Shown here: piece by piece, positions 1 through 64,000 of the stretch
Layout: every line of letters starts with the position of its first letter
How positions within the stretch are numbered: the first letter of the stretch is position 1
Source: an uncultured Candidatus Rokubacteria bacterium
GTDB lineage: Bacteria; Methylomirabilota; Methylomirabilia; Rokubacteriales; CSP1-6
Direction: 5' to 3'
Length of the DNA: 64,000 nucleotides
Assembly: GCA_963771355.1 (NCBI GenBank)
Contig: CAVYTA010000005.1
Location: forward strand, 928,001 to 992,000
The notes under the pieces: model-generated
What the model was told of the DNA's origin: nothing
Databases searched by the model: none
Seen by the model: the letters and a program-made list of their open reading frames with translations, nothing else
Translations under genes and position numbers: made by a program

Positions 1-299
1 AGCGCGTGCCCCTGGGCGCATTGACCGCCGGGCGCCGCGGCGCCGAGCTCTTCGTCAACGGCGAGCCGTATCACGTGGCGCCGGACCAGGCCCAGGAGGT
101 GGACGAGACCGGGGCGGGGGACGTCTTCGCCACCGCGCTCCTGATCGAGTACGACCGGAGCGGGGATCCCTGGGAGGCCGCGGCGGTGGCGGCCTGCGCG
201 GGTGCCGCGTCGGTCGAGGGACCCGGCGCCTTCGCGGTTCCCGATCGCGCCGGCCTCAGCGCCCGCCTCGCGGCCTACCGCAAGCGGCGCGGCGGCTAG
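1..299 (+). CDS. PfkB family carbohydrate kinase, C-terminal part (5' truncated by window)
   Basis: VDETGAGDVFA PfkB signature. Confidence 0.85.
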   Translation, partial: RVPLGALTAGRRGAELFVNGEPYHVAPDQAQEVDETGAGDVFATALLIEYDRSGDPWEAAAVAACAGAASVEGPGAFAVPDRAGLSARLAAYRKRRGG

Positions 300-346
300 G
301 GGACGAGCTCCCAGACAGTGTTCCAATCTCCACAATGGGGGGAGTC

Positions 347-961
347 ATGAATAGGCGAGCCTATCTGAAAAAGGCTGGCGCCCTATCCGTGTCGCTGATT
401 CTTGCGCTCCATGCGAGCCCCGGTGGCGCCGCAGATCCCCCGTCAACGAAGGTGCTCGTCACCTACCACTCGGTGACCGGCAATACCGAGAAGATGGCCC
501 AGGGAGTGGCGGCGGGGGCCGGAGCGGTCCCAGCGACCAGTGTTGTCTTGAAGCGAATCGGTGAAGTGACCGGCGACGACCTCCTGTCCGCCCATGCGGT
601 CATCGTCGGCTCGCCGGTGTATTTCGGCAACATGTCGGGGGAGGTCAAAACCTTCTTTGACAGCTGGAATCTCAAGTTCGGGTTCCAGGTTCGAGACCGG
701 AAGATGCGCAACAAGGTTGGCGGCGCGTTCGCGACGGGTGCGTCGGCTTCGAACGGCAAGGAGCTCACGATGATTACCATCCTCGGGGCGATGCTACTCA
801 ACCAGATGATCGTCGTCAGCGGTGGAGGAGGATTTGGCGCCAGCGCGTCCACGGGACCGGACTCGCCCGGGATCGACGAGAAGGAGCTGACCGAGGCTCG
901 CGACCTGGGCAAGCGCGTCGCGGAAATCGCGGCGGTAGTCAAACGGGGATCCGGCCAGTAA
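347..961 (+). CDS. Flavodoxin-like NAD(P)H:quinone oxidoreductase (WrbA-like) with Tat-like signal peptide
   Basis: YHSVTGNTEKMA FMN-binding loop and GSPVYFG; N-terminus MNRRAYLKK followed by a hydrophobic stretch. Confidence 0.8.
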   Translation: MNRRAYLKKAGALSVSLILALHASPGGAADPPSTKVLVTYHSVTGNTEKMAQGVAAGAGAVPATSVVLKRIGEVTGDDLLSAHAVIVGSPVYFGNMSGEVKTFFDSWNLKFGFQVRDRKMRNKVGGAFATGASASNGKELTMITILGAMLLNQMIVVSGGGGFGASASTGPDSPGIDEKELTEARDLGKRVAEIAAVVKRGSGQ

Positions 962-986
962 TAGCGATGGTACACTGACGCCGAAC

Positions 987-1361
987 ATGGCGGAGCGGCG
1001 CATCCGGATCACGGCAGGCACCATCGCGGCCGAGGCCGTGCTCGACCAGTCGAACACCGCGCAGGCGGTGTGGGATGCGTTACCGCTATCGGTCCCCGGC
1101 GACACCTGGGGCGACGAGATCTACTTCGGCATCCCCGTGAAGGCCAAGGCCGAGAATCCCGCCGAGACCGTCGAGATGGGTGATCTCGCCTACTGGCCGC
1201 CCGGCTCGGCGTTCTGCATCTTCTTCGGCCCCACGCCGGCCAGCCGCGGCGCGGAGATCCGCCCCGCGAGCCCGGTGAACGTCTTCGGTCGCGTGACCGG
1301 CGATCCGACCGTCTTCAAGAAGGTACGCGCGGGCACTCCCATTCGCATCGAGCGCGCGTGA
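987..1361 (+). CDS. Cyclophilin-like fold protein (DUF369/TM1367-like)
   Basis: [25 protein letters not shown] and [10 protein letters not shown] motifs. Confidence 0.8.
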
Positions 1362-1392
1362 GGCCCCGTCCGGCCCACGCGCAGGAGGCAGC

Positions 1393-2043
1393 ATGAAGAT
1401 CTTTCTCGATTCCGCCAACGTGAACGAGCTGAAGGAAGGCGTGGCCATGGGCCTCGTCGACGGCTGCACCACCAACCCCTCGCTCATCGCCAAGGAGAAG
1501 CGGCCCTTCCGGCCGCTGGTGGAGGAGATCTGCGCCATCGTGCCGGGCGACGTGAGCCTGGAGGTGGTGGCCACCGACTTCGACGGCATGGTGAAGGAGG
1601 GCAAGGAGCTGGCCCAGGTGGCCTCGAACGTGGTGGTCAAGTGCCCCCTCACCAAGGATGGGCTCAAGGCGGTGAAGCATCTGAGCGGGCTGGGCATCCG
1701 CGTCAACCAGACGCTCTGCTTCTCGGCCCCCCAGGCGCTGCTCTCGGCCAAGGCCGGTGCCACCTATATCAGCCCATTCCTGGGGCGCCTGGACGACATC
1801 GGCGCGGTGGGCATGGACCTCATCCGCGACATCTGCCAGATCTACTCGAATTACGGCTACAAGACCCAGGTGCTGGCGGCCTCCATCCGCAATCCCATCC
1901 ACGTGGTGGACGCCGCCAAGGCGGGGGCGCACGTGGCCACCATGCCCTTCAGCGTGCTCGAGATGCTGATGAAGCACCCCCTCACGGATATCGGGCTCAA
2001 GAAGTTCCTGGACGACTGGAACAAGTCCGGCTCAAAGATCTAG
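1393..2043 (+). CDS. tal: Transaldolase / fructose-6-phosphate aldolase family
   Basis: [47 protein letters not shown] upstream. Confidence 0.9.
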
Positions 2044-2084
2044 TTCCACCCGTCCGGCCCTCCTCGCCCGTATACCTCAGCGAG

Positions 2085-2618
2085 ATGGAGAGCGAACGAG
2101 GGCTGATGCGGCGGGTAGCGCGGGGAGACGAGGCGGCCTTCACCGAGCTGGTGGAGGGCTACGGGCCAAAGCTCCTCGCGGTGGCCCGCCGGCTGCTGGG
2201 GTCCCGGGCGGACGCGGAGGACGCGGTCCAGCGCGCGCTGCTCCAGTGCTATCAGGGCGCGGCGGGCTACGAGCCGCGGTGGGCCGTCTCCACCTGGCTC
2301 TACCGCATCCTCACCAATATCTGCGTGGACGAGCTGCGCCGCCGCACGGTGCGCCACGCCTACGCCGCCGCCCCGCCCGCGGAGTCCCTGTCCCCCTTCG
2401 ACGCGCCCGGCGACGCCGGCCGGCGCATCGACGTGGCCCGGGCCCTCGCGCGCGTGCCCCGCGAGGCGCGCGTGCTCCTCGCGCTCCACTACGTCAACGG
2501 GCTCGGCAATGCCGAGCTCGCGCGCATCCGCGGCATCTCGATCAATACCGTGAAGAGCCAGCTCGCGCGCGGCAAGGGCATTCTGCGCGCCGCGCTGGCC
2601 GAAGGAGACCCCGCATGA
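2085..2618 (+). CDS. ECF RNA polymerase sigma-70 factor
   Basis: GDEAAFTELV, DAEDAVQ, TWLYRILTNICVD (region 2); GISINTVKSQLARG (region 4); start at ATG 2085 inside ORF 1641..2618. Confidence 0.88.
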   Translation: MESERGLMRRVARGDEAAFTELVEGYGPKLLAVARRLLGSRADAEDAVQRALLQCYQGAAGYEPRWAVSTWLYRILTNICVDELRRRTVRHAYAAAPPAESLSPFDAPGDAGRRIDVARALARVPREARVLLALHYVNGLGNAELARIRGISINTVKSQLARGKGILRAALAEGDPA

Positions 2619-3328
2619 AGACCGATCTCGATCGTCTGCTCGTCGACTATTTCCAGCCGGAGCCGCCCGCCGCGGGACTGGCCCGGCGCGTCCTCCGAGA
2701 GGCCACCGTGGCCGGGCGCGAGGCCGAGGACCTGGTGGACCGGCTCGCCATCGCGGCGACGCCGCAAGGCATCAGCCTGATCCGTCCGGGCCGTCAGGCG
2801 CGGGTGGAGACCGCGGCCGGGCGCCGGCTGGTGGACCGGGCGCGCGAGGAGCTGCACCAGTACTTCCAGGGACAGCGCGCCTTCTTCTCGGTGCCGGTGG
2901 ACCTCTCGGCGGCGCCCGACTTCCAGACCAAGGTGCTCCAGGCCGCGGGCGCAATCCCCTTCGGCCAGGCCCGTCCCTATGCGTGGGTGGCGAAGCGCAT
3001 CGGCCATCCGCGCGCGGTGCGGGCGGTGGGCACCGCGCTGGGGAAAAATCCGGTGCCGCTCATCGTGCCCTGCCACCGCGTGCTCAAGAGCGACGGCGGA
3101 GTCGGCGGCTACATCTTCGGAACCTCCGTGAAGCAGCGCCTCCTCCGGCTCGAGCGGGTGACCCCGGTGCTCGAGGGATGCACCAGCACCCATATCGTCT
3201 GCCGGCTGGGGTGCCCCCAGCTCCGGCGCGCCAAGCCGAGCAATCGCGTGGTCTTCGCCTCCGTGGAGGACGCGCGCTCGGTCGGCTACCGGCCCTGCCG
3301 CGTCTGCCGGCCCTCGCAGGCGGCATGA
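2615..3328 (+). CDS. ogt: Methylated-DNA--protein-cysteine methyltransferase with C-terminal Ada metal-binding domain
   Basis: RAVGTALGKNPVPLIVPCHRV active site; C-terminal CRLGC...GYRPCRVC; ATGA overlap with the sigma gene. Confidence 0.88.
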   Translation: MKTDLDRLLVDYFQPEPPAAGLARRVLREATVAGREAEDLVDRLAIAATPQGISLIRPGRQARVETAAGRRLVDRAREELHQYFQGQRAFFSVPVDLSAAPDFQTKVLQAAGAIPFGQARPYAWVAKRIGHPRAVRAVGTALGKNPVPLIVPCHRVLKSDGGVGGYIFGTSVKQRLLRLERVTPVLEGCTSTHIVCRLGCPQLRRAKPSNRVVFASVEDARSVGYRPCRVCRPSQAA

Positions 3329-4038
3329 GCGATCTGGCCGCCCGCGTCGCCGGCCTTGCCCTGGGAGGCCATCGGGGCCGAGCTGGACGCGCGCGGCTTC
3401 GCCACCACTGGACCCGCTGCTCGACGCGGCGGAGTGCGCCGAGCTGGCCGCGCTGCTATGGCGAGGAGCGCCGCTTCCGGAGCCGCGTGGACATGGCGCG
3501 CTTTCGCTTCGGAGTGGGCGAGTACAAGTACTTCGCCGCTCCGCTCCCCGAGCCGGTGGCGACACTCCGCGAGCGCCTCTACCCGCGCCTGGCGCCCATC
3601 GCCAACCGCTGGATGGAGCGGCTCGGCACGCGCGAGCGCTACCCGGACGCTCTGGACGGGCTCGCCCGCCTCTGCGCCCGTCATGGCCAGACCAAGCCCA
3701 CGCCGCTCCTGCTGCACTACACCGCCGGCGGCTATAACTGCCTGCACCAGGATCTCTACGGGGCGGTGGCGTTTCCGCTCCAGGCCACCGTGCTGCTGAG
3801 CGACCCGGCGGCGGATTTCACCGGGGGCGAGTTCCTGCTGGTGGAGCAGCGCCCCCGCGCCCAGTCGGCCGGGCACGTGGTCCCGCTGCGACAGGGGGAA
3901 GCGGTGCTGTTCGCCACGCGCCACCGGCCCGCCCGGGGCGCCCGCGGCTGGTATCGCGCCCAGCTCCGCCACGGCGTGAGCGAGGTACGGTCGGGCGAGC
4001 GCTACACGCTCGGCGTCATCTTCCACGACGCGGAGTGA
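3325..4038 (+). CDS. 2OG-Fe(II) oxygenase, DUF2086-like; three apparent +1 frameshifts near the 5' end
   Basis: GEYKYF, YNCLHQDLYG, GGEFLLVEQRPR, LRHGVS, GVIFHDAE; a coherent N-terminus is spread over three frames at 3356-3460. Confidence 0.82.
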   Translation: MSDLAARVAGLALGGHRGRAGRARLRHHWTRCSTRRSAPSWPRCYGEERRFRSRVDMARFRFGVGEYKYFAAPLPEPVATLRERLYPRLAPIANRWMERLGTRERYPDALDGLARLCARHGQTKPTPLLLHYTAGGYNCLHQDLYGAVAFPLQATVLLSDPAADFTGGEFLLVEQRPRAQSAGHVVPLRQGEAVLFATRHRPARGARGWYRAQLRHGVSEVRSGERYTLGVIFHDAE

Positions 4039-4054
4039 GCCGCCGGAGGCGCCG

Positions 4055-4828
4055 TCACTCCTTGTAGTCGAGCCCGGCGGCGGCGAACTTCGGCTTCACC
4101 GACGGAGCGGTGAGGAACGTCACGAAGGCACGCGCTACTTCGGGCGCGGTGGCCTTGGTCGCGATCCCCGCGGAGTAGACGGTCACCTTCTGCACGTCCT
4201 TGGGCAGGGGCCCCACCAGGGTCACGCCCTTCACGGGCACGATCTCGCTGATCTGGTGCACGACCATCGCGACCTCGCCCTTGGCCACCAGCTCGGCCGG
4301 GTACCCGCCGGGCACGAGGGTCGTCTTCGCCTTCATCGCGTCGGCGATGCCGAGCTGCTGGAGGACGCCGGCGAGATGAATGCCGCTGGTCGCGCCCTGG
4401 GCCGGATCGACGTAGGTGATGGACTTCGCCGCCAGCAGCGCCTGCTTGAAAGCCTCCGACGTCGAGATGTCGGGCGCGGGCGTGCCTTCACGCACGCCTA
4501 CCCCCATGCCGGTGCGGGCGATATCGGTGCGGCTGCCGGAGACGATGCGGTCCTGCTTGATCGACTCGTCGATGGCGACGTCGCTCATGATGACGACGTC
4601 CGCGGGGTCGGCGGCGAGCCGCTGGCGCGTGACCCCGACGGTCCCGAACGCCAGCGAGACCTTGTGGCCGGTCTCCTTCTCGAACGCCTGCGCCAGCTCG
4701 GTCACGATCGCCCGGACCGCGCCCGCGCTCAGCACCTGGATCTCGGCGGCCTCGGCCCGCCCGGTCCCCACCAGCGCCGCCACCGCGAGCAGGGTGGCGC
4801 CCAGCCTCCGCGTCGTCGCTCCGCTCAT
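4055..4828 (-). CDS. ModA-like periplasmic substrate-binding protein
   Basis: Signal peptide, IQVLSAGAV, PDISTSEAFKQALL, GATSGIHL, QISEI. Confidence 0.82.
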   Translation of the reverse strand: MSGATTRRLGATLLAVAALVGTGRAEAAEIQVLSAGAVRAIVTELAQAFEKETGHKVSLAFGTVGVTRQRLAADPADVVIMSDVAIDESIKQDRIVSGSRTDIARTGMGVGVREGTPAPDISTSEAFKQALLAAKSITYVDPAQGATSGIHLAGVLQQLGIADAMKAKTTLVPGGYPAELVAKGEVAMVVHQISEIVPVKGVTLVGPLPKDVQKVTVYSAGIATKATAPEVARAFVTFLTAPSVKPKFAAAGLDYKE

Positions 4829-5958
4829 CGTTCGCCTCCGTTTTTTAGTGCGTAGAAGCCCATGGCTCCACCGGCCAGGATCTGGCGCTTCGCCTCCGCC
4901 GACAGGCCCGGCCGCCGGGCGATCATCGCCGGCGCCCCGGGGAAGAAGCCGTCGGGGTGCGGGTAGTCGGTGGCCCAGAGGATCTTGTGCGGGCCGATGT
5001 ACTCGGCGAGGACGCTCAGGCTGCCCTCCACCGGCTCGAACGAGATCCAGCAATTGCGCTGGAACAGCTCGCTGGGGCGCATGGAGAGGCCGGAGTCGTT
5101 GAAGCCCGCGTCGTCGAAGTGCCGGTCCATGCGATCGAGCCAGGGCGCGATCCAGCCGCCACCGGACTCCAGGAAGGCGACGCGCAGCCGGGGATGGCGA
5201 TCGCAGACTCCGCCCCAGATCATGCTCATCGCGGCCAGCATCATCTCCATGGTGTGCGAGATGATGTGCCGCGCCCCGCGCGTCTCGAAGCGATCGACGC
5301 CCACCTGAGGCATGCCGCCGCTGGCCCCCTCGTGCAGCCCGATGGCGAAGTCGAGCTCCTGGGCCTCGCGCCAGAAGGGCTCGTTGTCCGGATGGTGCAG
5401 GGGGCGGCCCGCGTACGGGTTCGGGCGGAGGAAGCCGCCCCGCATGCCGAGCTCGCGCCGCGCGTAGCGCATCTCGGCGATGGCCGCGTCCACGGACTGC
5501 ATCGGCAGCATGGCCACGCCGAAGAGGCGATCGGGGTAGGGGCGACAGTAGTCGGCCAGCCAGCGGTTGTAGGCGCGGCACACCGCGGCGGAGAGCCCGG
5601 GATCCTGGATCGCTCCCGCGAAGAGGCCGAGGCTCGGATACAGGAACGCCGCGTCGATCCCGTCCAGGTCCATGTCGGGGATGCGGGCGTGCGGGTCGAA
5701 GCCGCCCTTGCGACCCTGGAGATACGTCATGGTGTCGTCGGCGACCACGCCCTGGCGCGCGCCGATGCCCCCGACCACCCCCAGGCCCTTCGAGCTGCCG
5801 AGCACCTGGCTCTCGATGAGCAAGCGCTCCTTGCCGTCGGTGTCGATCACGAGCCGGGGCGCCCGATCGCGGTAGGCCGGGTCCATGTAGGTGGTCCATA
5901 GATCCAGCGGCTCGAGGATGTGCCCGTCGGCGTCGATGATGTCGTAGGTGCGTCCCAT
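4825..5958 (-). CDS. Amidohydrolase family 2 protein
   Basis: IIDADGHILEP, AYNRWLADYC, FLESGGGW, WATDYPHPD. Confidence 0.88.
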   Translation of the reverse strand: MGRTYDIIDADGHILEPLDLWTTYMDPAYRDRAPRLVIDTDGKERLLIESQVLGSSKGLGVVGGIGARQGVVADDTMTYLQGRKGGFDPHARIPDMDLDGIDAAFLYPSLGLFAGAIQDPGLSAAVCRAYNRWLADYCRPYPDRLFGVAMLPMQSVDAAIAEMRYARRELGMRGGFLRPNPYAGRPLHHPDNEPFWREAQELDFAIGLHEGASGGMPQVGVDRFETRGARHIISHTMEMMLAAMSMIWGGVCDRHPRLRVAFLESGGGWIAPWLDRMDRHFDDAGFNDSGLSMRPSELFQRNCWISFEPVEGSLSVLAEYIGPHKILWATDYPHPDGFFPGAPAMIARRPGLSAEAKRQILAGGAMGFYALKNGGER

Positions 5959-5969
5959 GGCCGGTCTCC

Positions 5970-8023
5970 TTACGGACGCACGCAGTTGATGTAGGTCCAG
6001 CAGCAGCGGAACGCGTCCCGGCCGCCGAACAGCGTGTCCATCGCGTGGCGGATGAGGGCCAGCCGGTCGGCGACGGCTTCCCCCGCGGGCGCCTTGCCGT
6101 CGATCTTGGCGGAGCCGCCCACCCAGCCCAGCACCGCCTCGTGGTAGGCGCTGAGGAATTCGAACCAGTCGGCGACTTGGGCCTCGATGGAGCGCGCCCG
6201 ACGTCCTCCACCGCGAAGCCGGCTTGCTCGAGTTCGCGCAGGTAGAAGTCCAGCGGGCGCACCGGCAGGAACACCTGATCGCGGTGGGCGAGGTGCGCCT
6301 GGATGCGGGGCGCGTCGTCGAGCAGGGGCCGGTAGGCAGCATAGCGCGCTTCGTTGCGGACCAGACCGGTCGCGACCTCGTGGATGGCCCAAACCGTCTC
6401 GTCCAGGAGCCATTCACTGGGCCCGGCGTGGGGATTGCGGATATTGCCCGACTGTACGAAGGCGCGCCCGCCCGGCCGCAGCACGCGGGCCCAGGAGCCG
6501 AGGGTGTCGGCGAGGTCCCGGTACAGATGGATGGCGTTGGTGGAGGCGAGCACGTCCGCCTTGCGCGCCAGCAGCTCCGGCCCCATCACCTCCTCGAGGA
6601 GCTCGAGCCGCCGCGCCTCCTTGAGCCAGCGCAGGAGCCGGAAGCCGATGCGCTCCTCGCCGCCGAACTTGTCGAGGGCGACGCGGAGGAACTTGGGGGA
6701 GCTGTCCACGATCAGCGTCCCGACGTGGCGGTCGAAGATTCTCAGGTTGAGCCGATCGAGGAGGATCCCGGTGCCCCCCGAGTAGTCGATGAGGAGCTGG
6801 CCATCTTCGAGGTGGCGCGCCAGGTCCTCGACCGTCGGATCGAGGTTCCGGTACCAGCCGTGGTTCTCGACGGTGTCGTACCGGAGGCCGAAGGTGTCCA
6901 TGGGCTGCTGGACCCAGTCCTGCTCGGGAATGCGCGCGAAGCCGGAGGGCCACTGGAAGCGCCTCCGCGGCCCGCGCGCCGACTGGATGGGGGCGCTGAC
7001 GGCGGCGTGGATGCGCAGAAGATCCGGGATGGTGGCGGCCGGCCGCCGGCCCCAGCCGCACTCGGTGGCGACCCCGAATCCGGACACGAAGCGGTGGGCC
7101 GTCTCGATGCGGCGGCGCGTGCCCTCGACGCCGTCGGTGTGGTGCAGCAGACCCAGGTAGAGCTCGGTCTCGGCGCGCAGGCGGAGATCCCGCAGCGGCG
7201 CATAGTAAGCCTCGTCGAGCCGCTCCCGCGGGACGGGCAGGTGGATCCAGGTGAGGGGCCGCCCCAGGCTCGCCGCCAGCGCATTGGCGACCTCGACGAG
7301 CTTGCCCGCGTCGGCCGGCTCCTTGAAGTGGCGATGCTGGACGTCGCCGTAGCAGAGGTGATAGCCGAGCTGGACGTCCGGGGGCACGTGGCGCGAGATC
7401 CGGAGCAGCCGCTCCAGGATGCCGCCCTTGACGTCGCCGAACCAGACCGGGAACACCCCCTCCAGCATCCCGAGCTCGAAATTGGTATCCCACTGGATGG
7501 CGAGCTGATCGTGCGGCAATTCCTGGAGGATGGTCCGGAGCTCGCCGAGCACCTGCTCCTCGTAGACGGGCTCGAGGAGCTCCTGATGCTCGGGCACCAC
7601 GAAGGCGCTGATGGGGGCGAGCGGGGTGGGCAGACAGACCTGGAAGCGACAGGCCACCGGCACCACGCCGTCACGCTTGAGGCGCGCGAAGACCCGATAG
7701 GAGGACAGTGCCGCGTCCGCATACCCGAGGGCGCCAAAGGTCACGCTCTCCGCGCGCGCGCCGGCGGCCAGGCGGACGCGGGGCAACGGCCGCCAGCTGT
7801 CGGCGCCGGGCGGCACCACCTCGAGCTGGCGCTGGGTGGTGAAGACGGGCAGCTGCCACACGATCCAGTCGGACCGGGGGCCGGTCTCGCCGTCAGGGAT
7901 GCGGCGGAGGCGGTCGCCGATCTCATCGGCGACGGTGCGGAACACGGCCTCCGAGCTGGCCAGCGGCACGCTGCCGACCAGATGGGCGCCGGATGCCGCG
8001 AGATCGGGGGAGACGTTGCTCAT
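5970..8023 (-). CDS. Fusion of a MetE/UROD-like Zn domain and a class I SAM-dependent methyltransferase; one frameshift near 6200
   Basis: HLVGSVPL, PDGETG, GYHLCYGD, ATECGWGR, then IDYSGGTG, IVDSSPKFL, TNAIHLY, VLRPGG; C-terminus continues in ORF 5970..6413. Confidence 0.72.
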
Positions 8024-8106
8024 GACGGCTCCGAGCATCTGCCCAAAGCCAACCAGGGTCAAGACGGGCCAACGCAGCTCAAGGCGGCGCCGCGTCGCCG
8101 TCGCGC

Positions 8107-9615
8107 TCAGGCGTTGATGTTGGCCTCGAGGATTGCCGGCGACACCTTCCAGGCGGCGGCCGGCTCCGCCTCCAGCCGTCGCTGCAAGGCCTCCAGCTCC
8201 CGCTTGAACAGGCCGAACGCCTCGGCTCCCGCGGCGTCCAGCGCGAGATAGCCGAAGTCCTGGAGCAGCGGCGCCCGACGCACGTGCAGGTTGAAGTTCG
8301 CGTTGACCAGTCGCTGATACACGTCGAGGGGCTCGCGCTGGCCGCTCCGGTAGACCCGCACCGGCTGGACGTGGGTCCACATCTGATAGTTCCAGAGGCC
8401 CGTGCCGAGGATCTCGTGCTCCACCGTCCCCATGTAGATGAACGCGGCGACCAGCCGCGCCAGGGAGAGCACCGTGAGCACGTCGCCGATCAGCGGCCGG
8501 ATCCCGCCGGGCACAGTGCGCTCGAGGGTCTCCGCCCAGGCCGCCACCGCGTGATCGCCGCGCAACGCCGCGTCGGACGCGTAGTAGAGCGCCAGGTAGC
8601 GCCGCGCGTGCGCGTGCATCACGTCGAAGTGCGCGGCGCGGTTCGCCAGGGCGGGCGTGTCGAAGCCGGCCCCGGCGATGCCCCGGCGCTCCGCGTCGCG
8701 GTGGGGGTCGAGCCCGGTGATGTCGTAGGCCGGCCAGGTCTCCGTGAAGAGCCCGCACATCCCGCGGTGGGTGAAGCTGAAGATCGAGTCGAACTCGCCC
8801 CCCGGGGACATCTGGCCCTTGGTCACGAGCTCGTTGCTGAACTGGGTCCCGAACATGTGGGGCCAGAGCAGGCGCCGCAGCGGGTGGGCGGCCGGCAGGC
8901 AGCTCCGGGTCGCGATGGCGAGGAGCCCCCCCGCGGCGAGGTGCACCCAGTTGAAGTGCCGCACCAGGGAGACATCGGTGGTGGCCGCGCAGAGCGCGAG
9001 CCGCGTCGCCAGCGACCAGCTCGCGTCCCCGGGCACGTTCGTCCCGAGCTCGCTCTCGATCCGCGCCGCCTCCAGGCGGCGGGCCCCCGCGTTCACGTTG
9101 AACAGCACCCGCACGCCCAGGGAGCGCAGGCCTTGATGGTGCTCGTGGCGGGCGAGCCGCCGCAGGTCCCACTGGAAGCCGCCCTCCGGCGCCCGCTCCA
9201 CGTAGCAGGCGTAGGGCCCCGCGACGGCGAGCGACCCCAGGTCCACGGGCCCCTGGTACTCGGGCGGCAGCACGGGAGCGGGAAGGCACTTACGGTGGGC
9301 GGGGGTGTAGGCCTCGTCCAGGGCCTTGTGCGGATCCGCGTCGATGGCGGGCAGTCCCGGCTCCATGGGCGAGAGTCCACCATAGAGACCCACCTGCAAG
9401 TCGTAGAAGCGGGACTTGATCGCGGACGCCTCGTCGTCGGGCACATGGTCGCCGACGAGAACGTTCGCCACCGGGATTCGCGGGAACTGACTGGCGAGGC
9501 TCACCGCCCCGAGCGTTCGCCCGTCGTCCTGCGGCACCGGGATCCGCACCGGCTTGTTCGCGCCGAGCTTCAGGACTGCGAGCTTGTTCCAGACCGCCTT
9601 GCGGACCGTCCACAT
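8107..9615 (-). CDS. Lipoxygenase-family protein (compact catalytic domain)
   Basis: WSLAT...RHFNWVHL (HxxxxH), LPAAHPLRRLLWPH, TVEHEILG, C-terminal EANINA resembling the LOX end motif. Confidence 0.8.
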   Translation of the reverse strand: MWTVRKAVWNKLAVLKLGANKPVRIPVPQDDGRTLGAVSLASQFPRIPVANVLVGDHVPDDEASAIKSRFYDLQVGLYGGLSPMEPGLPAIDADPHKALDEAYTPAHRKCLPAPVLPPEYQGPVDLGSLAVAGPYACYVERAPEGGFQWDLRRLARHEHHQGLRSLGVRVLFNVNAGARRLEAARIESELGTNVPGDASWSLATRLALCAATTDVSLVRHFNWVHLAAGGLLAIATRSCLPAAHPLRRLLWPHMFGTQFSNELVTKGQMSPGGEFDSIFSFTHRGMCGLFTETWPAYDITGLDPHRDAERRGIAGAGFDTPALANRAAHFDVMHAHARRYLALYYASDAALRGDHAVAAWAETLERTVPGGIRPLIGDVLTVLSLARLVAAFIYMGTVEHEILGTGLWNYQMWTHVQPVRVYRSGQREPLDVYQRLVNANFNLHVRRAPLLQDFGYLALDAAGAEAFGLFKRELEALQRRLEAEPAAAWKVSPAILEANINA

Positions 9616-9625
9616 GGGGCGTGAC

Positions 9626-12430
9626 CTATCGCGCTTCCTTGAAGGCGCCGTCCGACTCGGCGCCGCGGCGCGGCTTCCACTCGAGCGAGTAGTATTCCCC
9701 GCGGTCACGGGCCCAGGGGTCGAACGCGTTGACCACGTGGTCCAGCTCCGGCGCCAGCTCGGGGATGGCCCGGAGCAGCACCCGCTTCAGCGGCGAGACC
9801 TCCATCTCGTGACCGTTGGGCTGGCCCTTCTCCATGCGCGAGTCGGGGCCGTTCTGGTTCACCCACTGCACGCCGAGGTGGGTGTAGAACTCCGGCCGGA
9901 AGCTGGAGGTGAAGAACCGGTCGCTGAACAGCCGGCGCGAGGCGTTGAGGATGAACACCTGGAACTGCGTCTCGGAGATGGCGAAGCCGTGGGGCCGGGG
10001 GAACTCCGCCAGCCAGCCGACCACGGTGTCGACGTCCTCGACGTTGTCGACGAGCGAGCCGTCGGGATGGCCGAGGCAATCGGTGATCCGGCTGCCGTCG
10101 GCGTTGACCTGCGCGTCGGTGATGACCTTGGACGCGTCGCACCGGTGCTGCCCGTAGACTTGCCGCAGCAGGCCCACCAGCCGCTCCTGCTCCAGCCGCT
10201 CGGGCGAGCCCTTGGCCAGGCGCGTGTCGACGAAGTCGTCGAAACGGGTGAGCTGGCGCAGCCCGTACTGCCGCCGGAACTCGTTGAAGCGCGGGACGCC
10301 GCGCTCGCGGTCCCGGATCAGGTCCAGCGCGGCGACGTCGATCTTGCCCGTCGCGCTCTGCAGCCGCGGCAGCTCGAGGTTCTGGAGGAACTGCGGGTGG
10401 TTCTGCAGGGTGAGGGCGCCCAGGCGCTGCCGGCCCATCGAGAGCGCCCAGCTCGCGAGCCCGCGCTCGCGCATCGCCTGGGTGGCGCGCCCGCGGAACG
10501 ACTCGACCACGGGGACCTTCATGCGCACCAGGTTGGGATCGGCGTCCCACTGCCGGTACTCGATCAGGTCGGGGACGAGGGCATGCAGGCGATAGACGGT
10601 GACGAACTCCTCCGGGAAGTTGAACGGCGAGCCGAAGTGGTTGACCCCGCCGTTGACGTGCTCCGGGTTGGCCAGGCTCCAGGGGGCGCCGTCGGTCGTC
10701 TTGCCGCTGCCCAGGCCGAAGATTCCGGGCCCGGACGCGAAGACCGAGTACCACTGCGTGGTGGCCTTCTCGTCCGTCGAGGTCCCGAGGCGGGCGGTGA
10801 TGCGCTCGAGCGCCCGCTCGACGAGCTCGCGGCCGCGGAAGAGCCCGTGCCAGTTGGCGTTCATGCCCAGGTAGAGTGGCTCGTCATAGAGGAGCTGCGG
10901 TGTCCATTCGGTGGTGTGGATCTTGGCGATCCCCGCCGAGACCACGAGCCGCGCGACCTCGAAGAGCTCGTCGGCGGTGATGTCCCGATAGCGGATGACC
11001 AGGGCCGGCCGGTCGGGGTGGCGGAGCCCGGAGTCGGCATCAGGCGTCGCCGCCGCCTGCGTGCGGAAGGCGTCGACGAAGAGGTTGTGCTCGCGGGCGA
11101 ACACCGTGTGGTAGAAGCTCATCCCGATCGTCCAGTTGTCCGGGAAGCCGGTGGCCTCCTGGCCCGCCCACTGCGGCAGCATGGGATCGGACGGCTCGAG
11201 CAGCGGCAGGTAGCCCTGCCGCTCACCCGCGCCCGCCCGCTGGCCGAGGGAGACCAGCAGGAGCTTCGCGGCATCGCTGGGCGCGCGCTTCACGCGGCGG
11301 CGGGATGTCTCGTCGTGGCCGTAGATCTGCGAGGCGTCCCACCACGCGGTCACGTTGTTGTGCGTGGTCCGGTATGGCCGCGCCAGGTGCTCCTTGCCGC
11401 CGTGGCTGAAGGTCGCCGGGTCGCCGCTCTCGGCGATGAGCGCGGGGTCCACGCGGTCGCCCGGGCGACACCCCTGCGACGCCGCCGCGCAGCCGACCGC
11501 CATCGTCCCCGGCCCGTTCCGTCCCTCCTGCAGGTGGGAGAACCAGTCGTGCGTCATGAACTGGATCCAGAACGCGGCAAGCACGTTGAAGAACGGCGCC
11601 TTCTTGTAGTCGCAGTGGGCGTCCGCCGGCGCGCCCGGCAGGCCGTGGCCCTCGCGGCAGCGCTCCGGCTGCGACTGCGCCCGCGTGAAGAGCGTGCGGC
11701 TGATCACCTGCGGGTCCGGCGTGAGCAGACCCAGCCGATCGCCGTGGCGGTTGCGGGCGAGCGCGTCCTTGCCCAGCTCGGGGAACGTCGCCTCGAACTG
11801 CACGTTGCGGGCGAACGGCTGCTGCGACGATCCCATCAGCGGGTTCGTGATGTCGTTGCAGAGGCCGGTCAGGTGGCGGAAGCGGATCTGCTCACTTCGG
11901 CACACTTGCGTCCCGTCGCCGCCCACCGCCTCGTAGAGCGCGTGCCCCTTGGGAAGCCGCATCGCGGGCCAGACTTTCAGCGCCCGCCCGGCCACACCGT
12001 CGCGCCCGCGCACATAGTCCGGGTACGTGCCGCTGCTGTCGAACAGGTTGAACTTGATCAGCTCGATGCGCTGATACTCGAGATCGAGGAGCGCGCCGTC
12101 GATGCCCCGGCCGTCGGCGTCGAGGTGACCGGTCCCCGATCCGGGGAAGCGGCTGCCCGCGTCACCCGTTGCCCAGTAGCTCTGCCAGTCGAGCCAGGGC
12201 ACGCCGCGCCACGCCACCGCCCGCTCGCCGCCCCGGCAGCGCGCGGTGTCCTCCTGGACCTTTCCGAGGAATCGCTCGGCGCGCTCCTCGCCGATGGGAC
12301 GAAGCCCGCCCAGCGCCAGCCCGAGGCAGGCATCGATGGTTTCCCGCTTGGCGGCACAGCCTGCGAGGGTTACGGCGACGGTGAGGGTCGCCACGAGGCC
12401 GGCGACGGCGGGCGAGCTGGACAGGAGCAT
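9626..12430 (-). CDS. Heme peroxidase-cyclooxygenase superfamily protein, fatty acid alpha-dioxygenase-like; putative lipoprotein
   Basis: WIQFMTHDW, TAWWDASQIYG, AKIHTTEW, EEFVTVYRLH, RDRERGVPRFNEFRR, GFAISET, ASRRLFSDRFFT; LAGC lipobox; AGGAGG RBS before ATG 12430. Confidence 0.87.
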   Translation of the reverse strand: MLLSSSPAVAGLVATLTVAVTLAGCAAKRETIDACLGLALGGLRPIGEERAERFLGKVQEDTARCRGGERAVAWRGVPWLDWQSYWATGDAGSRFPGSGTGHLDADGRGIDGALLDLEYQRIELIKFNLFDSSGTYPDYVRGRDGVAGRALKVWPAMRLPKGHALYEAVGGDGTQVCRSEQIRFRHLTGLCNDITNPLMGSSQQPFARNVQFEATFPELGKDALARNRHGDRLGLLTPDPQVISRTLFTRAQSQPERCREGHGLPGAPADAHCDYKKAPFFNVLAAFWIQFMTHDWFSHLQEGRNGPGTMAVGCAAASQGCRPGDRVDPALIAESGDPATFSHGGKEHLARPYRTTHNNVTAWWDASQIYGHDETSRRRVKRAPSDAAKLLLVSLGQRAGAGERQGYLPLLEPSDPMLPQWAGQEATGFPDNWTIGMSFYHTVFAREHNLFVDAFRTQAAATPDADSGLRHPDRPALVIRYRDITADELFEVARLVVSAGIAKIHTTEWTPQLLYDEPLYLGMNANWHGLFRGRELVERALERITARLGTSTDEKATTQWYSVFASGPGIFGLGSGKTTDGAPWSLANPEHVNGGVNHFGSPFNFPEEFVTVYRLHALVPDLIEYRQWDADPNLVRMKVPVVESFRGRATQAMRERGLASWALSMGRQRLGALTLQNHPQFLQNLELPRLQSATGKIDVAALDLIRDRERGVPRFNEFRRQYGLRQLTRFDDFVDTRLAKGSPERLEQERLVGLLRQVYGQHRCDASKVITDAQVNADGSRITDCLGHPDGSLVDNVEDVDTVVGWLAEFPRPHGFAISETQFQVFILNASRRLFSDRFFTSSFRPEFYTHLGVQWVNQNGPDSRMEKGQPNGHEMEVSPLKRVLLRAIPELAPELDHVVNAFDPWARDRGEYYSLEWKPRRGAESDGAFKEAR

Positions 12431-12552
12431 GGGGCACCTCCTACTTCGGGTCGGAGCGGCTGCGGAGATTCTATACTCGGGCGGAGGAAAGCGTGTCATC
12501 GCCGGTCGAACTTCGGGCGCTCGACCCCGCCCGGGTGCGCTAGGATCGCCCC

Positions 12553-13404
12553 ATGGTCGAGGTGCGGCGACTGGGTCCCCAGGTCGGGGCCGAGGTGCGG
12601 GGCGTCGACGTCCGGACGCTCGACGACGCCGGGTTCGCGGCGGTCTACCGCGCGTGGCTCGACTGCAACGTCCTCGTGATCCCGGAGCAGGACCTCGCGA
12701 TCGAGGACTTCCTGCGCTACAGCCGCCGCTTCGGGGTGATCCACCCGCACCCCTCGAAGATGACTCGACACCCCGAGCATCCCGAGATCACCCTGCTCGG
12801 GGTGGACAAGTTCGGGCCCGACGGCGCGCTCGACATGGCGATCTACCGGCGGGGCGCCGAGGGCTGGCACACCGACGGCGCCTACGACGAAGAGCCGTTC
12901 AAGGCCACCCAGCTCTACGCCCTTGCGGTGCCGAGCCGGGGCGGCGACACGCACTTCGCCAGCATGTACGCGGCGTACGACGCGCTGCCCGCGCCGCTGA
13001 AGGCGCGCCTCGAGGGCCGGCGCGGGGCCTTCACCTACGGCGGCCGTAAGAAGGCCACCGCCCTGCTCGACCAGGAGGACCGTGAGTGGACACCGGTCCA
13101 CCACCCGATCGTCCGGACGCACCCGGAGACCGGGCGGAAGGCGCTCTACTTCGATCCCGGCAAGATCCTGCGCATCGAGGGGGTGGAGGCGGCCGAGAGC
13201 GACGCGCTCATCGAGGAGCTCACCGAGCGCATGATCCAGCCCGGCGGCGAGTACACCCACCGCTGGCGCAAGGGAGACGTCGTCATCTGGGACAACCGCT
13301 GCTCCTACCACAAGGCGGCGGGCGACTACCCGCCCGAGGAAGACCGCATCCACTGGCGCGTGTCCATCAAGGAAAGCCCGGGCCCCTCGAGCGCAGCCGC
13401 CTGA
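12553..13404 (+). CDS. TauD/TfdA family dioxygenase
   Basis: WHTDG, GGDTHFA, HPIVRTHPETGRKALY, WDNRCSYH. Confidence 0.9.
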   Translation: MVEVRRLGPQVGAEVRGVDVRTLDDAGFAAVYRAWLDCNVLVIPEQDLAIEDFLRYSRRFGVIHPHPSKMTRHPEHPEITLLGVDKFGPDGALDMAIYRRGAEGWHTDGAYDEEPFKATQLYALAVPSRGGDTHFASMYAAYDALPAPLKARLEGRRGAFTYGGRKKATALLDQEDREWTPVHHPIVRTHPETGRKALYFDPGKILRIEGVEAAESDALIEELTERMIQPGGEYTHRWRKGDVVIWDNRCSYHKAAGDYPPEEDRIHWRVSIKESPGPSSAAA

Positions 13405-13408
13405 TCCC

Positions 13409-15145
13409 TCATCCGCGGCATCCGCCCGGCACCCCGAGCGGCTGCCGTCCCCCTGGTCGTATCCACACCTGCCCGTTCCGGTACCGGTTGATGGTCCAGT
13501 CATCGACGACGCAGACAAACCCCGCCCGGCGCGCGTAGTCGATCAGCGCGGCGTCCATGGGCGGGTTCCAGTGGAAGCGAAAGGGACCGAAGCCGCCCAC
13601 GATCGCGGCGGGAGGCGAGACGGCGAACAATGTGTCGAGCGTGGCCGGCCCCACCCCGCGCAGCTTCGCTACCCGTTCCGCGGAATAGGCGTCCGCGCTG
13701 CGAAAGAAGAAGGGGCCCGCGGCGAATTCCGGGAGCACGCGATTCACGTCCATGACGACGATGGGAAACAGCGTGGCGACGTGCCCCGCCACGCCGTGCT
13801 GCGCGAGGATCTGCGCAATCCAGACGGCGCTGCGGTGAGTCTGGATGCCCGTCCAGTGATCCAGGTCCGCACTCCGCACGAGCAGGCGACCGTAACTCTG
13901 GAAAGCCGGGACGGCGGGCGCGAGACTGACGATCAGCAGCGCCGCCGCCAGCCATCGAGGAAGGCCGGGTCGGGCCGCGGCATAGGCGCGTCCCGCCAGC
14001 AAGGTGCCGAGCGCCGCCACCGGCGCGAAATACATCGCAAACGGGCCGACCAAGGTGGCGAACGTCAGGGCGCCTCCGAACAATCCCGCCAGCGCGATCG
14101 TTCGCGCGTCCCAGTGGCGTGGACGCCAGTGCTCCCGAAACCCGCGGCGGGCCAGAACGATCGCGGAAAAGGCGAAGATGCAGAGGATGGTGGCGTTGCC
14201 GTGGCGGATCATTTGTCCCGGCAAGGACCTCACCTTGCGCTCGAGGGTCAGCAAATCGCCAATACCTTGCGCGCGATACCAGTCATACCCCGCGGTCAGG
14301 TGAAACTGCAGCGTCAAGAACACGAAGCGGTCCTGGTGGACCACCAGGTAATAGATCAGCGGGAGTATGGCCAGGGTGGCTCCGGCCAGGAACGATCCGG
14401 TGCGCGGGGCGCGAAAGGGCCGATTCGCTTCGCGGCGGACGTACTCGTCGTACAGGAAGGTGGCGGCCAGCACCGGGGCGGCAAAGAGATACGTATACTT
14501 TGTCGCCGCCGCCAGCGCCACGAAGAAGCCCCCCGACATCGTCCGGGCGGCGCTCTGCGAGATCGCGCCATCCGCGCCGAGACAGAGCCGCAGTCCCACC
14601 AGCAAGAAGACCAGCGGCATGATGTCATTCCGGGAGTAGACCAGGGGACCCTTGGTGAACGGAGACGTCGCGAACGCGAGGACCAGCGCCAAGGCGCCGA
14701 CTCGACCGGTCCCGCAGGAGCGCAGCAGGGAAAAGAGTAGCGCACAGGAGCCGAACGCCAAGAGCCAGGTCACCACACGCGCGGCCAGCAGGTACCAGCC
14801 GTCGAGCGCGTCGAAGACCACGCCCAGGATCCAGGTGTAAAGCGGGGGTTGAAAGGAGATGAAGTCGCGATACACGGACAGCCCCCGCGCAAAATATGCG
14901 CCCGCCACGTACTGCTCCTCGTCGTAGTTCAACCGTGTCGTCATGGCGGCCGCGAACAGGACCACGGCAAGGGCGACGAAGGCAGCGGTGAGCGCGAGGC
15001 GGGTGGCGAGTCGACTCTTACCCCACTTAAGCGTTACGCGGATCCATTCCGACCACCGGGAATCAAGAAAATCAATGCCAGTGGCGGCCAGACGCGGGAG
15101 AAACACGAACCCCACTATACTCCGCGATCTGCCGGCGCCCATCAA
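13409..15145 (-). CDS. Polytopic membrane glycosyltransferase (GT-C / ArnT-PMT-like); start uncertain
   Basis: DEEQY after TM1, YRDFISFQPPL, many TM helices, LAAATK. Confidence 0.65.
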   Translation of the reverse strand: MMGAGRSRSIVGFVFLPRLAATGIDFLDSRWSEWIRVTLKWGKSRLATRLALTAAFVALAVVLFAAAMTTRLNYDEEQYVAGAYFARGLSVYRDFISFQPPLYTWILGVVFDALDGWYLLAARVVTWLLAFGSCALLFSLLRSCGTGRVGALALVLAFATSPFTKGPLVYSRNDIMPLVFLLVGLRLCLGADGAISQSAARTMSGGFFVALAAATKYTYLFAAPVLAATFLYDEYVRREANRPFRAPRTGSFLAGATLAILPLIYYLVVHQDRFVFLTLQFHLTAGYDWYRAQGIGDLLTLERKVRSLPGQMIRHGNATILCIFAFSAIVLARRGFREHWRPRHWDARTIALAGLFGGALTFATLVGPFAMYFAPVAALGTLLAGRAYAAARPGLPRWLAAALLIVSLAPAVPAFQSYGRLLVRSADLDHWTGIQTHRSAVWIAQILAQHGVAGHVATLFPIVVMDVNRVLPEFAAGPFFFRSADAYSAERVAKLRGVGPATLDTLFAVSPPAAIVGGFGPFRFHWNPPMDAALIDYARRAGFVCVVDDWTINRYRNGQVWIRPGGRQPLGVPGGCRG

Positions 15146-15181
15146 AGTGGGCGTCGTGGAGCGCGTGAACCGCCCCGGCGA

Positions 15182-16534
15182 CTACCCCAGGAAGTCGCGG
15201 CAGAGCTCTTCCCACATCATGGCGGACAGGCGCAGGCTCTCCGTGTCCACACGCTCGTTGTGCCCGTGGAACATGATCGGGTACTCGGTGTAGGGGATAC
15301 GCGTGGAGTGCAGGCCGAAGCCGTAGGCGGGGATGCCCTTCCAGCGAAAGAAGCGCGCATCGGTGCCACCGGTGGTCATGGCCGGCACCACCGTGCTGCC
15401 GGGCATGAGCGTGCCGGCCACGCGCGACATGGCCCGCATGATCGGCGTGTCGAGGGAGGAGAGTGAGCCGCCGCGCCGCCGGTTGGGCGGGGTGTCGATG
15501 GTCACGCGGTCGGCGAGATCGCCCATCGCCTCTTTCAACATGGCCTCCACCTCGTCCGACGTGATCCCGGGCAGGGCGCGGATGTCCACCTGGATCTCGA
15601 CTCGATCGGGAATCACGTTCACCTTGCTGCCCCCGTGCGCCACGTTGGGCGAGAACGTGGTGTGGGTGCAGGCATGGGCCTCGCGAGCGAGGGTGGCGTT
15701 GTCCATGTCGCGCGCGGCCTTCCACACCCGATCGGGATCGACGAGGGCGGCGGTGAGGTCGGGGTCCAGCTCCAGCGCGGTGATGTAGTTCTTCCACGCA
15801 TCCAGGATGCGCGCGGCCGGCCGGTAGTCGGCGATGCGCTGGATGATGATGGCCGCGGTGACCAGCGCATTGTCGGTGCGGAACGGACGCGAGCCATGCC
15901 CCGGGGTGCCGTGGACGACCAGGCGGCGCCAGTTGCCGCCCTTCTCGCCCACCGACACGCGCAGCTTGTACCCCGAGGGTGTCGGGATGGGCACGCCGCC
16001 GCTCTCGGTCACCACGTAGTCGCACTTCACCGCGTCGAACTCGTGCTCGACCAGGTGCTCGGCGCCGTAGACGCCGCCCGCCTCCTCGTCCGCGACCGCG
16101 AGATAGATGAGCGTCCCGCGGGGCCGCCAGCCGGTGGTGCGCAGCCGGCGCGTCGCCACCGCCATGGTCGAGGTGAGGTTGAGCATGTCGATGGCCCCGC
16201 GCCCCCACACCACGCCGTCCACCAGCTCGGCGGCGAAGGGATCGCGCTTCCAGCCCGACGGGCTCACCGGGACCACGTCGGTATGCCCCATGAGGAGCAG
16301 GGTGGCGGCCTTGGGGTCACTGCCCTGGATGCGCGTGATGAGGCTCATGCGCCCCGGGGAGGATGTGTAGCGCTCGCAGGACAGCCCCGACCCCGCGAAG
16401 TAGCTCTCCAGCGCATCGCAGCTCCGCGACTCGCCCCCCGACGATTCCTCGCCGGTATTCACGCAGGCGTTGCGGATCAGCGTGCGGAGCAGCTCGGTGG
16501 ACTCGGTCTCGATGGTGGCTTCGGTGGTGGGCAT
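15182..16534 (-). CDS. M20/M25/M40 family metallohydrolase
   Basis: MGHTDVVP, WGRGAIDM, ADEEAGG, GGTDARFF, HGHNER. Confidence 0.9.
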   Translation of the reverse strand: MPTTEATIETESTELLRTLIRNACVNTGEESSGGESRSCDALESYFAGSGLSCERYTSSPGRMSLITRIQGSDPKAATLLLMGHTDVVPVSPSGWKRDPFAAELVDGVVWGRGAIDMLNLTSTMAVATRRLRTTGWRPRGTLIYLAVADEEAGGVYGAEHLVEHEFDAVKCDYVVTESGGVPIPTPSGYKLRVSVGEKGGNWRRLVVHGTPGHGSRPFRTDNALVTAAIIIQRIADYRPAARILDAWKNYITALELDPDLTAALVDPDRVWKAARDMDNATLAREAHACTHTTFSPNVAHGGSKVNVIPDRVEIQVDIRALPGITSDEVEAMLKEAMGDLADRVTIDTPPNRRRGGSLSSLDTPIMRAMSRVAGTLMPGSTVVPAMTTGGTDARFFRWKGIPAYGFGLHSTRIPYTEYPIMFHGHNERVDTESLRLSAMMWEELCRDFLG

Positions 16535-16535
16535 G

Positions 16536-17489
16536 CTAGGTCCTCCGGGGGCTGGCGTCGACGGCGGGGCGGATCTCGCGGGCGAAGCGTTCGAAGATCG
16601 CCACCATGTCGTCGAGGTCGCGGTAGCGGGCTTCCAGGAGGAAGGAGCCGACCCCGAGCTCCCGGTAGCGTCGGATGTCGGCGACGATCTGGTCGGGCGT
16701 GCCCTGCAGCGGCTTGCGGTCGGCGCCGCCGGGCGTGTCGCGGAAGGAGAGCCCCACGCGGAGTGTGATGGCGAGGTCCGCGAATTCCCGGTTGCGCTTC
16801 GCGCACTCCTCGCGGAGCCGCGCGATGTCGCGCTCGAAGGCATCCGGCGGCGTGAACGCGGCGTGCCAGCCGTCCCCCAGCTCGGCCACCCGGCGGAGCG
16901 CGCGTGGGGTATGGCCGCCCACCCAGATGGGGATGGCCTTGCGCGGCGGCGGGGGCACCACGCCGATCTCGTCGAAGGAGAAGAATTCCCCCTGATAGCG
17001 CGCGCGCTCTTCCGACCAGCAGGCGCGCATGATGCGGATGGCCTCGTCGGACCAGGCGCCCCGCCGGTCGTAGTTGCCGCCGAGGATCTCGATCTCCTCC
17101 CGCATCCAGCCCACCCCCACCCCGAGGATGACCCGGCCCTCGGCCAGGTGGTCGAGCGTGGCCAGCATCTTCGCGGCGAGCACGGGATGCCGGTGCGGGA
17201 GCACCAGGACGGTGGTGCCGAGCTGCGCGCGCTCGGTCACGCCGGCCACCAGCGCCAGGGTGGTCAGCGGCTCGAGGAACGCGGCGGTCGGCGGCAGGGG
17301 GAACTGGCCGCTGGGATTGTAGGGATACTTCGACTTGATGGTGTAGGGGAGCACCACGTGATCGCTGGCCCAGAGCGACTCGTAGCCCAGCGCTTCCATC
17401 TTCCGCGCGAAGGCCAGGACATTGCCGCGGGTGGCGATGGGGCCGAATACCGGCAGGTGGCAGCCGAAGGTCAGCGGGGCGGCGGGCAT
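16536..17489 (-). CDS. LLM class (F420-dependent-type) oxidoreductase
   Basis: WASDHVV, LGTTVLVLPHRHP, GRVILGVGVGW, IWVGG. Confidence 0.88.
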   Translation of the reverse strand: MPAAPLTFGCHLPVFGPIATRGNVLAFARKMEALGYESLWASDHVVLPYTIKSKYPYNPSGQFPLPPTAAFLEPLTTLALVAGVTERAQLGTTVLVLPHRHPVLAAKMLATLDHLAEGRVILGVGVGWMREEIEILGGNYDRRGAWSDEAIRIMRACWSEERARYQGEFFSFDEIGVVPPPPRKAIPIWVGGHTPRALRRVAELGDGWHAAFTPPDAFERDIARLREECAKRNREFADLAITLRVGLSFRDTPGGADRKPLQGTPDQIVADIRRYRELGVGSFLLEARYRDLDDMVAIFERFAREIRPAVDASPRRT

Positions 17490-17495
17490 GGGAGA

Positions 17496-19088
<1,593 letters not shown>

Positions 19089-19182
19089 GCCGGGTATCCG
19101 GGGGACGGTCCCGCTGGGTTTCGCGTCGCGGCGATCATGGGAGGCGGCCCATTCTAGCGGATCGCGGCGGCCCCGGAAAGCG

Positions 19183-19884
19183 TCACCGTTCGATGACGAT
19201 GTGGTCGAAGGTCTCCGCGTACGCATAACCTTTCGGCTTGCCCAGCTCGGCGTTCCGCTCGCGTACGCGCTTCTCGACGGCGGCGAAGTCCTTGAACTGG
19301 CTCGCGTGACAGGCCAGCGCCTTGAGCTTGAGATCCATGGTCTCGGTGATGTCCACCACGATCTCGGGCGTGTCCCACCACATGAGATAGACCTCCTTCA
19401 CCTTGTGGGGCTCGAGGCCCTGGGCGAGGAGCTCGGGGAAGGCCATGTGGTCGCGGGCGAGGGGATAGACGCAGTCCAGCGCGATCCCGGCGGCGGCGCG
19501 ATGGTCGCGGTGAGAGGCGCCGAGATTCTTGGTGCGGTGGGGATTCTGGACGATGAGGAGATCGGGCCGATGCCGGCGGATCTGGGCGGTAACCGCCATG
19601 CGGCTCGCGCGCGTGTTCTCGAGCTCGCAGTCGGGAAAGCCGAGGAACTCCACGGTCTCCACCCCGAGGACCCGCGCGGCATTCTGCTGCTCCTCCTCGC
19701 GGATCTCCGCGAGGCGCTCGGGGGTCATGGTGCGGTCGCCGGAGCCCTTGTTGCCGTTGGTGACGATGCAGTAGGTGACGTGCTTGCCCTCCCGGACCAG
19801 CCGGGCCACCGTCCCGCCCGCGCCGAACTCGGAATCGTCCGGATGGGCGGTCACCACCATCACGCGCTGGATACGCTCGGTCAT
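19183..19884 (-). CDS. PIG-L/LmbE family deacetylase
   Basis: AHPDDSE and HRDH motifs. Confidence 0.88.
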   Translation of the reverse strand: MTERIQRVMVVTAHPDDSEFGAGGTVARLVREGKHVTYCIVTNGNKGSGDRTMTPERLAEIREEEQQNAARVLGVETVEFLGFPDCELENTRASRMAVTAQIRRHRPDLLIVQNPHRTKNLGASHRDHRAAAGIALDCVYPLARDHMAFPELLAQGLEPHKVKEVYLMWWDTPEIVVDITETMDLKLKALACHASQFKDFAAVEKRVRERNAELGKPKGYAYAETFDHIVIER

Positions 19885-19917
19885 GGATTCTCCTTTCCCC
19901 GCCTTATAATGCGGGCC

Positions 19918-20121
19918 GTGGCGAAGAAATCAAGCAGTCTCTTGCTGCTCGCCGTCCTCGTGGTCTTCGCCATCATCGGAGCCCTGCCCGGCGAGGTGGC
20001 GCAGATCCGGGTCGGCCCGCTCTCGCTGCTCTGGTGGTGGGGCGGCGTGCTCGGACCGCTGGTCGCCGTGCTGGCGGCTCTGGTCCCGGCGGGCACGCGC
20101 GACGAGCCCAGCGCCGAATGA
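19918..20121 (+). CDS. Small two-TM membrane protein, possibly a sodium:solute symporter small subunit
   Basis: Two hydrophobic segments; ATGA overlap with next gene; TATAAT 7 nt before GTG. Confidence 0.5.
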   Translation: MAKKSSSLLLLAVLVVFAIIGALPGEVAQIRVGPLSLLWWWGGVLGPLVAVLAALVPAGTRDEPSAE

Positions 20122-21611
20122 CCGGTGCCGGCGGGATCCTCGCCGTCTGGCTCTCGCCCGCGGTCTGGCTCACTCTGCCCGCACTGTTCCTTGCGCACGG
20201 CGCGGGCGCGCTGTGGCCCGGTCTGCTTCTGGTGGCGGCCCCGCTACTCGCGCTCGCGGTTCGGCGCGCTCCATCGGACCCGCGGCAGCGCGCGCCGGTG
20301 CCGCTGATCCACATCGTCATTCTCTTTCTTGCCGTGGGCGTGCTCATCTGGGCGGGACTCATCATGGCGGGCGACGTGGCGCTGCGGCTCGGGGGCCCGC
20401 GCTGGCACGGTATCGCCCTGGCCGCCTGCGGCGGGCTCCTCCTCACCGCCTGGCGGGGAGCCGGCCGCGCGCTCCCGGCGCTGCTGCTGATCGCGGCCCT
20501 CGGCCTGGGCCTGCCGCTGGTGCTGCTGGCGCGCGTTGCCGGCGTGGGCCCGCTGGATGCCTGGCGGGTGGTGGCCACCCGCCCGGCCTTCACCTTTCCC
20601 CCCGGGAGCCCGTGGGTGGCGGAGGGCCGCGATCTCCGTTTCGCCCAGGGTCACCGGGCCCTGCACTTCCAGGAGGAGCACCGGCTCACCGCGGCGGGCG
20701 AGGCGGCGCTGCGCCTCGGCACCCGCGACGGGCGGCAGACGACGGAGCGCGCGATCTCGCTGGCCGCGGGCCAGTCCCTGACGGTGCGTCCCGGCGACCG
20801 GCTCGAGGCCACGCCCGGCGCGCGCCTGCGCTTCGAGACGGGCCGTCGCGTGCCCGGCGCTCCCGACACGGGCGTGGCCTGGGCCGCCGGCGCGGCGGGC
20901 GGCACGCGCGCCGGATTCCTCCAGCGCCTGGGGCTGGCGGTCACCGTGCTGGGCGGTGGCATCGCGCTGCTCGGGCCCCCGCTCGTCGGGCGTCCCTCGC
21001 GCCGCGCGCTCGCGGTGGTGGGGGTGGCGCTGGTCGGCGTGCTCTGGCTCGCGCAGGGCTGGGCGGTGTACACGGCGCTGCGCGCACCGGAAGTGTTCCT
21101 CGGCGGCATCTCGCCGGAATGGCTGCTCGACGTGCCGGCGCTCGTGCTCACCAGCCGGACCAGCGCGTGGCGGGCGCAGACGATGCTCGTCATCGCGGTG
21201 GCGGCGGGCTTTCTCGCGTCCACGGTGGCGCTGCGCGCGCGGCTGTCGGCCGCGGACACCACCGGCGGCGGCGAGATCGGCAGCGATCTCGGCCTCTGGA
21301 GCATGGTCTTCGGCGTGGCCGCGCTGGCGAGCCTCTGGGCGGTGGATCCGTGGCGGCTCGCGCTGGCGGCGCTCGGCGCGGCGGCGGCGGTGCTGGTGCC
21401 GGCCGCCCTGCTTCCCGGCGCGGCCTCGCGGCCGGTGGTGGCGACGGCGGCGGGCCTCGCGGGTCTCACCGTGTTCGCGCTGCTCCTGCTCGCCGGCCGC
21501 CTGGGGGGCGGAGGCTCGTGGCTGGACCCGGTATACGAGCAGCCCGCGCTGGCCGCCGTGCCCGCCGGCATTGTCGTGCTGTGGCTCGGCGCGCGGCGCG
21601 CGGGCGCCTGA
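20118..21611 (+). CDS. Polytopic membrane protein, possibly a divergent sodium:solute symporter
   Basis: Many TM segments with a central soluble insert; no firm family motif. Confidence 0.5.
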   Translation: MTGAGGILAVWLSPAVWLTLPALFLAHGAGALWPGLLLVAAPLLALAVRRAPSDPRQRAPVPLIHIVILFLAVGVLIWAGLIMAGDVALRLGGPRWHGIALAACGGLLLTAWRGAGRALPALLLIAALGLGLPLVLLARVAGVGPLDAWRVVATRPAFTFPPGSPWVAEGRDLRFAQGHRALHFQEEHRLTAAGEAALRLGTRDGRQTTERAISLAAGQSLTVRPGDRLEATPGARLRFETGRRVPGAPDTGVAWAAGAAGGTRAGFLQRLGLAVTVLGGGIALLGPPLVGRPSRRALAVVGVALVGVLWLAQGWAVYTALRAPEVFLGGISPEWLLDVPALVLTSRTSAWRAQTMLVIAVAAGFLASTVALRARLSAADTTGGGEIGSDLGLWSMVFGVAALASLWAVDPWRLALAALGAAAAVLVPAALLPGAASRPVVATAAGLAGLTVFALLLLAGRLGGGGSWLDPVYEQPALAAVPAGIVVLWLGARRAGA

Positions 21612-21615
21612 TCCG

Positions 21616-22815
21616 ATGGCCGCCGCGCCGGACGACAAGGGGGCGCTGTACACGCGCGCCCTCCTGGCCGCGATCGCGATCACCATCGCCATCCACGTGG
21701 CGACCTATTTGCTCCAGGCCGTGCTGCCCTTTCACGCGACCGCGCTGGGCGCGACCGGCACCCAGGTGGGCTTTCTCTTCTCGATGAACGCGGGAGTGGC
21801 CATGTTCCTCCGTCCCGCGGTCGGAGGCTGGGTGGACCGCTACGGGGTGCGCGTGGTGCTCGTGCCGGGCGTGCTGGTGCTCGCCCTCACCTCGCTGGCC
21901 TTTCACGCGGCGGCGTCGCCGGTCGCGCTCATCGCGCTGATGGCCGGCATCGGGCTGTCCAACGGGCTGGTCTCCACCGCGGCGGGCGTGCTGGCGGCGC
22001 AGGCGACGGTGCCGGCGCGCCGCGGGGAGGCCCTCGGTGTCTACTACGTGGCGACGTCGCTGGCGGTGACGATGGCGGCGCCGGGCGGCATCGCGCTCTA
22101 CCGCTGGGGCGGCATACGGCCCGCCTACGTGGTGGTCACCGTGCTGGCCGTCACCATCGCGGCGCTCACGTTCCTCATGACGCCGGCGGGCCCGTCCGGC
22201 CCGCCCGCCGCCTCGGCACGGTTCCGGTTCTGGAGCCGGCACGCGCTGGGGCCGGCCGCGGTGATGGTGCTGGTGACCCTGGGCTGGAGCTCGATCGTCG
22301 GGTTCGTGCCCCTGCATGCCGTGCGCCACGGCCTCGACGCCGTGCTGCCATGGTTCTTCGGCATCTACTCGGGCTGGCTGCTGCTCTGCCGGGTCCTCCT
22401 GCGCGGCCTCTCCGATCAGATCGGGCGCGCGCGCGTGCTCGTGCCCGCCATGGCCGCCTCCGCGCTGGGCTTCCTGCTCCTGGCCCTGACGCCGCCCAGC
22501 GCGATGGTGCTGCTCGTCGCGGCCTTTCTCCTCGGCACCGGCGCCTCGCTGACGTATCCGACCATGGTGGCGCTGCTGGTGGACCGCACCCCGGACCGCG
22601 AGCGCGGGCTCGCCATGGGCACGCTGTCCGCCTCCTGGGATGTGGGCGTCGTGGTGGGCTCGGCACTGGTGGGCGCCGTCATCGAGCGCGCCTCCTTCGG
22701 CACGGGCTTCGGCGTGGGCGCGGCGGGCGCCTGCGCGGCGGTGGCCCTCTTTCTCGCGTTGGAGCGTCGCCTCGATCGGGCGCCCGCTTACTCTCGGCCA
22801 GCGGCCGGGGTATGA
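21616..22815 (+). CDS. MFS transporter
   Basis: GGWVDRYG and GLSDQIGR motif A copies; about 12 TM segments. Confidence 0.85.
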   Translation: MAAAPDDKGALYTRALLAAIAITIAIHVATYLLQAVLPFHATALGATGTQVGFLFSMNAGVAMFLRPAVGGWVDRYGVRVVLVPGVLVLALTSLAFHAAASPVALIALMAGIGLSNGLVSTAAGVLAAQATVPARRGEALGVYYVATSLAVTMAAPGGIALYRWGGIRPAYVVVTVLAVTIAALTFLMTPAGPSGPPAASARFRFWSRHALGPAAVMVLVTLGWSSIVGFVPLHAVRHGLDAVLPWFFGIYSGWLLLCRVLLRGLSDQIGRARVLVPAMAASALGFLLLALTPPSAMVLLVAAFLLGTGASLTYPTMVALLVDRTPDRERGLAMGTLSASWDVGVVVGSALVGAVIERASFGTGFGVGAAGACAAVALFLALERRLDRAPAYSRPAAGV

Positions 22816-22824
22816 TCGGGGATC

Positions 22825-25598
<2,774 letters not shown>

Positions 25599-25602
<4 letters not shown>

Positions 25603-27026
25603 GGCGCACCAAGATCGTCTGCACCATCGGACCGGCTTCCTCGAGCCGCGAGATGCTGGACCGGCTCGTGGCCGCCGGGATGGACGTGGCCCGGCTCAAC
25701 TTCTCGCACGGCACCCACGAGGAGCACGCGGAGGTGATGCGGTCCATCCGCGAGGGCGAGGCCACCTGGGGCCACCCCGTCACCATCGTGCAGGACCTCC
25801 AGGGCCCGAAGGTGCGGCTCGGCCGCTTCGTGGGCGGGCAGGCGCTCCTGCTCAACGGCGAGACCTTCACGCTGTCGGCCAAGAACATCATGGGTACCGA
25901 CACGCGGGCCACGCTGTCGCATCCCGAGTTCCTCCCCGTGCTCAAGAAGGGCGATCAGGTGTGGATGGACGACGGGATGATCCAGCTCGTGGTGGAGTCG
26001 GCGTCCGCGGAGGAGGCGGTGTGCCGGGTGACGGCGGGTGGGGTGGTGTCCGATCACAAGGGCATCTCGCTACCGCGCATTCCGGTGCCGGTGGCCTCGC
26101 TCACCGAGAAGGACCGCGAGGACCTGCGCTTCGGCATCGCCCAGGGCGTGGACTACGTGGCGGTGTCCTTCGTGCGCAACGTCGCCGACATCCAGGAGGT
26201 GCGGAAGTTCATCCACGCCCAGGGGGCGGATCTTCCCATCATCGCCAAGCTCGAGCGCGCCGAGGTGATGGGCAACCTGCCCGGCATCCTCCCGCTGGTG
26301 GACGCGGTGATGGTGGCGCGCGGCGACCTCGGCGTGGAGGTACCGCTGGAGGACGTGCCGGTGATCCAGAAGGAGATCATCCGGCAGGCGCGGCTGGCCA
26401 AGGTGCCGGTGATCGTCGCCACCCAGATGCTCGAGTCCATGGTGCGCCACATCCGCCCCACGCGCGCCGAGGTGACCGACGTGGCCACCGCCATCTTCGA
26501 CGGTGCCGACGCCACCATGCTCTCGGCGGAGACGGCGACCGGGCGTTTCCCCGCGGAGACGGTGCGGGTGATGGCGCGCATCGCGGAGCGCGCGGAACAG
26601 GCGTTGTCCAAGAACCCCGCGGACCAGCGCCGCGGGGAGCGCGGGGAGGCCTACGGCTTCCCGGAGGCCACCTCGCAGGCGGCCTGCCACGCCGCGCGGG
26701 TGCTGCACGCCAAGGCCATCGTGGCCTTCACCCAGTCGGGGTTCACCGCGCGTCTCATCTCGGAGGAGCGGCCGGACGTGCCCATCCTCGCGCTGACGCC
26801 CTTCCCCGAGGTGCAGCGGCGGCTCGGCCTCTACTGGGGAGTCGTCTCGCGCCTGATCCGGAAGGTGGAGACCACCGACGAGATGGTCGACGAGATCGAG
26901 TCCACCCTGCTGTCCGACGGGACCGTGCGCAACAACGACGTGCTCGTCATCATCTCGGGCGCGCCGATGTGGGTGACCGGGACCACCAATCTGCTGAAGT
27001 TCCACCGCGTCGGCGAGCGCCGCTAG
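25599..27026 (+). CDS. pyk: Pyruvate kinase
   Basis: [36 protein letters not shown]. Confidence 0.97.
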
Positions 27027-27151
27027 TGCCGGGCCAATTGACTTCGCCATACTTCGTTCTCGGTCGGCGCCGCCCCTCGACGTACAACCACGTACGCCTC
27101 GGGCCGTCGCCTCCCTCGGGCCTCGTCTGGCTCGCCACTTGGCCCGGCACT
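27025..27151. mobile_element. MITE/REP-like non-coding element with 13-bp perfect terminal inverted repeats
   Basis: AGTGCCGGGCCAA at 27025-27037 and TTGGCCCGGCACT at 27139-27151; left end overlaps the pyk TAG stop. Confidence 0.6.
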
Positions 27152-27168
27152 GTTCCAGGGAGACCGTG

Positions 27169-27957
27169 ATGGCCTACCAGACGCTCGGATACGAGGTGAA
27201 GGACGCGATCGCCACCCTCACCCTCAACCGTCCCGACGCCTACAACGCGCTCAACCTCACCCTCGGGCGGGATCTCTTCCACGCCACGCTGGAGGCGGAC
27301 GAGGATCCCGGGGTCCGGTGCATCGTGGTGACGGGGGCGGGGAAGGCCTTCTGCGCGGGCGGCGACGTCAAGGACTTCGCGGAGGCGGGCGACCGCGTGG
27401 GGGTGGTGATCAAGGAGCTGACGACCTATCTCCACGGCGCGGTGTCGCGCCTGGCGCGGACCGCCAAGCCGGTGATCATGGGCATCAATGGCATCGCCGC
27501 CGGCGGCGGGATGAGCTTCGCCCTCGCCGGTGATCTCGTGGTGGCGGCGGAGTCGGCGAAGTTCACCATGGCGTATTCTCGGATTGCGGCCTCCCCCGAC
27601 GGCTCCTCGTCGTATTTCCTGCCGCGCCTGATCGGGCTGCGCCGGGCGCTGGAGCTGCACTACACCAACCGTGTCCTCACCGCCCGCGAGGCACTGGACT
27701 GGGGGCTGGTGAATCGCGTGCATCCGGACGCGGAGTTTCCGGGCGCCCTGGCCGGGCTGGCCCGCGAGCTGGCGGCGGGGCCCACCCTGGCCTTCGGCCG
27801 CGCCAAGCAGCTCTTCCACCAGTCCACGCAGGAAAGCCTGGAGACCCAGATGGAGCTCGAGGCGCAGGCCATCGCCGCCAGCGGCCATACCGCGGACTTC
27901 CAGGCGGGCGTGAAAGCCTTCGCCGCCAAGCAGCCGGTCAGCTTCCGGGGACGCTGA
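27169..27957 (+). CDS. Enoyl-CoA hydratase/isomerase family (PaaG-like)
   Basis: TLNRPDAYNAL, AFCAGGDV, GIAAGGG, SPDGSSSYFLPRLIG. Confidence 0.9.
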   Translation: MAYQTLGYEVKDAIATLTLNRPDAYNALNLTLGRDLFHATLEADEDPGVRCIVVTGAGKAFCAGGDVKDFAEAGDRVGVVIKELTTYLHGAVSRLARTAKPVIMGINGIAAGGGMSFALAGDLVVAAESAKFTMAYSRIAASPDGSSSYFLPRLIGLRRALELHYTNRVLTAREALDWGLVNRVHPDAEFPGALAGLARELAAGPTLAFGRAKQLFHQSTQESLETQMELEAQAIAASGHTADFQAGVKAFAAKQPVSFRGR

Positions 27958-27961
27958 CCGC

Positions 27962-28555
27962 TTGGCCTCGGGAAGCTGGGAAGACGTGGCGCGCGGCTAT
28001 CGGCGCTACCGGCAGCTGCCGGTGTGGGCGGGGCAGAAGGCGATGCCGAATAATCAAGGACTTCTGTCGCGTGAGCTGATCCGGGACATGAAGGCGCGCG
28101 GCGCCAAGGCGGCCGCGGACGTGGAGGCCGCGCTGGCGCGCCTGGTCGGTGAGGCCGCGCTACCAGAGACCCCCCGCACGCTCGAGCAGCGTCACGTGGA
28201 CGGCCTCGCCGCGAAGCGGCGGCTGGGACGGGAGACGCTCGAGGCCCTCTGGGAGGCCATCGTGTTCGACCGGGGCGGCTACACCTGCGCCTACTGCGGC
28301 CGGACGCCGGAGAGCGTCTCCCACGCGGAGGGCCGGCGGCGCGGGCTGCTCCTGGTGGTGGACCACTTCAGCGCCCGCTCGACGCTGGCCGAGCGGCACC
28401 GCCTCGACAATAGCGTCACGTCCTGCGCGTCCTGCCGTGCGGTGAAGGCCGACCTGCCGCGCGATCCCTTCCTCGACGAGCTGCGCTCGCAGGCGAGCGC
28501 GGTGGCGGCGCGGCACGCGCGCTCGGAAGGCGCGCGCGGGGAGGCCGCCGGCTGA
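27962..28555 (+). CDS. HNH-domain protein with degenerate motif
   Basis: YTCAYCG...VVDH...DNSVTSCASCRAVK. Confidence 0.65.
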   Translation: MASGSWEDVARGYRRYRQLPVWAGQKAMPNNQGLLSRELIRDMKARGAKAAADVEAALARLVGEAALPETPRTLEQRHVDGLAAKRRLGRETLEALWEAIVFDRGGYTCAYCGRTPESVSHAEGRRRGLLLVVDHFSARSTLAERHRLDNSVTSCASCRAVKADLPRDPFLDELRSQASAVAARHARSEGARGEAAG

Positions 28556-29924
28556 TGAAGCGCGGCCGCGCGGCGCAGGCCGCGCTCCTGCTCTCCCCCT
28601 TCCTGATTTCCCTCCTGCTGTTCCCGCCCGCCCCGTTTTCGGCTGGTCGCTCTCCGTCGGCTCCACCACCGGCAATCGTGTGGCCGCCGGGCGCGGCAGC
28701 TTTCCGCGCTTTCACGCGTTCGGCATCGCGACCGAGGTGCCGATGCGCTGGGTGGTCCTGCTGGACCCGACGCGGCTCGCCACCGTGGATCGCGAGGGCA
28801 CGATGTGGATCCTCGACGCCTCCCGCAGCGGACTCGGCGTGGCGGCGCGCTACGGCGAGGTGGTGAACCCGGAGGCGCCGCCCGCGGTGGTGGCGCTGGA
28901 CGAAGACCAGGTGGGCCTGGCCCTGATCGGCCGCGACGGCCGCCTCATGCTCTGGAGCGATGAGGCCCTGCGGAGCTACGACGTGGGGGCGCCGCTCTCT
29001 CAGCTCGCCGTTCCCACCCCGGTGCGGCTGACCGGCCAGCACTGGGATGATCTGCTCGCGGTGGCGGCGGACGGCGCGGTGGTGCTCATCGGCGGCCTGC
29101 CCTCGGGGCCCCGCATCGTGTCGCGGGTCGAGGTCCGGGCCTTGCCGGACGCGCGCATCACGCTGGCCGACCTCGACGGCGACGGCATGCCGGAGGCGGT
29201 GATCCTGACCGACCCCACGGAGCGGTACTCGCAGGGCTTGCTGGGGGACCGCGCCGAGGCGGCGAGCGTCACCGTGATCGGCGTCACGCCCTTCGGCCTG
29301 TCGCTGCGGGGGCGGCACGCGCTGCCCACCGCCGTCTTCGAGGATCTCGTTCCCGTGCTCGCGCCGCTCGGTCCGGGGAGCCGCCCCGCGGTGCTGATGG
29401 CGCGGAGCACGGCCCAGCAGGGAACGGTGGTCAGCGCGCTGGGCTGGCGGGACGGGGCACTGGTGGCCCTGGCCGAGAGTCCGCCCGCGGACCAGGCCGA
29501 TCGCTGGATCCACGTGGTGGGGGTGGCCGATCTGTCGCGTGACGGCTCACCCGAGGTGGTGGCGGTGCGCACTCCCCATCTGGGCGGCGTGCTGACCGCC
29601 TATCGCCGCAAGGGGGCCGCGCTCAACGTGGCCGCCCAGGTGGTCGGCTTCGCCTCCCACACCGCGGGCTCGCGCAACGCGGACCAGGCCCTCATCGCGG
29701 ACCTCGACGGGAACGGACGGCTGGAGGTGATCGTGTCCCGCCCGTCGCGGGAGACCCTGGTGGGGCTGGAGCGCAACGGCTCCCGCTTCGTGGAGCGGTG
29801 GAACATCCACCTCCGCGCCGCCATCGAGTCCAACCTGCTCGCCGCCGACGTGGACGGCGACGGGCTGCTCGATCTGGTGGTCGCGGATCGGCGGGCGCTC
29901 TACGTGTTCTTCAGCGTAAGATAG
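28555..29924 (+). CDS. Secreted FG-GAP/VCBS-repeat protein; probable frameshift near 28700-28720
   Basis: Signal peptide in ORF 28555..28866; DLDGDG, DLSRDG, DLDGNG and DVDGDG repeats in ORF 28680..29924. Confidence 0.7.
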
Positions 29925-29929
29925 CGGGC

Positions 29930-30670
29930 ATGCGCCCCCGACTCTTCTATCGCCCCGGCTGAAGCAGCTGCGCCAAGACGAAGGAGCTCCTCACGTCTTG
30001 GGGGGTCGAGTTCGACCCGGTGAACGTCGAAGGAAATCCCGCCGGCCTGGAGGAGCTGCATGCGGCCGGCGTGCCGCTCGTTCCCGCGGTGGTGGTGGAT
30101 GGGCGCGCCGTGCACGGCTGGAATCCGCCCGGCTATGCCGCGCTGCTCGGCGTCGAGTATCACCCGGCGGTGCAGCTCTCGCCCCGTACGCTGGCCACGC
30201 GCCTCGACCACATCCTCGCCTGCACCGGGCGGCTGGTAGCGGCGTTGCCGGCCACCGCGCTCGCCTACAAGCCGCCGGAGCGCGACCGCGACCTGCGCAA
30301 TCTCGGCTTCCACGTGTTCCGCCTGGCGCTGGCCTTCGCCGACGGCATGGACCGGGGCGAGTTCCCCGAAGGTTGGCTGCAGGAAAAGGCGCCCGCCGAC
30401 CTGGTCGACGGACCGTCCATCGCGCGCTACGGCGCGCTGGTGCGCGGCCGCCTGGCCGGCTGGTTCGAGGGGGCGGGGGATGGGGAGTTTGCCCGCACCA
30501 TCGCGGTCTACTACGGGCCGCAGTCCGGGCATGATCTCCTCGAGCGCACGACCTGGCATGCCGCCCAGCATCTCCGCCAGCTCCATGTGATGACGGAGGG
30601 GCTGGGCCTGCGACCGCCGGACCCGCTGCCCGACTTCACCGGCCTGCCCTTGCCCGCGAGTCTCTGGTGA
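29930..30670 (+). CDS. Candidate selenoprotein: glutaredoxin-like (U-S-S-C) domain fused to a DinB-like domain
   Basis: ATG 29930 reads MRPRLFYRPG-TGA(29960-29962)-SSCAKTKELL in frame with ORF 30020..30670; LVPAVVVDG cis-Pro motif; GFHVF and WHAAQH His motifs. Confidence 0.78.
29973..30001 (+). promoter_or_regulatory. Candidate bacterial SECIS hairpin
   Basis: Perfect 8-bp stem CCAAGACG/CGTCTTGG starting 10 nt after the TGA. Confidence 0.5.
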
Positions 30671-30686
30671 GGGGAGGAGGCGTCCG

Positions 30687-31802
30687 GTGAGCCTGATCTC
30701 GAAGTCGGAGTTCGTGGGGCTGGATGGCGTGACGCATCTCTGCACCGGCGGCGAGGCGCCGTGGCTCCGGTCCCACGACGCCGCTTGTGCGCGCTTCGGT
30801 GAGCTCAAGAGCGCGGGCATGGCCGGGCGCGAGGCGATCTTCGGCGTCTACGGGCGTGCCAAGTCGCGCGTGGCGCGCCGGCTCGGCGTGTCCCCCGAGC
30901 GGGTCGCCTTCCTCGCCCATTCCTCCGAGGGCCTGAACCAGGCGGTGCGGGCGGTGGACTGGCGTCGGGGCGACAATGCCGTGTTCGCGGACCTCGAGTA
31001 TCCCTCGCTGGTCTTTCCCGTCGCGGGGCTGGCCGACCGCGGGGTCGAGCCGCGCGTGGTGCGGACGCTGGGCCATCACCTCTCCATGGATGCCCTCGCC
31101 GCCGCGGTGGATGCGCGCACGCGCCTGGTGCTGGTGAGCCAGGTGAGCTATCTCACCGGGCAGCGCCTCGACCTCGCCCGCTGCGCCGAGCTGGCGCGGC
31201 GACGCGGCGCCTGGCTCGCGGTGGACGCGACCCATGCCCTGGGGGTGGTGCCGGTGCCCGGCGACGTCTGCGACTTCGTGGTGTCGTCCTGCTACAAGTG
31301 GCTGCTCGCCACCCACGGGGTGGGCATCTTCGCCTACAGCGCGGAGCGGGTGGGGGAGCTCGCGCCCGCCACCATCGGCTGGCATAGCGTGGAGGGTCGC
31401 GGAGGCTTCGAGGATCCCCTGGCCATGCCGCTCCGTCGGACGGCGGCGCGGCTCGAGGCGGGCAACCCGTCGCTGCTGCCGCTGTTCGTGCTCGACAATG
31501 CGCTCGAGCGCACCGAGGGACTCGACCTCGGCACGGTCGAGCGTCATGCCCAGGCGCTGGGCGCGCGCCTCATCGAGGGGCTCACCGCGCGCGGGCGCAA
31601 GGTGATCACCCCCGAGGCGCCCGCCGAGCGGGCGGGGAATGTCTGTTTCCTCGCCGACGACGCGCGGGGGTTGGCCGACCGCCTCGCCACGCGAAAGGTG
31701 CTCGTCTGGGGGGGCGACGGCCGCATCCGCGTCTCCGCCCACCTCTACAACGATGGGGAGGACGTGGCCGCCTTCTTCGCGGCGATGGACGCGGTCGGCT
31801 AG
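30687..31802 (+). CDS. Aminotransferase class V PLP enzyme (desulfurase/lyase-like)
   Basis: SSEGLN, VDATHALG, SSCYKWL (PLP Lys), RVSAHLYN. Confidence 0.87.
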   Translation: MSLISKSEFVGLDGVTHLCTGGEAPWLRSHDAACARFGELKSAGMAGREAIFGVYGRAKSRVARRLGVSPERVAFLAHSSEGLNQAVRAVDWRRGDNAVFADLEYPSLVFPVAGLADRGVEPRVVRTLGHHLSMDALAAAVDARTRLVLVSQVSYLTGQRLDLARCAELARRRGAWLAVDATHALGVVPVPGDVCDFVVSSCYKWLLATHGVGIFAYSAERVGELAPATIGWHSVEGRGGFEDPLAMPLRRTAARLEAGNPSLLPLFVLDNALERTEGLDLGTVERHAQALGARLIEGLTARGRKVITPEAPAERAGNVCFLADDARGLADRLATRKVLVWGGDGRIRVSAHLYNDGEDVAAFFAAMDAVG

Positions 31803-31806
31803 ATCC

Positions 31807-32385
31807 TTACGGCAGGAGATCCGCCACGCGGATCCGCGCAGCGGGCGCGGCGACCGGCGCGACGGTCTCGTCGCGTCCGAGGGAATGGACTTCCTGGTAA
31901 CGCCATCCCGCCGCCGTCTCGGGCGTCGCCACGGGCTCGCGGTGCACCTCCAGGGTTCCCTCGACCAGGTTGACGATCCAGTAATCCCGAATGCCCGCCC
32001 GAGCATAGAGGGTCGCCTTGCGCCCTCGATCGAGGGCGAGACTGGACTCGGCAACCTCCACGAGGAGGGCGGCGTGGCGCGGATGCCCCCCGCGGAGGTC
32101 GGCGAGCACGCCATGGACGATGCTGAAGTCGGGCTCCGGCTCCGACATCTCATCGAGCGCCAGAGGGAGCTGCATCGCGAGGAGCCACCCGTCGCCAAAG
32201 TGGGGACGGAGGGCCGCGTCGACCCGGCGGATCGCCAGCGCGTGACGGTCGTGCTGGGGTTCCCTCACCAGGAGCAGGCCGTCGAGGAGCTCCAGCCGCT
32301 CGTCCGGCCGGAACAATCCCTTCTCGATCATCTGCTCGTATTCGACTCGCGACCAGCGGCGCGTGTAGACGATCGCCTCGCCCAT
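31807..32385 (-). CDS. Uma2 (DUF820) family endonuclease
   Basis: LELLDG, SEPEPD, LLVEVAESSL..DR..K..LYA.AGI.DYWIVNL. Confidence 0.88.
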   Translation of the reverse strand: MGEAIVYTRRWSRVEYEQMIEKGLFRPDERLELLDGLLLVREPQHDRHALAIRRVDAALRPHFGDGWLLAMQLPLALDEMSEPEPDFSIVHGVLADLRGGHPRHAALLVEVAESSLALDRGRKATLYARAGIRDYWIVNLVEGTLEVHREPVATPETAAGWRYQEVHSLGRDETVAPVAAPAARIRVADLLP

Positions 32386-32426
32386 GCGCTCACGTCAGCG
32401 AAGCGACGCAAGGGCTGTCAATGTCC

Positions 32427-33098
32427 TCACCCGGAGACGCCCGGCGAGAGCACGCGGAAGCCGTAGTCGGAGTAACGGAGCGTGGGGGGCAGGGACGAGC
32501 GGTGCGCCACCGGACTCCAGGGATCCTGGTGCCGCCACGCGCCGCCACGGGAGACGCGACGCGTGCCGGTCGACGGCCCCGGAGGATTCCGCTCCGGTGA
32601 GACCGCGTAGTAGCCGGCATCCTCCCAGTCCTGGCACCACTCGTGGCAGACGCCGGACAGCGCGTGAAGCCCGAGCGGGTTCGGCTTGCCCTCGGTGACG
32701 CGCGGGGGGCGCTCGGCGCGCCCGGTGCCGGGATGCGCGTCCCCCCACGGAAAGCGCGCGTGCTCGACGCCTCCGCGCGCGGCCTTTTCCCACTCCGCTT
32801 CGGTGGGGAGGCGGACGGGCCGGCCCTCGACGCCGGAGAGCCACTCGCAGTACGCGACGGCCTCCGCCCAGGCGACGCCGACCACTGGTTGCTCGGGGTC
32901 CGCGAAGTCGGCGTGCGTCCACCAGGGCGGCGGCGCGGCGCCGCCCGCCGCGAGAAAGCGCGCGAACTCGGCGTTGGTCACCGGGTAGCGGCCCACCGCG
33001 AAGGCATCCAGCCACACGCGATGGCGCGGCCGCTCGGCGGGAGGGCCCGCCTCCCAGCCCATCCAGAACCAGCCCGCCGGGACCTCCACCAGCTCCAC
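32427..33098 (-). CDS. Formylglycine-generating enzyme (FGE-sulfatase) domain protein
   Basis: VPAGWFWMG, YPVTNAEF, RLPTEAEWEKAARGG, RGGAW, GFRV. Confidence 0.87.
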   Translation of the reverse strand: MELVEVPAGWFWMGWEAGPPAERPRHRVWLDAFAVGRYPVTNAEFARFLAAGGAAPPPWWTHADFADPEQPVVGVAWAEAVAYCEWLSGVEGRPVRLPTEAEWEKAARGGVEHARFPWGDAHPGTGRAERPPRVTEGKPNPLGLHALSGVCHEWCQDWEDAGYYAVSPERNPPGPSTGTRRVSRGGAWRHQDPWSPVAHRSSLPPTLRYSDYGFRVLSPGVSG

Positions 33099-33122
33099 GG
33101 CTCGGAGTATAATCGCCGGACC

Positions 33123-34292
33123 ATGAACTTCGCGGATCGGATGACGCGACTGGGAACCGAGTCGGCCTTCGAGGTGCTCGCGCGTGCCAAGGCGCTCGAG
33201 CGCCAGGGCAAGGAGATCGTCCACCTCGAGATCGGCGAGCCGGACTTCGACACGCCGGCGCATATCCGCGAGGCGGGCAAGCGGGCGCTCGACGGCGGCG
33301 CCACCCACTATGGCCCGGCGGCGGGGCTGCCCGAGCTGCGCGAGGCCATCGCCAAGGACGTGGGCGCCACGCGGGGGATGCCGGTGGAGCTCGACGAGAT
33401 CGTGGTGACCCCGGGCGCCAAGCCCATCATGTACTTCGTCATCACCGCGCTGGTGAACCCGGGCGACGAGGTGATCTATCCCAACCCCGGCTTCCCCATC
33501 TATGAATCGGTGATCAATTTCGTCGGCGGCAAGGGGGTCCCGATCCCGTTGCGCGAGGAGTCCGGCTTCGGCTTCGACATGGAGCTGTTCGAGAAGAAGG
33601 TGTCGGCCAAGACCAAGCTCATCGTGATCAACTCGCCGCAGAACCCCACCGGCGGCGTGCTCGACCGGGATCAGCTCGGCCGCATCGCGGAGGCGGCGAA
33701 GAAGTACCGCATCCCCGTGCTCACCGATGAGATCTACAAGTCCTTCCTCTACGAGGGCGAGTTCGTGTCCATCACCGCGTTTCCCGGGATGAAGGACCTC
33801 ACCATCATCCTGGACGGCTTCTCGAAGTCGTACGCCATGACCGGCTGGCGTCTGGGCTACGGCGTGATGCCGCGCGATCTCGCCGACCATGTCGCGCGGC
33901 TCATGGTGAACTCCAACTCCTGTACCGCGTCGTTCACCCAGCTGGCGGGAATCGCGGCGCTCCAGGGCGATCAGCAGCCGGTGCACGCGATGGTGGCCGA
34001 GTTCAAGCGCCGCCGCGACATCATCGTGGAGGGACTCAACAGCCTGCCCGGTGTGAGCTGCCGCTCGCCCCGCGGGGCCTTCTACGTATTCCCCAACGTG
34101 AAGAAGCTGGGACGGCCCTCGGCCGAGGTGGCGGCCGCCGTGCTCAGCGAGGCGGGGGTGGCCGTGCTCGGCGGCTCCGCCTTCGGCGAGTACGGCGAAG
34201 GCTATCTGCGGCTCTCGTACGCGAACTCCGAGGCGAACATCCGCAAGGCCCTCGAGCGGATGCGTCCCGTGCTCGCCCGGCTGGCCGGCTAG
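33123..34292 (+). CDS. PLP-dependent aminotransferase class I/II (aspartate aminotransferase-like)
   Basis: IGEPDFDTP, NSPQNPTG, DEIY, GFSKSYAMTGWRLG. Confidence 0.92.
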   Translation: MNFADRMTRLGTESAFEVLARAKALERQGKEIVHLEIGEPDFDTPAHIREAGKRALDGGATHYGPAAGLPELREAIAKDVGATRGMPVELDEIVVTPGAKPIMYFVITALVNPGDEVIYPNPGFPIYESVINFVGGKGVPIPLREESGFGFDMELFEKKVSAKTKLIVINSPQNPTGGVLDRDQLGRIAEAAKKYRIPVLTDEIYKSFLYEGEFVSITAFPGMKDLTIILDGFSKSYAMTGWRLGYGVMPRDLADHVARLMVNSNSCTASFTQLAGIAALQGDQQPVHAMVAEFKRRRDIIVEGLNSLPGVSCRSPRGAFYVFPNVKKLGRPSAEVAAAVLSEAGVAVLGGSAFGEYGEGYLRLSYANSEANIRKALERMRPVLARLAG

Positions 34293-34328
34293 CCGACCAC
34301 CCGGGACGACGCCGGGCGCGCGGGCTCC

Positions 34329-34949
34329 ATGCTTTCCGTCTTCCTCCGTGGTCTGCTCATCGGCTTCTCCATCGCCGCGCCGGTGGGGCCCATCGGGCTG
34401 CTCTGCATCCGGCGCACGGTCGCCGACGGCCGAATGGTGGGCTTCGTCTCCGGACTGGGCGCGGCCACCGCGGACGCCTTCTATGGAGCGGTGGCGGGTT
34501 TCGGGCTCACGGTGGTGTCCGGGGCGCTCGTGCACGGCCAGACGCCGCTGCGGCTCGTGGGCGGGGCGTTTCTCTGCTATCTCGGCGTGCGGACCTTTCT
34601 GGCCCGTCCCGCCCAGACCGCGGCGGTGGCCGGCCGCCGGGGGCTGCTGGGCGCCTATGCCTCCACCCTGGCTCTCACCCTGACCAACCCGTCGACCATT
34701 CTCTCGTTCGTGGCGATCTTCGCGGGGCTGGGCCTGGGAAGCGGCGGATCGAACTACGCGAGCGCGGGCCTGCTGGTGGCGGGGGTCTTCATCGGCTCCG
34801 CGCTCTGGTGGCTGATCCTGAGTGGTACGGCGGGAGTGCTACGAGGACGGCTGACCCCGCTAGGCCTGCGCTGGATGAACCGGCTCTCCGCCGTCATCCT
34901 CGCCGGCTTCGGGGTCGCCGCCCTCGTATCCGTGTGGCCCGGAGGCTAG
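34329..34949 (+). CDS. LysE family translocator
   Basis: AAPVGPIG, GLGAATAD, TLTNP. Confidence 0.9.
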   Translation: MLSVFLRGLLIGFSIAAPVGPIGLLCIRRTVADGRMVGFVSGLGAATADAFYGAVAGFGLTVVSGALVHGQTPLRLVGGAFLCYLGVRTFLARPAQTAAVAGRRGLLGAYASTLALTLTNPSTILSFVAIFAGLGLGSGGSNYASAGLLVAGVFIGSALWWLILSGTAGVLRGRLTPLGLRWMNRLSAVILAGFGVAALVSVWPGG

Positions 34950-35536
34950 CCCAGGCGCCCGCGGCTCTCCTCGAAGCGGCGCTCCACCGCATCCCAGTTC
35001 ACGTTCTCCAGGAACGCCTCGATGTAGTCCTTCCGGCCGCCGGCCCCATGATCGACCATGTAGGCGTGCTCCCACACGTCCATCACCAGGATGGGCGTGA
35101 ACCCGGCCGGATGCCCCAGCTCATGATCGCTCACCCACCAGTTGAAGAGATGGCCGGTGCCGGGATCGTGATAGAGAATCGCCCAGCCCACTCCGCGAAT
35201 CTCGCCGGTGTGGGCGAAATCTTCCTTCCACATTTCCAGGTCCTTCCAGGTCGCGTCGAGCGCCTGGATGAGCTTGCCGCGCGGGCGAAGGGTCGTGCCC
35301 GCCTTGAGGTTCTCGAAGTAGTACTCGTGCAGCACGACGCCGTTGAGCTCGAAGCCGGCGCGGCGCTTGAGCTCTGCCCAGGGGCGGGATCCGGGTTCCG
35401 CTCCCGCGATCTCGGCGATGAGCTCGTTGACGTTCTTCACATAGCCGCGGTAGAGCTCCCAGTGCTGCTCGATCTGATCGCTCGAGATCCCCTTCAGGTT
35501 TTGCGGCTTGAGTGCGTCCTTGGCTTTATAGGGCAT
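34946..35536 (-). CDS. Fe/Mn superoxide dismutase family protein
   Basis: HWELY, LHEYYFENL, DVWEHAY. Confidence 0.88.
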   Translation of the reverse strand: MPYKAKDALKPQNLKGISSDQIEQHWELYRGYVKNVNELIAEIAGAEPGSRPWAELKRRAGFELNGVVLHEYYFENLKAGTTLRPRGKLIQALDATWKDLEMWKEDFAHTGEIRGVGWAILYHDPGTGHLFNWWVSDHELGHPAGFTPILVMDVWEHAYMVDHGAGGRKDYIEAFLENVNWDAVERRFEESRGRLG

Positions 35537-35551
35537 AACGGTCTCCCTTTC

Positions 35552-35701
35552 TCATACGGGTCGGCGCCCCTGGATCACCCGGACCAGGACCACCACGACG
35601 GCGGCGACGAGCAAGATATGGACGAAGCCGCTGAGAGTGTAGGAGGTGACCAGACCAACGGCCCACAGGAGCAGCAGGACAACCGCCAATGTCTCAAGCA
35701 T
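35552..35701 (-). CDS. lmo0937-family small membrane protein (49 aa, absent from ORF track)
   Basis: MLETLAVVLLLLWAVGLVTSYTLSGFVHILLVAAVVVVLVRVIQGRRPV; AGGAGG RBS. Confidence 0.82.
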   Translation of the reverse strand: MLETLAVVLLLLWAVGLVTSYTLSGFVHILLVAAVVVVLVRVIQGRRPV

Positions 35702-35728
35702 GGCAAATCCTCCTTGCCCGCGTGCGAA

Positions 35729-35744
35729 CGCAAGGGCCGTGCCC
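35729..35744 (-). promoter_or_regulatory. Sigma54 (-24/-12) promoter
   Basis: GGGCACGGCCCTTGCG (GG-N10-GC) placed just upstream of the RBS of the 35701 gene. Confidence 0.6.
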
Positions 35745-35868
35745 GGAGGGAGGGAGATCAGATTCGCTCGGAATCACGCAGAGTTCTGGCGCCGATTGGC
35801 TTGCGACGCGCGGGTAGGACTTACCTGCCATGGACAAATCGGACCGCCTGTTGAAGAATGCGGAGGCC

Positions 35869-37527
35869 ATGCCCACCGTCGCCGAGCTCATCGTCTCCGC
35901 ACTGGTCCGCGCGGGCGTCGCGCGTCTGTTCGGCGTGCCCGGAGGGGGCTCCAACCTCGAGGTGCTCGAGGCGGCGCGCGTGCAAGGGTTACCCTTCGTG
36001 CTCTGCCATCAGGAGTGGGCGGCCTGCCTCATGGCCGCGGTGACCGGCGAGCTGACGGGTCGGCCCGGTGCCGTGCTCTCCACGCTCGGACCCGGCGTCA
36101 CCGCCAGCGCCACCGGGCTGGCGCACGCGCTGCTCGACCGTTCGCCGCTCATCTATCTGAGCGACCGGCATCCGGACAAGGCCCTGACGTTCACCACGCA
36201 TCAGACGGTGGATCACGCGGCCCACGCGGGCGCGGTCGCGAAGGGGACGGTGACGGTGACGCCGGAGTCCGCGGGCCACTGGGTGGCGCATGCGGTACAG
36301 CTGGCCCTCGCGGAGCCGCGCGGGCCGGTGCATCTGGACCTTCCCGCCGACGTCGCCGACCGCGAGGCGCTGCCGGTGGCGACGAGCGTGACGCCGGCGC
36401 TTCCCGCGCGTCCCGATGACGCCGCGCTGGCACGCGCGGCGGTGCTGATTCGCGGCGCGCGGCGGCCCGTGATCCTGGCCGGGCTGGGCTGCCGCTCCGC
36501 GGACACGAAGTGGCTGCGCGCCTTCGCCGAGGCCTTGCCCGCCCCCGTGCTGACCACCTACAAGGCCAAGGGCGCGCTCGCCGACCCGCACCCGCTCGCG
36601 ATGGGCGTGGTCACGGGCGGCGCCCTGGAGGAGCCCTTCGTCCGCCAGGCCGACCTCATCATCGCCTTTGGCCTGGACACGGTGGAGCTGATCCCCCGCG
36701 CCTGGCCGTACACCGCCCCGGTGCTCAATCTCACCCGTTGCGCGTCGGACGCCGCGGGGCTGCGCGCGCCCGGCGGCGGCGCCTATTTCACCCCGGCCGC
36801 CGAGGTGGTGGGGGACCTCGGGACCATTCTGGAGGATCTGGCTCCACGCCTGGCGGGCGCCGCTTCCGCGGACTGGGACGTGGCCGCGGTGGACCGCTGG
36901 CGCCGCGAGCGCCGCGCCGCGCTCGAGGTGACGGTATCCGGCCTGGCTCCGCATCGGGTGGTGCAGCTCGCGCGCGAGCTCACGCCGGAGGGCACCATCG
37001 CCACGGTGGACGCGGGCGCCCACATGTTCCCCACCACCGCCTACTGGGACGCCACCGAGCTGGGCGAATGCCTCATCTCCAACGGGCTGGCCACCATGGG
37101 CTTCGCCTTGCCGGCGGCCATCGCCGCCCAGCTCGTCCACCCGGACCGGCGCGTCGTGTGCTTTACCGGCGACGGCGGCCTCATGATGGTGGCCGCCGAG
37201 CTGGAGACGGTCGCGCGGCTGCGGTTGCCCCTCCTCATCGTGGTGTTCGACGACCAGGCGCTGTCGCTCATCGACGTGAAGCAGATGCAGCGCGGCCTCG
37301 CGGGCACCTCCATGCGCTACGCGGGACCGGACCTGGCCGCGCTGGCGCGCGCGTTCGGCATCCGCGCGTGGATCGCGGAGGACGAGACGACGTTCCGCAA
37401 CGCGCTCGTCGCCGCGCAGGCCTCCGCGGCCCCCGCGCTCATCGCCGCGCGCATCGACGCCTCCGGCTATCTCAAGACGCTGGAGATCGTCCGCGGCGCC
37501 GGCCCCGTCGCCTCTCGCCAACCCTGA
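35869..37527 (+). CDS. Thiamine pyrophosphate-binding protein (acetolactate synthase-like)
   Basis: FGVPGG, GPVHLDLP, NGLATMGFALP, GDGG motif. Confidence 0.88.
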   Translation: MPTVAELIVSALVRAGVARLFGVPGGGSNLEVLEAARVQGLPFVLCHQEWAACLMAAVTGELTGRPGAVLSTLGPGVTASATGLAHALLDRSPLIYLSDRHPDKALTFTTHQTVDHAAHAGAVAKGTVTVTPESAGHWVAHAVQLALAEPRGPVHLDLPADVADREALPVATSVTPALPARPDDAALARAAVLIRGARRPVILAGLGCRSADTKWLRAFAEALPAPVLTTYKAKGALADPHPLAMGVVTGGALEEPFVRQADLIIAFGLDTVELIPRAWPYTAPVLNLTRCASDAAGLRAPGGGAYFTPAAEVVGDLGTILEDLAPRLAGAASADWDVAAVDRWRRERRAALEVTVSGLAPHRVVQLARELTPEGTIATVDAGAHMFPTTAYWDATELGECLISNGLATMGFALPAAIAAQLVHPDRRVVCFTGDGGLMMVAAELETVARLRLPLLIVVFDDQALSLIDVKQMQRGLAGTSMRYAGPDLAALARAFGIRAWIAEDETTFRNALVAAQASAAPALIAARIDASGYLKTLEIVRGAGPVASRQP

Positions 37528-37539
37528 TATACTCGCCCC

Positions 37540-38199
37540 ATGCCATTCCTCTCCGCGGCCGACGAGCAGGCGGTGCGTCAGGAGTTCGAGAAGCTGAAGG
37601 GCCCGGTGAAGATCACCGTGTTTGCCTCCGAGCTGGGTGGCGAGAACAACCAGCAGACGGTGGCGCTGGTCCGGGAGGTCGCCGCGCTGTCGGATCAGAT
37701 CTCGGTGCAGGTGCTCAACCCGCTCATCGAGCGCGAGCAGGCCCAGGCCTATGGCGTGGACGTGACGCCGGCCCTGGCGGTGGAAGGCGCGGCGGACTAT
37801 GGCATCCGCTTCCTCGGCCTCCCCGCCGGCTACGAGTTCGCCAACCTCATCGATTCGATCATCGTCGCCTCGACCGGCGAGCCGGCCCTCAGCACGGCCA
37901 CCCGGGACGCGCTGGACGGCCTCGGCGCGGACGTGACGATCAAGGTCTTCACCACGCCGACCTGACCCCACTGTCCCCGGGCCGTGCGCCTGGCGCAGCA
38001 CATGGCGGTGGCGTCGAGCAGGGTGCGGGCCGAGTGCATCGAGGCCACCGAGTTCCCGGAAATGGCCCAGCGCTACCGCGTGATGGCGGTGCCCAAGATC
38101 GTGATCAACGACCGCGTCCAGTTCGAGGGGGCGCTGCCGGAGCCGCAATTCCTCGCCGCCGTGCTCGAGGCCGCGGGTGGCGAGGCGGCGAAGGGCTAG
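37540..38199 (+). CDS. Candidate selenoprotein: protein-disulfide oxidoreductase (AhpF-NTD-like double thioredoxin fold), U-P-H-C
   Basis: ORFs 37540..37965 and 37984..38199 are in frame across TGA 37963-37965: VFTTPT-U-PHCPRAV; also GLPAGYEF and MAVPKIVIN. Confidence 0.85.
37981..38006 (+). promoter_or_regulatory. Candidate bacterial SECIS hairpin
   Basis: GCCGTG/CATGGC outer pairing with an inner CGC-CTG-GCG stem-loop, 15 nt after the TGA. Confidence 0.45.
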
Positions 38200-38209
38200 C
38201 GACGCCCCC

Positions 38210-38665
38210 GTGGCCGCGGTGAGCGTGCCGCGGATCACACCTTCCGGCCGGGCGTGGCATCCGCTCACCGCCGCGCTGGATCTTCTCTTCACGTACGGCA
38301 CCCTCATGCGCGGCTTCCGCCTGCACGACCTGCTAGAAGAGCGCGCCGAGTGGGTAGGGGAGGGACGCGTCATGGGACGGCTCATCGACCTGGGCCGCTA
38401 TCCTGGCGCCCTGGCGGATGACCGAGCGGTGATCCACGGTGAGGTGTATCGGCTCCGTGCGGCCGAGCACTGGACGGCGCTGGACTCCGCGGAAGGACCC
38501 CAGTATCATCGCAGCCGGGTCGCTGTCCGGATGGCGGACGGGCGATCGGTCGAGGCCTACATGTACTGGTATCGCGGACCGCTCGATCGGGGCCTGCCCA
38601 TTCCCGGCGGCGACTACCGGGCGCATGCGCCCGCGCGTTCCATTCACCGTCACGCCACACTCTAG
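38210..38665 (+). CDS. Gamma-glutamylcyclotransferase (AIG2-like) family protein; start uncertain
   Basis: FTYGTLM, YPG, GEVY, LDSAEG..Y.R. Confidence 0.82.
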   Translation: MAAVSVPRITPSGRAWHPLTAALDLLFTYGTLMRGFRLHDLLEERAEWVGEGRVMGRLIDLGRYPGALADDRAVIHGEVYRLRAAEHWTALDSAEGPQYHRSRVAVRMADGRSVEAYMYWYRGPLDRGLPIPGGDYRAHAPARSIHRHATL

Positions 38666-38675
38666 GAGACAGCCG

Positions 38676-40031
38676 ATGCCGCTCGAGCCCGCGCAGCTCA
38701 TCAAGGACGACCAGGATCATCTCATCCACCCGCTCCACCACCCGAGCGACCATCTCGAGCCGATGGTCTACGTGCGCGGGCGGGGCGCCATGGTCACCGA
38801 CATCCAGGGGCGCGACTACATCGACGGCCTCGCGGGGCTCTGGAACGTCAATGTCGGCCACGGGCGCGAGGAGCTGGGGAAGGCGGCCGCCGACCAGATG
38901 GGCGAGCTGGCCTACTACTCCTGCTACACGGGCTCGTCGAACGTGCCGGCCATCCAGCTCGCCGACAAGCTCATCGAGCTCGCGCCGAAGAACATGCAGG
39001 CGGTGTTCTTCACCTCGGGCGGCGCCGAATCCAACGAGTCTGCGTTCAAGACCGCGCGCTTCTACTGGAAGGCCAAGGGCAAGCCGGACAAGATCAAGAT
39101 CATCTCGCGCATCAACGCCTACCACGGGGTGACGCTGCAGGCGATGAGCGCCACCGGCATGGCGCCCTACTGGAAGATGTTCGAGCCGCGGGTGCCCGGC
39201 TTCATCCACATCCCGACGTGCTATCCGTATCGTCAGGAGGGCGCCAAGCCCGGCGAGACGGCGGGGCAGACCGCGGCACGGCTCCTCGAGGAGGCCATCC
39301 TGCGCGAGGGGCCGGACACGGTGGCCGCCTTCATCGCCGAGCCCATCCACGGCGGCGGCGGCGTCATCTATCCCACCGACGACTACTTCCCGCTGGTGCG
39401 GCAGGTCTGCGACCGGCACCAGGTGCTCTTCATCGCCGACGAGGTCATCACCGGCTTTTGCCGCACCGGGAAGTGGTTCGCCATGGAGCACTGGAAGGTG
39501 AACCCGGACATCCTCTCCTTTGCCAAGGGCGTGTCGTCGGGCTATCTCCCGCTCGGCGGCATCATGGTCTCCAAGGCCATCAAGGAGGCCATGGATACCG
39601 TGAAGCTCGAGGATCGCTGGATGCATGCCTACACCTACTCGGGGCATCCCACCTGTTGCGCGGTGGGGATCAAGAACATCGAGATCATGGAGAAGGAGCG
39701 GCTCTGGGAGCGCGCGGCGGTGATGGGCAAGCGGCTCCACGAGGGGCTGCACGCCGCCTTCGACGATCACCCGAACCTGGGCGACATCCGCTCCGGCAAG
39801 GGGCTGCTCGCCGCGGTCGAGCTGGTGGAGGACAAGGCCACCAAGAAGATGTTCGACCCGGACAAGAAGATCGGGCCGCGCCTCATGCAGGAGATGACCA
39901 AGCGCGGGCTGGTCACGCGGGCGCGCCTGGAGAACATCTTCTTCTCGCCGCCGCTGGTCATCACCGAGGCCGAGCTCGACCGGATGATCTCGATCACCCG
40001 CGACGCCGTCAAGGCCGTTACCGGCAAGTAG
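38676..40031 (+). CDS. Aminotransferase class III (omega-amino acid transaminase)
   Basis: DGLAGLWNVNVGHGR, AFIAEP, ADEVITGF, AKGVSSGY, HAYTYSGHP. Confidence 0.92.
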   Translation: MPLEPAQLIKDDQDHLIHPLHHPSDHLEPMVYVRGRGAMVTDIQGRDYIDGLAGLWNVNVGHGREELGKAAADQMGELAYYSCYTGSSNVPAIQLADKLIELAPKNMQAVFFTSGGAESNESAFKTARFYWKAKGKPDKIKIISRINAYHGVTLQAMSATGMAPYWKMFEPRVPGFIHIPTCYPYRQEGAKPGETAGQTAARLLEEAILREGPDTVAAFIAEPIHGGGGVIYPTDDYFPLVRQVCDRHQVLFIADEVITGFCRTGKWFAMEHWKVNPDILSFAKGVSSGYLPLGGIMVSKAIKEAMDTVKLEDRWMHAYTYSGHPTCCAVGIKNIEIMEKERLWERAAVMGKRLHEGLHAAFDDHPNLGDIRSGKGLLAAVELVEDKATKKMFDPDKKIGPRLMQEMTKRGLVTRARLENIFFSPPLVITEAELDRMISITRDAVKAVTGK

Positions 40032-40038
40032 GCCGTCC

Positions 40039-40066
40039 GCCCTCTCCCCCGGCCGGGGGAGAGGGC
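40039..40066. repeat. Perfect 28-bp intergenic palindrome (REP-like)
   Basis: GCCCTCTCCCCCGGCCGGGGGAGAGGGC; no U-tract. Confidence 0.7.
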
Positions 40067-40084
40067 CGGGTAGGGGGTCCGTCC

Positions 40085-41614
40085 ATGCGTGCCGCTCTCG
40101 CTCGGATCCTGGCGCTCGGCGCCGTCCTCGTCTTGCTGGGCCCGAGCGATGCCGGCGCCGCGCCCGAGGGCACGCTCACCTTCGCGCTGCACTTCAGCCC
40201 CGTGAACCGCTGGCTGGATCCCGCCGAGGGTGAGAGCACCATCACCCCGTATCTGCTGCTCTACGCGCTCCACGACGGGCTGGTGAAGCCCATGCCGGGA
40301 AGCGGCTCCGCGCCGAGCCTGGCCGAGTCCTGGTCCATGACGAAGGATGGGCTGTCCGCGGAGTTCCTCCTCCGCCAGGGCGTCAAGTTCCATCACGGCG
40401 AGCCGGTGACCGCCGACGACGTGAAGTTCTCCTTCGAGCGCTACCGCGGCGGCGCCGCCAAGGTCCTCAAGGACAACGTGAAGGAGATCCAGGTCCTCGG
40501 ACCCCAGCGCGTGCGCTTCGTCTTCAAGGAGCCGTGGCCGGACTTCCCCGCCTTCTACGGCACCTTCGTGGCCAGCGCGGGCTGGGTCGTGCCCAGAAAA
40601 TACGTGGAGCAGGTGGGCGAGGAGGGCTTCCGCAAGGCGCCGGTGGGCGCGGGGCCCTACAAGTTCGTGAGCTTCAAGCCGGGCGTGGAGCTGGTGCTGG
40701 AGGCCTTCGAGGGCTACTGGCGCAAGACGCCCTCCATCAAGCGCCTGGTGTTCCGCAGCCTGCCCGACGAGACCACGCGGGCGGCCGCGCTCAAGGCCGG
40801 TGAGGTGGACGTGGCCTTTCTCCTGAGTGGGCCCGTGGCCGACGATGTCCGCAAGACGCCCGGGCTGCGCCTGGTGGCGCCGCTCCTCGGCATCTTCTGG
40901 CTGGATTTCCCCGACCAATGGGACCCGAAGTCCCCGTGGGCGGACAAGCGCGTCCGGCTCGCCGCCAGCCTCGCCATCGACCGGCAGGCCCTCAACCAGG
41001 CCGAGACGCTAGGCCTCTCGCGCCCGACCGGCAGCATCGTGCCGCGCGACTTCGAGTTCGCGCTGCCATTCGAGCCGCATCCCCACGATCCCAGGCGCGC
41101 GCGCCAGCTCCTCGCCGAGGCCGGCTATCCGCAGGGCTTCGACGGCGGCGAGATCGCGCCCTTCCCCCCGTACAACGCCATGGGGGAGGCCATCATGGGC
41201 TGGCTCCAGGCCGTCGGCATCCGCACGCGCATGCGCAGCATGGAGCGCGCCGCCTTCATGACCGCGTGGCGGGAGAAGAAGCTGCGAGGCGTGGTGCTGA
41301 CCATCAGCGGCGTATCCGGAAACGCGGCGACGCGGCTGGAGTCCTTCGTGACCGCCAGCGGGGCCTTCGCCTTCGGCTCCCTGCCCGAGGTGAACGACCT
41401 CTTCGCGCGGCAGCAACGGGAGCTGGACCGGAAGAAGCGCGAGGCGCTGCTCCACCAGCTCCAGCGCATCCTCCACGAGCAGGTCACCCAGGCGCCGGTC
41501 TATCATCTGGGTTTTCCCACCGGGCTGGGGCCGCGAGTGGAAGACATCCTCACCGGAGCCATTCCCGGCTTCTACATGGCTCCGTTCGAGGATCTGCGGC
41601 TCCGGCGGCCGTGA
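40085..41614 (+). CDS. ABC transporter substrate-binding protein, family 5
   Basis: PSLAESW, LRQGVKFH.GEPVTADDVKFS, PVGAGPY, DKRVRLA. Confidence 0.9.
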   Translation: MRAALARILALGAVLVLLGPSDAGAAPEGTLTFALHFSPVNRWLDPAEGESTITPYLLLYALHDGLVKPMPGSGSAPSLAESWSMTKDGLSAEFLLRQGVKFHHGEPVTADDVKFSFERYRGGAAKVLKDNVKEIQVLGPQRVRFVFKEPWPDFPAFYGTFVASAGWVVPRKYVEQVGEEGFRKAPVGAGPYKFVSFKPGVELVLEAFEGYWRKTPSIKRLVFRSLPDETTRAAALKAGEVDVAFLLSGPVADDVRKTPGLRLVAPLLGIFWLDFPDQWDPKSPWADKRVRLAASLAIDRQALNQAETLGLSRPTGSIVPRDFEFALPFEPHPHDPRRARQLLAEAGYPQGFDGGEIAPFPPYNAMGEAIMGWLQAVGIRTRMRSMERAAFMTAWREKKLRGVVLTISGVSGNAATRLESFVTASGAFAFGSLPEVNDLFARQQRELDRKKREALLHQLQRILHEQVTQAPVYHLGFPTGLGPRVEDILTGAIPGFYMAPFEDLRLRRP

Positions 41615-41624
41615 GCCGACGGCG

Positions 41625-42704
41625 CTAGCGGCGCCGGTACTTCTCCAGCGCCCCCGGAGCCAGCGCCATGCCGTGGCCCGGCCGGTCGGAGATGCGGAAG
41701 ACGCCGCCCTCGCAGCGCGGCAGCTCCTCGAAGAGGTCCGACGGCGCCCAGTCCATCAGCTCCACCAGGAACCCGTTGCTGAGCGCCCCCACCACGTGGA
41801 GCGAGAGCTCGTGCACCACGTGCGGCGAGATGGGCACGCCGTGGGCAGCGGCCAGGTGACCGATGCGCAGAGTCTCCGAGTAGCCGTTGGCACGGCCCAC
41901 GTCGGGCATGAGGTAGCGGGCGGCGCGCTGCTCGATGAGCTCGCGGAACTCGTAGCGGGAATAGGCATTCTCGCCGGTAGCTACCGGGATACGGATGGAG
42001 CGGGCGACCTCGGCGCAGGCGGCGATGTCGTCCGCGAGGACCGGCTCCTCGTACCAGACGAGATCGAGATCCTCCAGCATCTGCGCCTGGCGGATGTTGC
42101 CGACCACGTCGAGCTTCTGGTTCACGTCGACCATGAGCCGGACGCCGTCCCCCACCGCCTTCTTCACTGCCTCGATGCGCCGCCGGTTTTCCCGAGGGTC
42201 CGGATGGTGGATCTTCATCTTGTAGTAGCGGCAGCCGCGCCCAACGTACTTCTTGGCCTCCTGAATGAGGTCCTCGATCGCGTACTTGCCCCAGCCTCCG
42301 CTGCCGTAGGCCTCGGCGCGGTCCGTGTAGCCGCCCCAGAGCTTGTACAGGGGCAGGCGCGCCACCTTGCCCGCCACGTCCCAGAGGCCGATGTCCAGCG
42401 CGGACAGCGCGTAGGCCGCGATGCCCTGGCGCTTGATGCCCCGATCGGCGCGGTACATCCGCTCCCAGTGCTTCTCGACCAGAAGGGGGTCTTCCCCGAT
42501 GAGCAGCGGCTTGAGCCGCGTCTCCAGATAGACCTGGATCGCCTCGGCGCCCCCGCCGCCGAAGGCCAGGGTGTAGCCCAGCCCGCTCACGCCCGCGTCG
42601 GTGTGGATGAAGGTCGCGACCATGCGATGGTCCGCGAACTCGAGGGACATGGGGCGTCCGCAGGGCAGGACGAGGACGGCGCTCTCGATGGCGGTGATCT
42701 TCAT
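41625..42704 (-). CDS. Mandelate racemase/muconate lactonizing enzyme family
   Basis: SALDIGLWD, KMK, MVDVN, WYEEP, ATGEN, SPH. Confidence 0.9.
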   Translation of the reverse strand: MKITAIESAVLVLPCGRPMSLEFADHRMVATFIHTDAGVSGLGYTLAFGGGGAEAIQVYLETRLKPLLIGEDPLLVEKHWERMYRADRGIKRQGIAAYALSALDIGLWDVAGKVARLPLYKLWGGYTDRAEAYGSGGWGKYAIEDLIQEAKKYVGRGCRYYKMKIHHPDPRENRRRIEAVKKAVGDGVRLMVDVNQKLDVVGNIRQAQMLEDLDLVWYEEPVLADDIAACAEVARSIRIPVATGENAYSRYEFRELIEQRAARYLMPDVGRANGYSETLRIGHLAAAHGVPISPHVVHELSLHVVGALSNGFLVELMDWAPSDLFEELPRCEGGVFRISDRPGHGMALAPGALEKYRRR

Positions 42705-42732
42705 GGCGTGAGGATCATACGGGGGCGGGGGG

Positions 42733-42763
42733 TTGCTTGGCTACTCGTCTTGTGTTTAGTATA
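42733..42763 (+). promoter_or_regulatory. Sigma70-type promoter carrying a motif shared with 46463-46494
   Basis: TTGCTT...CTCGTCTTGTGTTTAGTATA. Confidence 0.55.
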
Positions 42764-42780
42764 TCGTCGGAGGGCCCCCA

Positions 42781-44019
42781 ATGAACCAGCCAATGAAGCA
42801 GATGGATAGACACCAGCGGCTCCAGCTCTTGACCGAGTCTGCCACCGGCGATCGCGAGCATGGCCTGCCCGGCAAGGGGCGCTTCACCGAAGGTCCGGTG
42901 GGCATCCGCAATGTGCGGGTCCCCGGCCGCGGCACCACCACCCTGATGCGGGTGATGCAGACGAATGCCTGCTCCCTGTCCTGCGGCTATTGCCCGACGT
43001 TCTGCGGCGGCAAGGTCAAGCGCACGGCTCTGGCCCCGGAGGAGGTCGCGCGGACCTTCATGGAGGCCAATCGCGCGGGCCTGGCCAACGGCCTCTTCCT
43101 CACCTCCGGCGTGCCGGGACGACCCGAGCGCGCGATGGACCGGATGCTGGACGCGGTGCATATCCTCAGGCGCCGCGAGGGCTTCGCGGGCTACGTCCAC
43201 CTCAAGATGCTGCCGGGCGCCCAGGCGGATCAGGTGCGTGAGGCCACGCGACTGTGCGATCGCGTCTCCATCAACCTGGAGGGCCCGCGCGCCGACGTCG
43301 TGCGACGGCTCGCGAAGGAGAAGGACCTCGATGGCGATCTCATCCCCAAGCTCGAGCTGGCCGGCCGCCTCTCGCGCGAGGGGCGGCTCGAGGGCCGGCC
43401 GGACCGCCCCGCCCCGATGGGGACCACGACCCAGTTCGTGGTCGGCGCGCAGGGCGAGCGGGATCGGGAGATCCTCGGCCTCGTCGGCCGTCTCGAAGGC
43501 CAGGGCCTGCTGCACCATGCGCACTTCAGTGCCTTTCAGCCGGTGGCGGGCACGCCGATGGAGGGCCTGGCACCCACGCCGGCCGTGCGTGAGTTCCGCC
43601 TCTATCAGGCCGAGCACCTGCTGCGCCAGTACCGCTTCCGCTTCGAGGAGCTCGTCTTCGAGGCGGACGGCAATCTTCCGCTCGAGCACGATCCCAAGAC
43701 GGCCTGGGCCCTCGCGCATCCCGCGGAGTTTCCCCTGGACGTCGGGCGGGCGTCGTTCGACCGGCTGCTGCGCGTGCCCGGCATCGGCCCCCGGGCGGCG
43801 GAGCGGCTGGTGGCCGAACGGCGGGGGGTGGTGTTCCGCGGCGCGAGCGATCTGCGCCGGCTCGGCGTCGACACCGCGCGCGCGGGCTATTTCCTCATTC
43901 TGGGCGGGCGCCGGCTCGCGCGCGAGCAGCCACCGCTCCAGCGGCCGCTCTTTGCCGACGGGGGCCATCTGCCCTCCGTGGTCTGGAAGACGGCCGTGCC
44001 CCCCTGCGCCTATCGCTAG
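42781..44019 (+). CDS. Putative DNA modification/repair radical SAM protein with HhH domain
   Basis: TNACSLSCGYC, GLFLTSG, GYVHLK, RLYQAE.LLR.Y.F, DPK..WAL, LLRVPGIG. Confidence 0.87.
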   Translation: MNQPMKQMDRHQRLQLLTESATGDREHGLPGKGRFTEGPVGIRNVRVPGRGTTTLMRVMQTNACSLSCGYCPTFCGGKVKRTALAPEEVARTFMEANRAGLANGLFLTSGVPGRPERAMDRMLDAVHILRRREGFAGYVHLKMLPGAQADQVREATRLCDRVSINLEGPRADVVRRLAKEKDLDGDLIPKLELAGRLSREGRLEGRPDRPAPMGTTTQFVVGAQGERDREILGLVGRLEGQGLLHHAHFSAFQPVAGTPMEGLAPTPAVREFRLYQAEHLLRQYRFRFEELVFEADGNLPLEHDPKTAWALAHPAEFPLDVGRASFDRLLRVPGIGPRAAERLVAERRGVVFRGASDLRRLGVDTARAGYFLILGGRRLAREQPPLQRPLFADGGHLPSVVWKTAVPPCAYR

Positions 44020-44063
44020 CGTCGGCGCGAGGCCGACCGCCTACAATGGCCGCGAGTCCCAGC

Positions 44064-44846
44064 ATGACGATCCAGACGGCCGGACGCGTCGCGCTCATCA
44101 CCGGAGCCTCGGCCGGCATCGGCGAGGCCACCGCGCGGGTGTTCGCGGACGCCGGCATGCGCCTGGCCCTCTGCGCGCGCCGGGCCGATCGCCTGGAGCG
44201 GCTCGCCGGTGAGCTGCGCGCGAGGGGAACCGAGGTCGCCGTCTTTCCCCTCGACGTGACCGACGCCGCGGCGGTGCGCGGGATGGTGGAGGCCGTGGCG
44301 GCCCGCTTCGGCGCCGTGGACGTGCTCGTCAACAACGCCGGCCGCGGGCTCGCCGCGAAATTCGAGGACACCACCGCCGAGGAATTCCGCGCGCTGCTCG
44401 AGCTGAATCTCCTCGCGGTCGTCACCGCCAGCCAGGCCGTGCTGCCGCTCATGCGCGGGCAGGGGCGAGGCCATATCCTGAACGTCTCCTCGATCGTGGG
44501 GCGCCGAAGCCTGCCCGGCCGCGCCGCCTACGCCGCGACGAAATTCGCGATGGTGGCGGTGAGCGAGTCGCTGCGCCTCGAGCTGCGCGGGAGCGGCGTG
44601 CACGTGAGCCTCGTGTATCCGATCTACACGGTGACCGAGTTCCACGACGTGGAGACCCAGCGCTTCCGGCTTCGGCGCCGGGGTCCGGTGCAGACCGCCG
44701 AGCAGGTCGCGCGGGCCATGCTTCGCTGCGTCCGGCGCCCGCGCGCCGAGGTGTATCCCTACCGCCCGGCGCGTCTCCTCGCCGGCTTCGCCGCCATGTT
44801 CCCCGGCCTCCTGGACCGCATGATGGGCCGCGTGCTCACGAGATAG
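44064..44846 (+). CDS. Short-chain dehydrogenase/reductase
   Basis: TGASAGIG, NNAG, YAATK. Confidence 0.9.
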   Translation: MTIQTAGRVALITGASAGIGEATARVFADAGMRLALCARRADRLERLAGELRARGTEVAVFPLDVTDAAAVRGMVEAVAARFGAVDVLVNNAGRGLAAKFEDTTAEEFRALLELNLLAVVTASQAVLPLMRGQGRGHILNVSSIVGRRSLPGRAAYAATKFAMVAVSESLRLELRGSGVHVSLVYPIYTVTEFHDVETQRFRLRRRGPVQTAEQVARAMLRCVRRPRAEVYPYRPARLLAGFAAMFPGLLDRMMGRVLTR

Positions 44847-45250
44847 CGGCGGAGCGGCTTCCAGTAAAAGGCCACCCAGCCGCTGGCATAGCGGTCTGCC
44901 TGCGCCGCCGGGACGTCCGAGTGAAACATGGTGAGCCGGGTGCCCTTCCCGTCCGGCTCCAGCCGGATCTCGAGCCGCGAGTCCGGCGTCTCCTTGGGCC
45001 ACTCCGTAGTCCGCCAGGTCTGTAACCACCCGCGTCCCGGCCACATGCCGAGCACCTTGCCCTGGATATAGCCGTCGTAGGCGGTCATCGGGCCGCCGAC
45101 GAAGCGGGGGATCTGAGCCGGGGATCCCGTGAACTCGGTATGTCGCTTCGCCTCCGCCAGGGCGGCGTAAACGACCTTGGGCGGAGCGGGAAGGCGAACC
45201 GACTGTCGAATCGTTCGAGTCTTCGGAGCCGGTCGAGCGGGTCTGGCCAT
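44759..45250 (-). CDS. SRPBCC/AHA1 domain protein
   Basis: VYAAL, FTGSPA, YDGYIQG, QTWR..EW, GW..FYW. Confidence 0.8.
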   Translation of the reverse strand: MARPARPAPKTRTIRQSVRLPAPPKVVYAALAEAKRHTEFTGSPAQIPRFVGGPMTAYDGYIQGKVLGMWPGRGWLQTWRTTEWPKETPDSRLEIRLEPDGKGTRLTMFHSDVPAAQADRYASGWVAFYWKPLRRYLVSTRPIMRSRRPGNMAAKPARRRAGR

Positions 45251-45260
45251 GGCGGGACTC

Positions 45261-46418
45261 CTAGCGGGTCCGGACATTGCGGATGGTGAAGTACAGGAGG
45301 AGATCGTAGACGATCTTGAGTCCGCCGCCGAGGAGGAACGGCGCCGACAGCGAGAGCGTCTGCATGATCCAGCCGGTCACGGCGGGGCTCACGGACTGGG
45401 CCACCGTGCGGGTCGTATTGGTGAGGGTGGCGGCGTGCTCCCGCTCCTGGTCCTCCACCGCCAGCATGAGGAAGGTCTGCCGCGTCGGTAAGTCCATCTG
45501 GGAGAGGAGGTGCCGGGCGAGGAGCAGGGTCACCGCCACCCACAGGGTGGGCGCCAGCGCGAGGGCGATGAGCAGCACGTTGGAGATGAGGTGGGAGAAG
45601 ACCATGGTATTGACCAGGCCCAGCCGCGGGGCCAGCCGCGCGGCTAGCAGCAGCGAGAGCCCGGAGAGAATCTGCGTGCCGAAGAAGATCCAGCCCAGCG
45701 TTCCCAGCGCGAGGTCGAAGCGCGTGTAGAACCAGTAGGTCACCAGGCTCTGGATGACGAAGCCGCCGGCGAAGGAGTCCAGCGCGAACAGCGCGGCGAT
45801 GCGGCGGACGAGCGAGCGCGACGGCGTAGTGTGGCGCGCCCGCGTGGCGGCGGCCACGGGCGGGGTGGGACGCATCAGCCCATAGGCGGCGAGCTGGACC
45901 AGGCCGCCCACGAGGAAGAGCGCGAAGACCCAGGTGGGCGAGCCGGTAAGGCGCGTCACCAGCGCGGCGCCGAGCCCCGAGGCCACGTACCCGGTGAGGT
46001 TGTAGAGGCTGAGCGCGCGCGTGAGCCCGTCGCGCGTGCTCGCGCGCGTCACCGCCACCTGCTCGAGGGCCAGGAATGGCCCGCTCTCCCCGGTGCCGAC
46101 GGCGAGGTTGCCCAGCATGGCAGCCACCACCACCAGCCATGGGCTCCGCGCGGTGAGGAAGAGGAGCGCCGAGAGCACGATGAGCGCGGCGAGGCCGAGG
46201 AGCGCCGTCCGCGGGCCCCAGCGCTGAGCGGGCCGCCGCACGGCCACGGTCAGGGCCGCGCTCGAGAGGAGAGCCAGCGTCACCGCGACACCCAGGCCCC
46301 GCGCATCGAGCCCCAGCTCGGTCAGGTAAACCGGAAACAGGACCCCGAGCGAGCCATAGCAGAACGTGCGCGTGGTCTTGGCGATGAAGACGAGCCGGGC
46401 GTCACGGGCGAGGGGCAT
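45261..46418 (-). CDS. MFS transporter
   Basis: GPFLALEQ, LFALDSFAGG, NTMVFSHL, SQMDLPTRQ. Confidence 0.85.
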   Translation of the reverse strand: MPLARDARLVFIAKTTRTFCYGSLGVLFPVYLTELGLDARGLGVAVTLALLSSAALTVAVRRPAQRWGPRTALLGLAALIVLSALLFLTARSPWLVVVAAMLGNLAVGTGESGPFLALEQVAVTRASTRDGLTRALSLYNLTGYVASGLGAALVTRLTGSPTWVFALFLVGGLVQLAAYGLMRPTPPVAAATRARHTTPSRSLVRRIAALFALDSFAGGFVIQSLVTYWFYTRFDLALGTLGWIFFGTQILSGLSLLLAARLAPRLGLVNTMVFSHLISNVLLIALALAPTLWVAVTLLLARHLLSQMDLPTRQTFLMLAVEDQEREHAATLTNTTRTVAQSVSPAVTGWIMQTLSLSAPFLLGGGLKIVYDLLLYFTIRNVRTR

Positions 46419-46462
46419 GCGGGCCGACTGTGGGGGAGGGCTCGAAATCCGTCAAGGCCGCC

Positions 46463-46494
46463 TTGACAGGATAGCTCCTCAGGTGTTTAGTATA
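46463..46494 (+). promoter_or_regulatory. Sigma70-type promoter carrying a motif shared with 42733-42763
   Basis: TTGACA...CTCCTCAGGTGTTTAGTATA. Confidence 0.6.
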
Positions 46495-46528
46495 GGTACG
46501 GTAAAGGTACGCTGAAGGAGGTGTCCAC

Positions 46529-46801
46529 ATGACACTCGATCAACTTCTCCGGTCGGATCTCGGCCGGCTGCTGGACCGGATCGCGACCTGCGAGGGTGCC
46601 GGCCCGGCGGTGACGGCGCTGGATCCCGAAGGACGGAGGCGCATCGAGGAAGCCGAGGCCCGGCTGGCCGCGGCCCGGCTGCGACTGCTGGCCGAATACG
46701 AGGAATGGGAGCGGACCCTGGAGGCCTGCGCGGACCTCTGGGCGGTCTCGAGCCTCCGAGCCTCCGGATTGAACGGGATGCCGGACCAGCAGGCGGCCTA
46801 G
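46529..46801 (+). CDS. Hypothetical helical protein (90 aa)
   Basis: AAGGAGGT RBS and strong promoter upstream. Confidence 0.7.
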   Translation: MTLDQLLRSDLGRLLDRIATCEGAGPAVTALDPEGRRRIEEAEARLAAARLRLLAEYEEWERTLEACADLWAVSSLRASGLNGMPDQQAA

Positions 46802-47256
46802 CCGCCGATCAGGCGCCGCAGCCAGCCCTTGTCGGGCGAGGCGGCGCCCATTCGCGCCTCGACGAAGGCCATGCGCGCGGCGTCGAAGCGCTGCCAGTAG
46901 TCGGGGAGCCGCCGGGCCAGGAACACCTGGCCCAGCAGCGCGCGTGAGCGCGCGTCGTTCCCCCCCGCCTCGGCGGCGTCCATGGCGGCGCGGTCGGCGT
47001 CTGCGAGCCCTTCTCGAAGGGCGGTGCGGAGATGGGAGAGCAGGTCGCCCGACAAGGTCACCCATTCCGCGCGGTCCTGCGCGTTGTCCTCTGCCGGCGC
47101 GGGGCGTCCGGCTTTCTGGCGCACGCCCACCAGCAGCTCGAGCGCCGCCATCTCCGTGGCTTCCACGATCCGCTCGCCGAGCTGGGCCTCGATGCGCTCG
47201 GCGAGGTTGCGGGGATCCCCATGCTGATGGCCGAAGGCGCCCGGGCCCGTGGGCAT
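46798..47256 (-). CDS. Hypothetical protein
   Basis: Starts 2 nt after the upstream gene's stop; normal composition. Confidence 0.65.
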   Translation of the reverse strand: MPTGPGAFGHQHGDPRNLAERIEAQLGERIVEATEMAALELLVGVRQKAGRPAPAEDNAQDRAEWVTLSGDLLSHLRTALREGLADADRAAMDAAEAGGNDARSRALLGQVFLARRLPDYWQRFDAARMAFVEARMGAASPDKGWLRRLIGG

Positions 47257-47258
47257 GG

Positions 47259-48176
47259 CTAGCGGCCGCCCGGGCGTCCGGGGGAGAGCATGCGCCGGAG
47301 CCCCTGGTCCAGGGACTGCGGAACCAGGCGGAAGTCGGCGTAGAACGCCGCGGGATCGGTGACGCTTTCCTCCTCGAGCATGGTGAGCTGATCACTGCTG
47401 ATCGGATAGAACGGCAGCGCCTGGAGGATGCGCGTGGCGACGCGGACCGGTGCCAGCGGCACATGGACCTTTCGCACCGCGCGCCGGCCCAGCGCCGCGC
47501 CGATATGGTCCAGGATCTCGACGAACGGGTACGCCACGGGACCGGCCACCTCGTAGACTCGTCCGTCGCTCGCCGGGACCCGGAGCGCCCGCGCGAAGCC
47601 CTCCGCCACGTGCTCGACGGCGATCGGCTGGAGCCGGTAGCGGCCGTCGCCCAGTACGGGCACGGCGGGCAGGCGCTGCACCATTCCCGCGAGCATGGAC
47701 ACGAGCTCGTCGCCGGGTCCGAAGATGACGGACGGACGGAAGATCGTCCAGTCCAGCCCGCTGGCGCGTACCGCCTCCTCGGCGGCCCACTTGGTCCGGT
47801 GATAGCGGGAGCGCGCGTCGGGGCGCGCGCCCAGTGCGCTCATGTGGAGAAAGCGCGGCACCCCGGCCGCCTTCGCCAGCCGGAGCATGTTTTCCGTCGC
47901 ACGGGTGTGAAGAGCGTCGAAGGTGACGCCGCGCGCCCGGTGCTCGCGGATGACCCCCACGAGGTGGATGATGGCGGCGCAGTCCTCCACTGCGGGCGTC
48001 AGGCTCCCGGGCGCCAGCACGTTGCCGGGAGTGCGCTCGATGGCCTCGAAGCCCTTGAGGTCGCGCTCCGAGCCGGTGCGGACAAGCGCACGGACCAGGA
48101 AGCCGTGGGCCAGGAGCGCGCGGATGACAGACCTACCGACGAAGCCCGTGCCGCCGGTCACGAAGATGCGCTGCAT
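47259..48176 (-). CDS. NAD(P)-binding protein, complex I NDUFA9-like family
   Basis: VTGGTGFVG, HMSALGA, YHRTKW.AE, FRPSVIFG. Confidence 0.88.
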   Translation of the reverse strand: MQRIFVTGGTGFVGRSVIRALLAHGFLVRALVRTGSERDLKGFEAIERTPGNVLAPGSLTPAVEDCAAIIHLVGVIREHRARGVTFDALHTRATENMLRLAKAAGVPRFLHMSALGARPDARSRYHRTKWAAEEAVRASGLDWTIFRPSVIFGPGDELVSMLAGMVQRLPAVPVLGDGRYRLQPIAVEHVAEGFARALRVPASDGRVYEVAGPVAYPFVEILDHIGAALGRRAVRKVHVPLAPVRVATRILQALPFYPISSDQLTMLEEESVTDPAAFYADFRLVPQSLDQGLRRMLSPGRPGGR

Positions 48177-48243
48177 CTGCGCGGAATCGTAGCACGGATA
48201 AATCCCCGGCGCCTCCGCCGGGGCCGCTCGGTATCATGGGAAC

Positions 48244-50601
48244 ATGCGCGCGCTCGCGGGCGTCCTGGTCGTGCTCCTCGGCGGCCTTGCGCTCGCCGCC
48301 GCAGGACCGCCCGGCCTCGCGCGCGCCCAGGCGGCGCCGGACCTCTCGGCGCTGGACGAGGCGGCCCGCGACGCGTTCAACGCCGGCGACGTCCCCGGCG
48401 CAGTGATCGTGGTGGGCCAGGGCGACCGGGTGCTCTATCGCAAGGCCTTCGGCATGCGCAGCGTGGTGCCTCGCCTGGATCCGTTGACGCTGGACACCGT
48501 CTACGACGTGGCCTCGCTCACCAAGGTGCTGGCCACGCTGCCGGCCGTGCTCGCGCTCGTGGACGACGGCAAGGTCAGCCTGGACGCTCCGCTCGGCCGC
48601 TATCTCCACGAGTTCGGCGGGCCCGCCTTCCGTGAGGTGACGGTGCGGCGCGTGCTTATCCACAGCGCCGGCTTCCCCGATCTGCCCTCGCCCACCGCGA
48701 TTCCCCGCGGCTTTCCCGAGGCCGCGCGCCTGCTGGCCCGCGCCGATCTCCGTTACAACCCGGGCTCCACCTTCCACTACAGCGACACCGGCTTCATCCT
48801 GCTCGGCGAGCTGGTGCGGCGGGTGAGCGGCGAGCCCCTCGACCAGTTCATGCGTAAGCGCTTCTATGGTCCGCTCGGGATGAAGGACAGCACCTTCCGC
48901 CCGCCCACCGAGTGGAAGCCGCGTCTCGCGCCCACCGAGGTGCTCGGCTCGGGCATGCTCCGCGGCGTGGTCCACGACGGCAACGCGCGGCTCCTGGGGG
49001 GCGTGGCGGGGCACGCGGGACTCTTCTCCACCGCCGATGACGTCGCCCGCTTCTGCCGGATGCTCCTCCGGGGCGGGGAGCTGAACGGCAAGCGCTATCT
49101 CAAGGAAGCCTCCATCCGCGCCATGCTCGTCCCGCATCAGATCGGCGAGACCACCCGCGGGCTCGGCTGGGACATGTCCTCCGCCTACTCGCGCGCGCTG
49201 GGCTCATTCTTCCCGGTGGGTGCGGTGGGGCATACCGGCTTCACCGGCACCTCCATCTGGATGGATCCGGCCACCCGGGTGTATGTCGTCCTCCTCACCA
49301 ACCGCGTCCATCCCTATGGGAAGGGCAATGTGGTGGACCTGCGCCGTCGGGTGAGCGGGGTGGTGGGGGCCGCCTTCTTCGGCGTGAACGAGACGCCCCC
49401 GGCGGCGGCGGTGGTGCCCGAAGAGCCGTTACCCACGGCGCCCGCCGCGGAGCCCCCGACCCCACCGACGCACGCGACCCGTACGGGACTCGACCAGCTG
49501 GCGGCGCAGGGGTTCGCCCCGCTGGCCGGACGTTCGGTGGGACTCGTCACGAATCAGACCGGGGTGGACGCTCAGGGGCGACGCAATATCGACCTGATGG
49601 CCAATGCGCCGGGCGTCCGCCTGCGCGCCATCTTCTCCCCCGAGCACGGGCTGACCGGTCAGCTCGACGTCAATGTGCCGCACGGACGCGACGCCGCCAC
49701 CGGGTTGCCCGTGTGGAGCCTCTATGGCTCGGAGCGGCGGCCGTCCCCGGCCATGCTGGCCGGCGTCGACACGTTCGTGTTCGACATCCAGGACGTGGGA
49801 GCGCGCTACTACACCTATCTCACCACCCTCGTCTACATCCTCGAGGAGGGCGCCCGGCGCAATGTGCCGGTGATGGTGCTCGACCGGCCCAACCCCATCA
49901 CCGGGAAGTACGTGGAGGGGCCGCTCATGGATCCGGACCTGCGCTCGTTCACCTCCCCGCACACCATCCCCGTCCGCACGGGCATGACCATGGGCGAGTT
50001 CGCGCGGATGGTGGTGACGGAGCGGAAGCTCGCGGTGCCGCTCACCGTGATCCCGCTCGAGGGCTGGGCGCGCGAGCGCTGGTTCGACGAGACGGGGCTG
50101 CCCTGGGTGAACCCGTCGCCCAATATCCGGTCGCCGCAGCAGGCCCTGCTGTACTCGGGCATCGGGTTGCTGGAGGCCACCAATCTCTCGGTGGGCCGCG
50201 GCACCGACTGGCCCTTCGAGGTGATCGGGGCGCCCTGGATCGGCGATCCGGCTGGGCTGGCCGAAGCGCTCAACGCGCGTGGGCTGCCCGGGGTGGCCTT
50301 CGTGCCGGTGAGCTACACGCCCCTCAGCAGCGTGTTCGCCGGGCAGCCGCTGGGCGGCGTACGCTTCGTGGTGAAGGACCGGGAGGCGCTGCGGACGGTG
50401 ACGCTGGGGCTCGTGGTGGCCCGCGAGCTGATGGAGCGCTACCCGGCGAACTTCCGGCCGGCGGCCATCCAGAACCTGCTGGTCAACCGGTCCACCATCT
50501 GGGCTCTCCTGCGGAGGGAGCCGCTGACGCGCATCTGGAGCTGGGCTGACGCGGACCGCCCGAGCTTTCTCCAGCGCCGCGCGTCGTATCTCATCTACTG
50601 A
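48244..50601 (+). CDS. Serine hydrolase (beta-lactamase fold) fused to DUF1343/NamZ-like exo-N-acetylmuramidase
   Basis: SLTK, YSD, GHTGFTG; then VGLVTNQTG, SPEHG, DIQDVGARYYTY, LDRPNP, PSPN. Confidence 0.88.
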   Translation: MRALAGVLVVLLGGLALAAAGPPGLARAQAAPDLSALDEAARDAFNAGDVPGAVIVVGQGDRVLYRKAFGMRSVVPRLDPLTLDTVYDVASLTKVLATLPAVLALVDDGKVSLDAPLGRYLHEFGGPAFREVTVRRVLIHSAGFPDLPSPTAIPRGFPEAARLLARADLRYNPGSTFHYSDTGFILLGELVRRVSGEPLDQFMRKRFYGPLGMKDSTFRPPTEWKPRLAPTEVLGSGMLRGVVHDGNARLLGGVAGHAGLFSTADDVARFCRMLLRGGELNGKRYLKEASIRAMLVPHQIGETTRGLGWDMSSAYSRALGSFFPVGAVGHTGFTGTSIWMDPATRVYVVLLTNRVHPYGKGNVVDLRRRVSGVVGAAFFGVNETPPAAAVVPEEPLPTAPAAEPPTPPTHATRTGLDQLAAQGFAPLAGRSVGLVTNQTGVDAQGRRNIDLMANAPGVRLRAIFSPEHGLTGQLDVNVPHGRDAATGLPVWSLYGSERRPSPAMLAGVDTFVFDIQDVGARYYTYLTTLVYILEEGARRNVPVMVLDRPNPITGKYVEGPLMDPDLRSFTSPHTIPVRTGMTMGEFARMVVTERKLAVPLTVIPLEGWARERWFDETGLPWVNPSPNIRSPQQALLYSGIGLLEATNLSVGRGTDWPFEVIGAPWIGDPAGLAEALNARGLPGVAFVPVSYTPLSSVFAGQPLGGVRFVVKDREALRTVTLGLVVARELMERYPANFRPAAIQNLLVNRSTIWALLRREPLTRIWSWADADRPSFLQRRASYLIY

Positions 50602-50613
50602 GCGCGGCTGACC

Positions 50614-51573
50614 TCATGGGCGCTCGACCACGCGGGCGCCGCCCGGCACCCGGACCTGCCCTATCTGGCCGCGGGGCACGGTGACGGTGGCAGGGTCGCC
50701 GTCACTCATGTAGCGCTCCTCCCCCCGCTTGTCGAAGTGGCCGATCCAGTACCCGAGCTCGGCCTCGGTGGCCTGGATGCGCGGCAGGTGATAGAGGTCC
50801 AGCCCCCGCGCGTGCGGCGAGAGCGCGGCGCCCCCCGCCACCATCAGGACGGCATCGTGGCGGTAGGCGCTGCCGTTGAGCCCGCCCGAGATGGCCCAAC
50901 CGAGCTCCTTCGGGTAGGCGCCCATCGGAAGCGCGAGCGAGCGGAAGCGATAGCCGGGTAGGTGCTTCTGCACCCACTCCTGCGCCTCGAGGAGCTGCTT
51001 GCGCACGGTCGCCTCGTCGTACTTGGCCAGGTTGGCGTGCCACAGCGTGTGGTTGCCGATCTCGAAGCCCCGACTCTTGAGATAGGCGAGCTTCTTTCCT
51101 ACCAGATCCGGCTGATTGAAGAGCCGGTTCGGCGGGCTCGCCCCCGGCAGCACGAAGAAGGTCGCCGCCCGGCCAAAGCCCGGGTGGTCCTTCTCGAACT
51201 GCTCGAGGATGCCGACCGCGCAGTCGGGGTCCACCACCCAGTCGCCGTTCTTCTCGAGATAGCGGAACTGACCGGGCGAGGAGTCGTCGAAGGTGAGAAT
51301 CACGGGCGTGGTGCCCTTCGGCAGCGCGATGCGGCCGTCGAGGTAGTCGTTCAGGCTGACCAGCCGGTAGCCGCGCTCCCAGAGGCGCTGGAGGTCCCGC
51401 CGGAAGTTGTCCGGCGTGCGGGTCCAGCGCTCCTCGGGCAGGTCGATCTTGTGGTACTCGAGGATCATGACCCGGCCGAGCTCGTTGCTGGGCGGGTCTC
51501 CGGCGCCGACGGCCAGGGCCGAGAGCCCGAGCACCGCGGCCAGAGCGACGGCGAGCGGCGCGAAGCGCGTCAC
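50614..51573 (-). CDS. Polysaccharide deacetylase family protein
   Basis: ILEYH, LTFDD, EIGNHTLWH; GTGA overlap with upstream gene. Confidence 0.85.
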   Translation of the reverse strand: MTRFAPLAVALAAVLGLSALAVGAGDPPSNELGRVMILEYHKIDLPEERWTRTPDNFRRDLQRLWERGYRLVSLNDYLDGRIALPKGTTPVILTFDDSSPGQFRYLEKNGDWVVDPDCAVGILEQFEKDHPGFGRAATFFVLPGASPPNRLFNQPDLVGKKLAYLKSRGFEIGNHTLWHANLAKYDEATVRKQLLEAQEWVQKHLPGYRFRSLALPMGAYPKELGWAISGGLNGSAYRHDAVLMVAGGAALSPHARGLDLYHLPRIQATEAELGYWIGHFDKRGEERYMSDGDPATVTVPRGQIGQVRVPGGARVVERP

Positions 51574-53081
51574 GGCTGGGCGGCGGTCTTCTTCGCCAGG
51601 GTGGGCGTCGGGCGGAGGGCCGCCGCCGTGTAGTCGTTGCGGGGATTCCAGAGCATCCAGCCGGTGGCGCCCGCCTCCTCGGCACCGCGCACCTGGGCCT
51701 GGATTTCGCCCACGCCGAAGATGCGCTTGTCGAAGGCGTAGTCCCGGAAGTCCTGGAGCCACGGCCGAACCTGGACCGGCATCCCCTCCGTGCGCTTGCG
51801 AGTGAGCCGCACGCTTTCCCGGACGATCTCGTAGGAGTGGCTCACTGGGTTGCGGAAGCCGGGGATCCCCATGTGGTAGCCGGACGGGTAGACCATGGGC
51901 GAGAAGTAGTCGAGGTGCGGCGCCATGTCCTCGATCCGCTGCCCGATGTCGGTGTCGTTGTCGTTGAAGGCGGTATAGCCGAACACGTCGGCGGCGATGA
52001 AGACCCCGGTGGGGCCCAGCACCTTGCGCGCCTTGGCGAGGAAACCCGCGATGGTCTCGATCCGGACCTGCGGGGTGATCGGCTTGGAGTACTTCGCGGC
52101 GGCGAGCTTGCCGTCGGTCGGGAAGCGCACGTAGTCGAACTGGATCTCGTCGAAGCCCTTCAGCGCCGCTTCCTTGGCCACCGCGATGAGGTAATCCCAG
52201 ACTTCCTCGCGGGTGGGATCGACCCAGGCGAGCTTCTCGTTGTCGATCCACGGCTTCCCGGTCCGGGTGTCGATGACGGCCAGCTCGGGATGCGCGCTGG
52301 CGAGGATATTGTCCTTGAAGGCGACGATGCGGGCGATCGTGTAGATGTGCCGGCCCTTGAGCTCCGCCAGCAGCTGGTCGAAGTCCTTCATGATCACCGG
52401 CCCCAGCGCCCCGGCTTCCAGCGCCGCGGGCACCGTGGTGCGATAGGGGATGAGCCCGCGATCGCCCTTGACGTCGATCACCACCGAATTGAGCTCGGTG
52501 CGGTCGAGGAGGCTGAAGACCCGCTCGCGGATACCCTTGTCGGCCACGCCGTAGTAGGTGAGGTAGGCCGCCTTGACGGTGTGCGGGGAGAGCGTCACCG
52601 TGGGCTTGCTCTGGTCGAGCGCGACCCACCGCTTCTGATAGCCCGGCAGCTTCACGAGCACCGAGTGGTCCGCGCCGACGAGCCCGATCGAGAAGTGCCC
52701 CTCGGCGTCCGTGAGTGATTCGATCGCGCCGGAGCGGACGGAGACGTTGCGGAGGGGCTTACCATCCAGGTCCACCACACGTCCCTCGGCGGTGACGAGC
52801 GTGCCCAGCGGCAGGGGCTGGCCGTCGGCGCCCAGGGCCGGGAGGCTGCCCGGAGCATTGGGGCTCACCTGGCTGGCCAGGAGGCGACCCGGTGCGGCGA
52901 GGAGGACGTAGCCGGTGACGCCGACGAGGGCCACGGTCGCCAGAGCCGCCACCAGGAGGACGGCGCGTCGCCGTCGTGGCGTCTCGGACGAAGGAAGGAG
53001 CGTCATGGGCAGGGACGACAGTAAATCGTCCGCTCGCTCAGTCCGAAGGAAATTCTTCACGCGCGCGCGCCACTCGCTCAC
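51570..53081 (-). CDS. Putative glycoside hydrolase (DUF4015-like) with carboxypeptidase-regulatory-like domain
   Basis: VVIDVKGDRG, ARIVAFKD, GFDEIQFDYVRFP, PMVYPS, RPWLQDF; GGAGG RBS before GTG 53081. Confidence 0.82.
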   Translation of the reverse strand: MSEWRARVKNFLRTERADDLLSSLPMTLLPSSETPRRRRAVLLVAALATVALVGVTGYVLLAAPGRLLASQVSPNAPGSLPALGADGQPLPLGTLVTAEGRVVDLDGKPLRNVSVRSGAIESLTDAEGHFSIGLVGADHSVLVKLPGYQKRWVALDQSKPTVTLSPHTVKAAYLTYYGVADKGIRERVFSLLDRTELNSVVIDVKGDRGLIPYRTTVPAALEAGALGPVIMKDFDQLLAELKGRHIYTIARIVAFKDNILASAHPELAVIDTRTGKPWIDNEKLAWVDPTREEVWDYLIAVAKEAALKGFDEIQFDYVRFPTDGKLAAAKYSKPITPQVRIETIAGFLAKARKVLGPTGVFIAADVFGYTAFNDNDTDIGQRIEDMAPHLDYFSPMVYPSGYHMGIPGFRNPVSHSYEIVRESVRLTRKRTEGMPVQVRPWLQDFRDYAFDKRIFGVGEIQAQVRGAEEAGATGWMLWNPRNDYTAAALRPTPTLAKKTAAQP

Positions 53082-53107
53082 AGGTAGTCCTCCCACCGCG
53101 TCTGAAC

Positions 53108-53123
53108 AGCAACATCCTTGCCA
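53108..53123 (-). promoter_or_regulatory. Sigma54 (-24/-12) promoter
   Basis: TGGCAAGGATGTTGCT (GG-N10-GC) just upstream of the RBS. Confidence 0.65.
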
Positions 53124-53262
53124 GGGACGCAAGTGGGATCAAGCCCGCGATATCACGTCCCGTCGATGAAACGCGTATCGACGGGCGGTGGTGCCCGGCT
53201 GACAAAAGACGTCCGGGCCTGAACAGGAACGTCACCCGGCCCGGCGGTATAGAATGCCGCTC

Positions 53263-54135
53263 ATGACCACTACCCCTCCGGCCTTCGGCTGTGTCACGGC
53301 GGCACGCAGAGCCTTCGCGGTCAACGGGCTCCGCCTCAGCGCGCTCGAGTGGCCGGCGCCGGGACGCCCCGCCCTCTGCTTCCTGCATGGCGGCTCCGCT
53401 CACGCGCACTGGTTCGACGCGGTGGTTCCCGCCTTCGTCGGGCGCTACCACGTGCTCTCCCTCGACCAGCGCGGTCATGGCGCGAGCGAGTGGTCCTCGA
53501 CAGGGGAGTACGCCACCGAGCACTTCGCCTCGGACCTCCTGGGCGTGATGGAGGCCCTGGGCTGGGAGCGGATGGCTCTGGCCGGGCACTCCATGGGCGG
53601 GCACAATGCCATGGCCTTCTCGGCCTGGAACCCGCAGCGAATATCGGCGCTTACCATCATCGACAGCCGGCCGTCGCTGCCGCCCGAGCGCCTCAACGCC
53701 ATGCATCGCCGCGGGCATCGTGGCCCGCGCCGGCACGAGACGTTCGACGCCGCCCTGGCGAGCTTTCGGCTCCTGCCGGCCGAGACGACGGCGGACCCGG
53801 CGCTGCTCGCCCATCTCGGCCACGAGGGGATCGCGGAGCGGGACGGGCGCTTCCTCTACCGGTTCGACCCCTTGACCAGCGGCGAGCGTCAGCCCGTCGA
53901 CGCCTGGCCGCTTCTCGAGCGCATCACCGCGCCCACCCTGGTGGTGCGCGGCGAGCATTCACCGATCCTGCCCGTCCCCATGGCGCAGGACATCCTCAAG
54001 CGCGTCCCCAACGTGCGCCTGGTCGAGATTCCCGGCGCCTATCACCACCTGGTCCTGGACGCGCCCCGGGCTTTCAGCCTGGCCCTGGACGGATTCTTGA
54101 CCGAGGCGCTGGGCGGGACGGACGCTACTCGATGA
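53263..54135 (+). CDS. Alpha/beta fold hydrolase
   Basis: LHGG, DQRGHG, GHSMGG, GAYHH. Confidence 0.9.
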   Translation: MTTTPPAFGCVTAARRAFAVNGLRLSALEWPAPGRPALCFLHGGSAHAHWFDAVVPAFVGRYHVLSLDQRGHGASEWSSTGEYATEHFASDLLGVMEALGWERMALAGHSMGGHNAMAFSAWNPQRISALTIIDSRPSLPPERLNAMHRRGHRGPRRHETFDAALASFRLLPAETTADPALLAHLGHEGIAERDGRFLYRFDPLTSGERQPVDAWPLLERITAPTLVVRGEHSPILPVPMAQDILKRVPNVRLVEIPGAYHHLVLDAPRAFSLALDGFLTEALGGTDATR

Positions 54136-54190
54136 TCTTGTCGGCCCGGGCCAGGACGGACGGGGAGACGCGCGACACCCGCGTCATCCG

Positions 54191-56869
54191 CTAGACCCGC
54201 TCCAGGCGGACCGCGCAGACCTTGTACTCGGGAATCCGGGCGGAGGGATCGTGCGCCGAGTTGGTCAGGAAATTGGCCGCCGACTCCTCGAGCTTCACGA
54301 ACGGGACGAACACGGCGCCCGGACGCACGGCCTCGGTGAGCCGCGCATAGCCCTGGAGCTCGCCGCGCCGGGACAGCATGCGGAGCCGGTCCCCCGTCTC
54401 CACGCCCAGCCGCCGGGCATCCACCGGGTGGACCGCGATCTCGAGGCGGGGCGCCAGCGCGAGCAAGCCCTCCACGCGGCGGGTCAGGGTGCCGCCATGC
54501 CAGTGGTAGAGCAGACGGCCCGTGTTCAGCGAGAGCGGGAAGTCGGCATCGGGCAGCTCGTCGGCCTCCGCGCCCTGGGTCACCGGCACGAAGCGCGCGC
54601 GCCCGCGGGGGAAGTCGTCTCCGTAGAGAAAGCGGGTGCCCGGGTGCTCGGGCGTGGGGCACGGCCACTGGAGCCCGCCCGCCTCGAGGCGCGCGTAGGT
54701 GATGCCCGCGGCCGCGGGCCAGAGCCCCACCAGCTCGTCCCAGATCTCGCTCGGGTGGCGATAGTCGAAGCCCGTCTCCGGGAGGCCCAGCCGCCGGGCC
54801 ACGCGCCGCGCCAGCTCGCAGGTGATCCACCAGTCCGGCTTGACCTCGCCCGGCGGCGGAATGGCCTGGCGGACGCGCTGGACGCGCCGCTCCGAGTTGG
54901 TGAAGGTCCCGTCCTTCTCCGCGAAGGCGGCGGCAGGGAGAAAGACGTGCGCGCGCTCGGCCGTCTCGTGCATGAAGAGGTCCTGGACGATGAGGCAGTC
55001 GAGCTGGCCGAGGGCCTTCTCCGCATGATGGAGATCGGGCTCGGAGAGCAGCGGGTTCTCGCCCACCACGTACATCGCGCGGACTCGCCCGTCGAGGCAG
55101 CCTTCGACCATCTCGGTGACGACGAGCCCGGGCGCAGCAGGCGGGCGCCGCCCCCAGGCGCGCTCGAAGCGCTCGAGGCTGCTCGTGGAGTAGTCGGCAT
55201 AACCCGGCAAGTTGGTGGGGATGCAGCCCGCATCGCCGCACCCCTGCACGTTGTTCTGCCCGCGCAGCGGCGAGATGCCGGAGCCGACGAAGCCCATCTG
55301 CCCCGCGGCGAGGGAGAGATTCAGCAGGGCATGGGCATTGGCGGTGCCGTTGATGTGCTGGGTGATGCCCATACCCCAGATGAGGCAGGAGCCGGCGAAC
55401 GGTGGCCGCGCGTACCAGCGGGCGGCCTGGGCGATGGCCTCGGCCGGCACGCCGGTCACGGCCTCCGCGTGCTCGAGCGTGTATCCGGCGAGCGACGCGG
55501 CCCACGCCTCGAATCCCTCCGTGCGCGCCGCGATCCAGTCCAGCCGGGCCAGCCCCTCGTCGAGGATCACCTTGGCCATGGCGTTGAAGAGCGCCACGTC
55601 CGTGCCGGGGCGCTCCTGGATCCAGAGATCCGCCTGGTCGCACAGCTCCACGCGCTTGGGATTGACCACGATGAGCCGGGCCCCGCGGGCCGCGGCCTGA
55701 CGGAATCGCACGGCGATGACCGGGTGATTGGCCGAGGCATCGGCGCCCACCACCATGAGGCAGCCCGCCTCGGCATAGTCCTGATACGAGTTGGACGTGG
55801 CGCCGGAGCCCATGGAGACCAGCATGGCCTCCACCGACGGGGAGTGGCAGAGCCGCGTGCAATGATCCACGTTGTTGGTGCCCAGCACCAGCCGCGCGAG
55901 CTTCTGGATGACGTAGCCGTCCTCGTTGGTGGCCTTCGCCGAGGCCAACGCCCCGAAGCGGCCCGCGTTCCGCGCCAGGCCGTCCGCGGCGGCGTCCAGC
56001 GCCTCGTCCCAGGTGGCCGGGTGCCAGATCCCGTCTCGCTTGAGCATCGGAGTGGTGATCCGGTCAGGCGAGTGGACGAAGCCCGTGCCGAAGCGGCCCT
56101 TCACGCAGAGCATCCCCTGGCTCGACGGGTTGGCGGGCGCGTCCTCCGCCATGCCGGCCAGGCGGCCATCCTCGCGTACCGCCACCTGGATGCCGCAGCC
56201 GACGCCGCAATAGGGGCAGGTGGTATCGACACGACGTGTGATGCGCGCCGGCGATTCCTTGGGGCGCAGTGCCCCGGTTGGACAGGTGGCCACGCACTGC
56301 CCGCAGGAGGTGCAGATGGAGCCCGACATGGCGCCATCGGCGAAGACGCCCACGCGCGCCTCGTGACTCCGGCCGATGAGCGAGATGGCGCCGATAAACT
56401 GGACGTCGGCGCAGGCAGTGGTGCAGCGGCCACAGAGGATGCAGGCCTCGCGGTCCAGCACGAAGAATGACTTCGAGGCATCCACGGGGAAGCGATGCTG
56501 CGGCGCCCAGGACGCGCCGGCCAGCTCGTGGTGCTCGGCGGCCACTCCCACCTGGCCAAAGCCGTTCCGCTCGGCCGCCGGCGTCAGCATGGACAGCGTG
56601 AGGTCGAGCACGGCCTTCCGCACGCGCTGGGCCTCGGGGTGCGTCGTCTCCACGACCATGCCGTCGCGGGCAGGGAGGTGACAGGCGGCGGGGAGCCCGC
56701 GCTGCCCTTCGACGTGGACGAGGCAGGTCCGGCAGGCCCCGAGCGGGGGACGGTCCGGATCCTTGCAGAGCTGGGGCAGAGCGATCCCGAGACTGTTCAC
56801 GGCGTCCAGCACCGTGGCGCCCTGGGGAACCTCGACCTCCGAGCCGTCTACGCGGAGTGTGATGGCCAT
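54191..56869 (-). CDS. Formate dehydrogenase alpha subunit (Mo/W-bisPGD), Cys-type
   Basis: 2Fe-2S and two 4Fe-4S motifs at the N-terminus, CPYCGVGC, CTRLCHSPS, LRGQNNVQG, PEYKVCAV. Confidence 0.9.
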   Translation of the reverse strand: MAITLRVDGSEVEVPQGATVLDAVNSLGIALPQLCKDPDRPPLGACRTCLVHVEGQRGLPAACHLPARDGMVVETTHPEAQRVRKAVLDLTLSMLTPAAERNGFGQVGVAAEHHELAGASWAPQHRFPVDASKSFFVLDREACILCGRCTTACADVQFIGAISLIGRSHEARVGVFADGAMSGSICTSCGQCVATCPTGALRPKESPARITRRVDTTCPYCGVGCGIQVAVREDGRLAGMAEDAPANPSSQGMLCVKGRFGTGFVHSPDRITTPMLKRDGIWHPATWDEALDAAADGLARNAGRFGALASAKATNEDGYVIQKLARLVLGTNNVDHCTRLCHSPSVEAMLVSMGSGATSNSYQDYAEAGCLMVVGADASANHPVIAVRFRQAAARGARLIVVNPKRVELCDQADLWIQERPGTDVALFNAMAKVILDEGLARLDWIAARTEGFEAWAASLAGYTLEHAEAVTGVPAEAIAQAARWYARPPFAGSCLIWGMGITQHINGTANAHALLNLSLAAGQMGFVGSGISPLRGQNNVQGCGDAGCIPTNLPGYADYSTSSLERFERAWGRRPPAAPGLVVTEMVEGCLDGRVRAMYVVGENPLLSEPDLHHAEKALGQLDCLIVQDLFMHETAERAHVFLPAAAFAEKDGTFTNSERRVQRVRQAIPPPGEVKPDWWITCELARRVARRLGLPETGFDYRHPSEIWDELVGLWPAAAGITYARLEAGGLQWPCPTPEHPGTRFLYGDDFPRGRARFVPVTQGAEADELPDADFPLSLNTGRLLYHWHGGTLTRRVEGLLALAPRLEIAVHPVDARRLGVETGDRLRMLSRRGELQGYARLTEAVRPGAVFVPFVKLEESAANFLTNSAHDPSARIPEYKVCAVRLERV

Positions 56870-56963
56870 TCGCGGTCCCATCCATCTGTCGTTCGCGCGG
56901 CGCGCGGGTCCGACGTCCCATGATACACGGTCCGTCCGCGCACGCAGCCGCCCGGGGAGAAAG

Positions 56964-59084
56964 TCACGCCTTCAAGTTCAGGTCGAGGAACGCGGAGGGA
57001 AAGTCCCGGAAACCCGAGAGAATCGACAGCGGGGCGGCCTGGCCCAAGCCGCAGAGCGAGGCCAGCCGGACCACCTCGGCGAGCTCGGTGACGGCGTCGC
57101 CCGCCACCGGTTGCCGGCCATTCAGCAGCTCGCGAAGCCGCGCGGTGCCCTCGCGACACGGGGTGCACTTGCCGCAGGATTCGCGGGCGTTGAAGTCCAG
57201 CAGCGTGCCCACGACGTCGCGGAGCGAGGCGCGCTCGTCCAGCGCGGTGACGCCGCCGGTGCCCGGATTCACGGGCCCGCCCGGCACCAGGGGCTCGTCG
57301 AGCAGGCGTGGCGGCACGAGGCTGCCTGACGGGCCGCCGACCAGTACCGCCTGGAACGTGTGTCCCCCGGCGGGCCCGCCGCCCAGGCCCTCGAGCAGGT
57401 CGCGCAACGTCGCGCCCAGCGGCAGCTCCACGAAACCCGGTCGGCGCACGTGGCCCGAGAGGCCGAAGCATTTGGTCCCGTGACCTCCGCCGAGCCCCGT
57501 CCACCAAGCCGCGCCCTGCGCCACGATGAGCGGGACGGCGAAGAGGGTCTCGACATTGTTGATGACGGTGGGCCGGCCCCAGAGGCCGGCCTCGACCGGG
57601 AAGGGCGGCTTGGCGCGCGGCATCGCGCGCCGGCCTTCCAGCGATTCCATGAGCGCCGTCTCCTCGCCCAGCACGAAGCCGCCCGCGCCGCGGCGGATCT
57701 CCACCTCCACCGAGAAGTCGCTGCCGAGCACGTGCCGGCTCACCAGGCCCCAGCGCCGAGCCGCGTCCAGGGCCCGCTCCAGCCGGCGCGCCGCGAGGTC
57801 CGCCTCGCCGTGGATGTACAGATAGATGTGGCTGACTCCGGCGGCATAGGCGGCAAGGAGCGCGCCCTCGAGCAATCGGTGGGGATCCCCCTCGAGGAGG
57901 TGGCGGTCCTTGAAGATGCCGGGCTCGCCCTCCTCACCGTTGACGATGAGGTACTTGGGCTCGCCCGCCGCGCGCCGCGCCCCTTCCCACTTCACCGCAG
58001 CGGGGAAATACGCGCCGCCGCGACCCTGGAGCCGCGCGGCCTTCACGGTCTCGATCACGGCGAGGGGATCGCCGGCGGCCAGCGCCGCCGCGAAGGTCGC
58101 GTACGAGCCGCGCTGGATCGCGTCGGCCATGTCGCCGGGGTCGGTGAGCCCGCAGCGGTCGGAGAGCACGCGCCGCTGCCCGGCAAGAAAGGCGGTCACG
58201 TCGGCCGGTTCCACTCGTCGGCCGGCGGTCACCGCGTCCAGCAGCGCACCGACCTCGCCCGGGCCCACGTGGGCGACGGTCTCGACGGCGCCGTCGGGGT
58301 GCAGCACGCTGACCGTGGGGGCGGCCCAGCAAAGGCCCGGGCAACCCGCCGCCACCACACGCGCGCGGATCCCGCGCCGACCCACCTCGGCCGCGAGCGC
58401 GGCCAGGGTGACCGCGGCGCCTACCGACAGGCCGCAGCTCCCGAGCCCTACCGCCAGACGCAGCTCGCCGGGGCTTGCGAGCGCGCGCGCGAGGCGCTGG
58501 GAGCCGGCGAACCAGCGGCCGGGATCCGCGACCTGCCCGATGGCGGGTCCGGGATCGCCCGCCGCGAGCGGTGACGGCATCGGCATGGTCACCGCGATCA
58601 CGGCGGGTGTCGTGCGGTCGACCTCGGCGGGCTCCGGTGTCCGCGGCGGACGGGCCGGCGCGCCCAGCAGCCGCTCCACGTCATCGGCGGCGAGGCGACC
58701 GAGCTGGCGTCCGTCGACCTCGGCCACGGGCGCCATCGCGCAATTGAAAGCGCAGTCGAAGGGCTCGAGCGTCCAGACGCCATCGCCGGTGGTGCCCCCG
58801 GCGGTGACGCCCAGCCGCCGTTCGAGGGCGGCGAGCAATTCCAGCGAGCCCAGGATCCGACAGGACACGCCCACGCAGACGCGGGCGACCCGGCGGCCGG
58901 GCGCGGTGAGACGGAACTCCGGATAGTTGGTGGCCACGCCATAGACCTCACTGAGCGGCACGCGAAGATGCTCGGCCACCGCGGCAAGGTCCTCGGGCGA
59001 GATCCAGCGCCCCTCGTGCTGGACGGCGTGAAGGGCGGGGAGCAACCAGGTACGCTCGCGGGGGAAGCCCTCGAGGGCGATCAC
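56964..59084 (-). CDS. Fused NuoE-like, thioredoxin-like 2Fe-2S and NuoF-like NADH dehydrogenase module
   Basis: CVGVSC...CAFNC; SCG...[44 protein letters not shown]. Confidence 0.88.
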
Positions 59085-59767
59085 GGCGCCGCGACCGGAT
59101 CCTGGAGATTCGCCTCGGCGAAGCCCCGGGCGCGGAGAAGACAGGAGTCACAGGCGCCGCACGGCCGGCCGTCCGGGCCGGGCTCGTAACAGGACCAGGT
59201 GAGCGCGAAGTCCACGCCGAGCTCCCAGGCGCGCAGCACGATCTGCGCCTTGCTGAGCGTGATCAAGGGCGTGTGGACCCGGAAGCGCCGCGTGCCCTCG
59301 ACCCCCGCCTTGGTGGCGAGATTAGCCAGCCGCTCGAAGGCCTCCACGAACTCGGGGCGGCAATCCGGATAGCCGGAATAGTCGAGGGCATTGACACCCA
59401 GGAAGAGATCCTGTGCGTCCAGCACCTCCGCCCAGCCCAGCGCGTAGCCGAGGAAGATGGTGTTCCGCGCCGGCACGTAGGTGACGGGAATGCCCTCGCC
59501 GATGGCGGCATCGCTCCGCGCCTTGGGCACCGGGATGTCGTCGGTGAGGGCCGAGCCGCCGATGGCGCGAAGGTCGAGTCGCAGCACGAGGTGATGGCGC
59601 ACCTCGAAGGCCGCCGCCACGCGCCGGGCGGACTCCAGCTCACGCGCGTGGCGCTGGCCGTAATCGAACGAGAGCGCGTAGCACTCGTAGCCCTCCGCCC
59701 GGGCCACCGCGAGCGTGGTGGTGGAGTCGAGCCCGCCGGAGAGGAGGATCACCGCGCGGTCGGCCAT
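59081..59767 (-). CDS. queC: 7-cyano-7-deazaguanine synthase
   Basis: [32 protein letters not shown]...CGACDSC. Confidence 0.96.
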
Positions 59768-60433
59768 TCAGACGCCTCGCCGGGCCCCCCAGAGGAGGAC
59801 GTGCAGCCGCGGCGAGAACCGGAATCCGTGGCGCGTGCAGGCCTCGGCCACCCACGGACCGCGCTCCGCGAGGTCCTCGGTCCGGGTCCCTTCGGGTTGG
59901 AGGAGAATGCGCCCGCGTGGCAGGGCGAAGCGCTCGGCGAGGCGGAGCACCTCGGCGAGATCCGCCGCTTCACAGACGACGAACTTCCACCAGGCCTCCG
60001 CGGCAAGGAAGGCCCGGATGGCCTCGGGCTGAATGCGCCGCTCCTCGGCGACGCCCGAGCCCGCCAGCTTGACGGAGACATTCCACTGGATCGAGACGAC
60101 GGCCAGCGACGGTGGTGGGGGGAGCGTGCCCGAGGTCTCCACCTCCAGGGCCCAGCCCCGCGTGCCCAGGGCGGTCACGAGGGGCAGGAAGAGCGGCGAC
60201 TCGAGCGGCTCGCCGCCCGTGACGACCGCGCGCCGGCAGGGGTGGGCTTCCATCTCGGCCAGCAGTGCGTCGAGCTCGATGGCCCGGCCCCGGGCGGGGT
60301 CCCACGAGTACTTGGTGTCGCACCACTCGCAGCCGACCGAGCAGCCCTGCAACCGGGCGAAGACCGCCGGCACGCCGGCCGTCGCCCCCTCGCCCTGTAT
60401 CGAGTAGAAGACTTCCGCGACGCGTCCCGTCAT
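59768..60433 (-). CDS. queE: 7-carboxy-7-deazaguanine synthase (radical SAM)
   Basis: FYSIQGEG, GCSVGCEWCDT, TGGEP, ETSG, PRLH. Confidence 0.93.
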   Translation of the reverse strand: MTGRVAEVFYSIQGEGATAGVPAVFARLQGCSVGCEWCDTKYSWDPARGRAIELDALLAEMEAHPCRRAVVTGGEPLESPLFLPLVTALGTRGWALEVETSGTLPPPPSLAVVSIQWNVSVKLAGSGVAEERRIQPEAIRAFLAAEAWWKFVVCEAADLAEVLRLAERFALPRGRILLQPEGTRTEDLAERGPWVAEACTRHGFRFSPRLHVLLWGARRGV

Positions 60434-60533
60434 AGGGTCCTGAGAGGAAGGGTAGCACGAGAGACCGGCAGCATCCCCTTGCCGCCATGGGGGTTTTACT
60501 GCTATAACGGGTCATCGGAAAGGAGGATCACCG

Positions 60534-60809
60534 ATGAGCCTTGGCCTGACCGATTCCCTCAAGCAGGATCGCCTGATCGTGGTGGCCGTAGACAAGACGG
60601 CCGGCCGCATCCGCGTGAAGAGCGAGGCGGAGGTGTGTAGCGACCTCGGCTGCGACGGCGCCCTCGTGGTCACCGACGAGGGGCAGAGCAACGACCTCGC
60701 CAACCTGAACGCGGGCGACATCATCAAGCTCGAGATGAAGAACGGCCGCGCCAGTCAGATCCGCGTGGTGCGCCGCGTCTACGACGAGTACTCCAGCCCC
60801 GAGTGGTGA
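60534..60809 (+). CDS. Hypothetical beta-rich (OB-fold-like) protein
   Basis: AAGGAGG RBS; TTGCCG-N18-TATAAC promoter at 60479-60508; strong codon bias. Confidence 0.72.
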   Translation: MSLGLTDSLKQDRLIVVAVDKTAGRIRVKSEAEVCSDLGCDGALVVTDEGQSNDLANLNAGDIIKLEMKNGRASQIRVVRRVYDEYSSPEW

Positions 60810-61014
60810 GCCGGCCACCCGGCCGCTAGCATTTCGGTGGCTCCGGCGATGTCGCGCGAGCGCCCGCCGCGTGCTCGCCCAACGCGCTCCGGGTCGCCGC
60901 GGGGCATTCTGCTGATCCCTTCCCGTGTCATCCGACACGGCCGAGAGCTCGCATCTTGTCGGCACGCTTCCGCCGCTTGCTCGAGGCGGCCCCGGAGAAG
61001 CCGCGGGAGAACCG

Positions 61015-61986
61015 ATGATGGAGCGACGCACGTTCTTGGTGCTGGCCTCAGGGAGCTTCCTCACTGCGCCGCTCGTCGTTGCCGCGCAGCCGGTGGGGCA
61101 GGTCTACCGGATCGGGTTCCTGCGCGCGGGCCAGCCGCCAAAGACCTGGATCGAATCCTTTCAGCAAGGCCTACGGGAGCGGGGATACGTGGAGGGCCAG
61201 AGCCTCAGCATCGAATACGCCCTGGCAGATAGCACGGCCCAGCTTCCAACCGTGGTAACCGAACTGGTCCGTCGCAAGGTCGACGTGATCGTCGCGTCGG
61301 GGACACCATCGGTTCCGCCCGCGAAGAGCGCCACGAGCACGATCCCCATCATCTTCGTGGCATCGATCGATCCTGTCGCGACCGGCATGGTCGCCAGCCT
61401 GGCGCGCCCGGGCGGAAACGTGACCGGCCTGGCTGGCATCCACGCCGATCTGATGGGCAAGCGACTGGAGATTGTTCGAGAGACCGTCCCGAAACTCTCC
61501 CGCGTGGCGCTCCTATCCCACGCGGCCAACCCGGGCAACGCCGAATACGTCAAGCAGGCGCAGCTTGCTGCGCGGACTCTGGGAGTGCAGCTGCAACTGG
61601 TGGCGGTTCGCGATGCCGGCGACTTCGAGCGCGTCTTTAACGAGGCCCGAGCGGCCAACGCCATGATTCAACTGGACGACGTCATCTTCACCTCTCACCG
61701 AAGACAGATCGTCGAGCTCTCGGTGAGGTACCAGCTCCCAGTGATGTACGGCTTCAGAGAGTTCGTCGACGTCGGTGGCCTCATGGCCTATGGTCCGGAC
61801 TGGCCGGACCTGTACCGACGTGCCGCCCACCTCGTGGACAGGATCCTGAAGGGCGCCAAGCCGGCCGATCTTCCCATCGAGCAGCCGACCAAGTTCGAGC
61901 TGGTCATCAACCTCAAGACCGCGAAGGCGCTGGGTCTCACGATCCCTCAATCAGTCCTACAGCGGGCGGATCAGGTGATCGAGTGA
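61015..61986 (+). CDS. ABC transporter substrate-binding protein (ABC_sub_bind family)
   Basis: MERRTFL, RIGFL, SLARPGGNVTG, GGLMAYG, ILKGAKPADLPIEQPTKFELVINLKTAKALGL. Confidence 0.9.
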   Translation: MMERRTFLVLASGSFLTAPLVVAAQPVGQVYRIGFLRAGQPPKTWIESFQQGLRERGYVEGQSLSIEYALADSTAQLPTVVTELVRRKVDVIVASGTPSVPPAKSATSTIPIIFVASIDPVATGMVASLARPGGNVTGLAGIHADLMGKRLEIVRETVPKLSRVALLSHAANPGNAEYVKQAQLAARTLGVQLQLVAVRDAGDFERVFNEARAANAMIQLDDVIFTSHRRQIVELSVRYQLPVMYGFREFVDVGGLMAYGPDWPDLYRRAAHLVDRILKGAKPADLPIEQPTKFELVINLKTAKALGLTIPQSVLQRADQVIE

Positions 61987-62054
61987 TGGACCGCCGCGCG
62001 TTCCTTGGCGCCATCGCCGCGCCCGGCGAGCGCCTTTACGCCACGCCCACGTGA
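61986..62054 (+). pseudogene. 5' remnant of a second ABC_sub_bind paralog
   Basis: TGATG overlap then MDRRAFLGAIA..., stopping after 22 codons inside the convergent gene. Confidence 0.5.
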
Positions 62055-62771
62055 ATGCTGACGGTGCCGAGGCCCAGCCGCTGATACTTCACCGCGCGCA
62101 GCCCGACCTCGCCCATGAGTCCCGAGAGCTCCGGGCGGGGTAAGGAAGCGGTCCACCGACTGGGGCAGATAGGTATAGGCCTCACGGTCGCGGGCGATGA
62201 CGCCGCCGATGCAGGGCACCACGCGGTGGAAGTAGAAGCGGAACAGCGGCCGGAAGCCGGGCAGGGTGGCCTGGGTGATCTCGAGCGCCACCACGCGGCC
62301 GCCTGGCCGAGTCACGCGCCGCATCTCGGAGAAGCCCTGGCGCAGGTCGGCCAGGTTCCGCAAGAGAAAGGCCGAGGTCACGCACGCGAAGGTGCGATCG
62401 GGGAAGGGGAGCGCGAGGGCGTCGGCGGCCACGAGCCGCACGCGGTCGCCGGCGCCGATCTCGCGCAGCTTGGACGCCGCCTCGCGGAGCATACCCGGCG
62501 CGAAGTCCGCCGCGACGATCTCGCGATGCGCGTGGAGCTCGCGCAGCTCGAGCGCCAGGTCGCCGGTCCCGGTGGCGAGGTCCAGCGCGGGGCCGTCCGG
62601 GGCCGCGATGGTGTGGCGGGCGGCCACGCGCCGCCACGCGTGGTGCATCCCCAGCGTCATGAGCCCGTTCATGAGGTCGTAGCGGCCCGCGATGCGCGAG
62701 AACATGCTGGCCACGAACTGGGCTTTCTCCGGCCCCGTGCCCAGCGGCGGGCCGCTCATACTCCCACTCAT
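62036..62771 (-). CDS. menG: Ubiquinone/menaquinone C-methyltransferase; one frameshift near 62133
   Basis: MFSRIAGRYDLMN, LDLATGTGD, ADALALPF, YTYLPQSV; C-terminus ELSGLMGEVGL...IHVGVA lies in a shifted frame. Confidence 0.85.
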
Positions 62772-63616
62772 ACCCAGTATCCCGCCAGCACCGCCGCGAA
62801 GAGGATCACCGCGATGTACCCATTGATGTTGAAGAAGGCCACGTCGAGGCGCGAGAGATCGCCCGGCGAGACCAGGGAGTGCTCGTAGACGAGGAGGCCC
62901 GCCACGATCGCGACGCCGGCCCAGTAGAGGAAACCCAGCCCCATCATCACGCCGAGGGCGGCGAATGCGGCGATGGTGAGGACGTGGCAGACCTTCGCGA
63001 TGTGCAGCGCGGTGGCCACGCCGAAGCGCGCGGGCACCGAGTGCAGGCCCTCCGCGCGGTCGAACTCCACGTCCTGGCACGCATAGATCAGGTCGAAGCC
63101 GGCGATCCACACCATGAGCGCGAACCACAGCACGAAGACGGGCGGGTCGAAGCTGCCCCGCACCGCGATCCAGCCACCGGCCGCCGCGATGCCGTCGGTG
63201 AAACCCAGGATCCAGTGTGACAGCCAGGTGAAGCGCTTGGTATACGAATACCCGATCAGGAAGAGGAGAGCCAGCGGGGAGAGCGCGAGGCACAACGGGT
63301 TGAGCCGCCACGCCGAGAGCAGGAATACCGCACCCGCTGCCACCGCGGCCGCCGTCACCTGGGCGGGCGTGAGCAGTCCCGCGGGCAGGTGCCGGCCGCG
63401 GGTGCGGGGATTTCGCGCGTCGAACCAGCGGTCGGCGAGCCGGTTCACCGCCATGGCCAGCGTGCGGCCGCTGACCATGGCCAGCGTCACCCACCCCACG
63501 ATGCGAACGTTGGGCCAGCCGTTGGCAGCGAGCACCATGGCCACGTAGGCGAAGGGCAGCGCAAAGACGGTGTGCTCGAACTTGATGGCATCGAGGAAGT
63601 GGCGAATGGAATTCAC
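62768..63616 (-). CDS. mqnP: UbiA-family prenyltransferase, futalosine-pathway type
   Basis: IKFEHTVFALPFA, NRLAD..FDARNPRT, YSYTKR, AGFDLIYACQD. Confidence 0.85.
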   Translation of the reverse strand: MNSIRHFLDAIKFEHTVFALPFAYVAMVLAANGWPNVRIVGWVTLAMVSGRTLAMAVNRLADRWFDARNPRTRGRHLPAGLLTPAQVTAAAVAAGAVFLLSAWRLNPLCLALSPLALLFLIGYSYTKRFTWLSHWILGFTDGIAAAGGWIAVRGSFDPPVFVLWFALMVWIAGFDLIYACQDVEFDRAEGLHSVPARFGVATALHIAKVCHVLTIAAFAALGVMMGLGFLYWAGVAIVAGLLVYEHSLVSPGDLSRLDVAFFNINGYIAVILFAAVLAGYWV

Positions 63617-63622
63617 GGGCGG

Positions 63623-64000
63623 CTAGAGGCCGTACTCGGCCCAGCGGCGGGTCACGCGCGCGCGGGTCTCCGCATCCATGACGATCTCCTCGGGCCAGGG
63701 CTGGCCGATGCCATCCGCGTCGGTCTTCTCGGTGGCGTCGATGCCGAGCTTGCCGCCGAAGCGGTGCCGGATGGCGGCGTGGTCGAGGTCGTCGGTAGGG
63801 CCGTCCACGAGCACGAGATCGCGCTTGGCGTCCACGTTGCCGGTCGCCCGCCAGGCCACCTCGGAGAGGTTCTGGACGTCCACATGCTCGGACACCACGA
63901 GGATATTCTTGGCCAGCATCATGAGCCCGAGGCCCCAGAGGGCGTACATGACCTTGCGCGCGTGGCCCGGATACCGCTTCCGGATGGAGACGATCACGAG
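63623..64000 (-). CDS. UbiD-family decarboxylase (MqnL-like), C-terminal part
   Basis: KRYPGHARKVM, DDLDHA, GGKLGIDAT. Confidence 0.85.
   Translation of the reverse strand, partial: LVIVSIRKRYPGHARKVMYALWGLGLMMLAKNILVVSEHVDVQNLSEVAWRATGNVDAKRDLVLVDGPTDDLDHAAIRHRFGGKLGIDATEKTDADGIGQPWPEEIVMDAETRARVTRRWAEYGL

Follow-up and report, generated by a model that had tools for sequence, protein, structure and literature searches.

The window, by which we mean the whole stretch of 64 000 nucleotides that was analysed, encodes an ECF sigma factor followed by a fusion of an O6-alkylguanine alkyltransferase with an Ada-type zinc module (Ogt-AdaZn) and by a 2OG-Fe(II) oxygenase. We propose, with a probability of roughly 0.55, that the Ogt-AdaZn protein is a soluble anti-sigma factor, which would release the sigma factor after taking up alkyl groups from damaged DNA. 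This role is suggested by the position of its gene, by the anti-sigma ancestry of its relatives, and by the fact that no other regulator or operator was found. The pairing of an ECF sigma factor with Ogt is already catalogued in the group descriptions of PMC7826278 (ECF122 and ECF203), in which the mechanism is not given. What is new here is a specific promoter motif with a predicted regulon that links the sigma factor to alkylation repair and efflux, together with a paralogous circuit. If the repair protein was the anti-sigma factor, the gap in ECF122 and ECF203, i.e. the missing anti-sigma factor and mechanism, would be closed; DNA alkylation would reach transcription by a route that uses neither the HTH of Ada nor SOS, and the damage response would be wired unlike the textbook Ada system. 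The promoter and the predicted regulon make the proposal directly testable, as two genes and a 30-nt promoter could be carried over to E. coli.

The sigma-Ogt unit and its promoter-like motif

The three genes were consecutive on the plus strand (Table 1) and joined by ATGA overlaps at 2615–2618 and 3325–3328, as the original prediction had described; the observation was confirmed as real and conserved. The genes upstream of the sigma unit varied between relatives. In one RNA run, short contigs spanned all three genes, these contigs being uninformative on strand, start and level. Farther along the window, on the minus strand (8107–12499), a gene for a haem peroxidase of the animal type (PF03098) adjoined one for a lipoxygenase-like protein (PF00305); the two may form an oxylipin pathway.

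Table 1. Features of the sigma-Ogt locus, in window coordinates
Feature	Coordinates	Strand	Remarks
Transaldolase-family gene	1393..2043	+	Context only; stop codon 1 nt 5' of the −35 box
Bipartite ECF-type promoter-like motif	2045..2074	+	−35 TCCACCC at 2045–2051, −10 CGTATA at 2069–2074
ECF sigma factor, 177 aa	2085..2618	+	Regions 2 and 4 only, without regulatory extension
Ogt-AdaZn fusion, 237 aa	2615..3328	+	Candidate anti-sigma factor and alkylation sensor
N-terminal helix-Pro-helix segment of Ogt-AdaZn	2615..2740	+	Candidate anti-sigma domain remnant
O6-alkylguanine alkyltransferase catalytic domain	2918..3160	+	Acceptor Cys153 (codon 3071–3073) in PCHR
Ada-type Cys4 zinc module	3176..3313	+	Cys196 (codon 3200–3202) equals Ada Cys38; no AraC HTH after it
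2OG-Fe(II) oxygenase, PF09859 (Oxygenase-NA)	3325..4038	+	Three probable assembly insertions scramble the N-terminus

The middle protein contained an Ogt DNA-binding/catalytic domain at residues 102–182 (PF01035, E = 5.5e-29) with the PCHRV motif, followed by an Ada_Zn_binding domain at residues 188–233 (E = 2.5e-10), and it scored 95 bits against TIGR00589 (cut-off 46.4). No HTH family of Pfam was matched at E ≤ 1. When aligned with E. coli N-Ada (PDB 1adn/1zgw), C196, C200, C228 and C231 corresponded to C38, C42, C69 and C72. These four zinc cysteines and the PCHR acceptor Cys153 were invariant in 32/32 aligned homologues, and so were the other DNA-binding and catalytic residues of the Ogt domain, Y122, R136, H154 and R155. 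The position of Ada Arg71 was occupied by Val230 and, across the 32 sequences, by V (25), A (4), L (2) or T (1), but never by Arg. The predicted structure showed an Ogt body (mean pLDDT of 83.7), whose top Foldseek matches were all Ogt/MGMT. With PCHR, the base-flipping Arg and the predicted two-domain fold all found, the middle protein can be assigned, on these predicted features, to the Ogt/MGMT alkyltransferases. The description of this protein in the original prediction was confirmed: a helical segment near the N-terminus (PPAAGLARRVL, residues 17–27), an Ogt domain with PCHRV, a C-terminal Ada zinc domain with all four cysteines, no AraC HTH, and a domain order that is the reverse of that in E. 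coli Ada.

The product of the first gene matched Sigma70_r2 and Sigma70_r4_2 (PF04542 and PF08281, both above the Pfam cut-off) and scored 88.4 bits against TIGR02937 (cut-off 42.9). Among the best 30 loci from 61 related genomes, it was found that a sigma gene lay directly 5' of the Ogt-AdaZn gene in 26, the window's own locus counted. One of the four remaining loci was truncated by a contig edge; in the three others the match began only at residue 38–40, so that these sigma-less copies were without the N-terminal segment. The oxygenase gene lay 3' of Ogt-AdaZn in only 13/30 loci. In many genera, the Ogt gene was followed not by the oxygenase but by a gene of the Amidohydro_2 family whose product has a hydrophobic N-terminus (L075:1457-2278; L106-L165). 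Another phylum, to which a Dehalococcoidia record belongs, was sampled with 201 genomes; 71 had a match, and the ECF sigma gene was directly upstream in 29 of the 30 Chloroflexota loci listed. The pairing was also present in both actinobacterial records (2/2), from Nonomuraea and from plasmid 2 of Rubrobacter radiotolerans (RRADSPS_RS15275/RS17130), a cultured host. The constant unit is the sigma factor with Ogt(-Zn), and the third gene is variable. Conservation of the neighbourhood, which had been put forward earlier as a check, was thus seen for the sigma-Ogt linkage in all three samples but failed for the oxygenase.

Close relatives were mostly labelled Rokubacteria or Methylomirabilota. 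In a 55-sequence tree, the 13 sigma factors of this clade formed one branch (100/97), which was not joined with support to the sigma factors of Chloroflexota and Actinomycetota, and a single origin for all partner-linked sigma factors was unsupported by this tree. Because the taxon differs and the clade was unjoined to the actinobacterial-type sigma factors, the window sigma was not filed in ECF122 or ECF203. Natural sigma-Ogt fusions were also considered; 5 of 18 longer matches had both domains, but all five were single sequences with visible frameshifts and were discarded as artefacts.

The oxygenase matched PF09859 (Oxygenase-NA, E = 3.2e-81) and otherwise only PF13640. The AlkB family PF13532 was absent among its Pfam matches, so the AlkB-like character that had been ascribed to it was not borne out. 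Compared with two congeners, its gene had one extra base near each of 3352, 3417 and 3455, which together make up one codon and put the first ∼44 codons out of frame; the original prediction had not noted this. Contigs of two studies, otherwise identical to the window (0 other differences), were without all three bases. The insertions are most likely assembly errors, and because they are absent from these matching contigs, the oxygenase gene is probably intact in life. A methyltransferase-like reading frame at 6180–6260 of the window (minus strand) also seemed to shift frame, probably through another assembly indel.

The TCCACCC/CGTATA motif, with a spacer of about 16–17 nt, ended 10 nt 5' of the sigma ATG, suggesting that the sigma transcript may be leaderless or near-leaderless. 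It matched once in the window, against 0 in 100 shuffles, and was found 5' of the sigma genes in 21/25 relatives and in 91 of the 98 genomes with a detected sigma gene. The exact pattern occurred at 177 sites in 115/159 family genomes, compared with 16 for a reversed control, and at sigma sites the ATG lay 8–14 nt past the −10 box in 37/48. When the own genome was scored with a matrix trained without the window's site, the window site reached 33.9, one other strong site 29.5, and the next 18.9. The second strong site preceded an MFS gene (L047:239-1456; contig C5, about 441.2 kb), homologues of which carried the motif in several genera. Across 118 sites, no base 5' of the −35 box was conserved except the adjoining T, and an Ada box (AAT-N6-GCAA) was found upstream of none. 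A sigma-70 reading of the motif was rejected, because TTCCAC and TATACC are 21 nt apart, which is too far. The paralogous sigma described below was rejected as the reader of the window motif, since it has a motif of its own. The window motif was present in 17/19 genomes with the window sigma and no paralogue; it was also present in 23/51 genomes with the paralogue and no window-sigma match, a search that misses real copies (G096, G109, G115, G119, G122). Judged by position, spacing and co-occurrence, the window sigma probably reads TCCACCC/CGTATA.

Predicted regulon

The genes behind 116 distinct sites were read, comprising the loci of the first search and 81 sites from 33 multi-site genomes; the selection from the 177 was not random, as multi-site genomes and related species are over-represented. 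Targets were labelled with queries taken from the sites themselves and named by Pfam. Sigma genes followed at 48 sites and other genes or none at 68. Repair-type genes accounted for 13/68 non-sigma sites: six preceded a relocated, stand-alone PF09859 oxygenase (followed at least twice by an AlkB-family gene), three an AlkB-family gene, two an orphan Ogt, and two an Ada-Zn/DinB-type gene, one of which was without the zinc module. The AlkB, Ogt and Ada-Zn cases were independent of the operon and came from six genera (by genome genus labels); the oxygenase sites count for a repair regulon only by association. As the oxygenase gene retains the promoter when away from the operon, the uncharacterised PF09859 oxygenase would be tied to the alkylation response. 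One target behind the motif (L069:335-1036) consisted of a lone Ada-Zn module joined to a DinB/DUF1706 domain, and DinB-type genes were also found 3' of AlkB-family genes at L152 and L178.

The commonest non-operon targets were transporters, at 34/68 non-sigma sites (19 MFS, 15 EamA). The rest preceded luciferase-like monooxygenases (4), small membrane proteins (4), a thioesterase (1), or another or no gene (12). The small predicted membrane proteins (for example L140:98-469) belonged to no Pfam family, and another small membrane protein of no Pfam family lay behind a second copy of the paralogue motif (L229:2375-2782). In the window's own genome, no motif was found at the AlkB-family gene, the four HhH-GPD genes or the stand-alone Ogt (best score of 1.0, compared with 33.9 for the window site). 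The excess of transporters and the motif-less repair genes of the own genome speak against a pure repair reading.

A related explanation is that the partner is indeed an anti-sigma factor, but that electrophiles or alkylating natural products hit its cysteines, the output being mainly efflux and detoxification with repair secondary. The transporter and luciferase-like monooxygenase sites are consistent with it, as is the MFS gene in the ECF203 context described in PMC7826278. The paralogue motif points the same way: its 20 sampled non-operon sites preceded DinB/DUF1706 (6), DUF2652 (6), SRPBCC-like (4) and other genes (4), and none a repair gene. However, the invariance of Y122, R136, C153, H154 and R155 in the 32 homologues, and the presence of the motif before AlkB-family, Ogt and Ada-Zn genes in the six genera, argue against such a signal, and we consider this explanation quite unlikely.

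The N-terminal segment and a possible anti-sigma ancestry

In the N-terminal segment of the window protein, helices were predicted at residues 4–12 and 22–42 with low confidence, and conservation among the 32 homologues was high at D6 (30), L9 (31), F13 (31), L22 (26) and R25 (28). The zinc motif HxxxCxxC was absent from the window protein but present in relatives and in the paralogue. Within a set of 150 representatives, an N-terminal HxxxCxxC was found in 12 of the 66 with Ogt and a C-terminal zinc module, and zf-HC2 reached the Pfam cut-off in 6 of 12 proteins of this kind that were scanned. A profile of the HxxxCxxC-bearing N-termini matched RsiW over profile positions 2–76 (E = 1.1e-6), with weaker matches to ChrR, RslA-type and other anti-sigma chains; a single ZAS-bearing N-terminus searched against the PDB reached RsiW only at E = 1.3.

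The window segment itself gave weaker signals. Its profile reached 8 bits in 0/15 ZAS-bearing proteins, with an hhalign probability of 10%, and no signal was obtained against the tail of the paralogue (score of 9.75; shuffled maximum of 12.3). A transitive profile link through sequences of the second phylum gave probabilities of 61% and 59%. A hydrophobic-helix/PxxL motif, which was designed after viewing these sequences, occurred in 11/32 and 26/31 sigma-adjacent N-termini (1.7 and 3.6 expected from shuffling), whereas plain Ogts showed no enrichment (4/76 compared with 3.4). Both orphan Ogts directly behind the promoter were without the segment. A class I anti-sigma domain consists of four helices, three of which the window protein would be short of if its segment was a remnant. 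We regard the segment as a weak candidate for an anti-sigma domain remnant, representing at most the last helix and the helix that follows.

A unit of zf-HC2, Ogt and a divergent Cys4 module was found in the same genome at C6:467723-469272 (L229:723-2272). In this paralogue, an ECF sigma gene overlaps the zf-HC2-Ogt-Cys4 gene, and zf-HC2 scored just under the cut-off. The zf-HC2-Ogt-Cys4 protein occurred in 130/159 family genomes, with a sigma gene upstream in 29 of the 30 loci listed, and the paralogue motif, TTTCAC-N14/16-GGKGTCTCA, was found at 218 sites (control 0). A PF02805 search of the genome had given one match, missing the divergent zinc module of the paralogue, which is below the cut-off; a claim that the window holds the only Ada-Zn domain in the genome was undone by this module.

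The locus could also be explained if the sigma factor drives the promoter but is controlled in another way (a cascade, proteolysis or an unlinked inhibitor), the Ogt-Zn protein being no more than the operon's first effector. Repair genes often lie in one operon with their regulators, which counts for this explanation. It would also fit that direct comparison of the N-terminal segment with anti-sigma domains gave a weak signal or none, and the published ECF122 and ECF203 groups are described without an anti-sigma factor in the entries of PMC7826278. Nevertheless, relatives and the paralogue have full ZAS domains in the corresponding place, the segment is kept beside the sigma gene but not in either of the orphan Ogts driven by the promoter, the sigma factor has no extension, and no other neighbour is constant, not even the oxygenase. 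We therefore judge this explanation unlikely and prefer the anti-sigma role of the Ogt-AdaZn protein.

Comparison with known systems and proposed mechanism

ECF203 is described in PMC7826278 (Casas-Pastor et al. 2021) as an actinobacterial group with Ogt at +1, Ada_Zn_binding, MFS and TetR in its context and no anti-sigma factor, and TetR control is suggested there. The window resembles it in the ECF sigma factor, the O6-methylguanine methyltransferase at +1 and the Ada_Zn_binding domain. In contrast, ECF203 is 100% actinobacterial in that description, with a conserved TetR and without a conserved promoter, whereas the window belongs to a Methylomirabilota/Rokubacteria clade with a sharply conserved promoter, and no TetR was found among its three genes or the scanned neighbours. 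ECF122 is likewise described with Ogt at +1, no anti-sigma factor and a predicted promoter CTCAC/CGTCTAC (PMC7826278), and PMC8999054 places it under unknown mechanism. Its promoter resembles, but is not identical to, TCCACCC/CGTATAC of the window; TTTCAC/GTCTCA of the paralogue looks at least as close. Unlike the window, ECF122 is 100% actinobacterial and has no Ada-Zn domain listed in its description. A literature search, which was short of most subscription papers, gave no paper on the function of PF09859/DUF2086, on a TCCACCC/CGTATA promoter or on an Ogt-type anti-sigma factor.

With the ZAS (class I ASD) factors RsiW, ChrR and RslA, the window protein shares the +1 position and coupled translation, and zf-HC2 is found in its relatives and paralogue, but the window protein itself differs in having no HxxxCxxC. 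A soluble anti-sigma factor fused to a sensor domain has a precedent in ChrR.

Like E. coli Ada, the window protein has both suicide methyl-acceptor modules, cysteines included, and belongs to a unit, predicted to be autoregulated, that is associated with a 2OG-Fe oxygenase; the predicted targets of this unit include AlkB-family genes. Unlike in Ada, the domain order is reversed, the AraC HTH, Arg71 and the A/B boxes are absent, and the output is predicted to pass through a dedicated sigma factor. AdaA-type Zn+AraC proteins occurred in 47/159 family genomes, many of them with the window sigma, and none was found in the window's own genome. Because of this co-occurrence, the unit is not simply a replacement for Ada.

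An Ada-like positive control was also weighed, in which the methylated zinc module would bind DNA or the sigma factor as a co-activator, the sigma factor replacing the specificity of the HTH. The four invariant zinc cysteines, aligned with those of N-Ada, would suit such a role, and methylation of C38 is described in PMC4437013 as raising the DNA affinity of Ada by an electrostatic switch. On the other hand, R45 and R71 are the residues described as reading the Ada A box (PMC4437013; their roles also in PMC3788762), and in the window protein the HTH and Arg71 are lost and no upstream box is conserved. Sigma-adjacent Ogts without a zinc module exist (L026), in line with the ECF122 description, and relatives carry anti-sigma domains. 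A co-activator role is therefore considered very unlikely.

The preferred anti-sigma mechanism would proceed as follows. The sigma factor would read TCCACCC/CGTATA and transcribe its own operon. Basal transcription and coupled translation would yield sigma factor and partner at about 1:1, and the N-terminal helices of the partner would hold the sigma factor. Irreversible methylation of Cys153, to which Cys196 would add a second input, would then cause the partner to unfold or to be removed. Human MGMT loses stability after alkylation. Cys153 is shared by every version of the pair; it is favoured as the main trigger, since some sigma-linked partners have no zinc module. The free sigma factor would raise expression of the operon and of unlinked oxygenase, AlkB-family, Ogt, Ada-Zn/DinB and MFS/EamA exporter genes, and newly made, unmethylated partner would reset the switch.

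At least three sigma/promoter sets were found with the sensor, namely TCCACCC/CGTATA, TTTCAC/GTCTCA (paralogue) and TGCAACC/GTGTT (Chloroflexota and Actinomycetota, read by eye). It may tentatively be suggested, at somewhat less than even odds, that these sets represent a second, widespread architecture of the adaptive response, in which a suicide enzyme derived from an anti-sigma fusion would count lesions by self-consumption and thereby free a dedicated sigma factor. With several such sets, a single soil bacterium would operate a repair-and-efflux circuit alongside a separate circuit for detoxification. In the Chloroflexota and Actinomycetota pairs (L192-L223), the upstream motif seen by eye was TGCAACC...GTGTT, different from that of the window.

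Follow-up and report, generated by a model that had tools for sequence, protein, structure and literature searches.

Two co-oriented genes were located on the minus strand of the window, the 64,000-nucleotide stretch of DNA from an uncultured Candidatus Rokubacteria bacterium that was analyzed. Gene A (9626..12430; P0001) encodes a haem fatty-acid alpha-dioxygenase (alpha-DOX) of 934 aa from the "long" bacterial clade, and gene B (8107..9615; P0002) encodes a lipoxygenase (LOX)-fold metalloprotein of 502 aa comprising the catalytic domain only. The first-pass annotation had placed them 10 bp apart, and the intergenic gap (9616..9625, minus strand) is exactly 10 nt long with no terminator-like site in it. 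A Shine-Dalgarno-like AGGAGG (12437..12442, minus strand) lies 6 nt 5' of the gene A ATG, and a second in-frame ATG occurs upstream at 12499. The codon pattern of both genes is coding-like (GC3 0.94, GC2 0.48), and each is present in one copy in the genome. Because the A-B junction was bridged by contigs from two DNA runs (7865-9916 in X1 and 7152-9926 in X9), the adjacency is no assembly artefact.

The motifs earlier quoted for A were all located in P0001 (FMTHDW at 291, KIHTTEWT at 503, VYRLH at 612, and ASRRL at 830), and the Pfam model An_peroxidase matched it at 1e-65, over the curated cut-off. The closest solved structures were rice alpha-DOX (1e-56) and Arabidopsis alpha-DOX (8e-53), far ahead of the next match (2e-6), and no cyclooxygenase (COX) reached 1e-3 among the solved-structure matches. 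By sequence comparison, A is assigned to the peroxidase-cyclooxygenase fold, nearer to alpha-DOX than to COX or MPO; the proposal of an alpha-DOX-type haem enzyme was thus borne out, and the protein does not fall in a non-dioxygenase clade. In the alignment to rice alpha-DOX (residue numbering from PMC8720084), the catalytic Tyr and the proximal and distal His are all present on the minus strand, namely, the catalytic radical residue Tyr613 (rice Y379) with the proximal ligand His616 (H382) at 10583..10594, and the distal haem His294 (H157) at 11549..11551. The carboxylate pocket beside the Tyr is complete, with His505 and Thr510 (rice His311 and Thr316), which together with Trp509 (W315) correspond to the residues positioning the carboxylate and alpha-carbon (10901..10918, minus strand), and the carboxylate-binding Arg833 (rice Arg559; 9932..9934, minus strand). 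Rice F375, F549, F552, I553, and A556 also have equivalents in A. The catalytic residues of the plant and cyanobacterial enzymes (rice 4KVJ, Arabidopsis 4HHR, CalDOX, and LepDOX) are therefore kept, whereas A is about 300 aa longer than plant alpha-DOX and carries an N-terminal lipobox and insertions. The predicted lipoprotein signal consists of a hydrophobic stretch up to the lipobox LAG-C25 (12356..12430, minus strand). A similar L-x-G-C box was found in most Rokubacteria long-clade homologues, and an N-terminal hydrophobic anchor instead in those of Rhodobacterales. Alpha-DOX genes have already been reported in Proteobacteria, Actinobacteria, Acidobacteria, and Bacteroidetes (PMC8720084). 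That study set aside sequences of >1000 aa, and the word "lipoxygenase" is absent from its available text, so partner B and the fusions described below are not covered there.

The Pfam model Lipoxygenase matched B weakly (2e-7), yet over its curated cut-off. The AlphaFold model of B (pLDDT 96.9) matched LOX in Foldseek at E 2e-16 and aligned with a solved LOX over 446 residues at 3.0 A (Z 32.6), and on this model B is assigned the LOX catalytic-domain fold. The iron LOXs without a PLAT domain from Cyanothece (CspLOX2, 5MED), P. aeruginosa (4G33), and Enhygromyxa (8X8F) have a similar catalytic-domain fold (TM 0.7, Z 30-32) and share with B the HxxxxH motif, the third His, and the C-terminal carboxylate position, but structural identity is just 16-20%, and B is tied to an alpha-DOX. 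The lipoxygenase His scaffold noted previously was confirmed, as the metal ligands His220 and His225 (8941..8958, minus strand) and His400 are each found in 210/210 family sequences. The N-terminus of B forms a Trp/basic helix, and no signal peptide was seen in it. At E<=1e-5, the B-family search matched no fewer than 944 protein clusters, a count that may include more distant LOXs. The database annotation of the family is "arachidonate 15-lipoxygenase".

Although the fold and the three His are kept, six positions conserved in canonical LOXs differ in B, and its description as a working lipoxygenase was not supported in that form. Canonical LOX ligands include His, Asn, or Ser as the fourth and a terminal Ile or, rarely, Val (PMC13059375). 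In B, the Asn of the iron LOXs is replaced by Gly404 (with His400 at 8404..8418, minus strand), which is found in 210/210 family sequences; an Asp occupies this site in a sub-lineage (4/80 metagenome loci). The protein ends in Ile-Asn-Ala (8110..8118, minus strand), and the structural alignment puts Ala502 at the position whose terminal carboxylate is a ligand in solved LOXs, the range of the model reaching 502, opposite the last residue of each solved chain. This residue is Ala in 200, Gly in 9, Thr in 1, and Ile in 0 of the 210 sequences, and Ile was found once among 92 sequences of a more diverse B set. The Leu clamp, reported to be invariant in canonical Fe-LOX, with a 20- to 100-fold loss when it is substituted (PMC12383934), is Gln268 in B (family Gln 187/210, Leu 18/210, with some Leu-clamp members ~73-76% identical to B). 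The Coffa site, Ala or Gly in canonical LOXs, is Val264 (family Val 169, Ile 21, Ala 8, Gly 5, other 7; n=210); both residues lie at 8812..8826 (minus strand) in a register set by alignments to CspLOX2 wild-type, L304V, and L304F, and the bulky Val might point to the lack of an O2 channel to the metal. In the second sphere, Ser replaces Glu/Gln and Leu replaces Gln (Ser216 in 199/210, Leu/Met/Val407 in 209/210), and Tyr410, Gln411, Asn438, and Asn501 are invariant polar residues of the family (n=210). Judged by these residues, B is not a canonical LOX. Soybean LOX N694G, for which a structure exists (1y4k), is reportedly partly active, so Gly404 alone does not exclude LOX activity. Likewise, the occurrence of Leu in 18/210 members indicates that the Gln clamp is not essential and that canonical pentadiene positioning may survive.

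An alpha-DOX was found within 7 kb of B at 71/80 genome loci in seven phyla, which shows that the adjacency is not due to chance, although the surveyed loci are kin and not independent counts. The pairing reported for this one genome is thus conserved elsewhere, sometimes as a fusion. The DOX neighbor was upstream and co-oriented in 54 cases, downstream and co-oriented in 10, divergent in 5, and convergent in 2. Among metagenome loci, a DOX lay near B in 57/80, and in 12/14 where at least 3 kb of flank was available on both sides. Both Pfam families were detected in one chain in P0123, P0125, P0126, P0127, P0135, P0141, and L090, and in Nitrospiraceae genomes G332 and G256, A and B form a single frame of 1753 or 1773 codons; such in-frame fusions recur on different branches of the B phylogeny. 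The DOX partners fall into three deep clades, each best matching alpha-DOX (3e-163 and 4e-107, versus 1e-27 and 5e-14 for COX-2), and the partner clade changed at least 7 times on the B tree (77 labelled rows), which points to selection for having some DOX as partner, not to the inheritance of a single cassette. Within the host phylum, DOX matches were found in 35/251 genomes and B-family matches in 8/251; each of the 8 genomes whose B-family match reaches E<=1e-30 also carries a DOX, next to B in 6 of them and some 12 kb away in the other 2, and the B family was found in 0/7 congeners of the host. The relationship is asymmetric, A occurring often without B and B rarely without A. Seven Nitrospiraceae B loci (L055, L058, and L162-L166) had no DOX in the stretch read, with a sensor kinase and FadL present, and six of them had a long-type match elsewhere. 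Genome-level co-occurrence of DOX and B in Nitrospiraceae (30/32) is weak evidence, since 134/251 have some An_peroxidase. Cultured and non-pathogenic B hosts include Sulfitobacter EhC04 and DFL-14, Pseudonocardia, Geodermatophilus, and Nitrospira NS4.

The recurrent neighbors scanned were sensors and peroxide-handling haem proteins, and no aldehyde dehydrogenase, acyl-CoA ligase, or beta-oxidation genes were among them. Patatin lipases occurred at 10/80 loci and FadL at 5/80; a catalase-like gene lay beside the pair at 9/80 and a DyP peroxidase at 13/80, so these proteins and B are not mere substitutes for each other. In family f2, seven long DOXs that lack a LOX partner (loci L131-L137 and L140, less L138/L139) instead adjoin a DyP peroxidase, six of these also a catalase-like gene, that is, other peroxide-consuming haem proteins. 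The support for the suggested signalling role is confined to the neighborhood (sensor genes), and an attack on plant or fungal lipids gained no specific support, the hosts including Nitrospira, marine Sulfitobacter, and soil Acidobacteria.

The A/B pair likely represents an undescribed two-step fatty-acid oxidation route; no description of an alpha-DOX paired with a LOX-fold B was found in the literature searched. We give somewhat less than an even chance to the specific version modeled on mammalian eLOX3, which acts after 12R-LOX as a LOX fold converting the partner's hydroperoxide (PMC13059375) under limited O2, a restriction that favors isomerase activity (PMC13319228). In this version, A would form the (R)-2-hydroperoxy acid via the Tyr613 radical, as in plant and cyanobacterial alpha-DOX, and ferrous B would cleave its O-O bond in hydroperoxide-isomerase fashion rather than oxygenate polyunsaturated fatty acids itself. 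Access of O2 would be limited by Val264, and Gly at the fourth-ligand site with the Gln clamp could give room and binding for the polar alpha-hydroperoxy-carboxylate head. In contrast to eLOX3, B would work with a haem alpha-DOX and would take a 2-hydroperoxy acid instead of an allylic hydroperoxide. The product would likely be the chain-shortened aldehyde and CO2, otherwise formed spontaneously, or a 2-oxo or 2-hydroxy acid, and could act as a signal derived from imported or released fatty acids where lipase, FadL, and sensor genes adjoin the pair. Of the two-step reading, the residues and the fold, the conservation of the linkage, the fused forms, and the changes of partner are shown and speak for it, whereas the reactions and the use as a signal are inferred. 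The asymmetric occurrence of A and B and the DyP and catalase-like neighbors of the f2 DOXs also speak for it. Against it stand the apparent export of A but not B, the sub-lineage with Asp as the fourth ligand, and the Nitrospiraceae B loci lacking a nearby DOX. In the Rokubacteria host, A is probably exported as a lipoprotein while B stays in the cytoplasm; the two would then be coupled by diffusion through the membrane and not in a complex. Alpha-DOX products decarboxylate spontaneously (PMC9305512, PMC4490225), and a second enzyme is therefore not required.

Similar two-step oxylipin logic is seen in the Nostoc punctiforme 10S-DOX with a catalase-related lyase and the fungal DOX-CYP fusions (PMC13049297), and in the coral catalase-LOX fusion (3dy5, by title), but none of these joins an alpha-DOX to a LOX-fold protein, and at the A/B loci, catalase-like, DyP, and di-haem genes come only as optional additions. 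Class II fungal "lipoxygenases" resemble B in having a LOX fold, a bound metal, a substituted clamp, poor LOX activity, and no assigned role, but they are Mn enzymes with a Cys clamp instead of Gln, and the available text describes no DOX linkage (PMC12383934). Nine bacterial LOX clusters have been published (Chrisnasari 2022, as cited in PMC13319228).

The reading of the first-pass annotation, that B is a true but unusual LOX acting with A on one fatty-acid pool, in parallel or serially, to give doubly oxygenated oxylipins, or oxygenating the unsaturated aldehyde or 2-hydroxy acid from A, is the main rival, with a lower but still appreciable probability. The full LOX fold (Z 32, ~450 residues at 3.0 A), the retained His and terminal carboxylate position, the Leu-clamp members, the lipases and FadL as a source of external fatty acids, and the rhizosphere origin of RNA contigs from close relatives agree with it. 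However, it must accommodate the six active-site departures, the poor or absent LOX activity of a fungal subfamily with a natural clamp substitution (PMC12383934), and a host genome with only two short candidate desaturases, under the DesA family model cut-off; a stand-alone LOX also need not stay beside, or re-acquire, an alpha-DOX. The dependence of B on A would be explained equally well if B were a different O2-using alpha-oxidation enzyme, such as an Fe(II) enzyme that oxidatively decarboxylates 2-hydroxy or 2-oxo fatty acids, in a catabolic, chain-shortening pair rather than a signalling one. The invariant polar residues, together with a coordination site left open, would fit a bidentate alpha-oxygenated acid, but the recurrent neighbors are sensors and peroxide-handling proteins without catabolic genes, and Val264 suggests less O2 access; this reading is improbable.

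B might instead act upstream: it would make or handle a lipid hydroperoxide, and this would either prime A's haem-Tyr radical or be reduced by A's haem, as in the coral fusion. Both enzyme types need peroxide activation, and the distal His is replaced in 25/99 DOXs (Gly 12, Arg 9, Ser 3, Asn 1), all from B-carrying genomes. Nevertheless, these substitutions are confined to few lineages, the residue is kept in 52 LOX-adjacent DOXs including A, its partial conservation across alpha-DOX had already been reported (PMC8720084), and A is common without B; this order of events is a similarly slim prospect. Least probable is a mobile "lipid-oxidation island" whose members share regulation without substrate flow. 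Its patchy occurrence (8/251 phylum genomes, 0/7 congeners), varied flanking genes, and likely different compartments of A and B would agree with this, but the fusions on separate branches, four gene arrangements, and at least 7 partner changes argue against it.

Returning to the two-step reading, we propose, as a more tentative extension, that B might constitute a new enzyme class, a LOX fold repurposed as a dedicated alpha-DOX 2-hydroperoxy-acid lyase/isomerase. With a lipase, FadL, a di-haem enzyme, and a GAF kinase or STAND cyclase, it might serve to make and sense signals derived from alpha-oxidised lipids in bacteria of several phyla, the nitrite-oxidising Nitrospira and the uncultured Rokubacteria of soil among them. 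The B family departs both from the ligand set (His3, His/Asn/Ser, and terminal Ile/Val) stated in a 2026 review to be common to all lipoxygenases (PMC13059375) and from the Leu-clamp rule of a 2025 paper (PMC12383934). If B processes 2-hydroperoxy acids, an enzyme would have been found for a step treated as spontaneous, B could shift the balance between aldehyde and hydroxy acid when alpha-DOX is used in biocatalysis, and the pair would offer a handle on the purpose of bacterial alpha-DOX.

Gene A, encoding a heme fatty-acid alpha-dioxygenase (alpha-DOX)-type protein of 934 aa (12430-9626, minus strand), and gene B, encoding its lipoxygenase (LOX)-fold partner of 502 aa (9615-8107, minus strand), were separated by an intergenic gap of 10 nt, and both had a GC3 of 0.94. 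Each was present in one copy in the host genome (5.5 Mb, 99.8% complete), and the A-B junction was spanned by DNA contigs of two other runs. Short contigs from two rhizosphere metatranscriptomes covered A, B, and their flanks alike, with strand and level not readable from contigs; four further RNA runs with shares of <0.1 were left out of this mapping. A promoter and terminator scan at the locus gave no site scoring above shuffled sequence, and NCBIfam contained no model for either A or B.

The first-pass annotation's reading of A as an alpha-DOX was supported by sequence comparison. In the HMM check that it proposed, A matched Pfam An_peroxidase at 1e-65. Among solved structures, A matched rice alpha-DOX at 1e-56 and Arabidopsis alpha-DOX at 8e-53, the next match being at 2e-6. 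In the alignment, following the rice numbering in the available text of PMC8720084, the distal His294, His505/Trp509/Thr510, Phe609, catalytic Tyr613, proximal His616, Phe823/Phe826/Ile827/Ala830, and Arg833 were present. Judged by sequence, A almost certainly works like alpha-DOX, and alpha-DOX genes in bacteria are already known as such (PMC8720084, in the part available). The N terminus of A has a hydrophobic stretch followed by LAG-C25; because a similar, lipobox-like box is present in most Rokubacteria homologues and a hydrophobic anchor in those from Rhodobacterales, the long clade of DOX, to which A belongs, is probably exported.

B matched Pfam Lipoxygenase only weakly (2e-7), and the only ESM Atlas clusters recovered were labelled Lipoxygenase, at a low recognition score. 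The AlphaFold model of B (pLDDT 96.9, pTM 0.95) could be superposed on the catalytic domains of LOXs over a stretch running from residue 27-29 through its C-terminal residue (about 450 residues at 3.0 Å, Z up to 32.6, 16 to 20% identity). The family is large, with proteins of about 502 aa, at least 944 matches at E ≤ 1e-5 among 8000 scored, and 166 representatives at E ≤ 1e-30 (50%-identity clusters), and the closest homologues of B belong to Candidatus Rokubacteria. The three His ligands were invariant across 210 aligned members, the fourth-ligand position was Gly in all 210, and the terminal residue was Ala in 200, Gly in 9, and Thr in 1. The register of the Coffa and Leu clamp sites was set by aligning B with CspLOX2 wild type, L304V, and L304F, which paired CspLOX2 A300 with B Val264 and L304 with B Gln268; 11R-LOX has Gly at the Coffa site in the alignment with B, and soybean A542/L546 have a spacing equal to that of the two sites in B. 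The Coffa site was Val or Ile in 190 of 210 members and the clamp site Gln in 187 and Leu in 18. Four residues before the first His, 199/210 members have Ser, against Glu or Gln in three solved LOXs, and three residues past the fourth ligand, 209/210 have Leu, Met, or Val, against Gln in both solved LOXs aligned there; both sites have a second-sphere role.

According to the text available, three His, a His/Asn/Ser, and a terminal Ile, rarely Val, are common to all LOXs (PMC13059375), and the Leu clamp shows complete conservation among canonical Fe-LOX, its substitution costing 20- to 100-fold in rate (PMC12383934). By its sequence, B falls outside canonical LOX on four points, and the metal site that it retains is under strong constraint. 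The lipoxygenase His scaffold noticed earlier in B thus stood as regards the three His, the LOX fold, and the Pfam match, and did not extend to the fourth ligand, terminus, Coffa site, and clamp, which are non-canonical. A Tat signal, suggested by the W-x-L-R-R-x-F-W start of B, was ruled out, as the motif is not followed by a hydrophobic region and lies inside the chain in fusions. A sub-lineage of B (loci L221, L222, L226, and L237) has Asp at the fourth metal-ligand site. More distant LOX-like proteins (23 to 31% identity) form an outer clade (P0160-P0231; L008/L139) with Gly as ligand 4 in 9/14, C-terminal Ser/Thr/Ala and others, and members including a protein of Ca. Finniella inopinata and an entry from a Klebsormidium transcriptome; one member (genome G166) likewise adjoins a long DOX.

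Relatives of B were found in Rokubacteria, Acidobacteriota, Actinomycetota, Pseudomonadota, Nitrospirota, Verrucomicrobiota, Bacteroidota, and one Clostridia bin. The neighborhood survey suggested by the first-pass annotation found the pair conserved, with an A homologue within 7 kb of B in 71/80 genome loci (the best 80 of 106 B relatives in a scan of species genomes) and a DOX beside B in 57/80 metagenome loci, or 12/14 where flanks reached at least 3 kb on both sides; locus linkage and neighbor counts rest on tblastn. In the 71 linked loci, DOX was upstream co-oriented in 54, downstream co-oriented in 10, divergent in 5, and convergent in 2. The nine genome loci without DOX within 7 kb comprised three with short flanks, one with DOX 12 kb off, and five with An_peroxidase elsewhere in the genome.

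Both families, An_peroxidase and Lipoxygenase, occurred in single chains (P0123, P0125, P0126, P0127, P0135, P0141, and L090). These DOX-B fusions lay on different branches in the tree of B, some joined directly and some via hydrophobic Gly-rich linkers, and the natural fusion P0123 folded into two well-folded domains (pLDDT 86.5, pTM 0.60; alignment mostly unpaired). A third conserved domain in long Nitrospira-type fusions was ruled out, since the linker is not a catalase but is rich in Gly and contains several hydrophobic segments. DOX partners formed three well-supported deep clades (long, TPR-bearing, and short), each closest to alpha-DOX, in a tree from which 15/114 rows were left out as partial. 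All three partner B proteins 63 to 75% identical to that of the window, and the partner clade switched at least seven times on the B tree, a count in which 9 DOX-less loci and 6 outgroups carried no label and which, like the clades, comes from unrooted 'quick' and FastTree trees with long-branch warnings. In 25/99 DOX sequences, Gly, Arg, Ser, or Asn stood in place of the distal His; all 25 come from B-carrying genomes, and they cluster in a few lineages.

Neighbors at the 80 loci included cyclase/AAA/TPR sensors (22), DyP (13), patatin (10), GAF histidine kinase (10), catalase-like genes (9), FadL (5), and, directly downstream of B, a RoxA-like di-heme cytochrome (17/80); at least one lipid or peroxide gene was present at 39/80. 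The 22 cyclase neighbors (within L015-L094) were adenylate/guanylate cyclase-AAA-TPR (STAND-like) or BTAD-AAA proteins of Actinomycetota and Pseudomonadota, and no enrichment is claimed because such genes are common in those genomes. Nitrospira loci L157, L158, and L161 shared the order FadL-patatin-DOX-B-di-heme-GAF histidine kinase, and in two of the three, a hydrophobic linker fuses DOX to B. Just downstream, L157 also carries another DOX, of the long clade. Directly upstream of B, L048:370-3822 and L049:26-3484 encode a catalase-like, TPR, and alpha-DOX three-domain fusion, its catalase-like part 63 to 65% identical to stand-alone neighbors in L051 and L064. In L085:5258-8488 and L086:5462-8473 (P0133), a DyP peroxidase is fused N-terminally to B, followed by TPR-type DOX and patatin. 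In loci L131-L137 and L140 of host-phylum family f2, a B-less long-clade DOX has as neighbors DyP, a 218-aa protein without Pfam match, and a catalase-like gene; that small protein and DyP also lie upstream of the Rhodobacterales DOX-B pair.

No lipid, peroxide, or sensor extras flank the pair in the window, which carries a minimal A-B module. Its neighbors, a TauD/TfdA-family dioxygenase gene divergent from A (12553..13404, plus strand) and, 83 nt downstream of B, a methyltransferase-domain gene with a long N-terminal domain without Pfam match (8023..5970, minus strand), were not recurrent in the locus comparison. The latter is frameshifted near 6198-6199, probably by an assembly error, since contigs of all four runs compared carry one extra base there.

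In the host phylum, the B family (E ≤ 1e-30) was present in 8/251 genomes, all 8 with DOX, DOX matches occurred in 35 genomes, and a ninth genome had an ordinary LOX. This LOX (HAAVNF motif, Pfam match at 9e-33), at locus L009 (G187:C123) of another Rokubacteria-family genome, lies on a contig other than that of its DOX. In the 251-genome Nitrospira-family sample, B occurred in 32 genomes with DOX adjacent in at least 20, and 16/18 full-length An_peroxidase matches at E ≤ 1e-95 adjoined B. Against dependence of B on A, seven Nitrospiraceae have B, kinase, and FadL with no adjacent DOX, and the An_peroxidase background was 134/251 genomes. Mere co-location of A and B is very improbable. A role of B as an activator of A is improbable, as is, to the same degree, B being an oxidative decarboxylase. 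That B, for all its departures from the canonical site, is an unusual true LOX is rather unlikely, and this reading keeps its weight chiefly because the family includes Leu-clamp members and because activity is not necessarily lost with Gly as the fourth ligand.

We tentatively favor, by analogy with LOX-type isomerases, a pathway in which A would make a 2-hydroperoxy acid and B would convert it. Alpha-DOX yields an (R)-2-hydroperoxy acid, which is unstable and undergoes decarboxylation or reduction (available portions of PMC9305512 and PMC4490225), and LOX folds act as ferrous hydroperoxide isomerases where O2 access is limited (PMC13319228 and PMC13059375, likewise in part). That B acts on the product of A is suggested by its dependence on A, its re-pairing with unrelated DOX clades, and its altered site. 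In the literature searched, mostly without subscription papers, no description was found of an alpha-DOX and LOX-fold pair or of a LOX-fold family with the active site of B; the terms 'alpha-dioxygenase,' 'peroxidase,' and 'operon' were absent from the available text of a 2026 bacterial LOX review, and 'peroxidase' and 'dioxygenase' from that of a preprint on bacterial LOXs. Dioxygenases with a hydroperoxide-converting partner are known, namely, Nostoc 10S-DOX with a catalase-like lyase and fungal DOX-CYP (PMC13049297, in the part available), and their two-step logic resembles that proposed for A-B: A would form an (R)-2-hydroperoxy fatty acid, and B, through O-O homolysis, might turn it into an aldehyde and CO2 or into a 2-oxo acid.

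Follow-up and report, generated by a model that had tools for sequence, protein, structure and literature searches.

Thioredoxin-fold proteins with a UxxC motif (U is selenocysteine, or Sec) are the most common type of selenoprotein, and new selenoprotein families are reported regularly. Glutaredoxin (Grx) with UxxC is listed as experimentally verified in the available text of a 2026 catalogue of prokaryotic selenoproteins (PMC13188914). A separate group of proteins, a superfamily called S-transferase-like (STL), is built on the DinB-type four-helix bundle: in the B. subtilis enzymes, according to the available text of PMC5815605, three histidines are the sole fully conserved residues and activity is metal dependent. 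The window that we analyzed, a 64,000-nt stretch of DNA from an uncultured Rokubacterium, contains a gene that appears to join these two kinds of protein and that, judging from comparative sequence analysis, very likely encodes a selenoprotein.

Plain ORF calling recovers only positions 30020 to 30670, with a GTG start. The initial annotation proposed that the gene begins at an upstream ATG (29930), 7 nt after a TAAGAT box, that an in-frame TGA falls at the first Cys of a CxxC motif, and that a hairpin with an 8-bp stem begins 10 nt past the TGA. All of this held up when the sequence was reread: there is one reading frame of 246 amino acids (MRPRLFYRPG-TGA-SSCAKTKELL at its N terminus, giving G-U-S-S-C), the TGA is codon 11, and the closing stop is another TGA at 30668 to 30670 (Table 1). 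A leaderless promoter is plausible, since TA...T hexamers are enriched at 6 to 9 nt before ATG across the genome (80, 90, 60, and 67 cases vs. 5 to 48 at other spacings; 19,194 ATGs); a similar hexamer, TANNAT, lies 6 to 7 nt ahead of the ATG at homologous loci L005 to L009. A sequencing error can be ruled out: an independent contig from a soil DNA metagenome covers positions 29754 to 30030 with zero differing letters and shows TGA, not TGC or TGT, and the same TGA recurs at homologous loci. Contigs from RNA runs, which cannot show transcription, cover parts of the gene, and none of the pieces listed spans the TGA. A class-V PLP aminotransferase/cysteine desulfurase-like gene (30687 to 31802, + strand) begins 16 nt downstream and is linked at 7 of the 81 close loci described below.

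Table 1. Features of the read-through gene (positions in the window)
Feature	Position	Strand	Remarks
Candidate -10 box TAAGAT	29917..29922	+	7 nt upstream of ATG; overlaps the end of the upstream FG-GAP gene
Whole read-through gene	29930..30670	+	Grx/NrdH-like domain fused to DinB domain, 246 aa
Thioredoxin-fold (Grx/NrdH-like) domain	29930..30157	+	Residues ~1-76, conserved Pro52; PF00462 E 8.6e-12
In-frame TGA	29960..29962	+	Codon 11; predicted to encode Sec11, which opens the U-S-S-C motif
Cys14	29969..29971	+	Second UxxC position; invariant in the two alignments examined
SECIS-like hairpin	29973..30001	+	-15.1 kcal/mol; loop starts 22 nt past TGA; invariant G at 29986
Second hairpin, 6 bp	30003..30018	+	Directly behind the SECIS-like hairpin; conserved in most Rokubacterial copies
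DinB/YfiT-type four-helix bundle	30170..30628	+	Residues ~81-233
His128	30311..30313	+	Predicted metal ligand; invariant in 60/60 aligned DinB domains
His210-xxx-His214	30557..30571	+	Predicted metal ligands, conserved ERTTWHAAQHLRQ helix; invariant in 60/60

The homologues switch between TGA and Cys at exactly codon 11, so that the in-frame TGA aligns with a conserved Cys, as expected for a bacterial selenoprotein. Our close set comprised 81 loci: the window's own and the best 80 of 126 from genome contigs, with titles that are mostly Rokubacteria or Methylomirabilota and some from Binatia, Acidobacteria, or SAR324. Three of these lack the N terminus; codon 11 is TGA in 77 of the 78 scorable loci and TGC in the other one (L048). 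This single TGA persists among proteins that are 46 to 89% identical, and the coding sequence is conserved on either side of it. For a distant set, we searched metagenomes with an alignment of distant homologues and kept the 80 best of 558 loci. The motif was present in 77 of them (78 matches), with TGC or TGT at codon 11 in 72 matches and TGA in 6. We also picked 52 full-length database proteins by hand; 50 of them have Cys at position 11, and the other 2 have Ser. Just 4 of the best 120 database matches reach the N terminus, and those 4 carry Cys or Ser there; that the other matches stop short is the pattern expected of a hidden selenoprotein. Gene callers and database entries mostly cut the gene short, so the catalytic motif is lost. 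We also considered whether TGA might be reassigned to Trp. This is ruled out because the aligned residue is Cys and because TGA also serves as the terminal stop codon of this gene and of many homologues, which means that the codon is not reassigned genome-wide.

We built a FastTree tree with codon 11 masked and a midpoint root; its 120 sequences comprise 35 of the 78 close loci as well as distant copies. The window gene lies within a clade of 36 TGA copies, and L048 is nested there, so its TGC is likely a reversion. Seven other TGA copies are dispersed through a mostly Cys clade, and parsimony gives 6 changes. Several internal supports are low, so any direction of change between Sec and Cys that is read from this tree is tentative.

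The stem behind the TGA (CCAAGACG/CGTCTTGG) pairs 29973 to 29980 with 29994 to 30001. The stem by itself is modestly above chance (z of -2.0; 5 of 200 shuffles), so the weight of the hairpin rests on comparative tests. Across 68 distinct 63-nt segments, a 12-pair stem is 89% paired, as compared to 39 to 53% for slid registers. Two-sided changes were found in 29 cells vs. 12.6 +/- 2.4 in shuffles (0 of 500 reached this, in a test that is inflated by relatedness), and the RNAalifold consensus has 4 pairs only (-1.2 kcal/mol). A stronger test than covariation is to compare TGA copies with Cys copies whose peptides are similar. All 63 close TGA segments and 7 of the 9 distant TGA segments (70 of 72 TGA copies overall) form at least 6 of the 8 stem pairs, whereas none of the 74 distant Cys segments does. 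L048, with TGC, retains the stem. The loop G comes from the codon for Glu19. This codon is GAG in all 72 TGA segments vs. 40 of 74 Cys segments; the background share of GAG in the same genes is 0.64 to 0.84. In other words, the hairpin shows two-sided changes beyond shuffles, accompanies the TGA, and is absent from the distant Cys copies.

The loop (A-G-C-U), its distance from the UGA, and the folding energy all fit the bacterial SECIS (bSECIS) model, as far as the available text of PMC13188914 describes the loop position and the G. This filter is weak in a genome with 70% GC: 63 of 89 scanned TGA sites pass, and we rejected it as a sole discriminator. In the window's hairpin, the upper stem beyond an internal loop is 3 bp long and the loop contains G-C, vs. 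an upper stem of 4 to 16 bp and a loop G[G/U] in the model; unlike this imperfect upper stem, the stem of many homologues is continuous, with G-U in the loop. For the second hairpin, 83% of cells are paired and 24 changes are two-sided (compensatory), which was matched in 0 of 500 shuffles.

The window's own genome (99.8% complete) encodes the machinery for Sec: tRNA-SeC(tca) at C7:111447, selA at C7:113232 (555 bits; cutoff 268), selB at C7:114503 (367 bits; cutoff 242), and selD at C4:225335 (266 bits; cutoff 125). SelA, SelB, and the tRNA (selC) are encoded in one 5-kb cluster. SelD has Cys here (GGCAAK) and lies inside an 817-aa open frame, where it is apparently fused to an N-terminal domain. 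Of 200 genomes from the phylum, 130 have a match to the family profile; these include 110 of the 126 genomes in the window's family, all 16 in a sister family, and 3 of 57 elsewhere. A genome usually has one copy of the gene, which lies in a conserved block of the chromosome, and among the matches listed that span the N terminus, all have one TGA except G151:C139. selB was found in 179 of the 200 genomes, and 13 genomes with a TGA copy gave no selB at the threshold used. When the 5 most complete of these were rechecked, two had selA, and one of these also had tRNA-Sec. G175, G138, and G087 contain the TGA gene with no selA, selB, or tRNA-Sec over cutoff; their nominal completeness is 98 to 100%, in 220 to 370 contigs. 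As the sel cluster spans 5 kb in the window's genome, one unbinned contig might explain the missing sel genes.

Other candidate selenoproteins are also hidden in this genome. The window contains a second one at 37540 to 38199 (+ strand), with TGA at 37963: a protein disulfide oxidoreductase with TPT-U-PHC, which belongs to a known selenoprotein family (TIGR02187, 249 bits; cutoff 185). A motif scan, judged by eye, gave roughly 20 TGA-bearing redox motifs, so the candidate selenoproteome is large. We take these motifs to be AhpD-, UGSC-, Prx-, DsbA-, and SelW-like, except for two that were confirmed by an NCBIfam profile; they include several copies of U-G-S-C and AhpD-like CxxU proteins. Elsewhere in the genome (C5:421031-421888), a DinB gene is immediately followed by an ArsC-family UxxC selenoprotein (NF041106, over cutoff). 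We considered this unfused pair as a parallel to the fusion and rejected it, as the pairing occurs at 3 of 27 loci, including this one. Deng et al. (2026) predict 63 selenoproteins in a Methylomirabilota genome, as cited in the available text of PMC13188914.

The initial annotation described the protein as a glutaredoxin fused to a DinB domain with its histidine ligands, and both Pfam and fold searches support this anatomy. An AlphaFold2 model built on a 55-sequence alignment (pLDDT 95, pTM 0.89) suggests two domains in a fixed arrangement, with the N-terminal redox domain packed on the DinB domain. The redox domain scores 45.5 bits against PF00462 (cutoff 22.9) and has a thioredoxin fold, (C/U)xxC, and an invariant Pro52, as in glutaredoxins. 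The best fold matches of residues 1 to 76 are BC3987 (3zij, Z of 13.9), cGrx1 (7c10, 12.2), and NrdH (1h75, 11.9); the domain is equally close to NrdH/thioredoxin-like proteins and to true glutaredoxins, and it has weak similarity to ArsC/Spx-type proteins.

Residues 81 to 233 score 23.4 bits against PF12867 (DinB_2), slightly below the cutoff of 24.8, and are recognizable as a DinB four-helix bundle by their fold: the best match is DR0053 (6iz2, Z of 16.5, rmsd of 2.2 A over 143 residues), and others are YfiT (1rxq, 14.0), MDMPI (2nsg, 13.5), mycothiol S-transferase (MST, 12.9), and EgtB (11.2). H128, H210, and H214 share the H...HxxxH pattern of BstA's conserved histidines (H67, H160, and H164). 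A profile of the DinB domain had no significant match to a DinB protein among PDB sequences (best E of 0.54 and 0.99), so the equivalence of the ligands rests on fold and pattern. Across 60 DinB domains from both clades, the invariant residues are R120, H128, G196, R206, W209, H210, Q213, H214, R216, and Q217; H210 and H214 are also invariant in all 52 full-length database proteins. We predict that the domain likely binds a divalent metal through the three histidines. Some relatives also carry stand-alone DinB paralogues of this family without the redox domain. Three of the eight that we examined (L085 to L091 and L097) keep the His triad, and five are degenerate, with the His ligands lost; the degenerate ones often lie behind an enoyl-CoA hydratase or FG-GAP gene.

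Which thiols are available in this genome bears on what the protein might do. Neither bshC nor gshB is over cutoff in the window's genome; across 21 genomes, glutamate-cysteine ligase was found in none (PF04262) or in one that is not the window's (PF04107), and mshC was over cutoff in none. Given this lack of synthesis markers, it is unlikely that the fusion is a classical transferase that uses glutathione, bacillithiol, or mycothiol (GSH, BSH, or MSH), and the initial annotation's label of a Sec-dependent thiol transferase/reductase is tentative. The missing gshA and gshB markers likewise speak against glutathione as the reductant of the redox domain. Thioredoxin reductase is present. The genome also has egtD (over cutoff), an adjoining EgtB/OvoA/SenA-like gene (which stays under all cutoffs), and 22 DinB_2 matches. 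These genes make it likely that the cell produces a thiol of the ergothioneine type, which the enzyme could use instead of a tethered selenolate. The egtD gene is divergent from the EgtB-like gene (C6:2319777-2324650), and the two are flanked by genes for a candidate selenoprotein (Prx-like, with U-P-K-C) and for a TrxR-like protein; the region is possibly a cluster for an ergothioneine- or selenoneine-type thiol. Proteobacteria generally make glutathione, and some of them (Rhizobium and Caballeronia, for example) host the Cys form, so thiol-poor cells are not the only ones to carry the family.

We then examined gene neighborhoods. Within 3 kb of the 81 close loci, the recurring genes encode enoyl-CoA hydratase (53 loci), an FGE-domain protein (43), and aspartate aminotransferase (35), which is largely inherited synteny. 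Near the 77 Cys-clade loci, where we annotated one representative neighbor for each of 67 clusters, TctC (22), MmgE/PrpD (8), and SDR (7) recur; TctC genes are abundant in Burkholderiales. Homologues are also carried by 14 plasmid records of cultured Proteobacteria. Three of the four plasmid regions that we inspected place the gene in or beside a catabolic cluster (leuCD with an isocitrate lyase-like gene; a TPP enzyme, CoA-transferase, and MmgE/PrpD; or an amidase with an isochorismatase), and the fourth copy adjoins tannase and gluconolactonase genes. No thiol-redox family recurs among the annotated neighbors, nor does any metal-resistance family recur in either clade or in the four plasmid regions. 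As the neighbors differ by clade, the close loci share inherited synteny, and TctC is common in Burkholderiales, no single pathway is identified. One protein, P0193, is a 721-aa triple fusion of MmgE/PrpD, Grx, and DinB with C-S-S-C; it is a single protein sequence.

Our view of the function starts from what was observed: the in-frame TGA and its alternation with Cys, the TGA-linked hairpin, the genes for Sec in the genome, and three histidines that are conserved. We lean, with modest confidence in the selenoprotein and the mechanism taken jointly, toward a self-contained enzyme in which a tethered selenolate would replace the small-molecule thiol of DinB-family transferases. The catabolic neighbors, and the lack of any recurring thiol-redox or metal-resistance family, would favor a small-molecule enzyme in organic-acid catabolism. 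A full catalytic scheme, which is metal dependent with Sec11 as the built-in nucleophile and likely serves organic-acid catabolism, is more tentative. SelB would read the hairpin and insert Sec11; the metal at the His triad would bind a small electrophile, for which an unsaturated carboxylate or thioester is the likeliest candidate; Sec11 would add to this substrate, as mycothiol does in maleylpyruvate isomerase, leading to isomerization or transfer; and Cys14 would release the adduct or resolve an oxidized Sec, with thioredoxin reductase re-reducing the site. The broadest version is speculative, and we doubt that it will hold in every part: an uncatalogued selenoprotein of the DinB superfamily, near-core in Rokubacteriales and with several exchanges between Sec and Cys, that is a GST-like analogue assembled from other parts and whose tethered Sec replaces a diffusible thiol at a three-His metal to isomerize or conjugate unsaturated organic acids.

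The main competitor also accepts that the protein is a selenoprotein: it might be a conventional S-transferase-like enzyme, whose DinB domain binds a free low-molecular-weight thiol while the UxxC domain recycles mixed disulfides or keeps the thiol reduced. The thiol could be of the ergothioneine type, cysteine, CoA, or an unknown one, or glutathione in Proteobacteria. In B. subtilis, each of the eight STL proteins is a bacillithiol transferase that depends on metal (according to the available text of PMC5815605), and several features of this system would suit such a role: egtD, the EgtB-like gene, and the many DinB_2 proteins; clostridial Grx1 as the redox domain's best match by sequence; and R120, R206, and R216, which are invariant and could bind an anionic thiol. 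However, no marker for GSH, BSH, or MSH synthesis is over cutoff, and the redox domain is no closer to true glutaredoxins than to NrdH/thioredoxin-like proteins. We consider this reading rather unlikely and rank the built-in Sec11 nucleophile ahead of it. It is improbable that the protein instead handles As, Hg, or Cu, with U-x-x-C capturing or reducing a soft metal ion and passing it to the His triad and with no organic substrate. UxxC plus three histidines would make a two-site metal-binding anatomy, and there is the weak similarity to ArsC/Spx-type proteins, but a usually single-copy gene in a conserved chromosomal block, with no recurring metal-resistance neighbors in either clade or on the plasmids, does not fit.

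EgtB consists of a DinB domain and an FGE domain, which raises another alternative: the window protein might be half of a split EgtB/OvoA/SenA-type sulfoxide synthase, partnered by the FGE-sulfatase-domain gene 1.8 kb downstream and by the adjacent PLP lyase-like gene. The DinB domain does resemble EgtB in fold (Z of 11.2, as above), and the FGE-domain gene, found at over half of the close loci (43 of 81), resembles the C terminus of SenA/EgtB. But that gene is on the opposite strand (convergent), is missing at the most divergent TGA loci (L059 to L062 and L064 to L080), and forms no recurring cluster among the 77 Cys-clade loci; the linkage is confined to the close clade, the PLP gene is at just 7 of 81 loci, and a full-length EgtB-like gene is present separately in the genome. 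We view a split synthase as very unlikely. Even less credible is that the TGA is a real stop, so that the gene is broken or the DinB part alone is translated from the GTG at 30020. The stand-alone DinB paralogues of some relatives and the three TGA-bearing genomes without detectable sel genes would fit with a stop. Against it, one and the same TGA is conserved at 46 to 89% identity with coding conservation on both flanks, it replaces the catalytic Cys only, and the hairpin goes with the TGA and is absent from the distant Cys copies.

The family is apparently uncatalogued. "DinB" does not occur in the available text of the 2026 catalogue of 119 prokaryotic selenoprotein families (PMC13188914), and a term search did not find it in the main text or four supplementary files of the deep-Sep paper. 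Against NCBIfam (June 2026), neither the window protein nor any of five Cys homologues passes the cutoff of a family; in particular, the Uxx-star families score 28 vs. 66 bits (NF041212), 16 vs. 100 (NF041211), and 22 vs. 97 (NF047338). Our literature search found no description of a Grx-DinB selenoprotein fusion (Deng et al. 2026 or Haft and Tolstoy 2025 may include it) and no characterized function for the Cys form, which RefSeq and the Atlas clusters already include with automatically assigned names ("glutaredoxin domain-containing / DinB family protein"). The family links selenium to the DinB/S-transferase-like superfamily, and it is carried by most of the tested genomes of Rokubacteriales, a common uncultured group in soil. 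Because Cys-form homologues occur in cultured Caballeronia, Variovorax, and Rhizobium, the function can be tested directly.

Among known selenoproteins, the nearest is the clostridial glutaredoxin cGrx1 (Clostridium oremlandii, 7c10), which is the best PDB sequence match of the redox domain (E of 2.4e-12; fold Z of 12.2) and also has UxxC at the start of helix 1 in a thioredoxin fold. However, catalogued examples of Grx are single domains of 80 to 120 amino acids, while the window protein has U-S-S-C and an additional 170-aa DinB domain, and its genome lacks a gshA or gshB marker. The N-terminal domain is also similar to the NrdH-redoxin, YruB, and Uxx-star families (TIGR02194, TIGR02196, and NF041212; E of 1e-6 to 2e-9), but the scores are 28 to 38 bits vs. 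cutoffs of 66 to 89, and the window protein continues for 235 residues past the Sec. With the S-transferase-like superfamily (BstA/YfiT, mycothiol S-transferase, MDMPI, and EgtB), it shares the four-helix bundle (Z of 11 to 16.5) and the H...HxxxH triad, but its DinB domain is fused to a Sec/Cys redoxin and has 6 to 23% identity to solved members. Unlike EgtB, OvoA, and SenA, it has no FGE domain, and the nearby FGE gene is convergent and limited to one clade. Glutathione S-transferases, which Foldseek lists, have an analogous arrangement of a thioredoxin-fold N-terminal domain and a helical C-terminal domain; with a TM score of about 0.28, an rmsd of about 15 A, and a C-terminal domain that is DinB and not GST-C, the window protein is an analogue of these enzymes and not a member. 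The proteobacterial Cys-form proteins (e.g., WP_244817409.1 from Caballeronia and WP_162571355.1 from Variovorax) have the same architecture and conserved residues, but with Cys in place of Sec and no hairpin. The window gene combines a known motif with two known folds, in a combination absent from the catalogues examined, and it is a real gene that is very probably Sec-recoded.
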